From an uncultured archaeon (lineage in GTDB: Archaea > Asgardarchaeota > Lokiarchaeia > Sigyniarchaeales > SOKP01): 64,000 nt of DNA. Positions 1 to 64,000 of this stretch are shown here, one piece after another. The stretch covers positions 96,001-160,000 of the forward strand of contig CAZALK010000003.1 of assembly GCA_964486045.1 (NCBI GenBank), given 5' to 3'. The position numbers were made by a program, and so were the translations under genes. The notes under the pieces are model-generated. The model saw only the letters and a list, made by a program, of their open reading frames with translations. It ran no database searches and was not told the DNA's origin. Positions within the stretch are counted from its first letter, which is position 1, and every line of letters begins with the position of its first letter.

Positions 1-307
1 CTGCTGAATCTAAGATGAAAAATATTGTTAAAATAATCGTTAAACACGCTTGCAATGAATCTACAACTAAAATTATCATCTTCCGATTGAGCCTGTCTGA
101 AATAACACCAGCAAAAGGGGTTATGATAAGTAAAGGAATCAGGTTAATCAAACTTGCCAAGGATAACATTAATGGACTTTTTGTTACGTCAGTAATCCAC
201 ACAAATATTACAAAATAGACAATTAATGATCCTAATAACGAAAATAATTGCCCAAACCAAAATTCCATATAATTTCTTAGGCTTTTCTGATTAACTGTTT
301 CTTGCAA
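1..307 (-). CDS. MFS transporter (DHA3/MefA-like), 3' part outside the window
   Basis: Not in ORF track. Hand translation from TTG at 307: MQETVNQKSLRNYMEFWFGQLFSLLGSLIVYFVIFVW...PFAGVISDRLNRK, with MFS motif A; clearly paralogous to the two neighbouring MFS genes. Confidence 0.85.
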   Translation of the reverse strand, partial: MQETVNQKSLRNYMEFWFGQLFSLLGSLIVYFVIFVWITDVTKSPLMLSLASLINLIPLLIITPFAGVISDRLNRKMIILVVDSLQACLTIILTIFFILDSA

Positions 308-497
308 TTAAGTCTATCTCACAAATTTTTCGCTTTAATTTTCAAATATTTCATTAAATTTTAAAATTATTATCAAAAATGGTTCGGGAATTTCCAAATA
401 AAACCATATTATTATAAAAAGAGATATAAATGCTTAAAGTGAATCTACTATTTCTATTATTGTTTTTAAGAAATCTCTGGGCACTATATATTTATTC

Positions 498-1775
498 TTA
501 TTTATAGATGTTATTTATTTTTTCTACTATAACTTCAAAATTATCAAAATCCACATGGCGTATTTTTGTAAAACGCCAAATTGAACATATAATTAATAAT
601 CCAATGACCCCGCTAAATAGAAAAACAATTCGAATCCCAATTAAATCGGCAAGAGGTCCTGAAATAATAGTTCCTAATGGGAACATCGCCATTGATAATG
701 ATTGGATTACGGAGGAGACTCTTCCCATCTTATCTGGAGGAACAGTAGTTTGTATTATCGTCATATAAATTGTATTTACAACTGGCAAAATAAATCCTAC
801 TATTCCTGTTCCTACCCATATTATTGAAAAGACCCTCGTCGGGGTAAAAGCTAAAACCGAGAACATTCCCATCAAAACCAACAAACCCGAAAAATAGATG
901 GTTACCTTATGTTCCCATTTCTTCTTTAATGTAGTCACAACTCCTCCTAAAATCATCCCCACATTAAGGCACACCATGATAAGGGCCAAATCAAAAGCCG
1001 TCCCCAAATGAGTTTGGCTAACATAGAAAGGTAATAAAACATTAATAGGGGAAACTAAAAAATTAAGAAATATGTCCAAAATCAGAAGAATTACCAATCC
1101 AGGGATCAGTTTGATTACTGTAATCCCCTCCTTGAAATCTCTCTTAAATGATGTGGGTTCCTTTTTTTCACTTATTTCAGCTAAGTTTCTTATACTAGGT
1201 ATTTTAATTAGTAATAAAGGAACAATAGCAATACAAAATGTAAATACATCAAGCCATAGAATTACTTCGAGGGGAAAAAATATATAAAGTGTCGCTCCTA
1301 TTACAGGTCCTATAAGTTGTATTAAACTTGTAAATAAGGAACTTACCCCATTTATTCTACTTAGTTTATCTTTAGGAACCATTGTGGGAACAATAGCACT
1401 TATGGCAGGCATATGAAATGCTTGACATACTCCCCTCAAACTGTTTATCAAAATAACTACTATAGGATTTGCAATACCAAAATAAAATAAAAAAATAATC
1501 CAAACCGTTACTAACGCTTGAAAAGAGTCTACGATTGCTATAAGTTTTTTACGATTCCATCTGTCTATTAGCACTCCTGCAATTGGAGTAATTAAAACAA
1601 TTGGTAAAAAATATAAGAAGGTACCGAGTGAAAGGAAGAAAATACTACCTGTAATCACTGTAATCCACCATGTAATAGCGAATTGAACTACTAGCGAACC
1701 CATGAGTGAAACTAATTGCCCCGACCAAAAAAAGAGATAACTCCTAAATGTATTATTATTTGCTAATTCTTCCAT
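498..1775 (-). CDS. MFS transporter (DHA3/MefA-like)
   Basis: About 12 hydrophobic segments; FFWSGQLVSLMGS, GVLIDRWNRK (motif A), VPPDKMGRV. Confidence 0.9.
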   Translation of the reverse strand: MEELANNNTFRSYLFFWSGQLVSLMGSLVVQFAITWWITVITGSIFFLSLGTFLYFLPIVLITPIAGVLIDRWNRKKLIAIVDSFQALVTVWIIFLFYFGIANPIVVILINSLRGVCQAFHMPAISAIVPTMVPKDKLSRINGVSSLFTSLIQLIGPVIGATLYIFFPLEVILWLDVFTFCIAIVPLLLIKIPSIRNLAEISEKKEPTSFKRDFKEGITVIKLIPGLVILLILDIFLNFLVSPINVLLPFYVSQTHLGTAFDLALIMVCLNVGMILGGVVTTLKKKWEHKVTIYFSGLLVLMGMFSVLAFTPTRVFSIIWVGTGIVGFILPVVNTIYMTIIQTTVPPDKMGRVSSVIQSLSMAMFPLGTIISGPLADLIGIRIVFLFSGVIGLLIICSIWRFTKIRHVDFDNFEVIVEKINNIYK

Positions 1776-1819
1776 ATTATATCCCCTAATTATCTAAAAA
1801 ATAGATTTTTAAAAAAATT

Positions 1820-3106
1820 TTAGATTGTTAAGCTTTCTATTTTTTCATTGATTTTTTCCATTTCACTTTTACTATCAAGGTCTACTTTCCTAATTCCTGT
1901 AAAACTCCAAAAAGCTATAGTAATAACTACTCCCGCTAATCCACCGAAGACAAACAAAGCTTGAATTCCTACTAAAAGTGCTAGGGGCCCAGAAATTAAA
2001 GAACCAATTGGTGATATCGCGGAAGAAAATGCACTATCTATTGAAGAAACCCTTCCTAATTTATCTGCAGGCACTGTAGTTTGAACAAATGTTTGATATA
2101 GTGTGTTTATTATTGGTAAATTAAACCCAAGGATTATACCGCCTATTCCCATAATAATAAATGAACCTGAAGGAGCCAGGGCAAAAATTATATACCCTCC
2201 CAAAGCCACTAGTATACTCACAAAAATTATCCGAATTTGTTTGTTCCATTTTTTCTTTATCATTGTGAATATAGCTCCGGCGATCATTCCTCCTGTAAAA
2301 GTCATCTCAACAAACGCTAGATGTCCTACTCCTCCTCCATGATTAATAATAAATAAAGGCATGAGAGTGGTAGCCGGTGTTAATATAAAATTAAGAAACA
2401 TCGATAATACTGCCATAATAATTAAACCGGGAACCATTTTTATCGTTTTAATACCTAATTTAAATTCTTTTAAAAAAGAAATCTTTTTAGCATCATCTTC
2501 AGAATGATTCAACTGTTTTACTGAGGGAATTGAAATCGCTAATAAAGGTACCAATGCGATAAAAAATGTGATTATATCTACCCAAAGTATTAGATACATG
2601 GATAAAAACACTAGTAACAGAGCCCCAACAAATGGCGCTAGGAGTTGAACTACACCTGTAAATAAAAAGTTGATTCCATTAATTTTGGTTAACTTATCTT
2701 TAGGAACCATTGTAGGAATGATTGAATTTACCACGGGTACATGGAATGCTTGAAATATACTCCGTATACCGATAAAAACCAATACAACCCCTATGTTTCC
2801 CAAACCAAATTGAAACATAATTATTAGTAAAAATGTCGTAAATGCCTGTGATGAGTCTGCAACTAAAATCAATGTCTTCCTATTCACTTTATCTGCAATA
2901 ACGCCGGCAATAGGCATAAACAATGTCATCATCAGTATAGATACAAATGTTGAGATTGCAAGTAAAATTTCGCTGTCGTAGACATCTGCAATCCACCAAG
3001 TTATCGCAAAAAATACAACCATAGAGCCAAGTAATGAAAATAATTGTCCTGACCAAAAAAATAAATAATTCCTAAAGGTCGTTTGATCTGCTAATTCCTC
3101 CATCAA
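1820..3106 (-). CDS. MFS transporter (DHA3/MefA-like)
   Basis: FFWSGQLFSLLGS, GVIADKVNRK, VPADKLGRV; paralog of 498..1775. Confidence 0.9.
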   Translation of the reverse strand: MMEELADQTTFRNYLFFWSGQLFSLLGSMVVFFAITWWIADVYDSEILLAISTFVSILMMTLFMPIAGVIADKVNRKTLILVADSSQAFTTFLLIIMFQFGLGNIGVVLVFIGIRSIFQAFHVPVVNSIIPTMVPKDKLTKINGINFLFTGVVQLLAPFVGALLLVFLSMYLILWVDIITFFIALVPLLAISIPSVKQLNHSEDDAKKISFLKEFKLGIKTIKMVPGLIIMAVLSMFLNFILTPATTLMPLFIINHGGGVGHLAFVEMTFTGGMIAGAIFTMIKKKWNKQIRIIFVSILVALGGYIIFALAPSGSFIIMGIGGIILGFNLPIINTLYQTFVQTTVPADKLGRVSSIDSAFSSAISPIGSLISGPLALLVGIQALFVFGGLAGVVITIAFWSFTGIRKVDLDSKSEMEKINEKIESLTI

Positions 3107-3133
3107 ATATCCCCTATAATATTCACGTTTTTT

Positions 3134-4267
3134 CTATACATTTTTTATCCTCCATTTTCCTTCCTCATAAATTACAGCATCATCTGCTATGATTTTTGAA
3201 CCAGGTACTTTCATATCCTTAAGTATATCCCAATGAACTGCAGATTTATTTGTTCCCCCACATTCTTCAAAACCATTACCTAGAGCAAGGTGTATTGTAC
3301 CACCAATTTTTTCATCAAATAACATGTTTTTGGTAAACTTTGTAATCCCAAAATTCGTACCAATAGCAAATTCTCCAAGTTTATTAGCATTTTCTATCTT
3401 TAATAGTTCTTTTAGAAGAGATTCACCTTTTTCTGCTTTTAAGATAGATACTTCACCTTCTTTAAATTCTAAATATATGTCTTCAATTTCTCTCCCGTAA
3501 TATATCCCAGGATACGTAAATCTTATATGACCATTTGCAGAATCCTCAATAGGGCTCGTAAAAATCTCTCCAACAGGTAAATTACTCTCACCACAAGCAT
3601 TTTCCCATTTTCTCCCCTTTACATTAAATGTTAGATCTGTGTCCTCTCCAATTACCTGGATTTTTTCAATATTATCTAAGTAATCAGTAATCATTTCTTG
3701 CTCTTTTTTCATTTTTCGCCATTCTTCAACTGGATTCTCTTTATGTAAAAATAAGCTTTTAAATACAAAATCCGAATATGAGAAAAGATCCATGTTGGCC
3801 TCCTGAGCATTCGCTTGACTAGGATAAGGAACAATAACCCACTTCATCTCCCCGCTAGCAGCCCGATGATCAAAAATCTCCATTAATTCTACTCGTTCCG
3901 GTGCTGAAGTTAATTTTACCATCTTTTCAGGCTCAATACCACTATATTTACGTGTATTGTAGTCTGCTCGAATTTGAATTAGACGATCAAATTTCTTTAA
4001 CATTGTTTTTTCACCATCATCTACGAATGATAACTGCTCATCAGATGCGTGTTTTAAGAAAAGTTCTCGCATCCCTTCTAATGTTGGAAGTGCCATAAGA
4101 TGAGCACCAGCTCTAACTATCTCAACATTTAATGCTAGAAATAACTCTCTTGCCAAACTGGGCCCTATAAGAGCCACTTGATGCCCTTTCTCTATCTCAA
4201 GTGAATACTTAATTACAATCTTTGCAAGCTTTTCATAATTATTATTGTACATATTTCCACCAATCAC
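3134..4267 (-). CDS. Aminopeptidase, M29 family (AmpT/AmpS-like)
   Basis: NLPxGEIFTSP, LGEFAIG, LFDEKIGGTIHLALG, SAVHWD metal-binding motifs. Confidence 0.92.
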   Translation of the reverse strand: MIGGNMYNNNYEKLAKIVIKYSLEIEKGHQVALIGPSLARELFLALNVEIVRAGAHLMALPTLEGMRELFLKHASDEQLSFVDDGEKTMLKKFDRLIQIRADYNTRKYSGIEPEKMVKLTSAPERVELMEIFDHRAASGEMKWVIVPYPSQANAQEANMDLFSYSDFVFKSLFLHKENPVEEWRKMKKEQEMITDYLDNIEKIQVIGEDTDLTFNVKGRKWENACGESNLPVGEIFTSPIEDSANGHIRFTYPGIYYGREIEDIYLEFKEGEVSILKAEKGESLLKELLKIENANKLGEFAIGTNFGITKFTKNMLFDEKIGGTIHLALGNGFEECGGTNKSAVHWDILKDMKVPGSKIIADDAVIYEEGKWRIKNV

Positions 4268-4297
4268 TTTTGTATTTTTTTTTTTCCTTTTTTATTC

Positions 4298-5218
4298 TTA
4301 TAGGGTGTCTATTACTTCATTTAGTTTTGAAATTACTTCTTCAGGAGTACTTGTGAAATTAAACACTCCTGCATCTAAATCCAAATCACCATCAATCCCT
4401 TCAGCTGCTAATTCATAAATTATATTTTCGGCTTCTTCCTTAGAAATTTCAAGCGCTTGAGATAGTTTTTCAATGGGGAGTGTTTTTTGAAGCTTTATTA
4501 ATCCTTGGATTCGTTTTTTAATCCTCTCTTTTTGAGCCCCATTCTGAGATTTTTCAACCTTAACTTTCTTAGATTGCTTCTTAAATTTACGGTCTAATTC
4601 CCTGCCTAATTCTTCTATCCCCGAATTTTCTACTGCATGTTCTATTTTTGCCCCCATCTTTTCCATTTTTCGTCCCCATTGCTCTATTTTTGCGATGTCA
4701 CCGATATTATTTTTGACAAATTTCATCGATTTTCGAACTAGCTCTGAAACTGAAGCTCCTAAACCATCAGCCCAATCTCTCCATTCTTCACTCATCTCAG
4801 GGTCAACCGAGATATTAATTCTTTTTACTGCTTTTTCCACTTTTTTTCTAACTTTTTTGTCAAATTTTGCTTCATGCCCTTCAATTTTCTTTTTAAGACG
4901 TTGTAGCTTCTTATTTGCCTTTGTGACATGCTCTCTTGCATCATCTCCATGATGCTCTAACTCTCCTTTAATTTCTCCCAGTTCTTTAAGTAAATCATTT
5001 CTTTCTTCAATCAGATCTTCCAAATCGTCCTTTAAGTCTTCTTTAATATCATCAGCTTCTTCATTTAAATCCTCTATTACATCCTGTAAATTATCATGGA
5101 TATCCTCTAATTCATGCTTAAGTTCATCACGAAGGCTATCTATTTTCCATTTTACCTTCCCACCATCATCTTTATTTTCTTCTTTTTCTTTCCTCTCTTC
5201 ATCTTTCGACATACTCAT
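4298..5218 (-). CDS. Coiled-coil protein with central ribbon-helix-helix and C-terminal winged-helix-like domain (putative regulator)
   Basis: Acidic heptad-rich N-terminus; KRINISVDPEMSEEWRDWADGLGASVSELVRKSM fits the CopG/RHH pattern; LPIEKLSQALEISKEEAENIIYELAAEGIDG fits a wHTH; GGAG SD upstream. Confidence 0.65.
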   Translation of the reverse strand: MSMSKDEERKEKEENKDDGGKVKWKIDSLRDELKHELEDIHDNLQDVIEDLNEEADDIKEDLKDDLEDLIEERNDLLKELGEIKGELEHHGDDAREHVTKANKKLQRLKKKIEGHEAKFDKKVRKKVEKAVKRINISVDPEMSEEWRDWADGLGASVSELVRKSMKFVKNNIGDIAKIEQWGRKMEKMGAKIEHAVENSGIEELGRELDRKFKKQSKKVKVEKSQNGAQKERIKKRIQGLIKLQKTLPIEKLSQALEISKEEAENIIYELAAEGIDGDLDLDAGVFNFTSTPEEVISKLNEVIDTL

Positions 5219-5226
5219 TCCTCCTT

Positions 5227-5940
5227 TTACATATCCTCTTTATTTATTTTTCTTGGTAATTTTAAATCTACAGCAGAAATTTGAACAGCCCCATGAGTTA
5301 AAATAGATTTTTCGTCTATTTCTATCTTATCTACATAATAAACTGTTCCCATTACCTCCGTACCTCTACCAATTTTTACGATTCGACCTTTAACATCTTC
5401 TTCAACTAGGGTTCTTATAAGAATGATATTATTATTAGCATTAACGCTTCCATGCACTTTACCAGGATGTTTAAAAACATTTCTACCTCTTAAGGCTCGT
5501 CCTCGACCTATGAACACGCTATTTCCAGTGACGTCTCCATAAATTGTTGTAGATCCCGTAATATCAATAGTGTTTCTTGATAAGAGATCACCTTTAACGA
5601 TAAATGAACCTGAAGATCTAATTCCTTGAAGAGCTTCTACATTGTTTCCTGCTCTTAAGGAACCTGAACTTGAAAATGCACCTTTAACAAAAATTCCCCC
5701 TTCTACTCTAGATGAACCAGACGATGTTGCAATCCCATCACCATGAATAGCTCCCATAAGTCTAAATGACCCTGACGATCTAAGATCTCCATGAACCGTT
5801 AGATCTCCTGATCCCCGAAAAGAACCAGATGATTGAAAATTTTTACACTCAAAATTTCCATCAATTCTGGCCGAACCCGATACGTGCAAATCGTCATCAA
5901 TTTTTCCTGCTGAAAGTCTTCCTGACCCAGAAATTCTCAT
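5227..5940 (-). CDS. Bactofilin-like polymer-forming beta-helix protein
   Basis: About 8 repeats of 17-18 aa with an SSGSxRxxGx core; C-terminal V.G..V.IG.GTEV.G.VYY resembles Bacillus YhbE/YhbF-type proteins; GAGGT SD. Confidence 0.75.
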   Translation of the reverse strand: MRISGSGRLSAGKIDDDLHVSGSARIDGNFECKNFQSSGSFRGSGDLTVHGDLRSSGSFRLMGAIHGDGIATSSGSSRVEGGIFVKGAFSSSGSLRAGNNVEALQGIRSSGSFIVKGDLLSRNTIDITGSTTIYGDVTGNSVFIGRGRALRGRNVFKHPGKVHGSVNANNNIILIRTLVEEDVKGRIVKIGRGTEVMGTVYYVDKIEIDEKSILTHGAVQISAVDLKLPRKINKEDM

Positions 5941-6048
5941 ACTTATTATACCTCTTCTTGTTATAACTTCTCGATTTAATTATTATTTTTGTTATTATTA
6001 TCATTATTCTTTGTAAGAATTTTAAAAAAAATATTTGATAAATTTAAT

Positions 6049-6126
6049 CTAGTACCTATACATTAATTTTGAATAGGTATTGGCTTTTACTCGCTCCAAA
6101 TCTTCATAACTTTTTGATTTTTTCAT
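6049..6126 (-). CDS. Putative 25-aa peptide MKKSKSYEDLERVKANTYSKLMYRY
   Basis: ATG at 6126 with GGAGGT SD at canonical spacing; TAG at 6049-6051; below ORF-track cutoff. Confidence 0.55.
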   Translation of the reverse strand: MKKSKSYEDLERVKANTYSKLMYRY

Positions 6127-6245
6127 GATGTTTTACCTCCAATTTTTTTGGTTAATTTTTTTTAGGTTTTTTTTTTTTGAATAATTATTTGATAATTTTT
6201 ATGACTGTGAACGTGAATACACTTTTAAAAAAAAAGAGTGTGTAA

Positions 6246-6320
6246 TTATTGAATTCTATTGACGTAATACATATTTTTGATAATTATTAATTCCTTCTCA
6301 TCTAATCTTTTTCTATTCAT
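6246..6320 (-). CDS. Putative 24-aa peptide MNRKRLDEKELIIIKNMYYVNRIQ
   Basis: ATG at 6320 with GAGGT SD; TAA at 6246-6248; first ORF after the TATA box. Confidence 0.5.
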   Translation of the reverse strand: MNRKRLDEKELIIIKNMYYVNRIQ

Positions 6321-6348
6321 TTTTTTAACCTCTTATTTTTTTTTTCAG

Positions 6349-6407
6349 TGTGTTTTTTTATTTTTTTGTTGTGTACTGATCTATAATTAGTGTGTATCAT
6401 ATATAAA
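6349..6407 (-). promoter_or_regulatory. Archaeal TATA box followed by three 21-bp-phased TGTGT(A/T) repeats (putative operator)
   Basis: TTTATATA on the minus strand at 6400-6407; plus-strand TGTGTT at 6349, TGTGTA at 6370 and TGTGTA at 6391. Confidence 0.55.
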
Positions 6408-6738
6408 TGTTTTGATTTGAAAAATGATGTGAAATGCGTTTTGATGGGCGATATTGATTTCTAATACAATTTTAATGAATTTTAGTGTCTGAGAAAAAGG
6501 TGTGGAAAAAGTTTGTGTATTGAATATTAAAAAATAGTTGAGTTTTTTAAAAAGAAGAAAACGGGGCTTGAGAGCACATTTTTTGCGGTGTGTATAGTTG
6601 TATAAAAATATTAACTTCTAGTTAATTAAGAAATATCACAAAAGAGCAAATTTATTTAATATTTGAAAATATCTTTAGAAAATAGGGAAGGGAAATTAAT
6701 TAGAGGATAATTTGGGCTATCATTGGATTTCGCCCTCT

Positions 6739-6760
6739 ATTAAACTCTATAGAGTTTAAT
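6739..6760. repeat. Perfect 22-bp palindrome ATTAAACTCTATAGAGTTTAAT
   Basis: Sequence equals its own reverse complement. Confidence 0.85.
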
Positions 6761-7126
6761 CTCTCCCTGATTATTTTATTTCAGCTCAGATTTCTTTTCC
6801 CTTCTCTTCTTGGAATAAAATACGGATTTTCCCACTATAATACCAGCCTATGCGATTTTTGTATCAATTTGGTTTGTAGATAAAAGAGGATTTTAGCCCT
6901 CTTCTCTCCCTATTCATTTTTTGTCTGTAATCTGATAAATAATTTTCTAATGGAAAGTTTACACAAAGTCTTAGACTTGTTTTAGACTGAATAGTGAAAT
7001 TTATCCTAATCCATTTTGTCTTGATTTTACGAGGTAGATTAAAAATAGCAAAATTAAGAGGCAGTAAATCAGAAGTAGCATTAAGTTAAGAGTCTTATTA
7101 TTTTAAAATTTTTGTTACAAATATTC

Positions 7127-7546
7127 TCATGGGAATTTTTGCGAATTTTGAAACGCTTTTGCTTTCTGTAACAATTTTTTAGCGTTATCATATGTTAAAC
7201 GTCTGAATGCTTTATGAAATGTCAACCAGACGTAATCTTCATGCTCATAACTTATTTTAACATCTTTAGTGTTAGCTTTGATAAGGTAACAATTTACGTA
7301 CTTATGAATCCTCTGACCTTTAAAAGTAAAGGAATATTCGTATTTTTCTTTGAATCCTTTTATAATTATCGCTTCAGTAATACTCGTCTCTTCTTCTAAT
7401 TCCCTTAAAATTGTTTGCTCATCAGATTCATTTTCTTCTATATGACCTTTTACAAATTCCCAATGACCTAAGCCATATTTAAGTAGTAAATATTCATTTT
7501 CATTATATACGATTGCTGCAACTGAAAATTCTTCTTTTAAATTCAT
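7127..7546 (-). CDS. NUDIX hydrolase (Ap4A hydrolase-like)
   Basis: HWEFVKGHIEENESDEQTILRELEEETSI Nudix box; ISYEHEDYVW. Confidence 0.9.
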   Translation of the reverse strand: MNLKEEFSVAAIVYNENEYLLLKYGLGHWEFVKGHIEENESDEQTILRELEEETSITEAIIIKGFKEKYEYSFTFKGQRIHKYVNCYLIKANTKDVKISYEHEDYVWLTFHKAFRRLTYDNAKKLLQKAKAFQNSQKFP

Positions 7547-7671
7547 CTTTACCCAAAATTATTCAGTGATTACAATAGATCATTTTTTAAATCCTTATAT
7601 TTTGAAATAGTTTTCTAAATTAAAATAATATAAGCAATTATTCACATTCAGTATAACTTTTTGATTAAAAA

Positions 7672-8454
7672 TTGATAAAGCATATCAAAGATAAGGAATC
7701 TTTACATAATCGATTTATGGAAGATATTTATTTATTTGCATATCATATTGGGGACCTTGATGATTTCTACTTTTCAGATTGTACATGGTTTGGGTTAGAA
7801 GAAAACGAGCAATTAAAAGAAGTGATCTTATTATATACAGGTTTAAAAGTTCCTACACTCCTAGTATTTGGATCACCCGAGAAAATACCTTCTTTAATCG
7901 AAGGGATAATTGAAAAGCTTCCTGATCAGTTCTATTGTCATTATCAAGAGGATTTTCATAAATATTTCGAGTCAGATTATCAAATGACGTTTTTGGGAGG
8001 CCACCTGAAGATGAAATTTGAAGGAGAATTTGCTAAACTCTCTATTATTGATACAAATGGAACTTTCCAGCTTAACGAAGATAATGAGCCAAATCTTCTT
8101 TCATTATATCAAGCTGCCTATCCTGATGGTTATTTTATACCATACATGTTAAAAACAGGTAAATATTATGGAGTAGAAGCTGAAAAAAAAATAGTATCTA
8201 TTGCAGGAGTTCATGTTTTCTCTTCATTATATAACATAGCTGTTTTGGGAAACATCACTACACATCCTAATTTTCGAGGAAGAGGTTTAGCAAAAAAATG
8301 CATTGTACGATTGTTGGAATCGTTTAATGGAGTAATAGATCATATTGGGTTAAATGTTAAGAAAGATAACCTGATTGCCCTTAAATTATATGAGAAATTA
8401 GGTTTTAAGGTTCATTCTACTTACAAAGAGGCACATTTTGAAAGAATTTCATGA
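7672..8454 (+). CDS. GNAT family N-acetyltransferase
   Basis: NITTHPNFRGRGLA motif A; N..A..LYEKLGF motif B. Confidence 0.88.
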   Translation: MIKHIKDKESLHNRFMEDIYLFAYHIGDLDDFYFSDCTWFGLEENEQLKEVILLYTGLKVPTLLVFGSPEKIPSLIEGIIEKLPDQFYCHYQEDFHKYFESDYQMTFLGGHLKMKFEGEFAKLSIIDTNGTFQLNEDNEPNLLSLYQAAYPDGYFIPYMLKTGKYYGVEAEKKIVSIAGVHVFSSLYNIAVLGNITTHPNFRGRGLAKKCIVRLLESFNGVIDHIGLNVKKDNLIALKLYEKLGFKVHSTYKEAHFERIS

Positions 8455-8681
8455 AAGTATATACAAAATTTTTCTTTCATTTTTCAATTTAGTTTAAATT
8501 CTTGATTTTTTCTTAAAAAATATCTTTTAAAATCTTAAAGAGCTCCTATAATAGGATGTTTATAGATTTAAAAGGTCCAGACAAATCAATAATAAACAAC
8601 ATAAACAAATGAGAGATAAATAATTAAAGGATTATGAGAATATTTTTTAATAACAATTAATACTATTAAAAGTGATTCTAA

Positions 8682-9314
8682 GTGCCCATAACACCAATGC
8701 ACTATCCTGTTGCTTGGGGGCTATCGAAACTCGACAAAAGGCTGAATTTACCAGGATTAATTGTTGGGTCTTTCATACCCGATATTGAAGTTCCTATTTT
8801 ATTGTTTTTCTTTTCTGGAACGCTTCCTGATCATTTTGTTCTGCATAGTTTAATCGGTGCATTTACAATAGGAACTTTCATCTCGATATTTGTAACGGTT
8901 TACTTGTATCCACTTCTAACTTCTCTGCTCTTTCATCTCGATAAAGCAAAAATAAAAGGAGTATGTAGATTTTCACCGAGTTTAGCATTATCATGTATGC
9001 TTGGGAATTTATTCCACATTTTTTTAGACATCCCAATGCATCCATTCAATCCTGTTTTATGGCCATTTGTTGATCCTTATAGCATTGTAGGTATATTAAT
9101 TCTAGTTTTTGCAGTAGAGGGAGATATAGCTAGGGGATTTTTATATGCGAGGATTTTAGTGAATATTCTGATGATTACATTCATGGGAATACTACTTGCT
9201 ATCATCATTGTTAAAAACAGGAAAAATCTATGGGAGCAAATTTTAGTAGGTAAAATCCTTTCGAAACCTTTGAAGGAGAATAATAGTACCAAAATCAGAA
9301 GTTTGGAAAATTGA
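8682..9314 (+). CDS. Membrane protein, DUF4184/metal-dependent hydrolase-like
   Basis: MPITPMH, GSFIPDIE, HSLIG, HIFLD motifs with TM segments. Confidence 0.75.
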   Translation: MPITPMHYPVAWGLSKLDKRLNLPGLIVGSFIPDIEVPILLFFFSGTLPDHFVLHSLIGAFTIGTFISIFVTVYLYPLLTSLLFHLDKAKIKGVCRFSPSLALSCMLGNLFHIFLDIPMHPFNPVLWPFVDPYSIVGILILVFAVEGDIARGFLYARILVNILMITFMGILLAIIIVKNRKNLWEQILVGKILSKPLKENNSTKIRSLEN

Positions 9315-9425
9315 AAGGTTACTATAATTTTAAAAAATTTAACAGGATGGTAAAAAATAAGATTATCGTGTTATCTTCTAAAATTTTAAAAAAAAATATA
9401 GGATTAAGAGAAAGAAAAAGGAAAA

Positions 9426-10505
9426 TTATTGTACGAAAGTTGCTGCATTTTTCAATGCTTCTTCTGCGTCCTTTATAACTGTTGTAATGATGTCCGATAC
9501 ACTCTCGATTTTATTTATTACTCCGATACTTTGACCCAATAAAACTCCTCCGTTTTCCATATCGCCTTGATAAGCAGCAAAAGCTGCTCTTGCATCTTTT
9601 CTTAATTCTTCGGCAAGGTCTTCCTTTGAAATTGCGGTACGGTGGTCTCCTAATGCATTTTCCTCAGCTATTTTTTCTTCTTTACTTTTAACTAAGCCTT
9701 TTTCAAGAGCATATTTATTCTTCCAATACCTAATCGTTCCTAAGCTTCCCGTCCTTATAATAGTATCTTGAGCTTTAGCTGGTGGTACAACACCTTTATA
9801 ATTTTCATGAAATTCACTGTCTTTAGATGCTATAAATCTTGAACCCATCGCAACTCCCCCAGCACCTAAAGCTAATGCTGCAGCCATACCTGCTCCGGTG
9901 CCATATCCTCCGCACGCGATTTTCGGGACATCTGGATGTTTTTGCTGTACTTGCTGTAATAGAACTAACCCACCAACTTTTTCATAAGATTGGTGACCCC
10001 CACCTTCAAAACCGGTTACAACAAGGCCGTCGCAACCTGCAGCCACGCATTTGTTCGCCAACCAGAGCGCAGGGGCAACATGGAAGTGTTTTATATTCGA
10101 ATTTTCCCTTAGTTTCTGAAAATCCTTGTTTAGAGGCATTCTTGATGCAGAACCCGCACTTGTAAGCGCATATAAACATTGTTCTCGCAATTTTGGGTTT
10201 CCCATAATATGTTTTGAGGTTTCAGAAATTAAATTATCGCAATTAACAGTATTTCTTGAAGTTCTAATATTAAACCCAAAAATCCCACTGGTATGCTCGA
10301 CTACGTAATCAAGATTTTTTTTCATCGCTACTATCGCATCTGGTTCCCTGCCATCCATTGATTGGTTTGCATGAGAGATCATTCCAAGTCCACCCTCTTC
10401 TGAGACCGCAATAGCTAGTTCAGTGGTTCTAAAAGGGCCCATTGCGGCGTTTGCAATTGGATGCTTAATTCCAAACATTTCAGTAATATTTGTTTTTAAT
10501 GTTAT
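9426..10505 (-). CDS. Nitronate monooxygenase/FabK-family flavoprotein
   Basis: GIKHPI..AMG, EGGGH, GG motif, AMGSRF, GQSIG. ORF track starts at 10478; start placed at ATA 10505, 6 nt after a GGTGA SD, which restores KTNITEM. Confidence 0.88.
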   Translation of the reverse strand: MTLKTNITEMFGIKHPIANAAMGPFRTTELAIAVSEEGGLGMISHANQSMDGREPDAIVAMKKNLDYVVEHTSGIFGFNIRTSRNTVNCDNLISETSKHIMGNPKLREQCLYALTSAGSASRMPLNKDFQKLRENSNIKHFHVAPALWLANKCVAAGCDGLVVTGFEGGGHQSYEKVGGLVLLQQVQQKHPDVPKIACGGYGTGAGMAAALALGAGGVAMGSRFIASKDSEFHENYKGVVPPAKAQDTIIRTGSLGTIRYWKNKYALEKGLVKSKEEKIAEENALGDHRTAISKEDLAEELRKDARAAFAAYQGDMENGGVLLGQSIGVINKIESVSDIITTVIKDAEEALKNAATFVQ

Positions 10506-10614
10506 AATAAATCACCTTCTATTCTAATTAAATTGTAACCTAAATAAAATTAATTATTTCTAATTTTAATTTCCCTCTGAAAAAACTGTACTATACTGAA
10601 ATTTTTTAATGACT

Positions 10615-10986
10615 TTATTTCTTTGAGACTTTATTTATATCTTCATTAGTTATCTCTGGCCAACAAAACATTTCTTGTTCTGAGACAGTAGCAATCTTGA
10701 TTGCTAACTCTGCATCAAAAAGACCACGATCAATAATTTCTCCCCAGAGTTCCAACACACCATTAGCCTCCATTGGGATGAGATAACTTTCTTTTCTATT
10801 TCTTACAAATATATACAGTTCATCACTTGAATAAAGATCGCCTGTTTGAAAACATACTCGAATTACATTCTTCCACTCAAAATGATCTTTCCAAGATTCC
10901 CCTCCAGGAGGTTGGACGTCTCTATATACATAAGTATCATTAAATGTGACAGTATACCAATCTGATAAACTACTCATTTGTATCAA
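10615..10986 (-). CDS. Hypothetical protein
   Basis: 123-aa ORF co-oriented and tightly packed with neighbours. Confidence 0.7.
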   Translation of the reverse strand: MIQMSSLSDWYTVTFNDTYVYRDVQPPGGESWKDHFEWKNVIRVCFQTGDLYSSDELYIFVRNRKESYLIPMEANGVLELWGEIIDRGLFDAELAIKIATVSEQEMFCWPEITNEDINKVSKK

Positions 10987-10997
10987 TATAGTTAGTT

Positions 10998-11474
10998 TTA
11001 TTTTGTAGAAATCATATCTTTTGGAATTTTAACTGCGATAACTTCTCCTTGAACACATAGTATGCCTTTAGTAAATAATTTTACTTCTACTATTACTTTT
11101 CTCTCCTTAATTTCTTTTACACTCCCAATTAACTCCAGTTCTTGATTAATTGGGGTTAGTTTTATGTAATCGACATGAACAGAGGTGATTACATATCGTA
11201 ATTCAGGTTGTGTGCCCATTTTCCGTCCTTCTGATTTGTAAGCAGCAGCAGTTCCGGTTCCATGACAATCAATTAAAGATGCTAGTAATCCGCCATACAC
11301 ATACCCCGGAAAAGCAGTGTGGTATGGTTTTGGTGTAAATCTGGCAATACTCGTATTTTCATCATCACTCCAATAACTTTTAATTCTCAATCCATTATCA
11401 TTCAATCTTCCACATCCATAACAGTAACTCAGTTGATCTGAATAATAATCTTGAAAGGCTTTTATTTTCACCAC
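10998..11474 (-). CDS. PaaI-family hotdog thioesterase
   Basis: CYGCG..N..GL, PGYVYGGLLASLIDCHG; AGGAG SD. Confidence 0.88.
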   Translation of the reverse strand: MVKIKAFQDYYSDQLSYCYGCGRLNDNGLRIKSYWSDDENTSIARFTPKPYHTAFPGYVYGGLLASLIDCHGTGTAAAYKSEGRKMGTQPELRYVITSVHVDYIKLTPINQELELIGSVKEIKERKVIVEVKLFTKGILCVQGEVIAVKIPKDMISTK

Positions 11475-11555
11475 AAATCTCCTAATAAAATAAGTTTGAT
11501 GGTTATTTTATTAATTTGAATTTTACATCAAGAAATCTACCCATATTAAAAAATC

Positions 11556-11909
11556 TTACTTTTTATAGTAGTCAAGAACTTTAAGAGCAAATCTGCTTAA
11601 TACTGTTGCTGGTCCGCCCCCCATTTCAATTGCTACTTCTAATGCTTCAATTATTTGGTTATCAGATGCCCCAGAATTTAATGCTTCATTAATATGCCAT
11701 TCCATAAAAGATTCACAATTGATAATTACAGAGATACCGATAGCAATAAGCTCTTTATACATTTTGTCTAAATAATTATCTTTGTAGGTGTTCCTCTCTA
11801 ATTCAAGAAAACTTTGATATACTTTTGACTTTTTATTTAATAAAAACTCATGAGCTTCTTTCCTACCAGAAAGGATTCTCTCAATTTTCTCTTTATCTTT
11901 TTGGTCCAT
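11556..11909 (-). CDS. Carboxymuconolactone decarboxylase/AhpD family protein
   Basis: KELIAIGISVIINCESFMEWH...GAS..QIIEALEVAIEMGGGP; expected CxxC reads CESF. Confidence 0.85.
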   Translation of the reverse strand: MDQKDKEKIERILSGRKEAHEFLLNKKSKVYQSFLELERNTYKDNYLDKMYKELIAIGISVIINCESFMEWHINEALNSGASDNQIIEALEVAIEMGGGPATVLSRFALKVLDYYKK

Positions 11910-11979
11910 GATAATTAAAATAATTCAAAATTCTTATAGAAATCTGTTTTCGATAATCAAAATGGTATAATATTCAAAT

Positions 11980-12555
11980 TTGAACTTAGTATTTTCAATA
12001 ATATTTTTTACCGATATTGATAATAATTCTATTGATATACTTTTGGTGGTACACAATAATATTAAGAAAAAACTGGTTTTTCGTATCAATCGCAATAAGA
12101 AATCGAAAAAAAAAAATGTAACCGATTTAGATCGGGGTGAAATAGTAAAAAAATTAAACGGTCGAACTCTTATGGTTTATTTTGTACTTCTAAATAAAAA
12201 ATTCATTGGTGTGCGCGAGTTACAGCGGCATTTAGAACTTTCTAGCCCAAGTGTTGCAAAGTACCATCTTGAGAAATTAGAAAATTTAAATCTAGTTGAG
12301 AATAGAAATGGCGTATATCATCTTAGAAGAAAGGCGGATTTGCCATTATTAACTTCATGGGTTTTGATAGGAAAACAGCTTATCCCAAGGGTTATTTTTG
12401 CGGCCTTGTTTTTTACTTTTCTTTTTATTGGTTATTTATTCTTTGTTTATACCTATTGGAATAAAGATAGCTTATTTGTTATATTGTTTGGAATAGCAAT
12501 CATGATTTTTGTATGGATGGACGTGATCTTACAATTCAAACATAAACCGATATAG
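11980..12555 (+). CDS. Membrane-anchored winged-helix transcription regulator (start uncertain, probably near 12100)
   Basis: GRTLMVYFVLL...GVRELQRHLELSSPSVAKYHLEKLENLNLV wHTH followed by two TM helices. Confidence 0.8.
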   Translation: MNLVFSIIFFTDIDNNSIDILLVVHNNIKKKLVFRINRNKKSKKKNVTDLDRGEIVKKLNGRTLMVYFVLLNKKFIGVRELQRHLELSSPSVAKYHLEKLENLNLVENRNGVYHLRRKADLPLLTSWVLIGKQLIPRVIFAALFFTFLFIGYLFFVYTYWNKDSLFVILFGIAIMIFVWMDVILQFKHKPI

Positions 12556-12684
12556 TGTAAAACATAACCTTCATTAATATCTCAGCGTAATTTCTGTAAA
12601 ATCATCCACTGTTCTAAACTGTAGTATAATAAATTCTGGTGATATAATGTAATATGTAAATGAAATTGAATTAAGAGAAAAAAA

Positions 12685-15600
12685 ATGAATAGAAGCAGAA
12701 AAGGCAGTATCTTCTTATTATTGATATGTATTCAATTTTTTTTGATGGGTTTTAGCGTTATGGGAACCAGTTCCTATAATGGAAATGAGCAGGAAATTCC
12801 TCAAGGACAAAAAATTAAAAGTGACACCATGTCACATTCATCTCCTTACTATTTTCCTACTAATAAATCATCCCCATTGATGACAGACGTATCAGAGGGG
12901 TTAGATTCTGATAAAAATCCCAAACTTGCTAATTATTATTACAATAATGATTATGTCTTAACACTCAATTTAGATAAGTCAGTTCTTACAATTGGTGAAA
13001 CTCTTACATTAAATTTAGGTTTAACTTGTAATCTATCTGCGTCACCAGGAAAAGTAATATCAGTAGAAATCTATGAAGGATTTTACCGCAATTATTATTA
13101 CTACTATCCTAATTATTATGAGTCTGGAACTCCAATATATACAGAAGATCTTACAACTAATGCAGACGGTCAAGCTTCAATGACGTTCTCATCCACTACA
13201 TCTGAAGGGATGTATACGGTTTACGCCTATACAGAGGATAGTCGAATTTATAAAGATTTTACAATTGGTGAAGCTGGTATATTCTACAAAGGACCAAGAT
13301 TTTATAAACCCAACCAACATTACAGCGCTGCTGTTCATGTTGTTAATCTCACTGACTTTTCAGGTATGCCCTTAGCGTTTTTTAATTATTCAATTTCTTA
13401 TTATCTATATTCTTCTTCGAGTTGGAATATTTTAGCAGCAGACCAAGTACAGACAGATGATACGGGGTATGCGGTTTTAAATACTGACATCCCTTTGGAT
13501 GCGGATAATTATAATGTCCTTAGATTAACCATATCCACTCTTGATGGTAAAGCAGAATATCAAGCCTTTTTATATGAGAGTTGGGATTATTACTATTATT
13601 GTATGTGGGGAGGTCAGCAAAAAACTATTCAGGAAAAATTTCAGTATGTAGTAACAGCAGATAAAACCATTTACAATCCTGGTGATATTGTTTTACTAAG
13701 AGCATTAGTAATGCAATACTCATTTATGAACGAAACAAAAGTTGCGTTGCAATATACCCCAATTTCCTTAATAATCTATAATCCGGATGAATTTGCTGTA
13801 TTTTGGACAGATATTGCTACTGATGAGTATGGAATATTGTCTTTTAATTTTCCGTTAGATGAAGATTGTGAGCTTGGAAATTATGGATTCGAATTTAGTT
13901 ATTCAGGTGAAACATATAGGTACAATATAAAGGTTGATTATTACGTTAAACCAGTTTTCAGAGTGGAAATAGATACAAATGAGAAGGATTTTTATTCTGC
14001 TAATGAAAAATTATTTGAAGGTTTTGTTTTTGCATCTTATTACTTTGGTCAACCGGTAGTAGGGGCATCTGTAGTACTCACAATTCAAAACCATTGGGGG
14101 GAGATTAAAAAAGTAATAGAGGGATACACGAATGGTGAAGGCAGATTTTATTTTTCAACAAATTTACAACTTATCCCAGATCTAGATTATTCTTTTAACG
14201 TACAAGCTGAAGTAACAGATATTTACGGAAGGAGTGCATCCAGTGAAAAAACCTACACCCGTATAAAAGAATTATATGCTTATGGGTACTTAACTGATTG
14301 GGCACCTCATCCTGATGATACTTTAGAATACTATTTCTACGCATTTCAGTACGTTATGTCTGATTGGTATTGGATGTATAATCCTTTAGCAAATATATCA
14401 GTCAAAATTGAAATCTTAGGAATCGCAAACTATCCCTTCCCTTTAGTGTTCAATTTTAGACACTTGATTGCAACATATTCTAAAACAACTAACATATTTG
14501 GATCAGGGAAACTGGAATTTAACTTGCCATTAGCTATTATTAAGATTTACAATCTTTTTGAAATTAGGCTAACAATTAGTTTAGAGGATGGACGAACTTC
14601 AACCTCCTCATATTATTATAGATATAAGAAATACAGTTTGGATATTAATATTATAAATTCTACTTTAAATCCAGGTAATATCCTTGAATTTGAAGTCACT
14701 TTTAAAGATGTTCTGACTGGTTATTCTAGCACAGGTGAAGGTAAAATCTATATTTATGACGCTAATCATCAATTGATAGGTCAAGTTAGTGATTTTATCT
14801 CTGGGAGTAAAACTTATAATTTTTTAATACCAGATTCGTCTCCTGAAGGGAGGTATTATATTTATTCTTATGTTTATTCCCGCCCTAATCAATATTATGG
14901 TGGATTTAATTATCATTCCGCACATGAATCCTTTATTGTGGGAAGTCTTCAATCTATATCAATTGTTTCCAATTTTAGTAATTCTGGAACTTATTATGAT
15001 AAAATTATTGTTCAGATTGGTGACGTTATAGAGATTAATGGTACATCAAACGTAACAGCCAATATTCAGCATTACATGGAAATCTATAAGCGCGGATTAC
15101 TTTTTTCGTTTCCGTTAGAAGTTATTAGCAATAATTTCTCGCATATTTTGTCAGTTCTTCCAGAATACGCTCCTGATTTTACGATAATTATATATACAAT
15201 CTCTGATTCAGGAAAGCTTTATGAAACTATCCTAACGGTTCATGTTGAGTATGCTTATAGCTTAAATCTGTCAACAGATAAAGAAATTTATGAACCTGGA
15301 GATCTAGTAACTCTTACGATAACACCATCGGAAAATACTACTTCAGTTGTTGCACTTTCATTTATTGACAGTGCTGTACTTGATGTAGAACCCGAAGATG
15401 ACTCTGAATTAGCATATTTTACAAAACGTCCCTATTCAGCATATATTAGCTCAGGAAGCTCATGGGGATTTGGATTCAGTGCTGAAAGTTATTGGTGGTT
15501 TGGTTATGGAAGGCCTTCAGGAGGAATTCGTTATTTGGAAGTCAACGATCAAGTATTCTTTTTAGATAGCTACTATGCAGGATCATTAGAATCACGGACT

Positions 15601-18600
15601 GACTTCAAATCTGATAGTTTTTCGTTCGATGAATTAGTCTCTAATTTTGAAACAGAGATTAGAAAGAATATATCGGAGTCAGCAAATTGGATGCCTAATT
15701 TAATAATATCAAAACCCACAGAAATTACCTTTAAACTACCCGATAATATCGGAGAATGGACTATTAGAGCTGTGTGTAATAATATTTTTAAGGACTCAAA
15801 TGCCATTATTCTATGGGGAGATGTGGTAACTAAACAAATTAAAACCTTTTTGCCATTTTTTGTTGAATTCGAGATACCTGAACCAGTTTTTCAAGATGAT
15901 ATCCTAAGCGTAAAAGGTTATATCTACAATTATATTGGAACCGATGTTTATGCTACAGTTGCGATTAGTGCCCCTGAGCTTATTATATTAAATAAAGACG
16001 TTCAAGAATTATATATCCCTGATGGATTTGTTTCTGAAATAGAGTTTTCTGTATATTGTATAAAACCTTACTCCCAGAATATCACTCTTTTAGTTGTTAC
16101 AGAATCTGGGGGAGTAAAGTATTCAGATGCAAAGCAGTTGACTACTTATATCAAACCCAATGGTATAGAAATCATTAATAGAACAATTGGTTTTTTAAAT
16201 GCAACTGATGGGTCACTCCTCCTAAATTATACAATTGATCCATTAGCAATATATCATAGAGAGACATTAGCTTTATATACAGACCTGATGGACATTTCTA
16301 TTGATAGTTGGCAATCTCTTATCGGGTACCCCTATGGATGTATAGAGCAGACAATATCTAAGACAATGCCAACTGCTTTAATATTTAATTATTTAAATCA
16401 AACTGGGCAACTCACTAATAATTTAGAGCAAGAAATGACTCTAATGATATTAGAAGGGCTCAGTCGAATTTATAACTTTCAGCATAATGATGGTGGTTGG
16501 GGCTGGTGGCGAGATGATGCGTCTAAAATTATTATGACCTCTATTGTCATATCCGCATTAAACCAAATTGAAAAAGTTGGATTTCAAATTAATCAATATA
16601 TCTTGAATAAAGGAATTGATTATTTAATTGCCCATCAACAACCGAATGGTGCCTGGGATTTTCAGGAATATTCTTCAAATACCTTGGAAGCTACGGCTTT
16701 TATTCTAAAAGCACTCATAAGTTCCAATAACATAACCACCGAAATGAACACAGCTATTAATAACGCAATTGGAAAATATACAAATTTATGGAATGCTGGA
16801 GATATGCAGAGTTCTTATGGAGCATCTCTTTTTTACATCGCAACTAAAGCTAATATTTATGAAAATATCACTCTAAATAATGTTTTAATCCAATTTATTA
16901 AAGATAATTTTGTAGCTGAGGACAATACAATATTTTGGGAAAGCGATATAAATAATATATGGTATTGGAGAAAATTAGGGAATAAAGTAGAAATTACATC
17001 ATATGCCACATGGGCTCTTGCAATGGATGATTATATTAGCAATTACGCTCTTATCCAAAAAGCTGTAAGGTTTTTGTTAGATCAACGTAATCGCTGGGGA
17101 TGGGGATCAACAGCTGATACTTCAGCTGCGATTGCAGCATTAACCGCAATTAATGGGGTTATGATTGGAGGTGGATTTATTGATTTCAACGGAACTATTT
17201 CGGTAGTAGTTAATAATTACACACCACCTCAACATTTTTTAAATTTTACAGAATCTAATAATTATCCTGACGAAATTCTGTTATACCTTGATAATCTTGA
17301 AACTGAAATAATTAATACAATAAATATCACACTTGAGGGTTTTGGTAATATTTGCTATATTTTTGAAAGCACACAAATATTACGATCAGATCCAAAAATA
17401 GAGATTCCGGAGATTATTGAAGTTTCTCAGAATGAACAATTCTATTTTTATTTAGAATTCTCTGAAATTGATGAAAGAATGCCACTCGTAGATACTACAA
17501 TATCATTACTTAATATCCCTCAAAATTTCTACGATTCAGAAGCAAATTATACGATTTTTAACCCACTCATTCTTAATGGGAGTAAAGTGTATTTTCCTTT
17601 AATAGCACCAGACATAGAAGGTGATTATTTCTTAGAAGGAGTTTCAATATTAGGTTATATTCAATACAATGATACTTCAACTAATTCTTCACGATTACAA
17701 CCTTTTCAGAGAACAGTAGGACCTACAATTATACGTGTTGGAGCAAAATCGCAATCCTTATTTCCAATGATCAATTCAATTAATGCTTCAGGATCAGGAC
17801 AACAGATTTTATCTCTAATAAAAGAAATTTCTAAACAGAAATATCTAATTTCAGGAGAATTAATAAATATAACGATAAAAATAACTAATAATGGAGATGT
17901 GCGCCAATTTTATGTTGTAGATGATGAACAGCCTACAGGCACAGTTTTCATACCTGATTCTGTTGAAATTTCAGGCAATTATTCTGACTCAGAAGTTACT
18001 CATGAAATATATTCATCTGGAATTCATTTCTTTTTCCCTATTTTAACCAAAGGAGCTACTGAAATTACATATCAAATTCAGGTAAATAATATTAAAAATG
18101 CATATTCTGGTCAATGCAACCTTTGGGGCATGTATGATGATACGTATATCTCTGCAAAATCTATCGTATTGGAAAATATTCCAAGAAAATATTTTACAAG
18201 CAATTTGGTTTATCAAGATTTATTACTACCATCAATTTTAAATGCTAGTGTACTGCAAAGTTTTAAAACTCCGAATATTGAGCTAAGAGTTAATGTCCAA
18301 GCAATGGATAATAACATTATACACAAAATTCGGGTCATCTTTTCACAAGATTCTGGTTGGAGGGCTCAAACTCTTTATTCAATGAGAGATCAAGATGATT
18401 TTTCAATTAACATTACTGATCTTAAAAACATTAATTCTATTGTAACACTGTTTATAGAAGTCTCTGATATTTATGGTAACACAGCCACTTTGATTTTACT
18501 ACCAATAAGGATAACCATTTATGAGCTCATTCCATATCTAATAGTTGGTGCAATTGTGGGCTTTTCCCTCGGAATCGCAAGTATATCTTCAGTTCTTTAT

Positions 18601-18699
18601 AAAAAATTTGAAAAAAAGAAGCAAAGAAAAAAAAATAACCTACTTGAGAAACCAGAAGAAAAATTTTCATTTGAATCTTCTAAAAATGAGAATTTTTGA
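12685..18699 (+). CDS. Alpha-2-macroglobulin family thioester-containing protein, secreted and C-terminally membrane-anchored
   Basis: Signal peptide; MG motifs (DKTIYNPGD, TDKEIYEPGD); LPDNIGEWTIRA; YPYGCIEQ thioester (CIEQ at 16339-16350); QHNDGGWGWW; WGSTADT; C-terminal TM and Lys-rich tail. Confidence 0.93.
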   Translation: MNRSRKGSIFLLLICIQFFLMGFSVMGTSSYNGNEQEIPQGQKIKSDTMSHSSPYYFPTNKSSPLMTDVSEGLDSDKNPKLANYYYNNDYVLTLNLDKSVLTIGETLTLNLGLTCNLSASPGKVISVEIYEGFYRNYYYYYPNYYESGTPIYTEDLTTNADGQASMTFSSTTSEGMYTVYAYTEDSRIYKDFTIGEAGIFYKGPRFYKPNQHYSAAVHVVNLTDFSGMPLAFFNYSISYYLYSSSSWNILAADQVQTDDTGYAVLNTDIPLDADNYNVLRLTISTLDGKAEYQAFLYESWDYYYYCMWGGQQKTIQEKFQYVVTADKTIYNPGDIVLLRALVMQYSFMNETKVALQYTPISLIIYNPDEFAVFWTDIATDEYGILSFNFPLDEDCELGNYGFEFSYSGETYRYNIKVDYYVKPVFRVEIDTNEKDFYSANEKLFEGFVFASYYFGQPVVGASVVLTIQNHWGEIKKVIEGYTNGEGRFYFSTNLQLIPDLDYSFNVQAEVTDIYGRSASSEKTYTRIKELYAYGYLTDWAPHPDDTLEYYFYAFQYVMSDWYWMYNPLANISVKIEILGIANYPFPLVFNFRHLIATYSKTTNIFGSGKLEFNLPLAIIKIYNLFEIRLTISLEDGRTSTSSYYYRYKKYSLDINIINSTLNPGNILEFEVTFKDVLTGYSSTGEGKIYIYDANHQLIGQVSDFISGSKTYNFLIPDSSPEGRYYIYSYVYSRPNQYYGGFNYHSAHESFIVGSLQSISIVSNFSNSGTYYDKIIVQIGDVIEINGTSNVTANIQHYMEIYKRGLLFSFPLEVISNNFSHILSVLPEYAPDFTIIIYTISDSGKLYETILTVHVEYAYSLNLSTDKEIYEPGDLVTLTITPSENTTSVVALSFIDSAVLDVEPEDDSELAYFTKRPYSAYISSGSSWGFGFSAESYWWFGYGRPSGGIRYLEVNDQVFFLDSYYAGSLESRTDFKSDSFSFDELVSNFETEIRKNISESANWMPNLIISKPTEITFKLPDNIGEWTIRAVCNNIFKDSNAIILWGDVVTKQIKTFLPFFVEFEIPEPVFQDDILSVKGYIYNYIGTDVYATVAISAPELIILNKDVQELYIPDGFVSEIEFSVYCIKPYSQNITLLVVTESGGVKYSDAKQLTTYIKPNGIEIINRTIGFLNATDGSLLLNYTIDPLAIYHRETLALYTDLMDISIDSWQSLIGYPYGCIEQTISKTMPTALIFNYLNQTGQLTNNLEQEMTLMILEGLSRIYNFQHNDGGWGWWRDDASKIIMTSIVISALNQIEKVGFQINQYILNKGIDYLIAHQQPNGAWDFQEYSSNTLEATAFILKALISSNNITTEMNTAINNAIGKYTNLWNAGDMQSSYGASLFYIATKANIYENITLNNVLIQFIKDNFVAEDNTIFWESDINNIWYWRKLGNKVEITSYATWALAMDDYISNYALIQKAVRFLLDQRNRWGWGSTADTSAAIAALTAINGVMIGGGFIDFNGTISVVVNNYTPPQHFLNFTESNNYPDEILLYLDNLETEIINTINITLEGFGNICYIFESTQILRSDPKIEIPEIIEVSQNEQFYFYLEFSEIDERMPLVDTTISLLNIPQNFYDSEANYTIFNPLILNGSKVYFPLIAPDIEGDYFLEGVSILGYIQYNDTSTNSSRLQPFQRTVGPTIIRVGAKSQSLFPMINSINASGSGQQILSLIKEISKQKYLISGELINITIKITNNGDVRQFYVVDDEQPTGTVFIPDSVEISGNYSDSEVTHEIYSSGIHFFFPILTKGATEITYQIQVNNIKNAYSGQCNLWGMYDDTYISAKSIVLENIPRKYFTSNLVYQDLLLPSILNASVLQSFKTPNIELRVNVQAMDNNIIHKIRVIFSQDSGWRAQTLYSMRDQDDFSINITDLKNINSIVTLFIEVSDIYGNTATLILLPIRITIYELIPYLIVGAIVGFSLGIASISSVLYKKFEKKKQRKKNNLLEKPEEKFSFESSKNENF

Positions 18700-18901
18700 A
18701 ATCCATTCACAGTTCTTCATTTTGAACTAATCCTAAATCTTATAAGGACATGAGCATCATAGTTATTTTTGGTGGTATTAAGACCAGAATCTAAATATAG
18801 TCTAAGAGTCCATTAAGAGTTCCTATTCTTAAACTATATATTAAATCCTTGGAATATTAATATTATAAAAAAACAAAAAAAACAAAAAAGTGAAAAAAAA
18901 A

Positions 18902-19123
18902 ATGACCCAAGCTTATGAAGAAGTAATGGAAATGAAAAGTCTTGAAGTTGAAGAGATTGAACAACCTGAAGTTCAAGAATCAATAGAAAGTGAAGTTGAT
19001 GAACTCCTTGGAGATTTAAATCCAAGATATTTTGAGGAAGGTTTTTCAATGAATGAAGCAAAAGACAGAATCGAATCAGCTAAAGCTTATTCGGATTTTA
19101 GCTTCAATACATATGGATTTTAA
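18902..19123 (+). CDS. Small acidic hypothetical protein
   Basis: Glu-rich 73-aa ORF from ATG 18902 (track uses GTG 18890), followed by a T-rich tract. Confidence 0.7.
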   Translation: MTQAYEEVMEMKSLEVEEIEQPEVQESIESEVDELLGDLNPRYFEEGFSMNEAKDRIESAKAYSDFSFNTYGF

Positions 19124-19416
19124 ATAATTTTTTCTCTCCTTTTTAATTTTATATAACAATTTTAAATAATAAATGTATTATCCAATTTACCCCCTATGAG
19201 GATATCAAGTTTTGTAAATATTCGTCTAAAAAAAAAGATTAAATCAAATCAAAAATATCCTTATTTTGAGTCTATGGACATTAAGAATCCTTAAAATTTT
19301 TGAGATAGTTTAAATTAAGTTTATTGTATTTCGACTTTTTTTAGAATTTTTATTAAAAAAAGATCGACAAAAAATTAATTTTAATAGTTCTGCAGACTTA
19401 TTCAACTCACTAAAAG

Positions 19417-20460
19417 GTGATTTATAAATTGATTGAAACAAATATAACTAAAATGTTTGGGATAAAACACCCAATCTTCAGTGCTCCAATGGGACCTTTT
19501 TACACTCGTGACTTGGCTTTAGCGGTATGTGAAGCAGGTGGTTTGGGTGTGTTGTCTAATGTTAACATAGTAGGGACAGATCCTGTAAAAGAACACATAG
19601 CTAGCATAGAATACATGATTGAACACACTGATAAACCATTCGGGCTTAATTTTCTTACTTCTCGGAATAATCGAGGAGTCAAAGAAATGGTAACGGATGT
19701 ACCTAAAATGGTTATGAACAATCCAAAGATGAGAGAACAGTGTGTGTACTGGTTAACTTCAGCTGGTTCTTCAAAAATTTTACCTTCTTCTAAAAATTGG
19801 CAAGAATTAAAGGAAAAATCGGAAGCAAAACACTTTCATGTAGCCCCCGCTTTATGGTTAGCACAAAAATGTGTGGATGCCCAAGTAGATGGAATTGTAG
19901 CCACGGGTACTGAAGGAGGAGGCCATCAATCTTATGAAAAAGTCTCTACCATGGTTTTATTACAACAACTTAATGAAGCTTTTCCAGATTTACCCAAGAT
20001 AGCATGCGGAGGTTTTGCTACTGGAGAAGGTTTAGCTGCCGCCTTATCACTTGGAGCAGGAGCTATAGCTATGGGATCGCGATTTATTGCTTCAAAACAA
20101 TCGGAATTCCATGAAGCCTACAAAGGGTTAATCCCTCAAGGTAAACCACAAGATACAGGGCTTTTCACTGGATCATTCGGTCCTATTCGCCTATTCAAAA
20201 ACAAGTATGCTTTAAGCCACCCCGCACCTCAAACTAAAGAAGATATGATAGCCTATGAAAAATCGTTAACACCTGAGGTATTAGCACGTGATGCAGGCGC
20301 TTATGATAGAGTTTATAATGGGGATGTTGAAAATGGAGCAGTTCTGCTAGGCCAATCAATCGGTATTATTAATAGTATTGACGATGTGAGAGACATTATT
20401 GATCGGGTAGTGAAAGGGGCAGTTGCTTCAATAAAACGTAACCAATCTAGGCTAAATTAG
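19417..20460 (+). CDS. Nitronate monooxygenase/FabK-family flavoprotein
   Basis: EGGGHQSYEKV, AMGSRF, GQSIG; close paralog of 9426..10505; true start probably TTG 19429 after GGTGA. Confidence 0.9.
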   Translation: MIYKLIETNITKMFGIKHPIFSAPMGPFYTRDLALAVCEAGGLGVLSNVNIVGTDPVKEHIASIEYMIEHTDKPFGLNFLTSRNNRGVKEMVTDVPKMVMNNPKMREQCVYWLTSAGSSKILPSSKNWQELKEKSEAKHFHVAPALWLAQKCVDAQVDGIVATGTEGGGHQSYEKVSTMVLLQQLNEAFPDLPKIACGGFATGEGLAAALSLGAGAIAMGSRFIASKQSEFHEAYKGLIPQGKPQDTGLFTGSFGPIRLFKNKYALSHPAPQTKEDMIAYEKSLTPEVLARDAGAYDRVYNGDVENGAVLLGQSIGIINSIDDVRDIIDRVVKGAVASIKRNQSRLN

Positions 20461-20483
20461 GGAAAAAGGCATTTATTTCTTGA

Positions 20484-20499
20484 TTTTTTTTTTTTTTTC
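20484..20499 (+). terminator. Oligo-T tract, probable archaeal terminator
   Basis: Long T run just after the 20460 stop, between convergent genes. Confidence 0.45.
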
Positions 20500-20509
20500 T
20501 TTATGAAGA

Positions 20510-20944
20510 TCAAAAAGTAAATCCTTTTAATTTTAAAATTTCTTGTTTTAAATCGGTAGGAATGACCGCTTTTTTTTTTTCCTGATAATTATACCATACT
20601 ATATGAGCCCCCCCTTTAGCGGCTATTCGATTTAATTTTTTACTCATTATAGAATGGTGTATTATTATTTTAGATTCCTCAACACCTTCAATTTTTGCAC
20701 CAACATAAATAATGTCTGGGTATGTTAATGGTGCTTTATAGATGCAATCTTGATACGATAAAATAGGCGCGATAAGGGCTGTTGTAGGTTCTTTATAAAC
20801 ATTTAATAATTCAAATAATGCTATCCGTGAACTTTCGAAATATCTATAATATACTGTATTATTAACATGCCCCCTGGCATCCATATCTCCCCATCGGACG
20901 GGCATCTCCAATATTATAGGGAAATCTTTTAAAATTTCGGTCAT
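20510..20944 (-). CDS. Acyl-CoA thioesterase (4HBT/YbgC family)
   Basis: VRWGDMDARGHVNNTVYYRYFESSR. Confidence 0.92.
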   Translation of the reverse strand: MTEILKDFPIILEMPVRWGDMDARGHVNNTVYYRYFESSRIALFELLNVYKEPTTALIAPILSYQDCIYKAPLTYPDIIYVGAKIEGVEESKIIIHHSIMSKKLNRIAAKGGAHIVWYNYQEKKKAVIPTDLKQEILKLKGFTF

Positions 20945-21020
20945 ATCTTAGTCTCATATCAATTAATTATCAAAATAAATAGAAATTATGCTTTAAAAAT
21001 TAGGAATAAATAAAAAAATT

Positions 21021-21992
21021 TTATAAAATTGTTTTTAACCTATTGATAACATCTTCAGCTTCTTTCATTATACGATCTAATAACTCTTTAGCGGTAGGAA
21101 TATCCTTAACTAAACCTACACCTTGACCGCATGAGACAATACCTACGTCCAAATCGCCTTCTTTGTACATTTTTCTTGCGTTTTCACCCGAAGCTACTTT
21201 TATTATTTCTTGGAGTGGTGCTTTTTGAGATTCTAATTCAAGGATTTTTTCAGCAGCTTTATTCTTCCAGAATCTATGAGAGTTCCGAATACTTCTCATA
21301 GCGATTGTCGTGTCCGTTTCCGTTGCTTGAACAAAAGCTTGTTTTAGGTTATCATGCAAAGGACATTCCTTAGTCGCCATCATTCGAGTTCCCATTATCA
21401 CTCCTTCAGCACCAAGTGCAAGAACTGCAGCAATACCCCGACCATCGGTAATTCCCCCCCCAGCGATTACTGGAACATCTATAGCATCTACAACACTAGG
21501 TGTCATCACAAGAGTACCAATGTCTAGAGTTCCTGTTGCTCCACCATTTTCATATCCAACTACTGTAATAATATCAGCACCCAAAGAAGCACCTGTTTTA
21601 GCATATCTGACACCTGCGCACTTATGAATCCAAGTAGCGCCACCGTCCTTAAATTTAGGGACCAAATCTGCGGGCGCTTTATGACCACTTGTTTCGATTA
21701 TTTTCACACCTTCATCAAGAGTCGCGCCAACATATAGTTCCAATTTCTCTTGTGGCATCATGGCAGGAAAAAGGTTTATGTTTACAGCAAAAGGTTTATC
21801 AGTTAGTGATTGTGTTTTTTTAATTGCTTCCCGTAACTCATCAGGTGTTTGGTAATTTGCACTTGCCAATACTGCGCAAGCACCAGCATTACTTACCGCA
21901 GCAACAAATTCAGGATTGGAGATATTAGCCATCGTCCCAGAAATTATAGGATATTTACAACCTAACATTTCAGTTACTTTCGTTTTAATCAT
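21021..21992 (-). CDS. Nitronate monooxygenase/FabK-family flavoprotein
   Basis: KTKVTEMLGCKYPII, VIAGGGITDGRG, MGTR, CGQGVG. Confidence 0.9.
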   Translation of the reverse strand: MIKTKVTEMLGCKYPIISGTMANISNPEFVAAVSNAGACAVLASANYQTPDELREAIKKTQSLTDKPFAVNINLFPAMMPQEKLELYVGATLDEGVKIIETSGHKAPADLVPKFKDGGATWIHKCAGVRYAKTGASLGADIITVVGYENGGATGTLDIGTLVMTPSVVDAIDVPVIAGGGITDGRGIAAVLALGAEGVIMGTRMMATKECPLHDNLKQAFVQATETDTTIAMRSIRNSHRFWKNKAAEKILELESQKAPLQEIIKVASGENARKMYKEGDLDVGIVSCGQGVGLVKDIPTAKELLDRIMKEAEDVINRLKTIL

Positions 21993-22125
21993 GAGTTTTC
22001 CCTTTAAAATTAGTTAATTATAGATTAATATTTCACCATTCGATTTATATTTCATTAAAAAAAATATATAATCATTACAAATATTAAAAAATTCAAGATT
22101 CTATAAATGGAGGTTAACGTTAAAG

Positions 22126-22959
22126 ATGGATTACAAATTAATAATTTTTGATGTTTCTGGTCAGATAGCAACTATTACTCTCAACAGACCAGAGCGTCTT
22201 AATGCTTGGACTTATGAGATGAGCATTGAGATATGGGATGCGTTAATGAAAGTAGAAAATGATCCTAATTTAAGAGTGACAATAATCACTGGTGCTGGGA
22301 GAGGATTTTGTGCTGGAGCAGATTTATCGAGTGGTGGTACAACATTTGATGGATCTAATCGCCCTCGTGAGGAAGATGAAAGAAGGAGACGCGAGGGAAG
22401 CCTAATTAGGCGATATTTCTCATTAAAAAAGCCTGTCATTGTGGCAATAAACGGACCTGTTGTTGGAGTAGGAGTAACATTCATATTACCATTCGATATT
22501 CGAATCGCCGCTGAGAGTGCTCGTATAGGAATAGTATTTAATCGACGGGGTGTCATTCCAGAGATTGCCTGTCCCTGGATTTTACCTAGAATCATTGGAA
22601 TTAGTAAAGCTGCTGAGTTAATGTATACTGGTAGAATTGTAAATGCTAAAGAAGCTCTGGAATTTGGACTAGTAAGTCGAGTAGTACCTGACGATAAACT
22701 TATGGATACTGCACGAGAGATTGCTGAAGAAATATTGTTAAGTGCTCCTGTAAGTGTTGCTCTAACAAAGAGCATGTTATATCAATTCCTTACTGAAACC
22801 GATATTGATAAAGCAGAAAGGATAAATCATCAGTATTTTGGGTGGACTGGTACACAACCTGATGCACGCGAAGGAGTAGTCTCTTTCCTTCAAAAAAGAA
22901 AACCTGAATGGAAATTGAAAGTACCTGGAGATTTACCAGATTTTTTCCCGTTAGAATGA
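22126..22959 (+). CDS. Enoyl-CoA hydratase/isomerase (crotonase) family
   Basis: TLNRPERLNA, GRGFCAGADL, KPVIVAING, DIRIAA; GGAGGT SD. Confidence 0.92.
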   Translation: MDYKLIIFDVSGQIATITLNRPERLNAWTYEMSIEIWDALMKVENDPNLRVTIITGAGRGFCAGADLSSGGTTFDGSNRPREEDERRRREGSLIRRYFSLKKPVIVAINGPVVGVGVTFILPFDIRIAAESARIGIVFNRRGVIPEIACPWILPRIIGISKAAELMYTGRIVNAKEALEFGLVSRVVPDDKLMDTAREIAEEILLSAPVSVALTKSMLYQFLTETDIDKAERINHQYFGWTGTQPDAREGVVSFLQKRKPEWKLKVPGDLPDFFPLE

Positions 22960-22999
22960 ATTTATTCTGGAAAAAAAAAAAATTCTTTTTTTTGGCTGA

Positions 23000-23404
23000 C
23001 TATTCTCTTGATTTATTATAATAATTGTAAAAATATAGATTGAAAACAATTAGTATGATTAAAATTACATTATAACACCAGATAACAATTATGGATATTA
23101 TCGGTGCAGGAATAAAAATCAAAACAATAATATTTAGGATTGAAATCATTAATTGCCAGGTAATTATAAACCCAAAAATAATTTTTATATGTTCCCATTT
23201 CTTTTTCTTAATTGATAATAAGGCGAAAGATGAAATAATTAAGAAAGTTCCTCCGAATACCCAAGAATGATAAGGATCGTAAAATGGCCATTGAATAAGA
23301 TATAAATATGCATATGGGATTACCAGATATAGGAAAGCGATTATAAAACCTACAATAGCGTTTATTACTAATAAGATTTTCATACTTTTTGTTATTTCTA
23401 CCAT
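23000..23404 (-). CDS. Hypothetical membrane protein (about 4 TM)
   Basis: Four hydrophobic segments; WPFYDP loop. Confidence 0.75.
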   Translation of the reverse strand: MVEITKSMKILLVINAIVGFIIAFLYLVIPYAYLYLIQWPFYDPYHSWVFGGTFLIISSFALLSIKKKKWEHIKIIFGFIITWQLMISILNIIVLIFIPAPIISIIVIWCYNVILIILIVFNLYFYNYYNKSRE

Positions 23405-23458
23405 TTGTTTTTCATCTCATTTTGTTTTATTCGTCTTAATTAGAATTATTTTACAAAT

Positions 23459-24580
23459 TTATAGTGTTGCAGGTAAAATGTAAGAATCTAGCAAATATAA
23501 GGCAAAATTGAATTGCAAATTCATACCAGTGAAAACAACTACTAAATTCTCTTCAGGAAACACATTGATCTGCTGTTCACCATATCCCAATGCTCGGAAA
23601 CTATCATAATCTGGTGTAATCCACCATTGATACCCATACTCGGTATTTGGACCGATAATAATCTTTGAAGTAGTTGACAATTTAACCCAATTTCGTGATA
23701 TTATCTGCTTTCCTTCCCAATTACCCTCCTTAAGGAATATTTGCCCAATTTTGGCCATATCTCGAGCGGTTATAAACAGTCCATCACCGCCTGCAGCTAC
23801 ACCTTGTGGATCCACGAGCCAATTCGCATCCAAAATAGACAATGGTCCAAATAAGTATTTATTAGCAAAATCAATAGTAGACATATTAGTTGCTCTTTCC
23901 AAAATTGCTGTTAGTAAATGGGATGCACCGGTATTATAATTAAAAACGAGACCCGGAGCTGAACTCATTTGTCTATTAAGAACAAATTCGACGTGATCTT
24001 CACTTGCTTTCCATGTATTATATGGATTTCGATTATCTTCGTACGGGTAATATTCAGGCCAAAATAAACCCGTTGTCATGGTTAATAAATGTTCAATTGT
24101 CATTGATTCCTTCTGAGCATTAATATTTGTAATGTTTTTATCAGGAAAGTAATCGAGGACTAATTCATTTATACTTTCAATATATCCCTTATCAATAGCA
24201 ATTCCGATTAAGGTAGATGTAACACTTTTAGAAACGGAATATACTCTAAAGTTATAATCTTTATGAAAAAACTGCTCATACCATTCAGTCACAATAAAGC
24301 CATTTCTTATTACGAGTATACTATAAACATAATAATTCTGATTTTCAACATCATTCAACATATCTCTCAACACATCTGAATCCATTTGAACAAGTTCAGG
24401 TATTATCGTATTCCAATATTCTGCCGAATTAATTCTTGCTAAAAGAACCCATCCAGGAAGAACCCCCCCGGTTCCAAGAATTATGATTATAATTGGGATC
24501 CCTATTTGTTTAAACCTGTTCTTATCATCTCTTGACATTTTCGGTAAGATTGATTCTTTTGAGAAAGATTTTTGATGCAA
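23459..24580 (-). CDS. Serine hydrolase, beta-lactamase/AmpC-like fold
   Basis: SVSK (SxxK), LLTMTTG, FNYNTG (YxN-like), YGYQWW; N-terminal membrane anchor. Confidence 0.88.
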   Translation of the reverse strand: MHQKSFSKESILPKMSRDDKNRFKQIGIPIIIIILGTGGVLPGWVLLARINSAEYWNTIIPELVQMDSDVLRDMLNDVENQNYYVYSILVIRNGFIVTEWYEQFFHKDYNFRVYSVSKSVTSTLIGIAIDKGYIESINELVLDYFPDKNITNINAQKESMTIEHLLTMTTGLFWPEYYPYEDNRNPYNTWKASEDHVEFVLNRQMSSAPGLVFNYNTGASHLLTAILERATNMSTIDFANKYLFGPLSILDANWLVDPQGVAAGGDGLFITARDMAKIGQIFLKEGNWEGKQIISRNWVKLSTTSKIIIGPNTEYGYQWWITPDYDSFRALGYGEQQINVFPEENLVVVFTGMNLQFNFALYLLDSYILPATL

Positions 24581-24807
24581 TTTTATTTTGTAGGTGAGTG
24601 AAATTTTGTATTAGCATATAATAATTTTATTTACAAATATTTGACAATTCAAAATAAGCGAAAAAACAGTTGTAGATTATGATTCATCAAACCAAAACAG
24701 ACATAAAATTGCATGAAAAAACTTTATTAGTTTTATATACTATTGATTTTAGGATTAACTTCAAGACAAGGTAGATTAAAATTCCCGCTCAAAGAACTTC
24801 AAGAAAG

Positions 24808-25482
24808 TTGTCATTACTTTTATTAATCTTAGTTATATTAGTAGGGGTTGTTATCTATCAAATTGTAAATGTTTTTATTTTTTATAACACGAGTGAATTT
24901 GGCACTCATAGGGGCTATACTATAAATTATAGTCAAGGTTCTGGGAGATTGCGCGTAGATTTTATACTAAGCCATGACAAAGAGGATGATTTTTATGGAG
25001 ACATACTCTTACGAGCGACTTCCACTGGAGATGTAGAAGAAATTGGAGTAACTTATTTTACTTGCGACGTTTTTGTGGATGAGCTATATAGATTTACTAG
25101 AACAGGAATTATTATTGATCCATTAACAACTTATCAAAGTACGTTTTATGTTCTTGGTATCGGTAAGGGCACTCTTACTACATGTGAGGGTAGAGTTGAT
25201 GTATCCTTTAATGTTAATAATATTATTCAAAATGAGACAATTAATTTTGAAATAGCAATTATAATGCCTGTTGATCTTGCGCAAAGATTTTTTGAGCATA
25301 ATTTGACAGGAGTTGGGATTGAAGTTGCTCTTATCATCGCCCTGGTAGCTATTTTCGCTTTAATATCAATGACAATTAAAAGGTTAAGATACGAAGTTGT
25401 GTACCCAGAAAAGGAGAAGAAAAGAGATGAGAAATTCTGGAAATACATTCGGGAAAAAGCAGAAGAACAAAAACAGGCATGA
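24808..25482 (+). CDS. Hypothetical membrane protein (N- and C-terminal TM, beta-rich middle)
   Basis: Hydrophobic ends and a charged C-tail. Confidence 0.72.
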   Translation: MSLLLLILVILVGVVIYQIVNVFIFYNTSEFGTHRGYTINYSQGSGRLRVDFILSHDKEDDFYGDILLRATSTGDVEEIGVTYFTCDVFVDELYRFTRTGIIIDPLTTYQSTFYVLGIGKGTLTTCEGRVDVSFNVNNIIQNETINFEIAIIMPVDLAQRFFEHNLTGVGIEVALIIALVAIFALISMTIKRLRYEVVYPEKEKKRDEKFWKYIREKAEEQKQA

Positions 25483-25898
25483 AAAAAGTAGCTAGAATTA
25501 GTATAACAGAATTTAACTATATCATAAGACTTTAACGGGGGGTTTTTTCGACAACATAACTCCCCCTTAGCAAGGTCATAAAGATATATATTATTCGATA
25601 TCTATAAGTTCATAACGTTCATTATGAATTTCGAGAAGATGTATTGTTACTTAGATATATAATACTATTGGTAGATTAACAGCGATATGAAAAGACACTA
25701 TTAGTAATAACAGAATTTATACTAAAATAGAAGTTGGTTTAATTGACGCATTGAAATATTCCCTCATAGAGTAATGAACAATAATACAGAAGCAATGGAT
25801 TCCTTCGAGTGTTCATTAATATCTCCTCTATTTTTCTACTTTTTAATAATTTATACTTGAAAATAATAATAGAATAAAAAAAATATTAAAAATTAACC

Positions 25899-28800
25899 TT
25901 AAGATACAATTATCAAACTTTCTTCAGAAGTATAGATAGTTATACTATCAACAATTAAAAGCCATTTAAATCTGATGATGATATCAGTTGTGTAACTATT
26001 AACAAATCCGCTTAAGATTATTCCTTCACCAGAATATAGAGTAGTGTTAATTAAGGTAAAATTAATTCCTGAGTAAAGACCATAGTTGAAAGTGGCATTT
26101 TCCAGAGGGTAAAGATTTGGGGAAACTGAAATGTTAAAATTTCCTCCTCCTTCTCTGTAAAGCGATAGATTTACTTGTACACTGAGTCCCGGAGCTAAAA
26201 GTGTTTCATTAAAATTCTCGAGTTCTATTCTAAAGCTTGCAAGATCGTCAGGTAAAATCATCGAATTTTCCAAATTAAAATTGTAAATAATAGGTACTAT
26301 GTTGACAACTACAGTTATGTTGTTTGAAGTTGAATTTCCAAAGATGCTTGATGCATTTATGTAAAATTCGTAGTTACCAGATCCTAACTGTGAGATTGAA
26401 TAAGTAGTTTGCGAATTAGACAAATCTGGAATGAATAGGCTATTATTTCTATAGATTGAATATGTTTCTGCTTTATAAGATTCAGTCCAACTCAATACAA
26501 AATTCCCGTCAATGTCCGGATTATCAGCATTAGTTGTTAATATAAATGGCCTAGAAACGCCTATGATTTCTGTGTTTGAAGTTCTATTTCCAATATCATT
26601 TGAAGCTTCTATGTAATAAGCGTAGTCTCCTGTTCCCAACTCTGAGATTAAATAAGTAGTTTGTGAGCTAGGCAAATCTTGAATTAATAGGCTATTATTT
26701 CTATAGATTGAATATGTATCTGCTCTCAGAGATGTAGTCCAATTCAATACGAAGTTCCCGTCAATGTCCGGGTTATCTGCATCAGTTGTCAATATAAACG
26801 TCCCAGGTCCAATGTTACCTACATTATTATACGCTTCAATAGCCTCTGATCCATATCCTACATTCCTAGTGAAAGCTTCTACAAATCCTGCTAATTTTAA
26901 CTGTTGTAAACCTCCAGCTGTACTATATGTTGGGATATAATAGTAAACTGAACCTCCAAGAGGATATAAAAGAGTATTACCGTTTCTGGCTCCAGAAATT
27001 AAAGAAATTTCTTGTGTTGCTTCAGTTTCATATGTATCCCTTGCTGTTTTAGGGCCAATCAAGTTTTCAGTTGAGTTCCTAGTATGATAAAAAATAGCTT
27101 CCCCAAAATTCGTACCATGCCTTATAACATACATTCCGGCTAGAGTCCTTGCTTCTGCTCCTCTATACTCCACTAAATCTAATCCCACATACTCTATCCC
27201 GTCTCCAAGGTTCGTCTCGATATAGAAGAGATCTCCATTTTCTGGTCTTTCATGAAAATCGTCTCCTCTCTTCCATGTCGTTAAATCTTGGACGTGATAC
27301 TTGTAATTTGCTTCTAACTGTAATTCGAACAAGCTTTCAGGATATCTTAACTGGCTTTTTAACCAATCTGGAGCAACTTTCCAATCGTAAACTTTCGTGT
27401 AATATTCCCAAAGAGGATATGTCGGATCTGAGCTTGCATCAATTCCTTCTAAACTGGGATTTTCATAAAATTCTATATTGCCCGTTTTCACATCAATTAA
27501 ACTAATTCCTAAAAATCGTAATATGGGAGAATTTGCATATGATCCAATATTTATTGTTGTGAAAATTGAAACTGCATAATACACCTTTTGTTCTTCAGTG
27601 TCAAAAACTAAATAGGGATCATAATCTATACTTAATTGAGGTAAAAGTATGTTTCTTACACGGTTTTTCACATTTCTATTAATTAAAAATTCTTTTCCAC
27701 CTGCTTCAAAGACATAACCCCATAATCCTAAATTTACTGTATACCAGAATGCATCTAAACCTGCTAGTGTCCCGTCTGGATCACCCTCATAAACAAACTT
27801 ATTGTTAGGAATTCCGCCACTCCATTGAGTCCCGAGGAGGATAGAATTATCATAAGCGCCTAAACCTCCACTAGATTCTTGTTGTTCTATAAATTTCGGA
27901 CTCTCAGATTCACCGAAAAATATTGGATAATCTTCTGGGATATTGAAAGTTGTGCTTACGTTGACTAGTTGTCCGGTAAATGTATCTAATGCTAAGAATC
28001 CCTCAACATGATCATATAACTCAGTATTTGTTTTTACTGGATCTCCCGAAAATTGGGACATTCTAATAGTTTTCGGAGCTACCCAATATTCTGATCCATT
28101 TATATAAACTATATCTGAATCTGCTAAACCTTCAAATGTCGTACCTATTTTTGCTGCTAAACTTTGCACTGCAAAATCTTGATCAAATTGTCGAATACGT
28201 GAGATCATTTGGGTATCATTTTCAGGATTAGATGATAGTGCAAAATTTTCAATGGAACGTTCTTCAAACATACTTAATCCTGCAGTTGCTCGTGTCCACT
28301 CTATTTCCCTTTGGATTTTTTTTGTCCATTGATATTCAGAATAAACTGATTCATTACTTATTGTTATCGCTGGACCTAAGCTAAAAAACGCTGGTAATAA
28401 TATAACGATAATAATTGCAGTTGCTAGTATCCCCATCTTTATACTTCTGGGATTTATTATCATCCCTTTAGTAGGATTTCGTGACAATGTTATGCGTCCG
28501 TAAATATATACTGAAATACCTAATACTGTGAGAATAAAAAATGCTAAAATTAGAGACCACATTTGCATTACTTGAATCCCATCTAAAGCAAAGGAAGGTA
28601 ATGTAAAGAAAATCAAACCAAAAATTAAGCCACTCATTATCAATGCGTTTGTAGCTATATTAAAATCATTTCTTTTCAAATAATAGTTACTTGCGATGTT
28701 GAGTATCAATCTGAAAATAAAAACTCCGAAAATAAAGTAGATCAAAGGCAAATACAATCTCGTATAGACGAAAATAAATTCAATATTCATGTTATTGGTG

Positions 28801-29468
28801 TTTAAAAGCACATCAAGGGCATCGGTAAATATAGTAAGTGGTGATAATGATATTTCTCCATTTTCAAATAAATACAAAACCCATGAGAACTGACCATCAA
28901 AATCAAGTACCATACCTATAAAATAAAACATTATAAATCCGGCTGTCCACCAGAAAATTAAAGATTTTATCCGAGAAGGTTTACCAAATCTTAACCGAGT
29001 ACCGATTATCGTTAATAGATTACGATTGGGTGGTAAGCTCATTATTATGCAGCCAATAATTGCCCCAGTTAAAGCTGTCTTATTAAGAAGGAAATTAATT
29101 GACCAGAAATTTAGAAAGTAAAAATCATAATAATTCAACCCACCAGCCTTATTCGCGTAGAGTTGCGCATTTAAATAAATTGGTCCGAACCATGCAGGCC
29201 AGAACCAGAAGAACGATAAAATTACGATGATAATCACTATAGCAGGAATAATATATTTGAGATATTTTTTCACACGTGGTTTCTTTTTAAACCAATTAGA
29301 TTCTAGAAACTTCCTTCTATGAGGTTTATATGGAATTTCATCATTATCGAGCTCTCCTCGTTCTAAGAGCTTAACTTTCTGTTGTATTTCATATTTTCTA
29401 TTTGCTTCTTGGCAATCTTCGCAATAATGATTAAATTTCTCATGTTTTTCACAGGATTTTTTTACCAT
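25899..29468 (-). CDS. UPF0182-family membrane protein with C-terminal FN3/Ig-like repeats
   Basis: Multi-TM N-terminus; EIEWTRATAGL, IFFGE, RNVKNRV, DYDPYLV, LRYPESLF, GNTLLYPLGGSVYY resemble UPF0182 motifs. Confidence 0.8.
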   Translation of the reverse strand: MVKKSCEKHEKFNHYCEDCQEANRKYEIQQKVKLLERGELDNDEIPYKPHRRKFLESNWFKKKPRVKKYLKYIIPAIVIIIVILSFFWFWPAWFGPIYLNAQLYANKAGGLNYYDFYFLNFWSINFLLNKTALTGAIIGCIIMSLPPNRNLLTIIGTRLRFGKPSRIKSLIFWWTAGFIMFYFIGMVLDFDGQFSWVLYLFENGEISLSPLTIFTDALDVLLNTNNMNIEFIFVYTRLYLPLIYFIFGVFIFRLILNIASNYYLKRNDFNIATNALIMSGLIFGLIFFTLPSFALDGIQVMQMWSLILAFFILTVLGISVYIYGRITLSRNPTKGMIINPRSIKMGILATAIIIVILLPAFFSLGPAITISNESVYSEYQWTKKIQREIEWTRATAGLSMFEERSIENFALSSNPENDTQMISRIRQFDQDFAVQSLAAKIGTTFEGLADSDIVYINGSEYWVAPKTIRMSQFSGDPVKTNTELYDHVEGFLALDTFTGQLVNVSTTFNIPEDYPIFFGESESPKFIEQQESSGGLGAYDNSILLGTQWSGGIPNNKFVYEGDPDGTLAGLDAFWYTVNLGLWGYVFEAGGKEFLINRNVKNRVRNILLPQLSIDYDPYLVFDTEEQKVYYAVSIFTTINIGSYANSPILRFLGISLIDVKTGNIEFYENPSLEGIDASSDPTYPLWEYYTKVYDWKVAPDWLKSQLRYPESLFELQLEANYKYHVQDLTTWKRGDDFHERPENGDLFYIETNLGDGIEYVGLDLVEYRGAEARTLAGMYVIRHGTNFGEAIFYHTRNSTENLIGPKTARDTYETEATQEISLISGARNGNTLLYPLGGSVYYYIPTYSTAGGLQQLKLAGFVEAFTRNVGYGSEAIEAYNNVGNIGPGTFILTTDADNPDIDGNFVLNWTTSLRADTYSIYRNNSLLIQDLPSSQTTYLISELGTGDYAYYIEASNDIGNRTSNTEIIGVSRPFILTTNADNPDIDGNFVLSWTESYKAETYSIYRNNSLFIPDLSNSQTTYSISQLGSGNYEFYINASSIFGNSTSNNITVVVNIVPIIYNFNLENSMILPDDLASFRIELENFNETLLAPGLSVQVNLSLYREGGGNFNISVSPNLYPLENATFNYGLYSGINFTLINTTLYSGEGIILSGFVNSYTTDIIIRFKWLLIVDSITIYTSEESLIIVS
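26304..26798 (-). repeat. Tandem 252-bp (84-aa) intragenic duplication, FN3-like
   Basis: FILTT[DN]ADNPDIDGNFVL[NS]WT..S..A.TYSIYRNNSL..DL..SQTTY occurs twice, starting at 26798 and 26546. Confidence 0.9.
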
Positions 29469-29556
29469 AACTGTCCATCTTTTTATTTTGATATAAAAAT
29501 TAAAGACTTACTTAATTAATAAGAAAGATAATAGAATAAAAATTTGATTAGTAGAT

Positions 29557-30450
29557 TTAAGAAGTATTAATTTCATTCCTCTCAAAACCCCATTTTCTTA
29601 AGATTTTTTCAGCATTTGATATAATATTATCGATAAATTCGTTAATTGTAGTTTCTTCAGTTACATGCCCGACACTCATGGAACCAATAGGGCTGTCACG
29701 CAGCTCAAGATGGAAAATTTTCTTGTGAAATTTTTCATCAAATATATCTTGATGTAATACTTGATTTTTCCAAGATTCTGAAGCCGGACTTTCCTTTGTT
29801 GCCATGATAGAACTCCCAAAGCATACAGCATCAGCCCCCATTGCTAAAGCTGCAAGAAATCCCCGTGCATCGCCAATGCCCCCCGCTGCTATTAATGGAA
29901 TTTTAATTAGCTTTCTAGCCATTGTCATATTAATTAGTGTAGTATTTTGAGTTGGATTTTTAAATCCCGTACCCTCTAAGCCTACAATGGTTACCGCATC
30001 AGCACCTACTCTCTCTGCTGAAATGGCATGTCTTACTGTAGCGCTTTTATGGAACCATACACAACCAGCATTATGTACTCTTTCCCCTATCCTCGCAGCT
30101 TTATAAGCTGAGGTAGTAATAACCTTAACTCCTGCATCTAAAGCGATATCTACAAAGTCAAAATACGATTCTTCAGATTGAGATCGTCCACTCCTCTGCC
30201 TAACTTGAGGAGGCCATACTGTAAAATTCACACCGTAAGGCTTATTTGTCAATTGTTTCATCTTATCAATTTCTTCTTGAAATTCTTCGGGTGTCTTAAA
30301 ATTCAATGCTGTGATGATCCCTAATCCTCCGGCGTTAGAAAATGCTGCAGCAAATTCAGCCTTCCCTATTATTGCAAACGCGCCCATTATAATTGGATAT
30401 TCAGTATTCATCATTTTCGTTATTTTGGTAGTCCAAATCATTTTTATCAC
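29557..30450 (-). CDS. Nitronate monooxygenase/FabK-family flavoprotein
   Basis: TKITKMMNTEYPII, SNAGGLG, LIAAGGIGDARG, MGADAV. Confidence 0.88.
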   Translation of the reverse strand: MIKMIWTTKITKMMNTEYPIIMGAFAIIGKAEFAAAFSNAGGLGIITALNFKTPEEFQEEIDKMKQLTNKPYGVNFTVWPPQVRQRSGRSQSEESYFDFVDIALDAGVKVITTSAYKAARIGERVHNAGCVWFHKSATVRHAISAERVGADAVTIVGLEGTGFKNPTQNTTLINMTMARKLIKIPLIAAGGIGDARGFLAALAMGADAVCFGSSIMATKESPASESWKNQVLHQDIFDEKFHKKIFHLELRDSPIGSMSVGHVTEETTINEFIDNIISNAEKILRKWGFERNEINTS

Positions 30451-30524
30451 GTTTTAAGATTTATTTTTTTAATTACTAATTCTTGTGGTTTAGTTTTTTT
30501 ATCCATTTTTCATGGTAAATTTTA

Positions 30525-31457
30525 CTATTGTCCTGAAATTGAATCAACATTTTTAAAAATACTCTTAAGTTTTGCTAAATCATTCTCAGGAAGTGATGGT
30601 TTTAAAATAGACTCAAGATTAGCTTTCATATGATCAAGATTTCCTGTACCAGATAAAATAACATGGGTTCCAGGTTCGTAACGACAGAACCTATACGCTG
30701 CATCAACTAAATTTACCGCTCCTCCTTCTTTTATAAGAAATCCGAGGGGATCAGATCTGTCAATCTCATTGGGATTTAATTGCTTTTTTTCAATTAATTC
30801 ATCGATGCACTCTTTAAGTCTTTTTGGTCTGCTAAGAGCAAGTCGGACAGCAAACATTATCAAAATACCGATATTTTTTTCAATAGTTTTTGCTAGAATA
30901 TGATTTCGAGCAGATTGGTTCAAAATATTAAAACCTACCATCATTACGTCCCATATATCGTCTTGTAACGCTCTTTCTAGCATAGAATGGTTGGGATCGG
31001 GGTTGAAACGTTCAGTAATCCCTATATAACGAATTTTACCTTCGTCTCGTAGATCAAGAAGTGTTGGTACAATTTCTGAATAAAGATAATCATAGTCTTG
31101 TAAAATTACCCCATGAAGATGATAAATATCAATATAGTCAGTACTAAGGTTATTAAGGCTTCTCTCAAGGCTTTTTAATACATCTTTTGGTTTAATTGTG
31201 CCCCAAGTTGATTTTTTAGTTGATATTATTAAGTTTTCGCGATCAAATCCTTTGATTGCTTGACCAACAATATTTTCAGTTCTATAGACTTCTGCGGTAT
31301 CAATGAAATTTATTCCAGATTTTAAAGCATGCTTAACTATCGCAATAGATTGTTCTTCAGTATTTCCTGTGGTTTGACCGATGCGACTAGGACCTCCGCA
31401 ACCTATCCCCATCACACTTACATGTAAACCTGTCCTACCAAGTGTAGTATATTCCAT
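30525..31457 (-). CDS. Aldo/keto reductase
   Basis: LGRTGLHVS, GINFIDTAEVY, ISTK, DYIDIYHLH, GKIRYIG. Confidence 0.92.
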   Translation of the reverse strand: MEYTTLGRTGLHVSVMGIGCGGPSRIGQTTGNTEEQSIAIVKHALKSGINFIDTAEVYRTENIVGQAIKGFDRENLIISTKKSTWGTIKPKDVLKSLERSLNNLSTDYIDIYHLHGVILQDYDYLYSEIVPTLLDLRDEGKIRYIGITERFNPDPNHSMLERALQDDIWDVMMVGFNILNQSARNHILAKTIEKNIGILIMFAVRLALSRPKRLKECIDELIEKKQLNPNEIDRSDPLGFLIKEGGAVNLVDAAYRFCRYEPGTHVILSGTGNLDHMKANLESILKPSLPENDLAKLKSIFKNVDSISGQ

Positions 31458-31588
31458 ATTATCTGTTGCAAATTTCTTTTTATTTATGGAAATTGAAGCA
31501 TCTATTTTATAGTTTAACGTTAAAGTAAATTAATTAACTATACTTAATTTTAGTTTTTAATGAATAATCACATATTAAAATGATTTAA

Positions 31589-32809
31589 ATGGAAGGACAA
31601 GTACAATTTGAAGATTTAAATTTAGAATATGGTTACACATGTATGCCCGATAGATTACATTACTTTTCTAAAGAAGAAAACGATTTTCGGATGGAAGTTC
31701 GCAAATGGTGTAAAGATAACATTGAACCTGTTGCCACTAAGATAGATCGAGAGCGGAATAAAGATTTAGCTGTAGATACGGTTAGAAAAATGAAGCCTTA
31801 TTTAAATATTTTAATTCCCGAAGAACTAGGAGGTTTGGGTAAGGGAGTTCTATACCGTGCAATATTTGGTGAAGAATTAACTGCTTTTAATTATGCTATA
31901 GCAACAATTTTTGGTGCATCCTCATGCTTATTTGCGGCACCTATTATTGAATATGGAACACCTGAACAAAAGGAGAAGTATTTATCAGGGATTGCTGATG
32001 GCACAAAAATCGGTGCAATTGGTATTACTGAACCTACTGGGGGTTCTGATGCCATTGGGGGGATGAATTTACGAGCTAAACGAGACGGGGATTATTACGT
32101 CTTAAATGGGGAAAAATGTTTTATTACTAATGGGAGTTATGCGGATTATATCACCTTATACGCAGTAACTAACGATCAAGTGAAAAGGCGTCTAGGGATA
32201 TCTGCGTTTATATTCGAAACAGATACTCCTGGGTTTGAAGTTGTGAAAGATTATGTCTATATGGGACGAAGAGGAATGCCAAATTCTCATCTTCGGTTTG
32301 AAAATTGTAAAATTCCCGCTGAAAATTTGATCTATAAAGAAAATGAAGGTGTTGAAGTTTTGATGTTTGGGCTAGATGGGGAGAGAGTTTTTACTGCATC
32401 TCAATATTTAGGATTAGCACGGAGTGCTTTTGAAGTAGCGTATAAATACGCTCATAAACGCGAGCAGTTTGGAAAAACGATCTACTCATTTGAAGGAATT
32501 TCTTTTAAACTAAGTGAGATGTTTATGGATTTAGAGTTAAATAGAATTGCGATTGCTCAAATTGCTCGAATGCTTGATGCGGGGCATTATTGTCGACCGA
32601 CTGTTGCAGCTGTAAAGGCAAAAATATCTGATGCAGCAGTTAATATAACAAAGGAAGCTGTCCAAGTCGTAGGGGGAATAGGGTATTCTGAAGAATATCC
32701 GGTTGAACGATATTATCGAGATGCGAAAATAGGGCAAATAAGTGCAGGTTCAGCAGAAATAATGAGATTCTTGATTTCAAGAGAAATGGTTAGAATGTGG
32801 GGTAAATAA
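31589..32809 (+). CDS. Acyl-CoA dehydrogenase (isovaleryl-CoA/long-chain-type catalytic arrangement)
   Basis: ITEPTGGSD, LNGEKCFITNG, GLDGER, REQFG, GGIGY, YRDAK, ISAGSAEIMR. Confidence 0.93.
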   Translation: MEGQVQFEDLNLEYGYTCMPDRLHYFSKEENDFRMEVRKWCKDNIEPVATKIDRERNKDLAVDTVRKMKPYLNILIPEELGGLGKGVLYRAIFGEELTAFNYAIATIFGASSCLFAAPIIEYGTPEQKEKYLSGIADGTKIGAIGITEPTGGSDAIGGMNLRAKRDGDYYVLNGEKCFITNGSYADYITLYAVTNDQVKRRLGISAFIFETDTPGFEVVKDYVYMGRRGMPNSHLRFENCKIPAENLIYKENEGVEVLMFGLDGERVFTASQYLGLARSAFEVAYKYAHKREQFGKTIYSFEGISFKLSEMFMDLELNRIAIAQIARMLDAGHYCRPTVAAVKAKISDAAVNITKEAVQVVGGIGYSEEYPVERYYRDAKIGQISAGSAEIMRFLISREMVRMWGK

Positions 32810-32811
32810 TT

Positions 32812-33285
32812 ATGGGTCGATTAGAGATAAGCCCATCTAGTTGGGGGGATTACGTTGGAAAGGAGCTCGGAACATCTGATTGGTATGAAGTGACTCAAGA
32901 TGAAATAAATGAATATGGAAAGGTTGTAGGTGATATGCAGTGGATACATGTTGATCCGGAACGCGCTAAAAAAGAGTCTCCCTATGGGAATACGGTTGCT
33001 CACGGCAATTGGGTACTCTCCATTGCCTATTCTAAATTATTTTCACAGTTATACGTACCGATTAATACAAAAATGACGATAAACTATGGTTGGAATAAAA
33101 TTCGCTTTCCAGCACCAACACCAGTCGGTAAACGTATTAGGTTAATAGGTAGAGTTAATCATGTCAAAGAAGTGGGAAGCGATGCTTATGATGTTGAGTT
33201 TGACTATAAAATCTATGTTGAAGGTGAGTCAAAACCTTGTTTTGCAGCTTTAAAACTTTCAAGATTTTACCCTCTAAAAAAATAA
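32812..33285 (+). CDS. MaoC-family (R)-enoyl-CoA hydratase
   Basis: GDMQWIHVDPERA, VAHG, NYG.NKIRF. Confidence 0.92.
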   Translation: MGRLEISPSSWGDYVGKELGTSDWYEVTQDEINEYGKVVGDMQWIHVDPERAKKESPYGNTVAHGNWVLSIAYSKLFSQLYVPINTKMTINYGWNKIRFPAPTPVGKRIRLIGRVNHVKEVGSDAYDVEFDYKIYVEGESKPCFAALKLSRFYPLKK

Positions 33286-33323
33286 ATATAAAGAAATTGT
33301 AAATAAATAAATTTTTTATTCTT

Positions 33324-34115
33324 TCACTTTCCAATAAATTCTGGTTCCTTTTTATCAATAAGAGCAAATACTCCTCTTTTATAATCCTCAGTTTCAGCTG
33401 ATTTAACCTGCATTTGGCGCTCGTTTTCAAGATGTTCTTTCAAAGGGGTGCTCAGCGCGTCGAAGAATAGTTTTTTGGTTCTGGAGTAAGCCAATGTTGG
33501 CCCATTGGCAAGGCGTTGCGCCCATTGCAAAGTCACTTCATTAAGTTTTTCTGGAGGAGCGATTTCATTAACCAACCCAAGTTTAGCTAATTGCTCTGCG
33601 GAATATGTGTCTCCAAAAAACGACATTTCTGTAGCTTGTTGCCAAGTTAGTTGACGACTTAATAAAATTGTCCCTGCAAATCCTGGTATTAATCCAAGTT
33701 TCGCGAATGATTGTCTAAACCGAGCTTTTTCTGAGGCAATTATGAAATCACATGATAATGCTAGATTCATACCAGCTCCAACAGCCCATCCATTCACGGA
33801 AGCAATAACAGGTTTGGGATAGAGACGTAATATTAAAGCAATTTTATAAAGATTTTTTAATAAATCATCCATTACTTTACCTGATGTACCATCCTCTATA
33901 CTTAATTTAAACAATTTTATATCTCCACCAGCAGAAAATGCACGACCTGAGCCAGTGATTATTACGCATCTTACGTCATTATTTTTCTCAAGTGATTCTA
34001 ACGAATCTAGCAACTCTGTTGCTGTCTGTTTATTTAAAGGATTGAGATTTTCAGAATCCATTAGTTTTATCGTAGCTATTTTATTTTCGATTTTTAGATT
34101 TATTTTATTACCCAT
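33324..34115 (-). CDS. Enoyl-CoA hydratase/isomerase family (PaaG-like)
   Basis: GRAFSAGGDI, KPVIASVNG.AVGAG, LGLIPG. Confidence 0.9.
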   Translation of the reverse strand: MGNKINLKIENKIATIKLMDSENLNPLNKQTATELLDSLESLEKNNDVRCVIITGSGRAFSAGGDIKLFKLSIEDGTSGKVMDDLLKNLYKIALILRLYPKPVIASVNGWAVGAGMNLALSCDFIIASEKARFRQSFAKLGLIPGFAGTILLSRQLTWQQATEMSFFGDTYSAEQLAKLGLVNEIAPPEKLNEVTLQWAQRLANGPTLAYSRTKKLFFDALSTPLKEHLENERQMQVKSAETEDYKRGVFALIDKKEPEFIGK

Positions 34116-34391
34116 ATCTATATCTTCTCCATTTTTGAATAATTCATCTACTTTTCGAGTTTATTTAAATTATTATTAATTGCTTAAAAATCTTAATTAA
34201 ACGAAGGTTTTGACTGTTTTCCATATTATAAGTAAGTTGTTTTTTAAAAAACTCACTCAATCTGATCTGTATAATCTGTTTGCGGTAAAAGAATTTTTAA
34301 ATTAAATTAGGGTGTTATCATGAAAGTTTATTAATTCGATTCACCCCTTTTAAACCATAAAACTAGATATCATTTATAAAAAAAAAATAGC

Positions 34392-35057
34392 GTGTACACG
34401 TTGAGAAGAAAAAAAATTTCAATGATAATATTAGTCGTAGGAATTGTCTTTTTAGTTCTTGCTCCAATTTTAGGTTTTACAACTGAAAAGACAACTGTTT
34501 TAGAGAAGAGACCAAAAACGATAGGAGAAGACAGTAGTGCGGGATTAAAAGAATCATATGCCTTTGGATTTTCATTAACAAGTGGCCAAAAAGCACGCAT
34601 AGAATTTTCTGTTTATTATGCTAACGTTACAGCCACACTCAAAATTTTAGGGAAAGGATATTATGATCAACAATTGGCCTTAAATAGCTCTCCAGGTGGT
34701 ATAACAGGTTTAGATTTTATTTATTCACAGTTTGTATGGGGTCAGTCACCTTCATCGAACACTGGATCAACAAATTCGAGAACAGTTATGTATAATGGTT
34801 ATTGGTATATTGAGTTTGCTGGAGATACTAACGGAGATTACCTTATTTCGATACCAGGCTCTTATGTAGTTGTTGTTTACGGAGATAATGATGGACCTCC
34901 TGCTAATATCAACGTACTATTCAACATTGCAATTAAAATAGATGGTCCGGGAGAAATGTTAGAAAAAATATTCTACTATATTGGTACGGGTGTGATACTT
35001 GTTGCCGTATTATTCATTTCTTTCGGATATTACAAAAAATTTAAAGGAGGTCGATGA
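34392..35057 (+). CDS. Hypothetical membrane protein with extracellular beta-domain
   Basis: TM at both ends; stop overlaps the next start (ATGA). Confidence 0.75.
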   Translation: MYTLRRKKISMIILVVGIVFLVLAPILGFTTEKTTVLEKRPKTIGEDSSAGLKESYAFGFSLTSGQKARIEFSVYYANVTATLKILGKGYYDQQLALNSSPGGITGLDFIYSQFVWGQSPSSNTGSTNSRTVMYNGYWYIEFAGDTNGDYLISIPGSYVVVVYGDNDGPPANINVLFNIAIKIDGPGEMLEKIFYYIGTGVILVAVLFISFGYYKKFKGGR

Positions 35058-35524
35058 TGGTGGGTGAAGAAAAAGGTTTTTTTGATAGATTACCATTAAT
35101 GGATAAAAATAAAGCCACAAAATTCATAATATACGGTTTAATTGCAGCAGTATTATTTGGATTAATAATGATGATAAGTCGTTCTATTGCTCAAAACGCA
35201 TCTACGTGGGAAAATTTAGAAAACCAAAGGAATGAGATCAATTACTGGAATGGTGAGTATGGATTCAATGATTATATCAAAAGACAAGAAGAAATTGACG
35301 AAATCAGATATTGGATGGAATGGCAAGATGTTATTTTTATGAATATCGCAAGAGTCGGAGTAAATATTTCATTAATCTTCATCCTTATCGGGTTTCTTAG
35401 TTTTGCTGTGAATGATAAAATCGATGAAAAAACAAGGCAGATATCTTTAATCATTGCAGGACTAGTTCTTTTTGTAATAATGTTTACAACATTTTTCTCT
35501 GCTATTGCTATAACTGTTGCGTAG
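35054..35524 (+). CDS. Hypothetical membrane protein (3 TM)
   Basis: GGAGGT SD inside the upstream gene; translational coupling. Confidence 0.78.
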   Translation: MMVGEEKGFFDRLPLMDKNKATKFIIYGLIAAVLFGLIMMISRSIAQNASTWENLENQRNEINYWNGEYGFNDYIKRQEEIDEIRYWMEWQDVIFMNIARVGVNISLIFILIGFLSFAVNDKIDEKTRQISLIIAGLVLFVIMFTTFFSAIAITVA

Positions 35525-35867
35525 TTTTAAACATATTTTTTTTTTTTTATTAAAGTCATTCGTGATTTAATTATCCTTACTTTTTGATATTTTATGCAAG
35601 CTGGGAGAATGACATTTTCTGATGGCCCTGATTCAATACTGATCCAACCACAAAGATTTCTTGAGTTAATTATAGAGTCCCGAAAAAATGGTGGGATTTT
35701 TATGTCAATTTTATAGCGAGTCTCCACTAATCTAAATTAATCCTTTTTATTCATAGTTTAATCAATCCTAAAATTGTCTTTAAATACATATAAATATTTA
35801 TACAACTAATTAAATAAATTTGAGACGAAAATTAAATTAAGAATCTTTTTAAAACATAAAAAGGATC

Positions 35868-36566
35868 GTGGTTATCCTTATTGGAAAAAATTACGAGTAT
35901 GTGTGGTTAATTCCATTAATAAGTGGAATTTTAGCGATAATAGCATTTGTGACTCCTGTAGCTTTTTTTAATAGGATGGGAATAAGTTGGTACTGGTGGA
36001 TGTGGAATCTTTCGGTAATGGGTGTAAGTGGTTTGGGTTCCGAAAGTATATTTATATCTGAAATAGATTTTATGATTCCTTCTTTAATTATTTCATGTAT
36101 AATGATTCTCAGTATAATTACCCTACTTTCATTAGCTATTAAAGCTAGAACAAGAAATTTAGACATGAAAAATTTTGAATCTGTCTCTATAATAATTGGT
36201 ACTTTACTAATTGGCTTTACTATTTATTACTTATTAGCAATGGATATTGCTTTTTATGATGGAATGGTATTAGGAGGAACATTATTTCCTCCGGGTTTTC
36301 ATTTTTGGGATGTATTCGGCCCGAGTTTTGGTGTAATTGGTCCATTCTTTAGCTCAGTCTTAACATTTATAGGGGCTGGTGTGTTTCGTTATTATTCAAA
36401 AAGAAAAGAGGAGTTAATACCATCAAAAATGGGAATTTTTAAGAAAAAAGGACCTACCATAAAATCAATGGGAGGATTAAATTTTTGCCCTGAATGTGGA
36501 AAAAAAATAATTTCTGTGACTCAACGTTTTTGTATGAATTGCGGATTTGAACTTCAAAATATCTAA
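35868..36566 (+). CDS. Membrane protein with C-terminal zinc ribbon
   Basis: About 4 TM; FCPECG...FCMNCG. Confidence 0.8.
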   Translation: MVILIGKNYEYVWLIPLISGILAIIAFVTPVAFFNRMGISWYWWMWNLSVMGVSGLGSESIFISEIDFMIPSLIISCIMILSIITLLSLAIKARTRNLDMKNFESVSIIIGTLLIGFTIYYLLAMDIAFYDGMVLGGTLFPPGFHFWDVFGPSFGVIGPFFSSVLTFIGAGVFRYYSKRKEELIPSKMGIFKKKGPTIKSMGGLNFCPECGKKIISVTQRFCMNCGFELQNI

Positions 36567-36581
36567 TTTTATTTAAGCCAT

Positions 36582-37418
36582 TTATTTATCTAAATAAGTT
36601 GTCCATTCTGGTTTCAGTATAAAATATTGATCAATTGCGTCTTTCATAGTTTGACGGCATATTTCGATTTCTTTAAGGGTTGGTGGATCAATTCTTTTTA
36701 CTTTTTCCGCGACTTTTAAATCCCAACCAGTGTTTTCTTTCACTTGGTCGATTGTAATATTTTGATGTAGGGCGTCCAGATAGGCTTCTTTTGATACAGG
36801 ATCAAACCTCATTATACAGAAGGGCGTAACAATAACCTCTGGACCAGTATCAGAAGGGTAACCCGCTTTAATTCTACTATCAAATCCCTCTAAATAACCG
36901 GGATCAGTAATAAAATCTAGTTTTTCTGGTAATCTACGCTTTGTATGGTCATCTATAAGCCATACTAGTCTTTTTGCCATAGCTGCGATTTCAGTAGCAC
37001 CGCCACCTCCCGGTAAACGATAAATGGGTTTCTCGTAGGGGCCAACCACAGTAGTATTACAATTCCCATACCTATCAACCATGGAAGTGCTTAATAATGC
37101 TATGGTTATTTCACCTCTTTGTAGTATAGATAATGCCTCGATGGAATCTCCAACAAATAACGAATTCGGTACTAAGACTGGATCACTAATCGAATAGGGC
37201 ATCTTAATTGGTTGAGGAAGTTCGTCTTGAAATTGCCCTACTTCTAACACAGCGAAAAGATCAGGGCAATGGAGTAACTTAGCCATGTGGACCGCAAGAA
37301 AAGGCCAGTGAAAAGCATTAAATACAATATCATCATTCTTGATTTGTCTACATCCTGAAACTAACATCATTTCAAATCCAGTATATTCTGTACAAAACTC
37401 TTTATCTTTAGAAGCCAT
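36582..37418 (-). CDS. gctB: Family I CoA-transferase beta subunit (glutaconate CoA-transferase-like)
   Basis: VDRYGNCN, RLPGGGGA, LDFITDPG, VKENTGW. Confidence 0.85.
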   Translation of the reverse strand: MASKDKEFCTEYTGFEMMLVSGCRQIKNDDIVFNAFHWPFLAVHMAKLLHCPDLFAVLEVGQFQDELPQPIKMPYSISDPVLVPNSLFVGDSIEALSILQRGEITIALLSTSMVDRYGNCNTTVVGPYEKPIYRLPGGGGATEIAAMAKRLVWLIDDHTKRRLPEKLDFITDPGYLEGFDSRIKAGYPSDTGPEVIVTPFCIMRFDPVSKEAYLDALHQNITIDQVKENTGWDLKVAEKVKRIDPPTLKEIEICRQTMKDAIDQYFILKPEWTTYLDK

Positions 37419-38343
37419 AGTTTACTGCCCCCTGAATAATTGGTTTAGCTTTTAGAAACTTAACTTTATCCCTCCCTAAAACTTTCAGATATTCTTGTCG
37501 ATCGTTGACTCCGGTTACCCACTTTTCAAGCCAATTTTCCCAGTCTTCAATTGTTTTCGTTTCTTTCGCATAATTAAATCGATACTCTAAATCTGTGTAG
37601 TAATGACCTTGCATACTACTCGGATGTGCTCCCCATGGTTCATGTACTACAGCATCAACTTTATGAGCCCCAACTATTGTGCGTTCGGGAGATTCCATAA
37701 TTACGCTTTTATCCACGATTTCTTCTGTTGCAACAATAATTTTCTTACACGCGTTAATTCCGTATTTAGTGTCTCCTATTAATCCCCACATTTGGGCATT
37801 TCCTTCTCTATCTGCCCGTTGTACCTGAATTATACCAACATCAGGATTAATCGCAGGAACGACACAAATATTTTCACCGGTAAAAGGGCATTCCACTCTT
37901 GCAGCCTTTAATCCTACTTCTTTTGGATGATCATAAATACCCGTTCCGACTACTGAACGAATAGGTACAAACGGGATTCCCATATAACCAGCAAAAAAGG
38001 ACATGTTGATCATAAAAAGAGATTGTTCATTGTAAATTATCTTTTGGGGTATTCCCTGTTCCATTGATCGCCTTAGATTATATGCAGGTTGAGGACCGGT
38101 ACCATTCCAACAATGTGAGGTGACTATATGATTTGTGATTCCTGCACCTATTATCTGGTCAAACATTATTCCACCCCCACATTTAGTCACTTTAAGATTT
38201 CGTTTATTCTGTCTGATTATTTCATGGGCAGCAGAAAACGTCATGCCGTTACCGAATCCGCCGAAAAATACAAATTCTTCATCATGCACAAATTTATTGA
38301 TTGCCTCTTTCATAGACATTATCTTATCTGAGATTTTTTTCAC
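37408..38343 (-). CDS. gctA: Family I CoA-transferase alpha subunit
   Basis: HEIIRQ, CPFTGE, VPAINPDV.IIQVQRAD.EGN, EPWGAHP; overlaps the beta subunit gene. Confidence 0.87.
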   Translation of the reverse strand: MKKISDKIMSMKEAINKFVHDEEFVFFGGFGNGMTFSAAHEIIRQNKRNLKVTKCGGGIMFDQIIGAGITNHIVTSHCWNGTGPQPAYNLRRSMEQGIPQKIIYNEQSLFMINMSFFAGYMGIPFVPIRSVVGTGIYDHPKEVGLKAARVECPFTGENICVVPAINPDVGIIQVQRADREGNAQMWGLIGDTKYGINACKKIIVATEEIVDKSVIMESPERTIVGAHKVDAVVHEPWGAHPSSMQGHYYTDLEYRFNYAKETKTIEDWENWLEKWVTGVNDRQEYLKVLGRDKVKFLKAKPIIQGAVNYGF

Positions 38344-38615
38344 CTTTATAATGAAGTTAAAGCTATTAGATAATGAGATATTATATACTAAACTTTTAGA
38401 CCATTTATAAATTTATACATAACCCTTGTTAGTGATAAACTCGTCTAATTTCACAAGTAGATAGAGTTCTAGTTAAAAAAAGTACTAAAATATTTTAGAT
38501 AGTTTGAAATCATTTCCTATCTGGAGCGCTAATTAAGTTCAATTTGATAAATAAGTTTAAAAACATTTCATCATACTCTTTCTACACAATAGTCAAAATA
38601 AATCAAGGATTGATT

Positions 38616-39596
38616 ATGCCAACTGAAAGAACTCTAAGTGATTACTTTGATACTACCGGTCGTGATGATATTTTAACTGGTGGAATTAAGATGATCTCCA
38701 TCCAGACTCCACTCGGTGAATTTAAAGTCTGGACCAAAAAGATTGGAAATAATCCTACAATCAAAGTACTTCTCTTACATGGAGGCCCTGGTGGAACTCA
38801 TGAATATTTTGAGTGTTTTGATAGCTTTTTTCCAGCAGAGGGGATTGAATACTATTACTATGACCAGTTGGGATCTTATTATAGTGACCAACCTACAGAA
38901 CCCGACTTATGGGAGATATCCAGATTTGTCGAGGAAGTAGAGCAGGTTAGAAAAGCTCTAAAATTAGATATATCAAACTTCTACTTATTGGGTCATTCGT
39001 GGGGTGGTATATTAGGAGTTGAGTATGCACTGAAATATCAGGATAATCTCAAGGGTTTAATTATCTCCAATATGATGATGAGCGCCCCTGCTTACGGGAA
39101 ATATGCTGATGAAGTCCTAGGACCTAAGCTTAAACCTAAAGTATTAGCTTAAATCAAGGAGTTGGAAGCTAAAGGAGATTTTGATAATCCTCGTTACATG
39201 GAGTTATTGTTGCCTAATTATTACGCTGAACATATTATTCGTATACAAGTTGACCAGTGGCCAGAACCCGTTAATCTATTTTTCAAACACCTAAATGAGG
39301 ATGTCTACAAGCTAATGTGGGGACCAAGTGAATTAAGTGCTCGTGGAACATTAAAAAATTGGGATAGAACCGTTAATTTATCAAAAATAAAAGTTCCTAC
39401 GTTAGTAATCGGAGCTACTCATGATACGATGGATCCCGAACATATGAAATGGATATCTACCCAAGTACAACAGGGACAATTTCTACTATGCCCAAATGGT
39501 AGTCATTGTGCCTTTTATGATGATCAGAAGATATACTTTGATGGGTTAATAAAATTCATCAAAGACGTAAATCAAGGAACATTTACTACCAAGTAA
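38616..39596 (+). pseudogene. pip: Proline iminopeptidase-family alpha/beta hydrolase split by an in-frame TAA at 39150-39152
   Basis: LLHGGPG, YDQLG, GHSWGG in the first ORF; D and GSH triad residues in the second ORF; both in the same frame (KVLA*IKELEAKG). Confidence 0.85.
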
Positions 39597-39730
39597 TTTT
39601 CATTGTCTTTTAACTTTATTTTATAAATTTTCAAATCTAAATTTTTCTAATTCAATATTTTCTAACTAATTAATAAATTTAAAAGAAAAAGTTAAAGTTC
39701 AAAAAAATCATAATATAAATAGAAAAAACC

Positions 39731-40645
39731 ATGAATTATGTAGTTGGAAATTTAGTAGAACCTGTATTTAGACCTCCTTCTGAGTGGGACGCCTTATTGA
39801 TTGCTATAACGAATGGTTGCACTCGTCAATGTACATTCTGCTCGATGTATAGTTCCAAAACATTCTCTATTCGTAAAGATATAGTAGAAATTAAAAATGA
39901 TATTAAAAGAGCCGGTGCTTTTTATGGAAATCGAGTACGTAAAATATTTTTCGAAGATGGGAACGCTTTTGTTGTTAAACCTGATGTTCTTACAGAACTA
40001 ACCGAATATTGTTATAAAATTCACCCAAATCTCGAAAAAGTTAGCTCATATTCTCATGCCAAAGATATCATAAAAAAATCTGATGAAGATTTAAAAAAAC
40101 TAGCAGATAGCGGTTTTACGATGGTTTATGTAGGTGTTGAAAGCGGGGATAACGAAGTGTTAAAAGAGTGCAAAAAAGGGAATACGCAAGATGAACTTAC
40201 TCTTGCTGCTCAAAAATGTTATAGAGCAGGAATTTCTTGGTCGGGTATTTTTCTGTTAGGACTCGCTGGCAATGATCCTGAAAAAAGTCGAAAACATGCG
40301 GTTGAATCTGCTAAATTGATTAATAGAATGGCTCCACCAGATCCAATTACTTGGTATATATCACCCCTAACATTAGGTATTACTCCCGGAACTGAGTTGT
40401 GGGCGCAAAAATCAACTGGAGAATTCAAACCATGTACCCCTACAGAAATATTGGAGGAATTATACACGCTGATAGAATTCACGTCTGAGGACTTGCAGAA
40501 TTGTATCTTTAATTCAAATCACGCGTCAAATTATGTTAGCTTAAAAGGAGAATTAGCTAAAGATAAAGAGCTTTTCCTAAAGGTTGTTGAAGCTGGCATA
40601 AAATATCCGAACCTACGTCGACCGGACTTCCGTCGTGGATTATAA
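39731..40645 (+). CDS. Radical SAM protein
   Basis: FRPPSE, GCTRQCTFC (CxxxCxxC), GVESG, SNHASNY. Confidence 0.92.
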   Translation: MNYVVGNLVEPVFRPPSEWDALLIAITNGCTRQCTFCSMYSSKTFSIRKDIVEIKNDIKRAGAFYGNRVRKIFFEDGNAFVVKPDVLTELTEYCYKIHPNLEKVSSYSHAKDIIKKSDEDLKKLADSGFTMVYVGVESGDNEVLKECKKGNTQDELTLAAQKCYRAGISWSGIFLLGLAGNDPEKSRKHAVESAKLINRMAPPDPITWYISPLTLGITPGTELWAQKSTGEFKPCTPTEILEELYTLIEFTSEDLQNCIFNSNHASNYVSLKGELAKDKELFLKVVEAGIKYPNLRRPDFRRGL

Positions 40646-40689
40646 ACATTCATATGTGAGTGGAAAAAAAAGTAGAATTGCAATCAAAT

Positions 40690-41298
40690 CTATTTCACAT
40701 CTCGAACCATTAACCACATTGGTAAATTCACGGGATCTGGAATTACTACTTTATTAGCAACATGAAATCCAAACTTTTCATAGAGTGAAACATTCTTTTC
40801 ATTTTGAGTCTCCAAATATATAGGTTTTTTTTCTGTTTCGGATTTTTCTATAATTGCTCTTAAAAATTTTCCCCCAAAACCTTTTCCTTGAAATTCTCTT
40901 GAAACAGCCATTATAAATAGAAATATATGTGGACCTAAATCAAGATCTTTCTTCGCTTCCTCTATTGTATTAAAACTTTTTTCCATTACCTTTCTTAAAC
41001 TCGCTAACTTCATACCAAGAAAAAAACCACCACTTCGAAAAACTCTCCATCCTGTCATTTCACCTTTATCATGAGGTACAATTGCCATTACACCTTCAAA
41101 ATTATCAGATGATGAGTAAACATTACCATATTTTACACAAAATCTAAGCATAATCTTAAACTGGGCACGTCTCTTTTCTTCTTCTTTCATAAATTTTTCA
41201 AACATTACATCATCAGAATATGCATTCAAGAATACATCATTTACTGCTCTATTGATATCTTTTTTTTGTAATTTATGAAACTCTCCAATTAAAGACAT
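40690..41298 (-). CDS. GNAT family N-acetyltransferase
   Basis: FQGKGFGG, YLET...NV.LYEKFGF. Confidence 0.88.
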   Translation of the reverse strand: MSLIGEFHKLQKKDINRAVNDVFLNAYSDDVMFEKFMKEEEKRRAQFKIMLRFCVKYGNVYSSSDNFEGVMAIVPHDKGEMTGWRVFRSGGFFLGMKLASLRKVMEKSFNTIEEAKKDLDLGPHIFLFIMAVSREFQGKGFGGKFLRAIIEKSETEKKPIYLETQNEKNVSLYEKFGFHVANKVVIPDPVNLPMWLMVRDVK

Positions 41299-41359
41299 AA
41301 TTACTAATTAGATTTTTTATAATAAAAATCTTAATAATAACAAGTTAAACAAGATTATT

Positions 41360-42382
41360 ATGACAGTCAATTTTTTAGATTTAGTACATATTGAAATAAC
41401 TGTTCCAAATGCAGAAGAAGCATATCAAATTCTCCACAATGTGTTTGGAGCCGAGAAAGTTCAAGAAGAATTTGCGGGATTTTTAGATGGTGAGTATAAT
41501 AAAGTTATCCATGTTGGACTCGGGGATATAGTTCTACAGTTCATTGAACCCTTAGCTGAGGGGAGTTCTTGGCATACTCAGCTTAAAACTAAAGGATCTG
41601 GTGTTCATAATCTAACTTTTGGAGTAGAAAATGCTGAAAAAACTGCAACCGAAATAGAAAATTTGGGAGGTATTAAACCTCTTTTTACATTCAATTTAGA
41701 ATGGGGAAATATGATTCCCCCAGAAATTTTGAATGATACCAGTGGAAAAGTGTTTATGATGGATTCGATGGAGCATTTTGGCTTTCACCTTGAATTTGGA
41801 ACCAGTCCATTTAAAGAAGAGACTAGAAAGATGATGCCTCAAACTCGCTATGCCACAGGTCGAGACGAATTAATCGGCAATGTATCACCCATGATGCATA
41901 TCGAATTGGTCACCCCTGATATAGAGAAAACCTATGAGTTACTGCACAAGGTTTTTGGTTCTGAAAAAGTAGAAATTGAGTTTGCTAATTTCTTAGAAAG
42001 TCCTATTTCGCGTGTTATGCATGTAAATCTGAGCAATGTAGTATTACAATATATCCAACCAATGATTAAAATTGAAAATGAATTTGGCAGTTGGCATAAC
42101 CTATTAGAGAAAAATGGGGCATATGTACACAATATAACATTTATTGTTGATGATCTCGATGAGGTGGTTGAAAAATTCAAAAATGAGGGGATTGAACCGC
42201 TTTTCACATTTCCTCTTCAATGGGAGAAGCTCAATGAGAATATGAAATCGAAGATAAAACCAGTTCACATGATGAAAACAATGGAAAAGTTAGGCTTCTT
42301 CCTCGAGATGGGTGAAATCCCAACAGAGGAAGAACGGAAGGCTTTTTCAGATTTGTTATTTATTGATCTAAACCAAAAATAA
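41360..42382 (+). CDS. VOC/glyoxalase family protein with two tandem methylmalonyl-CoA-epimerase-like domains
   Basis: Two homologous halves: HIE..., L.VFG.EKV..EFA.FL, VLQ[FY]I.P, G..VHN.TF.V, GF.LE. Confidence 0.85.
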   Translation: MTVNFLDLVHIEITVPNAEEAYQILHNVFGAEKVQEEFAGFLDGEYNKVIHVGLGDIVLQFIEPLAEGSSWHTQLKTKGSGVHNLTFGVENAEKTATEIENLGGIKPLFTFNLEWGNMIPPEILNDTSGKVFMMDSMEHFGFHLEFGTSPFKEETRKMMPQTRYATGRDELIGNVSPMMHIELVTPDIEKTYELLHKVFGSEKVEIEFANFLESPISRVMHVNLSNVVLQYIQPMIKIENEFGSWHNLLEKNGAYVHNITFIVDDLDEVVEKFKNEGIEPLFTFPLQWEKLNENMKSKIKPVHMMKTMEKLGFFLEMGEIPTEEERKAFSDLLFIDLNQK

Positions 42383-42410
42383 TATAAACAAATAGAAGTG
42401 ATATTATAAA

Positions 42411-42812
42411 ATGATGTTTCAGTTTTTTAATGAAGATTGGCTCTTGTCATTAGATACTTTTGAAGAAATAATGTGGTTTTTGGTATTCTATTTGATATTC
42501 TTGTTGTTAATGGCGATTTTCTTGAAGATTGCTTTAGGTTTCTTTAGTAAAGCTAGACATACCAAATTTGGTCAAGTATTTGTTACATCTTTTCTTATAA
42601 CCATAGCTTTTGCTTTGATATTTCTATTTTTAGGCGGTTGGCTTGCGTTTATAATCGCAGTATTATTGATGTGGTTAATTATAAGTGTTAGTCACAATAT
42701 TGGATTCCTTGCTGCAATTGTAGTGACGGTACTGGCCTTTTTAATTTATGTACTCATCGCTATTGTTATTGGATTGATAATAGGAACGACTTTAATCGTA
42801 TTACCATTCTAA
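42411..42812 (+). CDS. Hypothetical membrane protein
   Basis: Almost entirely hydrophobic, about 4 TM. Confidence 0.75.
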   Translation: MMFQFFNEDWLLSLDTFEEIMWFLVFYLIFLLLMAIFLKIALGFFSKARHTKFGQVFVTSFLITIAFALIFLFLGGWLAFIIAVLLMWLIISVSHNIGFLAAIVVTVLAFLIYVLIAIVIGLIIGTTLIVLPF

Positions 42813-42885
42813 ATCTTTTTTTTTCTTAAGTTATTATTTATTTTGTATTAATTATTTTTTAATCAAATTAAAGCTGATTTATATT

Positions 42886-44388
42886 ATGGATAACAAACCA
42901 AATATAATAATTTTTAATGTTGATCAGTGGCGTGGGGATGTATTAGGACATCTGGGAAATCCCGCAGCAAAAACCCCGAATCTTGATCAAATTGTTAAAA
43001 ATGACGCTGTTTCATTTAGCAGTGCTTTTTGTCAGAATCCCGTGTGTACACCTTCCAGATGCTCTTTCATGACTGGTTGGTATCCTCACGTCAGGGGCCA
43101 TCGAACTATGCATCATATGCTTCATTTAGAAAGAGGTGAACCAAATTTACTTAGAATTCTTAAGGATAATAGTTATATGGTCTGGTGGGGCGGGAGAAAT
43201 GATTTAATTTCAGTAAAAGACGATTTAAAAGAACATTGTGATATTTTATTTTGGCCTACAAAAGAAGATCGTAATCGCTGGGGTTATGAGTGGATGCCGA
43301 ATCTACATCGATCAGATAAATGGCGAGGAAAGCCTGGAAGTGATAATTATTATAGTTTTTTTGCAGGAAAATTAGATACTCAAGAAAAGGATATTTATTT
43401 TGACTTCGATTGGGCTATAATTTTAGGAGCAATAGATTTTATCAAGAATTATGATGGACAAAAACCCTTTTGCATGTATATTGCGCTTGCTAATCCACAT
43501 CCCCCATATGGTATTGAAGAACCATGGTATAGCATGATTGATCGTAATAAAGTTCCACCTCGTAAAGAAACCCCAAAAAATTGGTTTGGAAAACCTTCGC
43601 TCTTAAAGGGAATGTATGAACGTCAGAATCTTCAGAAAATGACTGAAAATCAATGGACTGAGTTACGAGCAACATATTATGGAATGTGCGCTCGTCTTGA
43701 TCATCAATTTGGATTAATTGTTGAGGAACTAAGAAAAAAGAATTATTATGATGATAGTGCAATCTTTCTATTCTCTGATCATGGTGATTTTACAGGAGAC
43801 TTTGGTTTGGTAGAAAAAACTCAGAATACATTTGAAGATTGCCTTACCAATGTACCTTTTATAATTAAACCTCCGAGTAATATCGATGTTAAACCTCGGG
43901 TTTGTGATGCACTGGTTGAATTAGTTGACTTTTCTGAAACAGTTTTTGCTTTAACAAATATAACTCCTAATTATTCACGGTTTGGTAGAAATTTAATACC
44001 ATTACTTCAGGGGAAAACTGAAGAAAATAGAGATGCGGTTTTTTGTGAGGGGGGGAGACTTTATGGTGAGAAACATGCAATGGAACTGGAAGACCCTTCA
44101 AATTTAAGGCCCACTGGTCTCTATTGGCCTCGAGTGGGGCTTCAAACAACTGATGATGGACCCTATCATAGTAAAGCAGTCATGTGTAGGACAAAAAATT
44201 ATAAATATGTAAACCGTCTTTATGAGAAAGATGAATTATATGATCTAATTAATGATCCAGCAGAATTAATTAACATCATTGATGATTTAAAGTATAAGGA
44301 CACGCTAATTATGTTGAAAGAAAGAATGCTTACATGGTATGTAGAAACGTGTGATGTAGTTCCATTTAAGACTGATAGAAGATTTTAA
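42886..44388 (+). CDS. Formylglycine-dependent sulfatase
   Basis: PNIIIFNVDQ, CTPSR..MTG, PHPP, SDHG, ELYDL..DP.E. Confidence 0.93.
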   Translation: MDNKPNIIIFNVDQWRGDVLGHLGNPAAKTPNLDQIVKNDAVSFSSAFCQNPVCTPSRCSFMTGWYPHVRGHRTMHHMLHLERGEPNLLRILKDNSYMVWWGGRNDLISVKDDLKEHCDILFWPTKEDRNRWGYEWMPNLHRSDKWRGKPGSDNYYSFFAGKLDTQEKDIYFDFDWAIILGAIDFIKNYDGQKPFCMYIALANPHPPYGIEEPWYSMIDRNKVPPRKETPKNWFGKPSLLKGMYERQNLQKMTENQWTELRATYYGMCARLDHQFGLIVEELRKKNYYDDSAIFLFSDHGDFTGDFGLVEKTQNTFEDCLTNVPFIIKPPSNIDVKPRVCDALVELVDFSETVFALTNITPNYSRFGRNLIPLLQGKTEENRDAVFCEGGRLYGEKHAMELEDPSNLRPTGLYWPRVGLQTTDDGPYHSKAVMCRTKNYKYVNRLYEKDELYDLINDPAELINIIDDLKYKDTLIMLKERMLTWYVETCDVVPFKTDRRF

Positions 44389-44419
44389 TAAAAAAAAAAT
44401 AACAAATAAATGGGATAAA

Positions 44420-45316
44420 TTATAAAGGGTTATCTTTTATAAACTCAATCATAATTTCGGCTAATTCTGGGCCTTTGTCTTCTTGCACAAAATGGGATGC
44501 GTCTTTAACTGTCGTATGTTTTTGTCCTCGAGCTCCTGGAACATATTGCTGCATAAATAAATCCCCACCTCGAGTTACTGGGTCACTATCTGCAAAAGCA
44601 GTAAGAAACGGTTTTTCCCATTTCCCAAATTCTTCAAAAGCCTTTTTATTGGCTTCATGTTCAGGATCATCGACACTGATTGGTACTAAAGAAGGCATTA
44701 TTCGAGCACCAGCTTTATACGTGTCATCAGGAAATGGAGCATCATACGCGGCTAAAACATCATCAGATAATTTAGTAGTTGTTGCTCCTTGAAGTATAAA
44801 CTTGATATCAAAATTAGGGGATTCTCTTGAAAATTTTCGCCAATTCAAAAAAGCTTCAGACATGGGTTGTTCACCCGTAGGTAATCCTCCATTAGAGAGC
44901 ATAATTCGACTAAATCTATCCTGCTTTTCAATCGCAATCCTTAAGCCAATTAAAGAGCCCCAATCTTGACAAAACAATGTTATTTTTTGAAGATCAAGTC
45001 GTACTACTAATTCTGACATCCATTTTACATGTTTAGCATAAGTATGATCTTCTTTCTCTGTTGGTTTATCAGAACGCCCAAATCCTACTAAATCTGGAGC
45101 GATAATCCTGAAGTCTGCTTTTACAAGAATAGGAATCATGTGCCTATATAAAAAACTCCATGAGGGTTCTCCATGCATCAGTAAAATAACTTCAGCGTCT
45201 TTTGGCCCCTCATCTATATAATGAATTCTAATACCATCAATCTCTAAATAATGAGGTTCATATGGAAATTCGAGAATATTTTCAAACCTCTCATCTGGAG
45301 TACGTAATAAATCCAC
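44420..45316 (-). CDS. Haloalkane dehalogenase
   Basis: LRTPDERF, HGEPSWSFLYR, QDWG nucleophile elbow, AYDAPFP, HFVQED. Confidence 0.92.
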   Translation of the reverse strand: MDLLRTPDERFENILEFPYEPHYLEIDGIRIHYIDEGPKDAEVILLMHGEPSWSFLYRHMIPILVKADFRIIAPDLVGFGRSDKPTEKEDHTYAKHVKWMSELVVRLDLQKITLFCQDWGSLIGLRIAIEKQDRFSRIMLSNGGLPTGEQPMSEAFLNWRKFSRESPNFDIKFILQGATTTKLSDDVLAAYDAPFPDDTYKAGARIMPSLVPISVDDPEHEANKKAFEEFGKWEKPFLTAFADSDPVTRGGDLFMQQYVPGARGQKHTTVKDASHFVQEDKGPELAEIMIEFIKDNPL

Positions 45317-45443
45317 GATTTTTACCTCTACTTATATTTAATACTTATTTCACTGTAATATTTAAATTAAAATTAGATTATACTACACCCTCAAAAAAAT
45401 TTCCGATTTAAGAAAAAAAATTGACGAAAAATTCAATTCTCTT

Positions 45444-45968
45444 CTATACTGGTTCAGCATCTATCAATATTGCAGCTAAAAGTGCAGGAGTAGATCCTTT
45501 ATTAATCCATGCATGATTCGTTCCCCGTTGAATTACAACATCGAATGGTTTTAACTCTACCTCCTCTTCATCCAAAATGAGCGAAACTTCCCCTTCAAGT
45601 AAAATTATATAGTCCACGGTTTTAGTTTTATGCATACGAGGATCTCTTGTCGTATCTGGACGACAGTGAGTAGCGTCCATTGCTGCGAAACTAGCAGCTG
45701 TTTCTTTTTCTATCTCCTCAGCTGATTTTGAGGGATCTTCAGGAAGTACCTGAAAGTAAGCCAATTTGGAACCATTTGGAGGAGGTTCAAGTCTTACTTT
45801 TCGCTTAGCAGCATCATTTTCATCCTTATTATCTGCAGGAGATCTATCTGTAACCCACATTTGAAATGATGGAGGTCCGCTATAAGCAACTATTGATTTT
45901 CCTTCCTCATTATGACCTGTTACATATCTTTTTGAATTTCTCTCTATCAATTGTTTTACCTCATTCAA
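45444..45968 (-). CDS. Cupin domain protein
   Basis: MHKTKTVDY...GE...DVVIQRGTNHAW. Confidence 0.88.
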   Translation of the reverse strand: MNEVKQLIERNSKRYVTGHNEEGKSIVAYSGPPSFQMWVTDRSPADNKDENDAAKRKVRLEPPPNGSKLAYFQVLPEDPSKSAEEIEKETAASFAAMDATHCRPDTTRDPRMHKTKTVDYIILLEGEVSLILDEEEVELKPFDVVIQRGTNHAWINKGSTPALLAAILIDAEPV

Positions 45969-46004
45969 AAAATTTATAAATATTTTATATATATTTCTGT
46001 TCTG

Positions 46005-46496
46005 TTAATAATTAAAGTCATGTTTTCCTACAGTTATTTCTTGAGTAAATGTTTCATTTTGTCTTTTTCTACGTATCTCGATTAAATTTAATACATCATA
46101 CCCTCTTTTTTTTAAAAATGAGATACTTATGTCATTATTAGGATGAACCCAGTTATACAACGTTTCACCCCCTACCTCTTTTACTAAGAATTCTCCTTTT
46201 TCATATAAAGCAGTACCGATGCCTTTTCTCCTCAACTCTGGAACTACATAAAGAGATTCAGACCAAATAACATTTTCTTCTACACGACAAACATGATATC
46301 CAATAAGATTCTGTTCTTTATCTTCAGCTACAAATATTGGAAATTTTTTTTGCTGATAATGGGTTAATTCCTCTTGAGCACTTTTTAAATCAAGATCTTT
46401 CTCAATTCCTTTTAATTTGCCTAGTTTTACTCTGAATCTCCCTATCAATCTAACGAGTTCGTCTTTATCACTTGCATTATGATTTCTTATTATCAT
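46005..46496 (-). CDS. GNAT family N-acetyltransferase
   Basis: LYVVPELRRKGIG, VHPNN..SI.FLKKRGY. Confidence 0.88.
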   Translation of the reverse strand: MIIRNHNASDKDELVRLIGRFRVKLGKLKGIEKDLDLKSAQEELTHYQQKKFPIFVAEDKEQNLIGYHVCRVEENVIWSESLYVVPELRRKGIGTALYEKGEFLVKEVGGETLYNWVHPNNDISISFLKKRGYDVLNLIEIRRKRQNETFTQEITVGKHDFNY

Positions 46497-46681
46497 AAAA
46501 ATCCATCTATTATATAAATTAAGCCAATAGGATGAAGAAACATAACTTTAAAATATAGTTTGTTAAGTCAAAAATTTTGGAGTAGGAATAGAAAAATTGA
46601 AAAACTCAGAAACTAAAATGAATCAATTAATAAGAATATCTTTCTTAGGTTAATTAATCAGTAATGTGAGGTTGTTAAAGA

Positions 46682-46828
46682 ATAATAGACTCTGGCCTAA
46701 ATGAACTTAGAAAAAGAAAAACCAGACGAATTATACTCTGGACATGCGGAATAACGGCTACGGCAGCTCTAATAACCATGTTTGCAATTCTTGGTTTAGC
46801 TGATTTACAAAATGGTAGTGGAAATTGA
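46682..46828 (+). CDS. Putative 48-aa single-TM microprotein (ATA start)
   Basis: GAGGT SD at 46668-46672; IIDSGLNELRKRKTRRIILWTCGITATAALITMFAILGLADLQNGSGN: basic patch then hydrophobic helix. Confidence 0.4.
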   Translation: MIDSGLNELRKRKTRRIILWTCGITATAALITMFAILGLADLQNGSGN

Positions 46829-47053
46829 TCCTGTATCAATAGTTTTTCCATACTAGAAATTTATAGAGATTTAAGTAAACAATTGAACAATGTGATATCA
46901 ATAATTAAGTATGTAAATCTAATTTAAAACCGAATTGAATGAATCTTGCAAAAAAATGATAGTTGTAAGAAGACACACCTTGCAAAGGTTTCGGTTATAC
47001 CATTCCCAAATTATAATCAGAAATTAAAAAATAATAAACTCTAAATATACATT

Positions 47054-47206
47054 ATGCCAATAGTAAAGCTCAAAGTAAATGAAAAGGAAGTTCCACTAAA
47101 GGATTTTATGGAGGGTATGCTAACTAATATAATCCTCGGTTATTTAAAATCAACGAAAGGTGTACCCGAAGACATAGAAAATATAAAAATAGATATAAAA
47201 ATATAA
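47054..47206 (+). CDS. 50-aa protein resembling the stand-alone C-terminal domain of MobB
   Basis: MPIVKLKVNEKEVPLKDFMEGMLTNIILGYLKSTKGVPEDIENIKIDIKI; below ORF-track cutoff; T-rich tract after stop. Confidence 0.7.
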   Translation: MPIVKLKVNEKEVPLKDFMEGMLTNIILGYLKSTKGVPEDIENIKIDIKI

Positions 47207-47250
47207 TTTTTTTTCACTTCTTATAAAAATAAAAAAAAAGAAGTAAGATT

Positions 47251-48576
47251 TTATAGTTCTTGGATTGCCCTTTCTTTTGCCATCTTTTCTTCCTCAGTTA
47301 GCTCAACTTCTCCTCTTTTTACAAAGAACATTATGATAAACGCTAAGATAAAGAAAAATGCTCCATTTAGTAATAAAGTTGGATCAGTCATCAAATCTGT
47401 AAGACCCCCAACGATCATGGGACCTAAAATAGCGGCTAAGAAGCTAAAAAAATAATATAGCCCTGTATAAGTTCCAATTTTTCTTTCTGTTGGTGCTAAT
47501 TCCCATACAATAACTATTGAGTTTACATTGATTAAAGCCCATCCAATACCTAGGAACGCTAAAGGGATCGCTATTAAAAAAAGACTTACTTTCATTATGC
47601 CCATTACAAATCCTATAATAAGCATCACAATCCAAATCAGGATACCTATCTTTATAGCTTTCCTTCTACCAATTTTGGTTGATAGTATAGACAATGGATA
47701 AATGAAAATTAATAATGGTAGCGTTACAAAGAATGGTAAAAAACCAGCAAGACCTTCACTGTATCCTAAAACATTAACACCGTATATTGAGATTAGAGCT
47801 ACAATTCCTTGATATCCAATAAACCAACAGAAAATTGCCAATAGTATAAATAGTGTACTCCTGTCTTCCTCTTGTAAGATATCCTTAATGCTTTCAATTA
47901 AACCAGGGGGTTTTTTTTCTCCCTTTACTTTTTTCCCTTCTTTTTCTTCGACTTCCAGGATTGATTGGTAACTATAAGCATCTTTTTCCTTTATTTTCCA
48001 GAATAAAACAGCCAATGCAAGAACCATAATTACTGAAACAATTATAAACGTAGTCTGTCTACCAATATTTACATCTGAAAAAGCATCTACGACGTAACTT
48101 AAACCATATCCAATAGCAACCCCAAGACCACCCATTAAGTTAATTAATCCATTTCCTTTACTTCGATTAATGGGTTTTACAAAATCAGGCATTATTGAAA
48201 CCGCTTGAGCTCTGTATATTCCCATGCTTATTCCAAAAAATAGCATCCAAATAAATAACCAGAGTAAAGAAGTTTCTGTAGGAATTAATGCAAAGAATAG
48301 CGCCCCTAAGGGGATACCTATCATTAAATACGGCATCCTCCTTCCATATTTTGTACGAGTATTATCTGAAATCGACCCCATAATGGGTTGGAGAAAGACA
48401 CCAATTATATTATCGAGTGCCATAAGTAAACCCACCATAAATAATGAAGGTAAATAATTTTCCAATAATAAAGGCACTTGCGCATTATAGAGTGCCCAAG
48501 CAATTTCCGATGAGAAAAAAGCTAGCCCAATTAATAAAGTTTGTTTTACATTTAATTTCGGAGTAGTTTCTGACAT
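47251..48576 (-). CDS. MFS transporter (SLC45/MalT-like, possibly sugar)
   Basis: QPIMGSISDNTRTKYGRRMPY; GTYTGLYY; about 12 TM. Confidence 0.88.
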   Translation of the reverse strand: MSETTPKLNVKQTLLIGLAFFSSEIAWALYNAQVPLLLENYLPSLFMVGLLMALDNIIGVFLQPIMGSISDNTRTKYGRRMPYLMIGIPLGALFFALIPTETSLLWLFIWMLFFGISMGIYRAQAVSIMPDFVKPINRSKGNGLINLMGGLGVAIGYGLSYVVDAFSDVNIGRQTTFIIVSVIMVLALAVLFWKIKEKDAYSYQSILEVEEKEGKKVKGEKKPPGLIESIKDILQEEDRSTLFILLAIFCWFIGYQGIVALISIYGVNVLGYSEGLAGFLPFFVTLPLLIFIYPLSILSTKIGRRKAIKIGILIWIVMLIIGFVMGIMKVSLFLIAIPLAFLGIGWALINVNSIVIVWELAPTERKIGTYTGLYYFFSFLAAILGPMIVGGLTDLMTDPTLLLNGAFFFILAFIIMFFVKRGEVELTEEEKMAKERAIQEL

Positions 48577-48748
48577 TTTTTTTAATAGATTTTTTATAAT
48601 TAATTGATTATATATTTAATCTTGATATATTTAAAAGATCCTCTCAAAGAATTCTTATCTTAAACGGTTTCACAAAAAATTTAACCATTTTGATAATCTG
48701 ATTGAATTCCAAAAATCCTTTAAATATGACTTCTGATATTTTTTAAGG

Positions 48749-49633
48749 ATGAAGTTAGAACCAGAATGTGTAGGATGCATTTTTAACCAAATATTAAAAG
48801 CATTAAAATTACTTCGACCTAATATTTCTCGTGAAGAAATCATTTCTGCTCAGAAAAAATTAATGGAATTACTTCAAAATTTTGATATAGATGCCAATAT
48901 ATCTCCTATATTGGGAAATGTAGCATATAGTATTATTTCAGAAGTTTTAGATGAGGAAGATCCATATAAAATTCTTAAAGAGGAGTACAATCAACTTGTT
49001 TTAGAAAATTATGAAGAAATTAAGAAATTAATTGAGGATGCTGTAGATCCTTTATTTCAAGCTATCATAGTTTCAGCAATTGGGAATACTATTGATTTTG
49101 CAAGCCAACACGAGATTGATTTAATCGCGGATATAAAAAATTACGATCAAGAAAATTTGGTCATCAACGATTATTCTGCCTTTAAAAAATCCTTAAGAAA
49201 TGCAGAATCTCTATTAATTATTGGAGATAATGCAGGAGAAATTGTTTTTGACAAACTCCTAATTGTAATTATTAAGAATTTTTATCCTAATTTAGATATT
49301 ATTTATTCTGTAAGGGAAAGTCCAATTATAAACGATGCAACAATGGTAGATGCTAAATTTGTTGGATTAACAGATTTAGCTAATGTAATTGAATCAAGTG
49401 CAACCCCCGGAGTTGATATATACTCATCTCCGGATGAATTTAAGAAATATTTTTTTCAAAAAGGAACTGTAATTTTATCAAAAGGTCAAGGAAACTTTGA
49501 GAGTCTTTATGATATTGAGTTATCCAGTAAAGAAATCTACTATTTGATGAAAGTCAAGTGTAATCTTATGGAAAGAATATTTGGGGCTAAAATTGGTGAT
49601 TTAATTTTCAAAAAGAAAATCAAGGGTAATTAA
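48749..49633 (+). CDS. ARMT1/DUF89 damage-control phosphatase
   Basis: ECVGC, GNTIDF, GDNAGEIVFD, PIINDAT, SKGQGNFESL. Confidence 0.92.
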   Translation: MKLEPECVGCIFNQILKALKLLRPNISREEIISAQKKLMELLQNFDIDANISPILGNVAYSIISEVLDEEDPYKILKEEYNQLVLENYEEIKKLIEDAVDPLFQAIIVSAIGNTIDFASQHEIDLIADIKNYDQENLVINDYSAFKKSLRNAESLLIIGDNAGEIVFDKLLIVIIKNFYPNLDIIYSVRESPIINDATMVDAKFVGLTDLANVIESSATPGVDIYSSPDEFKKYFFQKGTVILSKGQGNFESLYDIELSSKEIYYLMKVKCNLMERIFGAKIGDLIFKKKIKGN

Positions 49634-49671
49634 ATTTAGCTTTAATCTAATTTATTAAATTTACACTGATC

Positions 49672-50160
49672 TTAGTTTGATTTTGTCCTTAACTTCTTGA
49701 TAGCTTCAGTAAAAAATCCAAAATCCTCTATCTCGGTTTTTTCCTTCGAATCTTTTACTGTTTTAAAATATTCTTTGATTTGCTTTGATAAAATAGTTTT
49801 AAATGGTTCAAATTGACTAATCTCAAAACTATCATTACTAATTTCAGTTCTGTAAAGTGAAAAAAACATATCTAGAGACTTTTCAGCTTCCCCTCGGATA
49901 TCATGCTTAAGAAACTCCTTGTCAAGAATGGCAACGAAAATTAAACCGTATTTATAAACGATTATCATTTCTACATCAAGGCCTTTAACGTTAATCTCTT
50001 CGATTTCCCCTAAATTGTTACCAAACAAACGTAGTGCTCCAACAAAGGAGGATAACAAAACAGGATCGATTTTTGAATCTAAAATGAGATCAAGTAAATA
50101 TTCACCAGATTCTTTGCAAATAACGATACCTTTTAGCAGTTTATGTTCCTCAGAAATGAT
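49672..50160 (-). CDS. Longin-domain protein (start near 50157-50166, ATT/ATC)
   Basis: Frame stays open upstream of the track start 50058 up to TAA at 50185-50187: SEEHKLLKGIVICKESGEYLL...DPVLLSSFVGALRLFG...GLIFVAILD...LDMFFSLY...FEPFK, a beta-beta-alpha-beta-beta-beta-alpha-alpha longin pattern. Confidence 0.72.
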   Translation of the reverse strand: MISEEHKLLKGIVICKESGEYLLDLILDSKIDPVLLSSFVGALRLFGNNLGEIEEINVKGLDVEMIIVYKYGLIFVAILDKEFLKHDIRGEAEKSLDMFFSLYRTEISNDSFEISQFEPFKTILSKQIKEYFKTVKDSKEKTEIEDFGFFTEAIKKLRTKSN

Positions 50161-50324
50161 AATAATATTCCCTATTATTCTATCTTATATACCTTATAAA
50201 ATTAAAATAAATCTAGTCTAATAAATGCTCTCAGATTATTAATTTTTCAAAATAGATGTAATATCTAAGAGCAAGACTAAATAATTAAAGTTTGCTAAAG
50301 AGATTAAAAAAGAGATAATAACGA

Positions 50325-51176
50325 TTATTTCTCTAATGTTTCTTGTATCTTTCTTACAATTTCTTTGAATGCTTTTGTAGATTTGTTTTCAGGATATTTC
50401 AATACAAAGGGTAATCCCAGATCCCCTTGTTGGCTTACTTCAATCTCGAAGGGTATTTTTCCAAGTATTGGAATGTTGAAATCTTTAGAAGCCTTATCTG
50501 CACCTCCAGGTGGATACAAATCAATATATTTATCACAATGAGGGCATTTAAATCCTGATTGATTTTCAATTATTCCAAGAATCTTTCTTTTCATTATTAT
50601 TGCCATTTTGATTGTTTTTCTTGAATCCATAAGTGCCACTTGTTGAGGAGTCGTCACAATAATTACATTTTCATCCGGAATTAATTGTAATATATCTAGA
50701 GTTTCATCAGAAGTTCCTGGGGGCAAATCAAATATTAAATAATCAAGTTCACCCCATTCAGCATCTCCCAAGAATTGCCTTACAACACTCATTTTCATTG
50801 GTCCTCTCCAAATCACAGGGTCATCTGGTGTCGATGTTAAAAACGCCATACTCATTGCTTTAATATTTAGAGGTCCTATTATTGGATGGAATTTTTTAGC
50901 TTCTGCATCAACAACCGGTTTAAGCTCAGGATCAATACCTAACATTTTTATGACATTTGGTCCTGTTATATCAACATCTAAAATACCGACTCTTAATCCA
51001 ATACTGGCCAAAGTCATTGCTAGATTTACTGCTACTGTTGTTTTTCCAACACCACCTTTACCAGAAATGATGACAATTTTATGCTTAATTTTAGCCATGT
51101 TCTTTTGGATATTCTGTTCTCTTTCACCCATCATCATTTCTTTTAAATTTATGTCTGGAATTTCTTCTTCTGTCAT
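50325..51176 (-). CDS. apbC: Mrp/NBP35 (ApbC) Fe-S cluster carrier ATPase
   Basis: GKGGVGKT, VIWRGP, DLPPGTSD, VTTPQ, CPHC. Confidence 0.93.
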   Translation of the reverse strand: MTEEEIPDINLKEMMMGEREQNIQKNMAKIKHKIVIISGKGGVGKTTVAVNLAMTLASIGLRVGILDVDITGPNVIKMLGIDPELKPVVDAEAKKFHPIIGPLNIKAMSMAFLTSTPDDPVIWRGPMKMSVVRQFLGDAEWGELDYLIFDLPPGTSDETLDILQLIPDENVIIVTTPQQVALMDSRKTIKMAIIMKRKILGIIENQSGFKCPHCDKYIDLYPPGGADKASKDFNIPILGKIPFEIEVSQQGDLGLPFVLKYPENKSTKAFKEIVRKIQETLEK

Positions 51177-51381
51177 GTTCAGGAATCACTTCTACTTTAT
51201 ATTATGAAACTTAAGACTGGATTTATTTCTATCTATAATTTTTTATGAAATTTTCCTTAGTTTTACTTATATTTCAATTCTTATTATGAATGTATTTATA
51301 TCGTATAAACTAAAGAAATTAATAAATTTCGATATATTATTCATTACTGAAAAGAGAAGAAAAAATTAAATTTCAAGGTGA

Positions 51382-51873
51382 TTGTGGATTCCAATAAGCA
51401 ACTTCATGGAATTATACAAATTCCTACCAAAAACAAATTGTAAGAAATGTGGAAAACCAACGTGTATGGCGTTTTCTCTCGATTTATTACAAGGAAAAGT
51501 AAAAATTGACGATTGTACACCCCTTTTAGAGCCTAAATATAAGAAGAATTATGATGCTTTGAAAGAACTGCTAGGATCTGAAGAGGGTAAAGAAAAAGAA
51601 TTAAGAATAGATGTTGATGATGATTTATGCGATGGATGTGGGATTTGTGTTACTGTATGCCCTGTTAATGCTAGATATTGTCCACCATCCTTAAGTGGGA
51701 AAGCTCCTGACTTCCCTCCAGATAATCATCAATTATTTCAAGTAAAAAATGGAAAATGTGAATTGTTAAACCTCAAGTATTGTCGTAGATTAGAAGGAGA
51801 AGGACAAGCAAGAGAATGTCGGGTTTGTGAATCATATTGTCCTCGAGATGCTGTTAAAATTGATTATATCTAA
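51382..51873 (+). CDS. FwdG-like 2x[4Fe-4S] ferredoxin fused to an N-terminal FeS domain
   Basis: LPKTNCKKCGKPTCMAF...DCTPL; CDGCGICVTVCPVNA...SGKAP; CRVCESYCP. Confidence 0.8.
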   Translation: MWIPISNFMELYKFLPKTNCKKCGKPTCMAFSLDLLQGKVKIDDCTPLLEPKYKKNYDALKELLGSEEGKEKELRIDVDDDLCDGCGICVTVCPVNARYCPPSLSGKAPDFPPDNHQLFQVKNGKCELLNLKYCRRLEGEGQARECRVCESYCPRDAVKIDYI

Positions 51874-51896
51874 TTCTCCTTAAAAATGGTTAAATT

Positions 51897-53201
51897 ATGG
51901 TTGGAAAACGAGTCAAATGTTCAGGTTGTTCACTTTTATGTGATGATATAATTATAAGAAGTGACGGTTTGTATATAGATGAGGTTTTTGGTGCTTGCCT
52001 TAAGGGTAAAGAAAGATTTGATCAGATAACAAGTAAAAACCGTGTTCTATCCCCATTTATACGTAAGAATGATGATTTAGTAAAAACTTCATTAAATGAT
52101 GCATTAAATCATGCTACAGAAATTTTAAAGAGCTCAGCAAAACCACTTTTATACGGATTTTCAACGGTAAGTTGTCAAGCTCAATTAGAAGGAATTAAAT
52201 TAGCGAAAGCCATTAATGGGTTTATCGATTCGAATTCTACAATATGTCAAGGCAAAGTACTCAATGCTTCGATACAAACAGGTATGACTCTAACCACAAT
52301 CTCAGAAATAATTAATAAAACTGATCTATTGATATTCTGGGGTGCTAATGTTGCAGAATCAATACCCCGATTATTAAATAAAGCTCTTTTTTCTCGAGGT
52401 AAATTTCGAATGACTGGACGTGAGATTAAAACAGTCATTATTATAGATCCTATTAAAACTGCATCATTTGGAGTAATGGGAGTTCGTGATATTGCTTTAC
52501 AAATTGAGCCAGGAAAAGATATAGATTTAATTCGTGTTCTAAAGGAAAAATGTTGCTCTCCTAATAGTACTCCTTCAAAGGGTGTTGCTGGTATAGATAG
52601 TGATGATTTAAGAAGGTTATTGATTCAACTAACAAATACAGAAAATGGTGTAATTTTTATTGGTCAGGGAATTGTTAATTCAACATCAAATCCTAAGGTG
52701 ATCCAAGAACTACTTGAATTAGTGCAGATATTAAACGCTAAACAACAAAAAGGTCGCATGTCAGTTATTATGTTAGGAGGTCACTATAACATGGCAGGAT
52801 TTGACCAAGTTGCTCTTTCACTAGTCGGAAAAAACCATAATATATTATTTTCTAATAATCAACTAGTTGAAACGTCAGACACGATTATATCAAAAATCGA
52901 TAATGAGGATTTTGATTGTTCTGTAATTGTTGGAACTGATCCAATATCACACTTGCCATGGAAATTGAGTAAGAAATTAATGTCAAAACCCTTAATTCTT
53001 ATTGACAATAAAAAGTCCGCAACTTTTAAAGTAGCAGATATTATTATTCCTTCAGCGATTACAGGAATTGAATGTGAAGGTTTGGCGTATAGGTTAGATC
53101 ATGTGCCGATAGAACTAGATAAAATTGTAAATCCTCCGAATAATGTAATCTCTGACGAAAAAATTCTTTCTATGTTAATTAAAGGTTTAAAAACAATCTA
53201 A
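51897..53201 (+). CDS. fwdB: Formylmethanofuran dehydrogenase subunit B-like (divergent)
   Basis: CSGCSLLCDD..C, DLLIFWGAN, GHYN..G, GIECEGLAYRLDHVP. Confidence 0.85.
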   Translation: MVGKRVKCSGCSLLCDDIIIRSDGLYIDEVFGACLKGKERFDQITSKNRVLSPFIRKNDDLVKTSLNDALNHATEILKSSAKPLLYGFSTVSCQAQLEGIKLAKAINGFIDSNSTICQGKVLNASIQTGMTLTTISEIINKTDLLIFWGANVAESIPRLLNKALFSRGKFRMTGREIKTVIIIDPIKTASFGVMGVRDIALQIEPGKDIDLIRVLKEKCCSPNSTPSKGVAGIDSDDLRRLLIQLTNTENGVIFIGQGIVNSTSNPKVIQELLELVQILNAKQQKGRMSVIMLGGHYNMAGFDQVALSLVGKNHNILFSNNQLVETSDTIISKIDNEDFDCSVIVGTDPISHLPWKLSKKLMSKPLILIDNKKSATFKVADIIIPSAITGIECEGLAYRLDHVPIELDKIVNPPNNVISDEKILSMLIKGLKTI

Positions 53202-53214
53202 TGAGGTTAGGAAG

Positions 53215-53586
53215 ATGGAAATGATAGTCAATACCGTAAGGATGGTGGATTACGATCAATTAAGAGAACACTCATTTGGGGATGATAATTCTTTAAAAGA
53301 AAATCTGGCATTCGGTAAGTTAAATCCAGAAGATTACAAAAAACTCAATTTAACACCAAGTTTGAATTTAAAATTATTGAATACGCATGGACAAGTAATT
53401 ATTAAAGTAAAACAAGAAGAGGATATTCCTTTAGGTACAATACTAATGCCTGTTTCAATTTGGGCAAATCAAATCACAGGGATAATTAATAAGCAATTAA
53501 TATTTAAAAATTTAAAAGTCAATGCCGAAGCAACCAAAGATAATGTTTTAGATCTAAAAGGTTTATTAAATATCATTAAAAAATAA
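53215..53586 (+). CDS. fwdD: Formylmethanofuran dehydrogenase subunit D-like
   Basis: NTVR, LNPEDYKKL, G.ILMP.SIWAN, FKN; position between fwdB and fwdA. Confidence 0.8.
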   Translation: MEMIVNTVRMVDYDQLREHSFGDDNSLKENLAFGKLNPEDYKKLNLTPSLNLKLLNTHGQVIIKVKQEEDIPLGTILMPVSIWANQITGIINKQLIFKNLKVNAEATKDNVLDLKGLLNIIKK

Positions 53587-53601
53587 ACAGTTGTCATTAC
53601 T

Positions 53602-55284
53602 ATGGATTCTAATAAACTTATTATAAAGAATGGTCTTGTCTACGACCCTAATAACAACATCGAGGGAGAAAAAAAAGACATTTTGGTAGAATCGGGCAAG
53701 ATTATAGAAAAGTTTTCTAATAATAATAATATTAAAGAAATAGATGCAAATGGGAAAACAGTCATTCCCTCGGCCTTAGATATTCATACTCATATAGCTT
53801 CTCAGCAAGTAAATTGGGTAAGGCTGTTAGGGACGAACAATAGTAAATTTAAAGAAGCTTGGCAGGGACTCAGACTAGAGAAGGTAGCTAAAGATTATTT
53901 ATCAATGGGTTACACTTTTATCCTCGAAGCTAATGTGTTTCCTTCCTTAGCAAAGCAGACTATTTTTAACTTTCAACAATTACCTGTTTTAGATAAAGGG
54001 ATGTTATTAAATATCAGTAATCTATGGCCTTTAGAACTCGAGTTCCAAAGAGGAAAAATTAATAATATGGCAGTTTTTCTTTCTGATCTCCTATCTAAAA
54101 CCTACGGTTTCGGTTTTAAAGTATATAATCCTTTTGAATGTGAGGCTTGGAATTTAAAAGATTTAAGAGAAGATTTATCAAAACAAGGTAGACTGTATAA
54201 CTTCTCTGCTTTGGATGTGTATGAAAATATTGTTAAATGTGTGGAATCCCTTGAGTTACCTCATTCCGCTCATGTTCATATTGAAGCCTATGAAAATAAA
54301 ATTGGAAAAGACAATCTTTTCACGGTTTTAGAAAGGATTAAGTCATTAAATTTGAAACCTAATAAAGAAACTAGTTCAGTTAATAAAAGATCCCAAATAA
54401 TTCATGTTGCTCATGCAAATTCATATTCCACTGATGGGAATAATGAGAAATTAATTAATTTTCTAAATGAAAATCATAACATTAGTGCAGATTTAGCATT
54501 CGTTGGCTTTAATCTCATAAATCCAATTATCACATCAGATCGAAGACTGATTAATTCTATGTTAACAATGGATCCTATTGATAACCCGCACAAATTAATA
54601 AATTCTGCAATCGAATTTGAAGGAGATTCATTTGTATCAATGAGATTTCTACATAAAAGCGATTATAAAGCTTGCATTTTATGGGCTAACGCTCTTGATT
54701 TAGCTCTGAATGTTAAAGATAAATCTCAAGTGAGTTTATCACTCAATTTCCCTAATTACGCAAATATAACAGATATTCCTGAAATTGTTACTTGGTTAAT
54801 AAGTAGAGAAGCTCGAGAAAACTATATGAATGGAATGAATGACCAATTTCTTAAGCATAATTCTTTAGTTAGTAATGAGGAGGAGCTTAGTTTTTCTGAG
54901 CTCATAAGCCTAACGAGATCTACTCCTGCGAAATTATTAGGTCTGGCGAGCATTAAGGGAACTTTTAAGCCAGGTGCAGACGCTGATATTAACATATTAG
55001 GTATAAATACTGAAGATGCTAACTTATCTAAGGAATATGAAAAGCTAAAAACTTCACTACTGAATATTGAATATGTCATAAAATCGGGGAAAATTGTAAA
55101 GAAAGAAAACAAATTTGACCTCAATTCTAATGGATTGATTTTTTGGTCTCAAGGGAAAGTTAAATCTGAAGAAAAAAACCAGATAATGTCAAAAAAGAAA
55201 GAATTCTACACTAAGTATTCATCAATCTTTTATGATTCTTATCAGGTTTCTGTAAATAAGAATATTTTAAGGAAAATAGATTGA
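53602..55284 (+). CDS. fwdA: Formylmethanofuran dehydrogenase subunit A-like amidohydrolase (divergent)
   Basis: IIKNG.VYDP.N, DIHTH, MGYT, KVYNP, LPHSAHVH, TR..PAK.LGL...KG...GADADI. Confidence 0.87.
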   Translation: MDSNKLIIKNGLVYDPNNNIEGEKKDILVESGKIIEKFSNNNNIKEIDANGKTVIPSALDIHTHIASQQVNWVRLLGTNNSKFKEAWQGLRLEKVAKDYLSMGYTFILEANVFPSLAKQTIFNFQQLPVLDKGMLLNISNLWPLELEFQRGKINNMAVFLSDLLSKTYGFGFKVYNPFECEAWNLKDLREDLSKQGRLYNFSALDVYENIVKCVESLELPHSAHVHIEAYENKIGKDNLFTVLERIKSLNLKPNKETSSVNKRSQIIHVAHANSYSTDGNNEKLINFLNENHNISADLAFVGFNLINPIITSDRRLINSMLTMDPIDNPHKLINSAIEFEGDSFVSMRFLHKSDYKACILWANALDLALNVKDKSQVSLSLNFPNYANITDIPEIVTWLISREARENYMNGMNDQFLKHNSLVSNEEELSFSELISLTRSTPAKLLGLASIKGTFKPGADADINILGINTEDANLSKEYEKLKTSLLNIEYVIKSGKIVKKENKFDLNSNGLIFWSQGKVKSEEKNQIMSKKKEFYTKYSSIFYDSYQVSVNKNILRKID

Positions 55285-55360
55285 GCTAAAGTATCCTATA
55301 AATTTAATTTTTGTTCTTCATTTTTTTTTATCAAATTATTAATATTGAATAAATGTTAAA

Positions 55361-56557
55361 ATGACAAGATTACCTTTAGATGGAATCACTGTCGTAGACT
55401 TCTCAACAATAATAGCTGCTCCATTAATCGGAACATTACTATCCGATTTTGGAGCCGAAGTAATCAAAGTAGAAAAACCGAAAGTTGGTGATGTGACTAG
55501 AGGAGGCGGGGATTTTTCTGGGAGAAGGAGCCCTTTATGGCTTACAATTAACAGGAATAAAAAGACTATCACTCTAGATCTTCATACAAATGAAGGTCAA
55601 GATATTGCTAGAAAACTTTGCGCTAAAACAGATGTAGTTATTTTTAATTTTCGACCTGGAGTTATAGAAAATTGGAATCTAGGACCTGACGATTTACATA
55701 AAATTAATCCAGACTTAATAATAGGACTAATTTCTGGTTATGGTCAAACTGGACCTTATAAGGATAAAGGAGGCTATGATAGAACGGTAAGCGCATTTTC
55801 AGGGGTGACATATACTTCTGGATACCCAGAACATCCACCTGTACGTTCTGGATTCCCATTAATTGATTATTTAACGGGATATCTTGGAGCGTTTGCAGTA
55901 ATGATGGCATTATATAATAGAGACGTCAATAAGAATGGAGGAGAGGTGATAGATTTAACTCTCACAGAATCTGCATTTAGAACATCGGGAGCTGCTATTT
56001 CAATGTATTCAAAATTTGGATCTATTTATGAAAGAGCTGGGAATCGAATTAGATTTGTAGTCCCTGCAGAGAATTTTGAAACAAAAGATGGAAGAATCGT
56101 AGCAATTAATGCAAATTCTATAAAACTTTGGGAAAGGTTAGCTGAAGCTATGAAAAGGAAAGACATGTTAACTGATAGTAGGTTTAACTCTTATTCAAAT
56201 CGATTTAAGAATCAAGATGAACTTTATGATATAATCGGGGATTGGGTAAAAAATTATATGGCTGTAGAAATTATGCAATTGCTAGAAAAAGCGGAAGTTC
56301 CATGTGAAAAAGTAAATAGTATTGCAGATTTAGCTGAAGATCCTCACATGCTTCAAAGAGAAGCCATTATAGAGTTTGAAGATTACGAATATGGAAAAAT
56401 TTTAGTACCGGGAATAGTCCCTAAATTAAAGAATTTTCCCGGACGCATTAAATTCTTAGGAGGTAAGTTAGGAGAGCACAATCAAGAAATATTTCAAAAT
56501 CTTCTTGGATTATCTTCAGAAGAAATTAAAGAATTGGAGGAAAAGGAAGTAATATAA
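55361..56557 (+). CDS. Family III CoA-transferase (CaiB/BaiF)
   Basis: LDGITVVDF, DFGAEVIKVE, NRNKK, NFRPG, GYGQTGP, GGYD, ID. Confidence 0.93.
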   Translation: MTRLPLDGITVVDFSTIIAAPLIGTLLSDFGAEVIKVEKPKVGDVTRGGGDFSGRRSPLWLTINRNKKTITLDLHTNEGQDIARKLCAKTDVVIFNFRPGVIENWNLGPDDLHKINPDLIIGLISGYGQTGPYKDKGGYDRTVSAFSGVTYTSGYPEHPPVRSGFPLIDYLTGYLGAFAVMMALYNRDVNKNGGEVIDLTLTESAFRTSGAAISMYSKFGSIYERAGNRIRFVVPAENFETKDGRIVAINANSIKLWERLAEAMKRKDMLTDSRFNSYSNRFKNQDELYDIIGDWVKNYMAVEIMQLLEKAEVPCEKVNSIADLAEDPHMLQREAIIEFEDYEYGKILVPGIVPKLKNFPGRIKFLGGKLGEHNQEIFQNLLGLSSEEIKELEEKEVI

Positions 56558-56595
56558 CATTTATATTTCAGTTTATTTGAAGAGAAAAAATATTA

Positions 56596-58101
56596 TCAGG
56601 GGGTCTCAGGAATCAAAACAATAAAGTTACTACCTCGTGAATAATCATCCTTCACCTTATTCTCAACCCAAATTTTACCATTATAATTATCTATGATGTT
56701 TTTCACGAGTGTTAGCCCAAATCCTAAACCTTTCGAGTCTTTTTCTTTTATGGATCCTTTTTGAAATATCAGATCTTTCTTATCTTGTGTTATCCCAATA
56801 CCGTTATCTATGAATTGAAATTTAATAAATTTAATCTTATTTTTAATCATTTTGGTGACTTTAATAAGAATCTCTATGTTGTTGTTGTTATTATAAGTTA
56901 TAGCATTATTTAATAAATTGTCAAAAACGTCATTTAGAAGTTCGTCAGCTTGAATGTGAATTCTCTCTGCGAAAGAATCTACTTTTATGTTTATATTTTT
57001 CTCATGAAAACTGTTGTGAATAAATTCTATTGCCTCGCTTAATTTTTTCATGGCTTCCATTGATTTTAATGAGATCTTGGATTGGTCTAAAGAAAAAGCT
57101 TTTCCAACATTAGCAACTAATTTTGTTCCTCTAATAAATTGTTTTTCGATAATATCATATAGAGCTTCAATATCTTTTTCTCTTCCAGATTCACCCAAAT
57201 ATTTCTTACTAAGATCAACTGAGAGCTTTATGTTTGAAAAGATGTTATTTATGTCATGGTAGAATAGATTCTTGTATAACTCAGCTCGATTAAAAGCATT
57301 TTTATATTTTTCTTCAGATTCTTTTAACTTTTGTTCTGCTTCCTTTTTCTCTGTTATATCATGAGTAAATCCGCAAAAACCAACTTTATCACCACTCGAA
57401 TTATATTTCAAATACGCTATTCCTTCGAATGTCCGAATTTTTCCATCATTTCTTATGACTTGGCTTTCAAAGGTTTCTTTTAGAAGGTTTTTTTCATACA
57501 TATTAGTGAAGATTTCCACAATCTCTTGTCTCGTGTTCTTCTCCAAAACTAGATTTGAATTCGTTCCTAATAGCTTGTCTCTTGAAATTCCTAAGTAACG
57601 GCAAGTATAATCATTTACATAAGTATAATTTCCTTCAAGATCTATTTCGTAATACCCATCTTCAATGTTTTCAATAATCTCTCTATATCTCTCATCAGAT
57701 TCCTTAAGTTTTTGTTCTGCTTCCTTTTCTTTGATTAGGTCTCTAATAACTGCTACTATTTTAGTTTGATTTTCATAATCCACTGCACGACCCTTTGCTG
57801 AAACAGGAATATAATATCCCTTTTTGTGCCGAATTAGAAAATTCTCGGTAATTATCTCTCTTGTTTTTAGTCCATATTTAATTGATTCTACAATTCTTGA
57901 CAAATCATCTTGGTGTATAAAATCCATAACCTTTTTTCCCTTGAGTTTCTCAGGAGAATAACCTAATAAATCATAAACTTGAGGATTAACAAATGTAATA
58001 TTGAAATCTAAATCGAATTCTACTATTATATCTAGAATGCTATTAATAAGATTGAAATGTTTCTTTTCAAGCGTTATTGAATCATTTTTAAACTTATTCA
58101 T
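56596..58101 (-). CDS. Cytoplasmic PAS-PAS sensor histidine kinase
   Basis: Two PAS/PAC domains; HDINN H-box; NLLNNA, DNGIG, GLGFGL. Confidence 0.92.
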   Translation of the reverse strand: MNKFKNDSITLEKKHFNLINSILDIIVEFDLDFNITFVNPQVYDLLGYSPEKLKGKKVMDFIHQDDLSRIVESIKYGLKTREIITENFLIRHKKGYYIPVSAKGRAVDYENQTKIVAVIRDLIKEKEAEQKLKESDERYREIIENIEDGYYEIDLEGNYTYVNDYTCRYLGISRDKLLGTNSNLVLEKNTRQEIVEIFTNMYEKNLLKETFESQVIRNDGKIRTFEGIAYLKYNSSGDKVGFCGFTHDITEKKEAEQKLKESEEKYKNAFNRAELYKNLFYHDINNIFSNIKLSVDLSKKYLGESGREKDIEALYDIIEKQFIRGTKLVANVGKAFSLDQSKISLKSMEAMKKLSEAIEFIHNSFHEKNINIKVDSFAERIHIQADELLNDVFDNLLNNAITYNNNNNIEILIKVTKMIKNKIKFIKFQFIDNGIGITQDKKDLIFQKGSIKEKDSKGLGFGLTLVKNIIDNYNGKIWVENKVKDDYSRGSNFIVLIPETP

Positions 58102-58341
58102 AATAGAGATTTCCGTTTGAATACATCTTGGGCAATAATTTTAAAGCAAATGACTTTCTGCTTTTTACAGAACCCCGATAATATGTACAACCACAATTTA
58201 GTCAAAAAACATGGTGTACATAGTGATAAAGAAGTTTTATGAATATATTTGTATGTGATATACTCATTTTTGTTCTTATAGTTCGAACAAGAGAGGAAAA
58301 AGTGAAAGGGAAACAAATGGGATGAATTATTTTAAAGTGAA

Positions 58342-59517
58342 TTATAATTTCAAAGGATATTTCCGGTATTTCTCTATTGCTGCTCGGAAAGCTAGGATAT
58401 TTTCCCAGGGAACGTTCAGAATGTTATGACTGGGACCTGCGAAATATCCTCCGCCTACAGCAGCGGCTTTTATACATCTCCTTACTTCTTCTTCGACTTC
58501 TTTAGGAGTCCCGAAACTTAATATTCTGGTAGCATCCATTCCCCCCCATAAGCTTACTTGATCTCCTAAAGTCTCTTTTAAATGTGCTATATCTACCCCT
58601 GCTGCAGGTTCTAATGACTGAATGCCATCCAATCCTGCATCAACCATGTCAGGGAGTAATTTATCGATATATCCACATGAATGCTGAATTACAAACATCC
58701 CATTTTTATGACATTCTTGATATATTTTTTTATAATAGGGTAACATAAAGGTCTGGAAATTCTCAAGAGAGAACATAGATCTCCCTTTATAGCCTAAGTC
58801 ATCATAATAAAACACGATATCTATTCCTGCTTCTGCATAACGTTTAACAAATTCCAAATTTACCTTAGTATATTCACTCATTACTTCATGGATAAATTGG
58901 GGATTTTTCCTCATATTATATACGACTCTCCCTACAGTCATACCCTCAAAAAGAGCTTCATTCATAGCAATCATTAGACGAGTTATTGGATAAAAATAAG
59001 GTGAGAGGCTTTTGACAAATTCTTCCCAAATTTTTGGTGAATAATTCACTTCATCATTTATGTGTTCCGAGGGCTTTCCATATTCATCCCAATATGAATG
59101 TACGATCTCTGGTGTATGAAAAACACCATCAACATACCATGCATATGTTAAACCTGTCTTAACTTGTTCCACTCGCTGAAATACCCGACCTGACGTTGGA
59201 AGAATATAACTATTAGGATATTCAGATGGTCCTTCAGTCACCTTTGTTTTCATTCTATGACGCCATGGATCAGCTGTGTGACAATCGACATTCCAGAATC
59301 GTAGTTCTGTAATATCCCCCGCCCAACGATAATCTTCTCTTGAAAATTTATTTTCTATATACGTTTTACATTCCTGATATTCGTCAGTTTCGAGGAAATG
59401 TTGATAAGCAGTACCAGTTCTTTCGAAACCAAGATAATGGATTGGAACCATATCTGGTTCATCGCCAGACAAAGTTCTAATAACCCTCTCTCGTTTGGAT
59501 AATACCATAATACCCAA
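58342..59517 (-). CDS. Uroporphyrinogen-decarboxylase-fold methyltransferase (MtaA/CmuA-like)
   Basis: DDLG, HSCG, LWGGMD, GTP.EV, GGYFAGPSH. Confidence 0.85.
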   Translation of the reverse strand: MGIMVLSKRERVIRTLSGDEPDMVPIHYLGFERTGTAYQHFLETDEYQECKTYIENKFSREDYRWAGDITELRFWNVDCHTADPWRHRMKTKVTEGPSEYPNSYILPTSGRVFQRVEQVKTGLTYAWYVDGVFHTPEIVHSYWDEYGKPSEHINDEVNYSPKIWEEFVKSLSPYFYPITRLMIAMNEALFEGMTVGRVVYNMRKNPQFIHEVMSEYTKVNLEFVKRYAEAGIDIVFYYDDLGYKGRSMFSLENFQTFMLPYYKKIYQECHKNGMFVIQHSCGYIDKLLPDMVDAGLDGIQSLEPAAGVDIAHLKETLGDQVSLWGGMDATRILSFGTPKEVEEEVRRCIKAAAVGGGYFAGPSHNILNVPWENILAFRAAIEKYRKYPLKL

Positions 59518-59630
59518 TTAATCTTGATTATTTAAAAAAAATTTTAAAACAATTAAAGTAGATATAATTATTATCTAAAGAAATGAACTTAGAATATAAT
59601 TAATCTTTTATTTGGTAAGAGGAAAATGTC

Positions 59631-60266
59631 ATGGATTTTGAAGAATTAACCGACCTAATAGTAGAATTGGAAGTGGATGATATTGGCGATGCTGTTAAGG
59701 TTGCACTTGATGAAGATGGAAAAGATCCTTTCGAAATCTTAGCAGCTTTAAGCAAGGGGATGGATGAGGTAAGTCGTCGTTACGAGGAATTTGATTATTT
59801 TTTAGGGGAATTAGTTCTAGCAGGAGATACCATGAAAGCTGGGCTTGAAGTACTAAAGCCAGCTTTGGCTGTTTCAGATAGTACGGTAGAGAAGTTAAAA
59901 GTCGTAATAGGAACTGTTAAAGGTGATCAGCATGATTTAGGGAAGAATATACTAGGGACACTACTTTTGAGTGCAAACTTTGAAGTATACGATCTAGGAA
60001 GAGATGTAGGTGCTGAAGAAATCGTGGAAAAAGTTAAAGAAACGGGAGCCTCGGTAGTAGCACTAAGTACTCTTTTATCTATGACTGTTGACCAAATTGG
60101 AGTTGTACATAAAGCTTTACAAGATGCGGGATTAAGAGATAAAGTAAAGTTGATTGTGGGAGGAGCACCATTAAATATGGAACTCGCAAAAAAATTTGGT
60201 GCTGATGGTTATGCTGATGATGCGATTTATGGAGTTGCGGAAATTAAAAAACTAGTCGAAAATTAA
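59631..60266 (+). CDS. Corrinoid (B12-binding) methyl-carrier protein
   Basis: GTVKGDQHDLGKN (DxHxxG), DLG.DV, VGGAP, GADGYA.DA. Confidence 0.92.
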   Translation: MDFEELTDLIVELEVDDIGDAVKVALDEDGKDPFEILAALSKGMDEVSRRYEEFDYFLGELVLAGDTMKAGLEVLKPALAVSDSTVEKLKVVIGTVKGDQHDLGKNILGTLLLSANFEVYDLGRDVGAEEIVEKVKETGASVVALSTLLSMTVDQIGVVHKALQDAGLRDKVKLIVGGAPLNMELAKKFGADGYADDAIYGVAEIKKLVEN

Positions 60267-60299
60267 TCATATCTAATTTTATCTTCTAATAACTCTAAG

Positions 60300-60920
60300 C
60301 TACAATCCAAAACTAGAAAAATACGCTGTATAATATCCCAACACGGATATAACACTTATCGAAATAATCCAGGATCTTTTATACTGTTTATAATACTCAT
60401 CCTCTATCTGTTTTTCTTTTGATTCATCTGCAAGTGCTTGTTGTTTTTGGATCTTCAATGATCCTGGATCGGATAATACATAATAGAGACTTGCGTCATA
60501 TTTGGCTCTATCTCTAATTAAAGCCATTTTACCCCATGTATCCAACAATTTTGAATCTTTAAGTTTGATCATTATGTACAAAATTTCACAAATTGCGATA
60601 CCGAATATGAGATAATCGAAAAATCCATAACTGAAATTTGTTGTTGGAATTATTAAAATCCCTGGCAAGGAATAGAAAGCCCCACAGAGAATAGCCCCAA
60701 TAACAAAAACCATATAGAAAGGATTTTTTTTAATAAAAGTTAAAATAATTCCAATCGTCAATATCAGCAGAAAAATGTGAGCAAGAAACGCTAAAATTAA
60801 ACTATTTAGAATTATCAGCACCATAAAACTCATGACAAAACAGTTGAATAAACCAAAGAAAATATCAAAATACTCAATAATCTCTCTTTTATTTGAAGTG
60901 TTATTATCATTCATTTCCAT
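60300..60920 (-). CDS. Hypothetical membrane protein
   Basis: About 5 hydrophobic segments. Confidence 0.72.
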   Translation of the reverse strand: MEMNDNNTSNKREIIEYFDIFFGLFNCFVMSFMVLIILNSLILAFLAHIFLLILTIGIILTFIKKNPFYMVFVIGAILCGAFYSLPGILIIPTTNFSYGFFDYLIFGIAICEILYIMIKLKDSKLLDTWGKMALIRDRAKYDASLYYVLSDPGSLKIQKQQALADESKEKQIEDEYYKQYKRSWIISISVISVLGYYTAYFSSFGL

Positions 60921-61071
60921 TGTTTTTGTTAGGTTTTAGATTAAATTCGATTATTTAATTAATATGGGATAATTAATGATTAAATAAAAATTGGGATATA
61001 TTAGGGAAAAAAAATTATGTAAAAAGCTTATGTTAAAGAGTTATTTATTACATTCTTGGTCAGAAAATTCT

Positions 61072-62496
61072 CTAATAATTTAACCCTTTAAAGTAGTTAA
61101 CGGTAGTAAAAAGATTCTTACCACCTTTTCTTAGAAACTTCATCGCATCCTCTATTCCTTCAATAGACAAATCATACATGGGGATAATACTAGAAATTAT
61201 TTTACGCGTCCAAGGGCTCCATTCGGGTCTAATTAACTCGGGGTTTAGCCACACAATCCCATCCTTGAAATGGTGAGCTAGCTCTTTAATATAATAGATA
61301 CCAGGCATCTCATTCTTGTGATAGTAATATATCGAACCATACTTTTCTGTAAGTTCCCAACTAGCCATAGCAGCGTCTCCAACGATCACTACGCGATATT
61401 TTTTGTCATATTTTTTTAAAAAATCATCAAATTCAATTGCTTCATCAGGATTTCTTCGACCACTAAAGTATAGAGTCTCATAAATGCAATTATGAAAGTA
61501 ATAATATTTGAAGTCCTTCCAGTGTGACATGTTATTAGCTGCGGAGAAAAGAAGATTGACGAATTTGGCATATGGAGTCATACTACCACCTACGTCCATA
61601 AGAAGTAAGATTTTAACATCATTTTTGCGTCGTTTATCAAACACTATTTCGATATCTCCACCATTCTTTGCGGTCTTATCAATAGTATCATCAATATTCA
61701 ATTCATCTTGCTTTCCAATTTCTTCAAGTTTTTTGAGTCTTTTAAGAGCTACTTTAATCTGTCTTGTATCGAGAACTATATCTTTTCTATAGTCTTTAAA
61801 GATTCTTTTTTCAGCAATTTGAACGGCAGTTCGCATTCCTGCTGATCCCCCAATTCTCATACCCATTTCATTTTGTCCAGAATTACCAAATGGTGAAGTA
61901 CCTCGAGTACCAACCCAATGGTCCCCGAAATTGTGTTCTTCATCCTGTTGCTGCATTAATTCTTCGAGTCTTTTTTGCATTTCTTCAAGACTAAAAAACT
62001 GACTCCTCATTTCTGATGGTTGTCCGCCTAACTCATTTGCGTTGAGATTACTCTTTAGCCATTTTAGGATTTCTTCCCTAATCATATCTGGTGTGTCAGT
62101 TAAAACTCCTTTTCGTAGCTCAGCATCGTATTTTTCCAAAAGTTCTTCCAAAAATTTTTGTATATCCTCCACATTCAAATACTGCTGGTATTCTTTTAGT
62201 AGGATTTGTACTCCTTCTATTAATTCAGGAAAAGCTAGGGGTTTTTCAAGCCAATCCCAAATGTCTTGTTTAAAATCTTCTGGGAATTGGATCATCGCGT
62301 TTTTGAAGAAGTTCGCAAATGAAATATCATAGATATCAAAGTGATGCTCGTTCTTGCAGAGGATGGATCTTGAAGTGTAATAAAAATCTAAAAAATTCTT
62401 AATAAGCCCTTTATTAAGAGCTTCTAATAAAGTCAAATACTCTGTAATACTTACCGGCAATCTTTCTTTCAGATAGTAGAAAAATTCGACAAACAT
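61072..62496 (-). CDS. VWA-domain CoxE-like protein
   Basis: WVGTRGTSPFG, MDVGGSM MIDAS-like motif, YFHNC, VGDA.M, VWLNP. Confidence 0.87.
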   Translation of the reverse strand: MFVEFFYYLKERLPVSITEYLTLLEALNKGLIKNFLDFYYTSRSILCKNEHHFDIYDISFANFFKNAMIQFPEDFKQDIWDWLEKPLAFPELIEGVQILLKEYQQYLNVEDIQKFLEELLEKYDAELRKGVLTDTPDMIREEILKWLKSNLNANELGGQPSEMRSQFFSLEEMQKRLEELMQQQDEEHNFGDHWVGTRGTSPFGNSGQNEMGMRIGGSAGMRTAVQIAEKRIFKDYRKDIVLDTRQIKVALKRLKKLEEIGKQDELNIDDTIDKTAKNGGDIEIVFDKRRKNDVKILLLMDVGGSMTPYAKFVNLLFSAANNMSHWKDFKYYYFHNCIYETLYFSGRRNPDEAIEFDDFLKKYDKKYRVVIVGDAAMASWELTEKYGSIYYYHKNEMPGIYYIKELAHHFKDGIVWLNPELIRPEWSPWTRKIISSIIPMYDLSIEGIEDAMKFLRKGGKNLFTTVNYFKGLNY

Positions 62497-62660
62497 TTCT
62501 ATAAATAATCTAATTTATTATTTCTTAATATTATATAAATTTGTAACTATTATAGGTTTTTGTCAAGTTAGGGGTAATAATAAAACCTACATTGATTCCA
62601 AAAGCAAACTGCCTTAGAAAACAATTAATATCACACTTATTTACTCCTAATTTATTTTTT

Positions 62661-63836
62661 TTAATTTGTATACTCACAGATAATAGCACTCGGTTTATTT
62701 AAGACTTTTGTAAGAATGAGGAGCCCTTTTTTTCTCCCTTTCCCATGAAATGACTTCTGAATGCTCTTTAAATCAACAGAGATCCCTCGAGCTTTCAAAT
62801 CCACATGACTAATGTTTAACCTTCTTAGAGTTTTATTAATTAAACTGTAATCCAAGGTAATATAAGTAAGAACATGATAACATTTTAAAATGGGAATGTT
62901 GATAAATGAATCGCTTGTAAGATAGGCAATTTTTTTATGTATTTGAGATAGTTCATATAGTTCTGCGATATCACTTATTAAATGTGCTTTAATAAAAGCA
63001 GGATCGGGTTCATAGATAAAATCCTTAGGTTCGCAAACAGGAACAATATATCTTTTTGATTTTTGAACCCAAGTAATTTTTTCAGGTAATTTAGTTGCTA
63101 AAATTGCGTTCGTATCTGAATAGGTTTTAAATTTACCAAACCACAAGACAACTTCTTTTACTTCTCCCTTATAGGATATAACTTCAATATCACAATCATA
63201 TTTAATTCGAGAAAGATCGACCCTCGGGGCTATTTTTACACATATATTTTGGGAAAAAAATTTTAATTTTTCAACAAATGATAGAGGAGGTTCATACTCT
63301 TCAATTTTAACGGTTCTAATCCCCTTACTTCTTCTACTTGGATCAAAAAAGATACAATCAACATCTCCCAATTTCTTCTGAAAATCAATATCATCTAACA
63401 ATTTTATTATATCACCGAGAAAAAAATCCACATTTTGGTCGACGTTATAAACATGTATATTATGTTTTAACATTTCCATGGTGTTTGGATTTTTTTCTAC
63501 TGATAACACGTTCCAACGCAGTGCCATGGCAATAGTATCTCCTCCGATACCGGCTCCTACGTCTAATGATTTTTGAATCTTACCTAATTTCTGTCTCATC
63601 TTCCAAGTTCGATATTGCGCAACGTGTATTGAAGAAGCTTGAGACAATCCATCCCTACTAAATTTCATTTGATGTGCTCTAGGGAACTTCTTTTTCCCTT
63701 TAACCTGTAAATGAACTTCTTCAAGAAGTTTCTCGATTTCTATTTTACCGAAACCTTTTTTTTCTAAGAAAATCCAACGCTTTTTGACATCTCGGATTTG
63801 AGAGAGCGTATCAATTAAAGATCCCATGCACAACAA
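62661..63836 (-). CDS. Class I SAM-dependent methyltransferase with THUMP-like C-terminal domain
   Basis: LSQASS..VA, DVGAGIGGD, FDPSRR, VKIAP, YEPDPA. Confidence 0.85.
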   Translation of the reverse strand: MLCMGSLIDTLSQIRDVKKRWIFLEKKGFGKIEIEKLLEEVHLQVKGKKKFPRAHQMKFSRDGLSQASSIHVAQYRTWKMRQKLGKIQKSLDVGAGIGGDTIAMALRWNVLSVEKNPNTMEMLKHNIHVYNVDQNVDFFLGDIIKLLDDIDFQKKLGDVDCIFFDPSRRSKGIRTVKIEEYEPPLSFVEKLKFFSQNICVKIAPRVDLSRIKYDCDIEVISYKGEVKEVVLWFGKFKTYSDTNAILATKLPEKITWVQKSKRYIVPVCEPKDFIYEPDPAFIKAHLISDIAELYELSQIHKKIAYLTSDSFINIPILKCYHVLTYITLDYSLINKTLRRLNISHVDLKARGISVDLKSIQKSFHGKGRKKGLLILTKVLNKPSAIICEYTN

Positions 63837-64000
63837 TTGTTTATTATTATTTTAGAAATATATTAAACACATAACTGTAACCTTATTATAGCTAATTTCT
63901 AATTAATAATAAAGATATAATATGATTTTTATTGAATGTCTAAAATTTAACAATTAAATGCTTAATTTGAGTTCTGAATATTTTTATTTTTTTCAAAAAA

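Follow-up and report, generated by a model that had tools for sequence, protein, structure and literature searches.

The window, the 64,000-nucleotide stretch of DNA that was analysed, derives from a Lokiarchaeial genome, in agreement with the Asgard origin proposed in the initial annotation. The locus consists of two open reading frames, at positions 11980-12555 and 12685-18699, which are spaced by 129 bp and both lie on the forward strand, as do all features described below. The larger frame (12685-18699) encodes a 2004-aa thioester protein of the A2M/TEP family, an assignment made earlier from sequence motifs and now supported by Pfam matches that all exceed the curated cut-offs: MG2 (aa 322-416, E 1e-16) and MG3 (aa 420-493), together at 13648-14163; the bait-region domain A2M_BRD (aa 775-900, 15007-15384, E 1.3e-11); the A2M (MG7) domain (aa 1005-1092, 15697-15960, E 2e-8); and TED_complement (aa 1199-1487, E 2.8e-31). 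Pfam, the AF2 model (pLDDT 77) and Foldseek place the thioester domain, a helical toroid, at aa 1199-1492 (16279-17160), and the whole genome contains a single TED gene. The TED is followed by four predicted beta-sandwich domains (17182-18513), delimited by the secondary structure and pLDDT of the model: the second half of a CUB-like domain (1500-1593), an MG8-like domain (1601-1685), a DUF11/bMG10-like domain (1709-1815), for which Pfam gives weak bMG10/DUF11 matches at aa 1709-1801, and a final Ig-like domain (1821-1943). The expected MG and TED domains were thus recovered by Pfam, which detected no CUB domain in the 2004-aa protein; we infer the latter only from the TED-flanking beta-domains of the model and the colinear Foldseek alignment to native A2M.

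The thioester motif GCIEQ (residues 1218-1222, with C1219 and Q1222) is found exactly where it had been reported, at 16336-16350. In an alignment of 41 sequences from two Asgard clades the surrounding GYPYGC[IVLM]EQT is invariant. A bait-like loop (aa 898-982, 15376-15630) was delimited from the AF2 pLDDT and the conservation profile. In the model aa 898-977 have a pLDDT below 50, and in the alignment of relatives aa 931-990 form the least conserved internal stretch (0.43-0.51 versus 0.82 in the flanks), which varies in length and is flanked by highly conserved blocks. The segment originally proposed as bait region (15450-15660, aa ~923-992) overlaps both. The first half of the loop is conserved and rich in aromatic residues, Gly and Ser, whereas the second half (aa ~948-982) is hypervariable. 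Since a conserved, aromatic-rich first half is unlike a classical bait, it may have another role.

Two hydrophobic segments were identified in the A2M protein. The first, at aa 5-30, is preceded by a basic n-region and belongs to a predicted N-terminal signal-like segment (12685-12768). The second, at aa 1943-1972, corresponds to a C-terminal transmembrane helix (aa ~1945-1972, 18517-18600), recognised by hydrophobicity and conservation, and is followed by the Lys-rich, putatively cytoplasmic tail that the alignment delimits (18601-18699, including the stop codon). Helix and basic tail, both noticed before, are conserved, the helix in both Asgard clades. The tails of the relatives end in a conserved acidic (V/I)SF(L/I)D(E/D)SEE-like motif, which has diverged in the query (KFSFESSKNENF). 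As stated in the initial annotation, the locus has neither a lipobox nor a pbpC neighbour: the alignment of relatives shows no conserved lipobox Cys at the N-terminus, and there is no pbpC-like gene among those flanking the locus. The many N-x-S/T sequons mentioned there number 34, a modest excess over the 21.7 +/- 4.1 found in shuffled sequences. The best explanation of this layout is a type-I membrane protein that the archaeon displays on the outside of its only membrane.

The best Foldseek match of the model is native A2M (7s63; E 8.8e-36, TMq 0.46), followed by A2ML1, CD109, C5 and TEP1. TMq values are about 0.45 for native and about 0.26 for activated forms, and the predicted fold is therefore closer to the native (spring-loaded) A2M, A2ML1, CD109 and TEP1 than to activated forms. 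The PDB sequence matches include CD109 (E 4.5e-31; 8s3o, 9fx2/9fx3), the best one, and A2M (E 1.3e-27); CD109 and the monomeric A2ML1 (7q1y) are also among the top structural matches. Query aa 320-493 align with CD109 112-279. CD109 is likewise a thioester protein tethered to the cell surface, but by a GPI anchor instead of a TM helix with a cytoplasmic tail. Ahead of MG2/MG3 the Asgard protein is about 200 residues longer than CD109 or C3; compared with CD109 it carries additional C-terminal beta-domains and only nine Cys in total, while the A2M_recep domain (PF07677) at the C-terminus of CD109 was not detected in it by Pfam. Prokaryotic membrane-tethered monomeric thioester A2Ms are also known from E. 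coli (ECAM/YfhM; 4ziq, 5a42) and Salmonella (SaA2M; 4u48), where they are proposed protease traps at the cell envelope. These bacterial type-1 proteins match in fold (TMq 0.44) and, like the Asgard protein, have more MG domains than the animal proteins, but the sequence similarity is weak (E ~1e-10) and covers only part of the TED. Moreover, they are N-terminal lipoproteins according to their PDB molecule names, in contrast to the C-terminal anchor of the Asgard protein, and yfhM adjoins pbpC in E. coli K-12.

The upstream gene had been annotated as a co-oriented wHTH+2TM gene that starts at 11980 and ends 129 bp ahead of the A2M gene. Its nature, orientation and end were confirmed; its start is most likely not at 11980 but at a TTG at 12043, which is conserved in 7 genomes and is equivalent to the annotated start in relative L005. 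This gives a protein of 170 aa (12043-12555). The DNA upstream of the shared TTG is conserved at the nucleotide level in genus-level relatives (TCAATAATATTTTTTAC..ATTGATAATAA), and the 5' extension of the maximal frame (11980-12042) probably belongs to the promoter of the small gene and does not code for protein. The protein comprises a Lys-rich N-terminus, a winged helix (aa ~31-94) and two long helices (101-137 and 142-166); the AF2 model (pLDDT 73) has the topology a1-a2-b-a3-a4-wing. Pfam matches to TrmB, HTH_20 and HTH_5 remain below the cut-off in 11-13 of 22 members, and the top Foldseek matches are all ArsR/SmtB or MarR regulators (E ~1e-2). The small protein matches CadC (3f72), AntR (6uvu), SmtB (1r22), CzrA (1r1u) and NolR (4omz) in the fold of aa ~31-94 and in its recognition-helix motif, LSSPSVAKYHLEKL, but where ArsR/MarR-type regulators have a C-terminal dimerisation helix it has a two-helix membrane hairpin. 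A conserved pattern of metal-ligand Cys or His is absent. Membrane tethering also occurs in the ToxR/CadC-like bacterial regulators and in Sulfolobus ArnR; no homology of the small protein to any of these was found. The loop predicted outside, between the two TM helices, measures about 4-8 residues, so that the protein is essentially devoid of an extracellular sensor. The earlier suggestion of a regulator that senses envelope damage is therefore not supported.

The adjacency of the two genes, first seen in this single genome, extends to all 16 assessable genomes of the order, among them those of Promethearchaeum syntrophicum and Lokiarchaeum ossiferum; in each, the small-gene orthologue precedes the A2M gene in the same orientation. 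A search of the genome contigs recovered the small gene at every full-length locus of the Loki clade. Within 4 kb of the A2M genes of the Heimdall/Hodarchaeales clade it was not found, and the A2M protein is thus independent of the small gene there. The locus has no linked protease gene; its neighbours have metabolic functions and are not conserved.

When 12 intergenic regions, drawn from two families of the order, were aligned, a conserved element emerged, CTGTTCTAAACTGTAGTATAATAA (12609-12632), in which a TGTTCTAAAC box abuts a TATA-like TAGTATAA. The pattern TGTTCTAAAC-N-TAGTATAA is locus-specific and lies about 70 nt ahead of the A2M start in 14/14 loci, the GTTCTA core starting 69-75 nt before the ATG. 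TGTTCTA is common to at least 12 of the 14, whereas shuffled regions had nothing longer than a 5-mer in common. The element is kept beside the A2M gene in relatives L019/L020, and the 5.18-Mb genome contains a single instance of the pattern GTTCTAAAC[TC][TG]TAG. A degenerate copy of the TGTTCTA box, TTTCTGTA (12590-12597), is found 20 nt before the main box and is a clear TGTTCTA in several relatives.

Archaeal A2M homologues with MG/Ig domains, a TED, an intact CxEQ and usually a signal peptide have been described with a focus on Halobacteria and Methanomicrobia (Makarova et al. 2021, PMC8416519); the term Asgard is absent from the main text. The supplementary phyletic table of that paper lists two such proteins in Heimdallarchaeota LC_3 and none in Lokiarchaeum GC14_75. 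Some of its haloarchaeal loci have an associated HTH regulator, arCOG02808, which by its description (~270 aa) is set apart from the hairpin-anchored protein of 170 aa. The passages of PMC8416519 that were consulted make no mention of a C-terminal TM anchor, a wHTH+2TM partner or a promoter element. The strict pairing and the promoter element are new relative to the published archaeal homologues.

We consider it reasonably probable (about 0.6) that the locus encodes a cell-surface-tethered protease trap under dedicated control of the neighbouring wHTH protein. We infer the anti-protease function only from homology, from the invariance of the thioester and from the bait-like loop, which is partly hypervariable and predicted to be disordered. 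A foreign protease would cut the exposed loop, upon which the A2M protein would rearrange and uncover its Cys-Gln thioester; this would react with a nucleophile of the protease, typically a lysine. Because the anchor is C-terminal, the protease would be retained covalently at the cell surface. The activated thioester might instead couple the tethered protein to another surface, in complement/TEP1-like tagging or adhesion, leading to covalent attachment of, for example, a partner cell in syntrophy, a competing cell, a virus particle or some substrate, mineral or organic. The structural matches include C3, C4 and TEP1, proteins that use this fold and thioester for opsonisation, any covalent product would stay attached because the tether holds the protein on the cell that made it, and in the model a stalk of three extra beta-domains would keep the TED off the membrane. 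The gene is also carried by the cultured P. syntrophicum and L. ossiferum, which have a syntrophic lifestyle. We nevertheless regard this function as unlikely: a disordered loop at the bait site, one half of it hypervariable, is the hallmark of protease traps, and the closest sequence matches, CD109 and A2M, are protease inhibitors. Furthermore, only a short region follows the conserved NGAW, and its consensus shows no conserved His that might correspond to the one with which C3 and C4B react with hydroxyl groups.

Most likely, the small protein is a transcription factor dedicated to the A2M gene. Its site of action would be the conserved TGTTCTAAAC box, of which a second copy lies ~20 nt upstream and which adjoins the TATA-like element of a promoter that the A2M gene has for itself. 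As the small protein has almost no extracellular loop, its cue would have to come from the membrane, the cytoplasm or another protein. Another factor could also bind the box, or the box could belong to a BRE/TATA of unusual conservation. Alternatively, the small protein might associate with the A2M protein in the membrane instead of regulating its gene, for instance as a subunit for assembly, retention or signalling in contact with the TM helix or the conserved acidic tail of A2M, and something else would bind the box. The small protein is better conserved (59-72% identity, where A2M identity is 45-65%), its N-terminus is Lys-rich where the A2M tails of relatives end in a conserved acidic motif, it has no recognisable sensor domain, and its wHTH assignment is sub-threshold by sequence. 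Such a partnership seems doubtful to us, given the resemblance of fold and recognition helix to DNA-binding ArsR/MarR regulators, the presence of a locus-specific box exactly at the position expected for an archaeal regulator, and the paralogues that 224 of 400 genomes from the phylum carry in many contexts without A2M.

Finally, a recent bacterial import that lacks a special archaeal history, with the pairing as a local accident, is highly improbable: A2M-family genes are widespread in bacteria (15270 library matches at E up to 0.001) and patchy in the order (21/154 genomes), but the Lokiarchaeial and Heimdall/Hodarchaeales proteins form one Asgard clade (support 100) with two deep subclades, whose members all measure about 1950-2130 aa and have the C-terminal TM anchor in common. 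Scores within the clade exceed 680 bits, whereas those of the nearest proteins from outside Asgard stay below 420, and two families of the order have retained both the pair and its promoter element. The family is hence not nested in a recent bacterial clade, a placement that the initial annotation had asked about. Its hint at a link to the origin of eukaryotic TEPs was not supported as far as a direct link is concerned: in the tree, for which YfhM was too divergent to be kept in the core alignment, vertebrate CD109 falls together with planctomycete proteins, and the AU test rejected a clade made up of Asgard proteins and CD109 alone (p-AU 1e-10). As judged from these phylogenies, the Asgard A2M family is no direct forerunner of the animal complement-type proteins. 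If the protein is indeed a protease trap, these archaea would use it to shield their protrusions and the proteins on their surface.

The two co-oriented open reading frames of the initial annotation were recovered at 11980-12555 and 12685-18699 (+), with 129 bp between them, and translation of the latter gives the expected 2004-residue protein (here A2M). Its GCIEQ thioester motif lies where it was first placed, at residues 1218-1222 (nt 16336-16350); the C, E and Q of CxEQ are invariant in 41 aligned sequences, and GYPYGC[IVLM]EQT is invariant throughout. Pfam matches above the curated cut-offs were obtained for MG2 (aa 322-416, E 1e-16), MG3 (aa 420-493, E 7.9e-6), A2M_BRD (aa 775-900, E 1.3e-11), the A2M domain (aa 1005-1092) and TED_complement (aa 1199-1487, E 2.8e-31). 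The MG-domain motifs suspected from the sequence are borne out by the MG2 and MG3 matches, which align colinearly with MG2-MG3 of CD109 and C3; relative to these two proteins A2M has some 200 additional residues ahead of the MG2-equivalent domain. The receptor-binding domain PF07677, which CD109 entries among the eukaryotic TEPs carry at their C-terminus, was not among the Pfam matches at E up to 0.1. Pfam gave no CUB match either, PADLOC returned no match for A2M and NCBIfam none above cut-off. Similarity to bMG10/DUF11 at aa 1709-1801 was weak. Four giant proteins (P0094, P0102, P0133 and P0146; 4156-6303 aa) match the A2M profile only in this DUF11/bMG10-like part, 23-39 times each, so this type of C-terminal stalk domain serves elsewhere as a repeat module. 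The genome assembly (5.18 Mb, 45 contigs) contains a single TED gene.

An AF2 model of aa 745-1944 (pLDDT 77, pTM 0.64) leads from beta-domains through a low-confidence loop (aa 898-977) to MG7, a beta-domain (aa 1106-1198), a helical TED (aa 1201-1492), a further beta-domain (aa 1500-1593) and three beta-sandwich domains that extend up to the TM helix. Modelled helical domain and Pfam match thus agree on a thioester domain. Foldseek against the PDB returned native Xenopus A2M (7s63, E 8.8e-36, TMq 0.46), then A2ML1, CD109, C5 and TEP1, with a TMq of about 0.45 for native conformers versus about 0.26 for protease- or methylamine-activated ones. Against native A2M the alignment runs colinearly for 1199 columns, and the beta-domains at aa 1106-1198 and 1500-1593 flank the TED. 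Salmonella A2M reached a TMq of 0.44. By sequence, the best solved relatives were CD109 (4.5e-31) and A2M (1.3e-27), and the enterobacterial A2Ms were matched at only 1e-10, over part of the TED.

The bait-region position proposed initially is supported by the A2M_BRD match, by the pLDDT below 50 of aa 898-977 and by aa 931-990, the least conserved internal stretch of the 41-sequence alignment (conservation 0.43-0.51, length variable, between blocks at 0.82-0.83); a bait function is predicted. Hydrophobic segments occur at aa 5-30 and aa 1943-1972, the latter followed by the Lys-rich tail that had been described, and all 41 aligned sequences end in a hydrophobic helix and then basic residues. 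The 34 N-x-S/T sequons compare with 21.7 +/- 4.1 in shuffles, a moderate enrichment. In most Lokiarchaeial orthologues the cytoplasmic tail ends, after the Lys-rich stretch, in an acidic motif resembling (V/I)SF(L/I)D(E/D)SEE, whose conservation suggests that it serves in sorting or binds a partner in the cytoplasm. In the window's own tail (18601-18696, aa 1973-2004) this end motif has diverged to KFSFESSKNENF.

Judged by its sequence, A2M truly belongs to the A2M/TEP superfamily and has every sequence prerequisite for a thioester, and it is predicted to be a type-I membrane protein with a bait-like loop and a native-like conformation, so that its products would remain on the cell. The most economical mechanism would be that of a tethered protease trap, such as has been suggested for ECAM of bacteria and demonstrated for A2M, A2ML1 and CD109 of animals. 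The main rival is a role in complement-like tagging or adhesion, which we consider much less probable.

The bacterial type-1 A2Ms (ECAM/YfhM-like) have an N-terminal lipobox Cys and are linked to pbpC, whereas the Asgard protein shows neither property, as the initial annotation had already noted. A conserved L-x-[GAS]-C is absent, and Cys15 of A2M is not conserved among the orthologues. The neighbours in the window are metabolic (NMO, thioesterase, CMD-family and enoyl-CoA hydratase genes); in the E. coli control, yfhM adjoins pbpC. Three paralogous NMO-type (nitronate monooxygenase/enoyl-reductase-like) genes were found at 9426-10478 (-), 19417-20460 (+) and 21021-21992 (-), together with two hotdog-fold thioesterases and an enoyl-CoA hydratase (10998-11474, 20510-20944 and 22126-22959). 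They form a fatty-acid-type gene cluster around the A2M pair, which interrupts it. An NMO gene and a 4HBT_2 gene likewise lie downstream in a relative's locus (L005).

The window A2M has about 55 near-full-length relatives of some 2000 aa, with identities of 39-84%; the Loki's Castle metagenome contributes a partial protein with 84% identity. The closest relatives are labelled Promethearchaeota/Lokiarchaeota and the genome falls in the order of the cultured Lokiarchaeial strains, so the presumed Asgard origin was correct; this order also contains the complete genomes of Promethearchaeum syntrophicum MK-D1, Lokiarchaeum ossiferum B35 and Harpocratesius repetitus. A second group (about 1950-2010 aa, 28-31% identical to the window A2M) stems from Heimdallarchaeota/Hodarchaeales assemblies. 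With a profile of aa 745-1830, matches to 15270 library proteins were obtained (E up to 0.001); some 25 representatives of the Asgard type scored above 680 bits, after which scores fall to about 415 bits for proteins that include one from Thermoplasmata and one from Altiarchaeota.

Trees of the MG7-CUB-TED core were made with FastTree (93 rows) and with IQ-TREE under LG+C20 (48 rows); E. coli YfhM, of which 130 residues alone aligned to the Asgard profile, was left out of the core alignment. In both trees the Asgard proteins make up a single clade (support 100), within which those of Lokiarchaeia form a subclade (100). Vertebrate CD109, the only eukaryotic protein in the trees because a search with fish CD109 gave CD109 orthologues only, is in both trees the sister of proteins from Sedimentisphaerales (Planctomycetota; support 100), and this pair is nested in a larger clade of prokaryotic proteins. 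In the IQ-TREE analysis the clade holding CD109 is the sister of the Asgard clade, weakly supported with an SH-aLRT of only 91. CD109 shares 29% identity over about 1330 residues with the planctomycete proteins, versus 22.5% over 772 with the window A2M. An exclusive Asgard+CD109 clade, tested after the tree had been seen on a question posed beforehand, was rejected by 100 log-likelihood units (p-AU 1e-10). The direct link to eukaryotic TEP origins that had been raised is therefore not upheld, with CD109 as the sole eukaryote: the Asgard A2M does not group with it, and the sequence data do not make the Asgard protein a direct ancestor of the animal TEPs. The planctomycete sister proteins of CD109 (about 1440-1465 aa, from Sedimentisphaerales MAGs; L063 and L068, match 4001-5431) are themselves a candidate case of gene transfer between bacteria and animals, in either direction.

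Within the order an A2M orthologue occurs in 21 of 154 genomes, including 9 of the 53 in the window's genus, none of the 42 in a sister genus and 8 of the 14 in the family to which the cultured strains belong. Coordinates of each orthologue were compared with those of the orthologue of the small upstream gene, and in all 16 genomes with the 5' side on the contig the small gene is located upstream and co-oriented. Every full-length Loki-clade locus retrieved has the pair, as do both cultured Asgard archaea sampled (P. syntrophicum MK-D1 and L. ossiferum). Of 14 loci examined, the window among them, 10 have a gap of 123-130 bp and three one of 215-256 bp; in two genomes of one genus (G131 and G132; loci L019 and L020) a gene of the AIM24 family separates the two genes, which are then about 1 kb apart. 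The inserted gene is oppositely oriented (L007, 4067-4780 (-)). No homologue of the small gene was found within 4 kb of the A2M genes at 16 loci of the Heimdall/Hodarchaeales clade or at three of a Thermoplasmata clade (L089-L091). In a genome of the window's genus (G178; C425, 11944-14410) A2M matches only query aa 1-402, 460-582 and 1769-2003, within about 2.5 kb and next to an intact small gene; this copy looks internally deleted, decayed or misassembled.

For the small gene, seven genomes of the genus share a TTG, located at 12043 in the window and at the corresponding positions in L008-L013; the DNA 5' of it is conserved at the nucleotide level and promoter-like, and no ATG precedes the conserved core of the protein. 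On account of this TTG and the upstream conservation the product is most likely a protein of 170 aa, encoded by 12043-12555. Its orthologues are 59-72% identical where the accompanying A2Ms are 45-65% identical, and the core of the protein carries the motif G(R/T)TL.VYF.LL..(8)GVRELQR.L.LSSPSVA.YHL.KL. The AF2 model (pLDDT 73) consists of a winged helix (aa ~31-94) and two long helices (101-137 and 142-166) separated by a 4-residue turn, and the best Foldseek matches are all ArsR/SmtB or MarR regulators (CadC, AntR, SmtB, CzrA and NolR; E ~1e-2, prob ~1). Pfam HTH_5, HTH_20 and TrmB appear below cut-off in 11-13 of 22 family members. The protein is thus predicted to have a winged helix-turn-helix fold. 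A resemblance of the small protein to Csa3-type wHTH proteins in PADLOC (E 1.8e-5) was read as generic wHTH similarity.

Although the winged helix is shared with the ArsR/SmtB-MarR regulators, their metal/ligand sites (alpha3N CxC; alpha5 His/Asp/Glu) are absent: the small-protein alignment has no conserved Cys or His ligand pattern, its only invariant His lies in the recognition helix, and the alpha5 position is occupied in the model by the TM hairpin. The outside loop of this hairpin is so short that the small protein alone cannot sense extracellular events, which leaves the proposed sensing of envelope damage without support. The original sequence observation stands, as do those parts of its interpretation that concern a thioester protein and a two-gene unit.

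The small protein is one of a large family of paralogues, which occurs in 224 of 400 genomes of the phylum, often in several copies. The contexts of eight sampled paralogues varied, and several adjoin genes whose products are secreted or reside in the membrane. Within one of the phylum's families such paralogues are located directly 3' of a conserved protein of about 631-637 aa (L083, 8412-10307; L085, 2093-3988; L087, 4362-6275) that has one N-terminal and several C-terminal TM helices and lacks any Pfam match, which suggests that members of the small-protein family also take part in another conserved pair. One of these paralogue clusters also encodes a secreted S8 subtilase with Ig domains (L085, 6346-8622).

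When intergenic regions were aligned for 12 loci, drawn from two families, one block proved to be conserved in otherwise diverged DNA, (G)TGTTCTAAAC(T/C)(T/G)TAG(T/C)ATAA, located in the window at 12609-12632, with its GTTCTA core starting 69-75 nt upstream of the A2M ATG. TGTTCTA is common to at least 12 of 14 loci; the longest word shared in shuffled sequences was a 5-mer. Most loci have a second TGTTCTA-like box 20-21 nt further upstream, the window copy of which is degenerate (12590-12597). In the two loci with the AIM24 insertion the element stays beside the A2M gene, and these loci also bear an inverted upstream copy, TTTAGAACAC. The pattern GTTCTAAAC[TC][TG]TAG has a single occurrence in the 5.18-Mb genome, so the element is not a general promoter word. 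Its layout, with the TATA-like TAGTATAA and about 25-30 nt of leader, is compatible with a separate A2M promoter, at which the box would be a factor-binding site abutting or overlapping the BRE. We infer that the neighbouring wHTH protein binds this candidate element. In the same alignment no TGTTCTA box was seen upstream of the small gene, and autoregulation via the same site is consequently not suggested.

The small gene most likely encodes a dedicated transcription factor of the A2M promoter; the alternative, that the small protein acts as a membrane partner of A2M, seems to us improbable by comparison. For the combination of a tethered trap with dedicated control we maintain a probability of roughly 0.6. 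A more far-reaching reading, which we regard as unlikely, is that the pair links sensor and effector in a loop, as part of a surface-based "innate immunity" of archaea. Once its bait had been cut, the anchored A2M would rearrange, and both events would be relayed via its TM helix or conserved acidic tail to the hairpin-anchored winged-helix protein, which would alter transcription from the TGTTCTAAAC promoter such that spent traps are replaced. Since the Asgard clade is the weakly supported sister of the clade holding CD109, this design might even lie near the root of the lineage to the animal TEPs.

Archaeal A2M homologues with TED and CxEQ have been counted as 27 proteins in 24 genomes, chiefly Halobacteria and Methanomicrobia (Makarova et al. 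2021, PMC8416519); the supplementary phyletic table of that paper gives two in Heimdallarchaeota LC_3 and none in Lokiarchaeum GC14_75. A search of full-text literature for macroglobulin with Asgard or Lokiarchaeota, with a coverage that excludes most subscription journals, found no description of the Asgard family. The 16/16 linkage and the promoter element are new here, as are the revised start of the small gene and its absence from the Heimdall/Hodarchaeales clade.

Thioester proteins of the A2M/complement type are central to animal innate immunity and serve envelope protection in some bacteria. The present analysis documents a deep Asgard-specific branch whose architecture is its own, with a TM anchor at the C-terminus, additional stalk domains and a tail in the cytoplasm, and sets a limit on the attractive story of the Asgard A2M as direct ancestor of the animal TEPs. 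In Lokiarchaeia it is accompanied by a promoter element specific to the locus and, in strict linkage, by the gene of a membrane-tethered winged-helix protein. As the pair occurs in the cultured P. syntrophicum MK-D1 and L. ossiferum, direct tests are possible of the predictions that A2M is located at the surface, has a reactive thioester and captures proteases, and that the operator is bound. This bears on the question of how cells whose membranes are exposed and whose protrusions are long protect or employ their surface.
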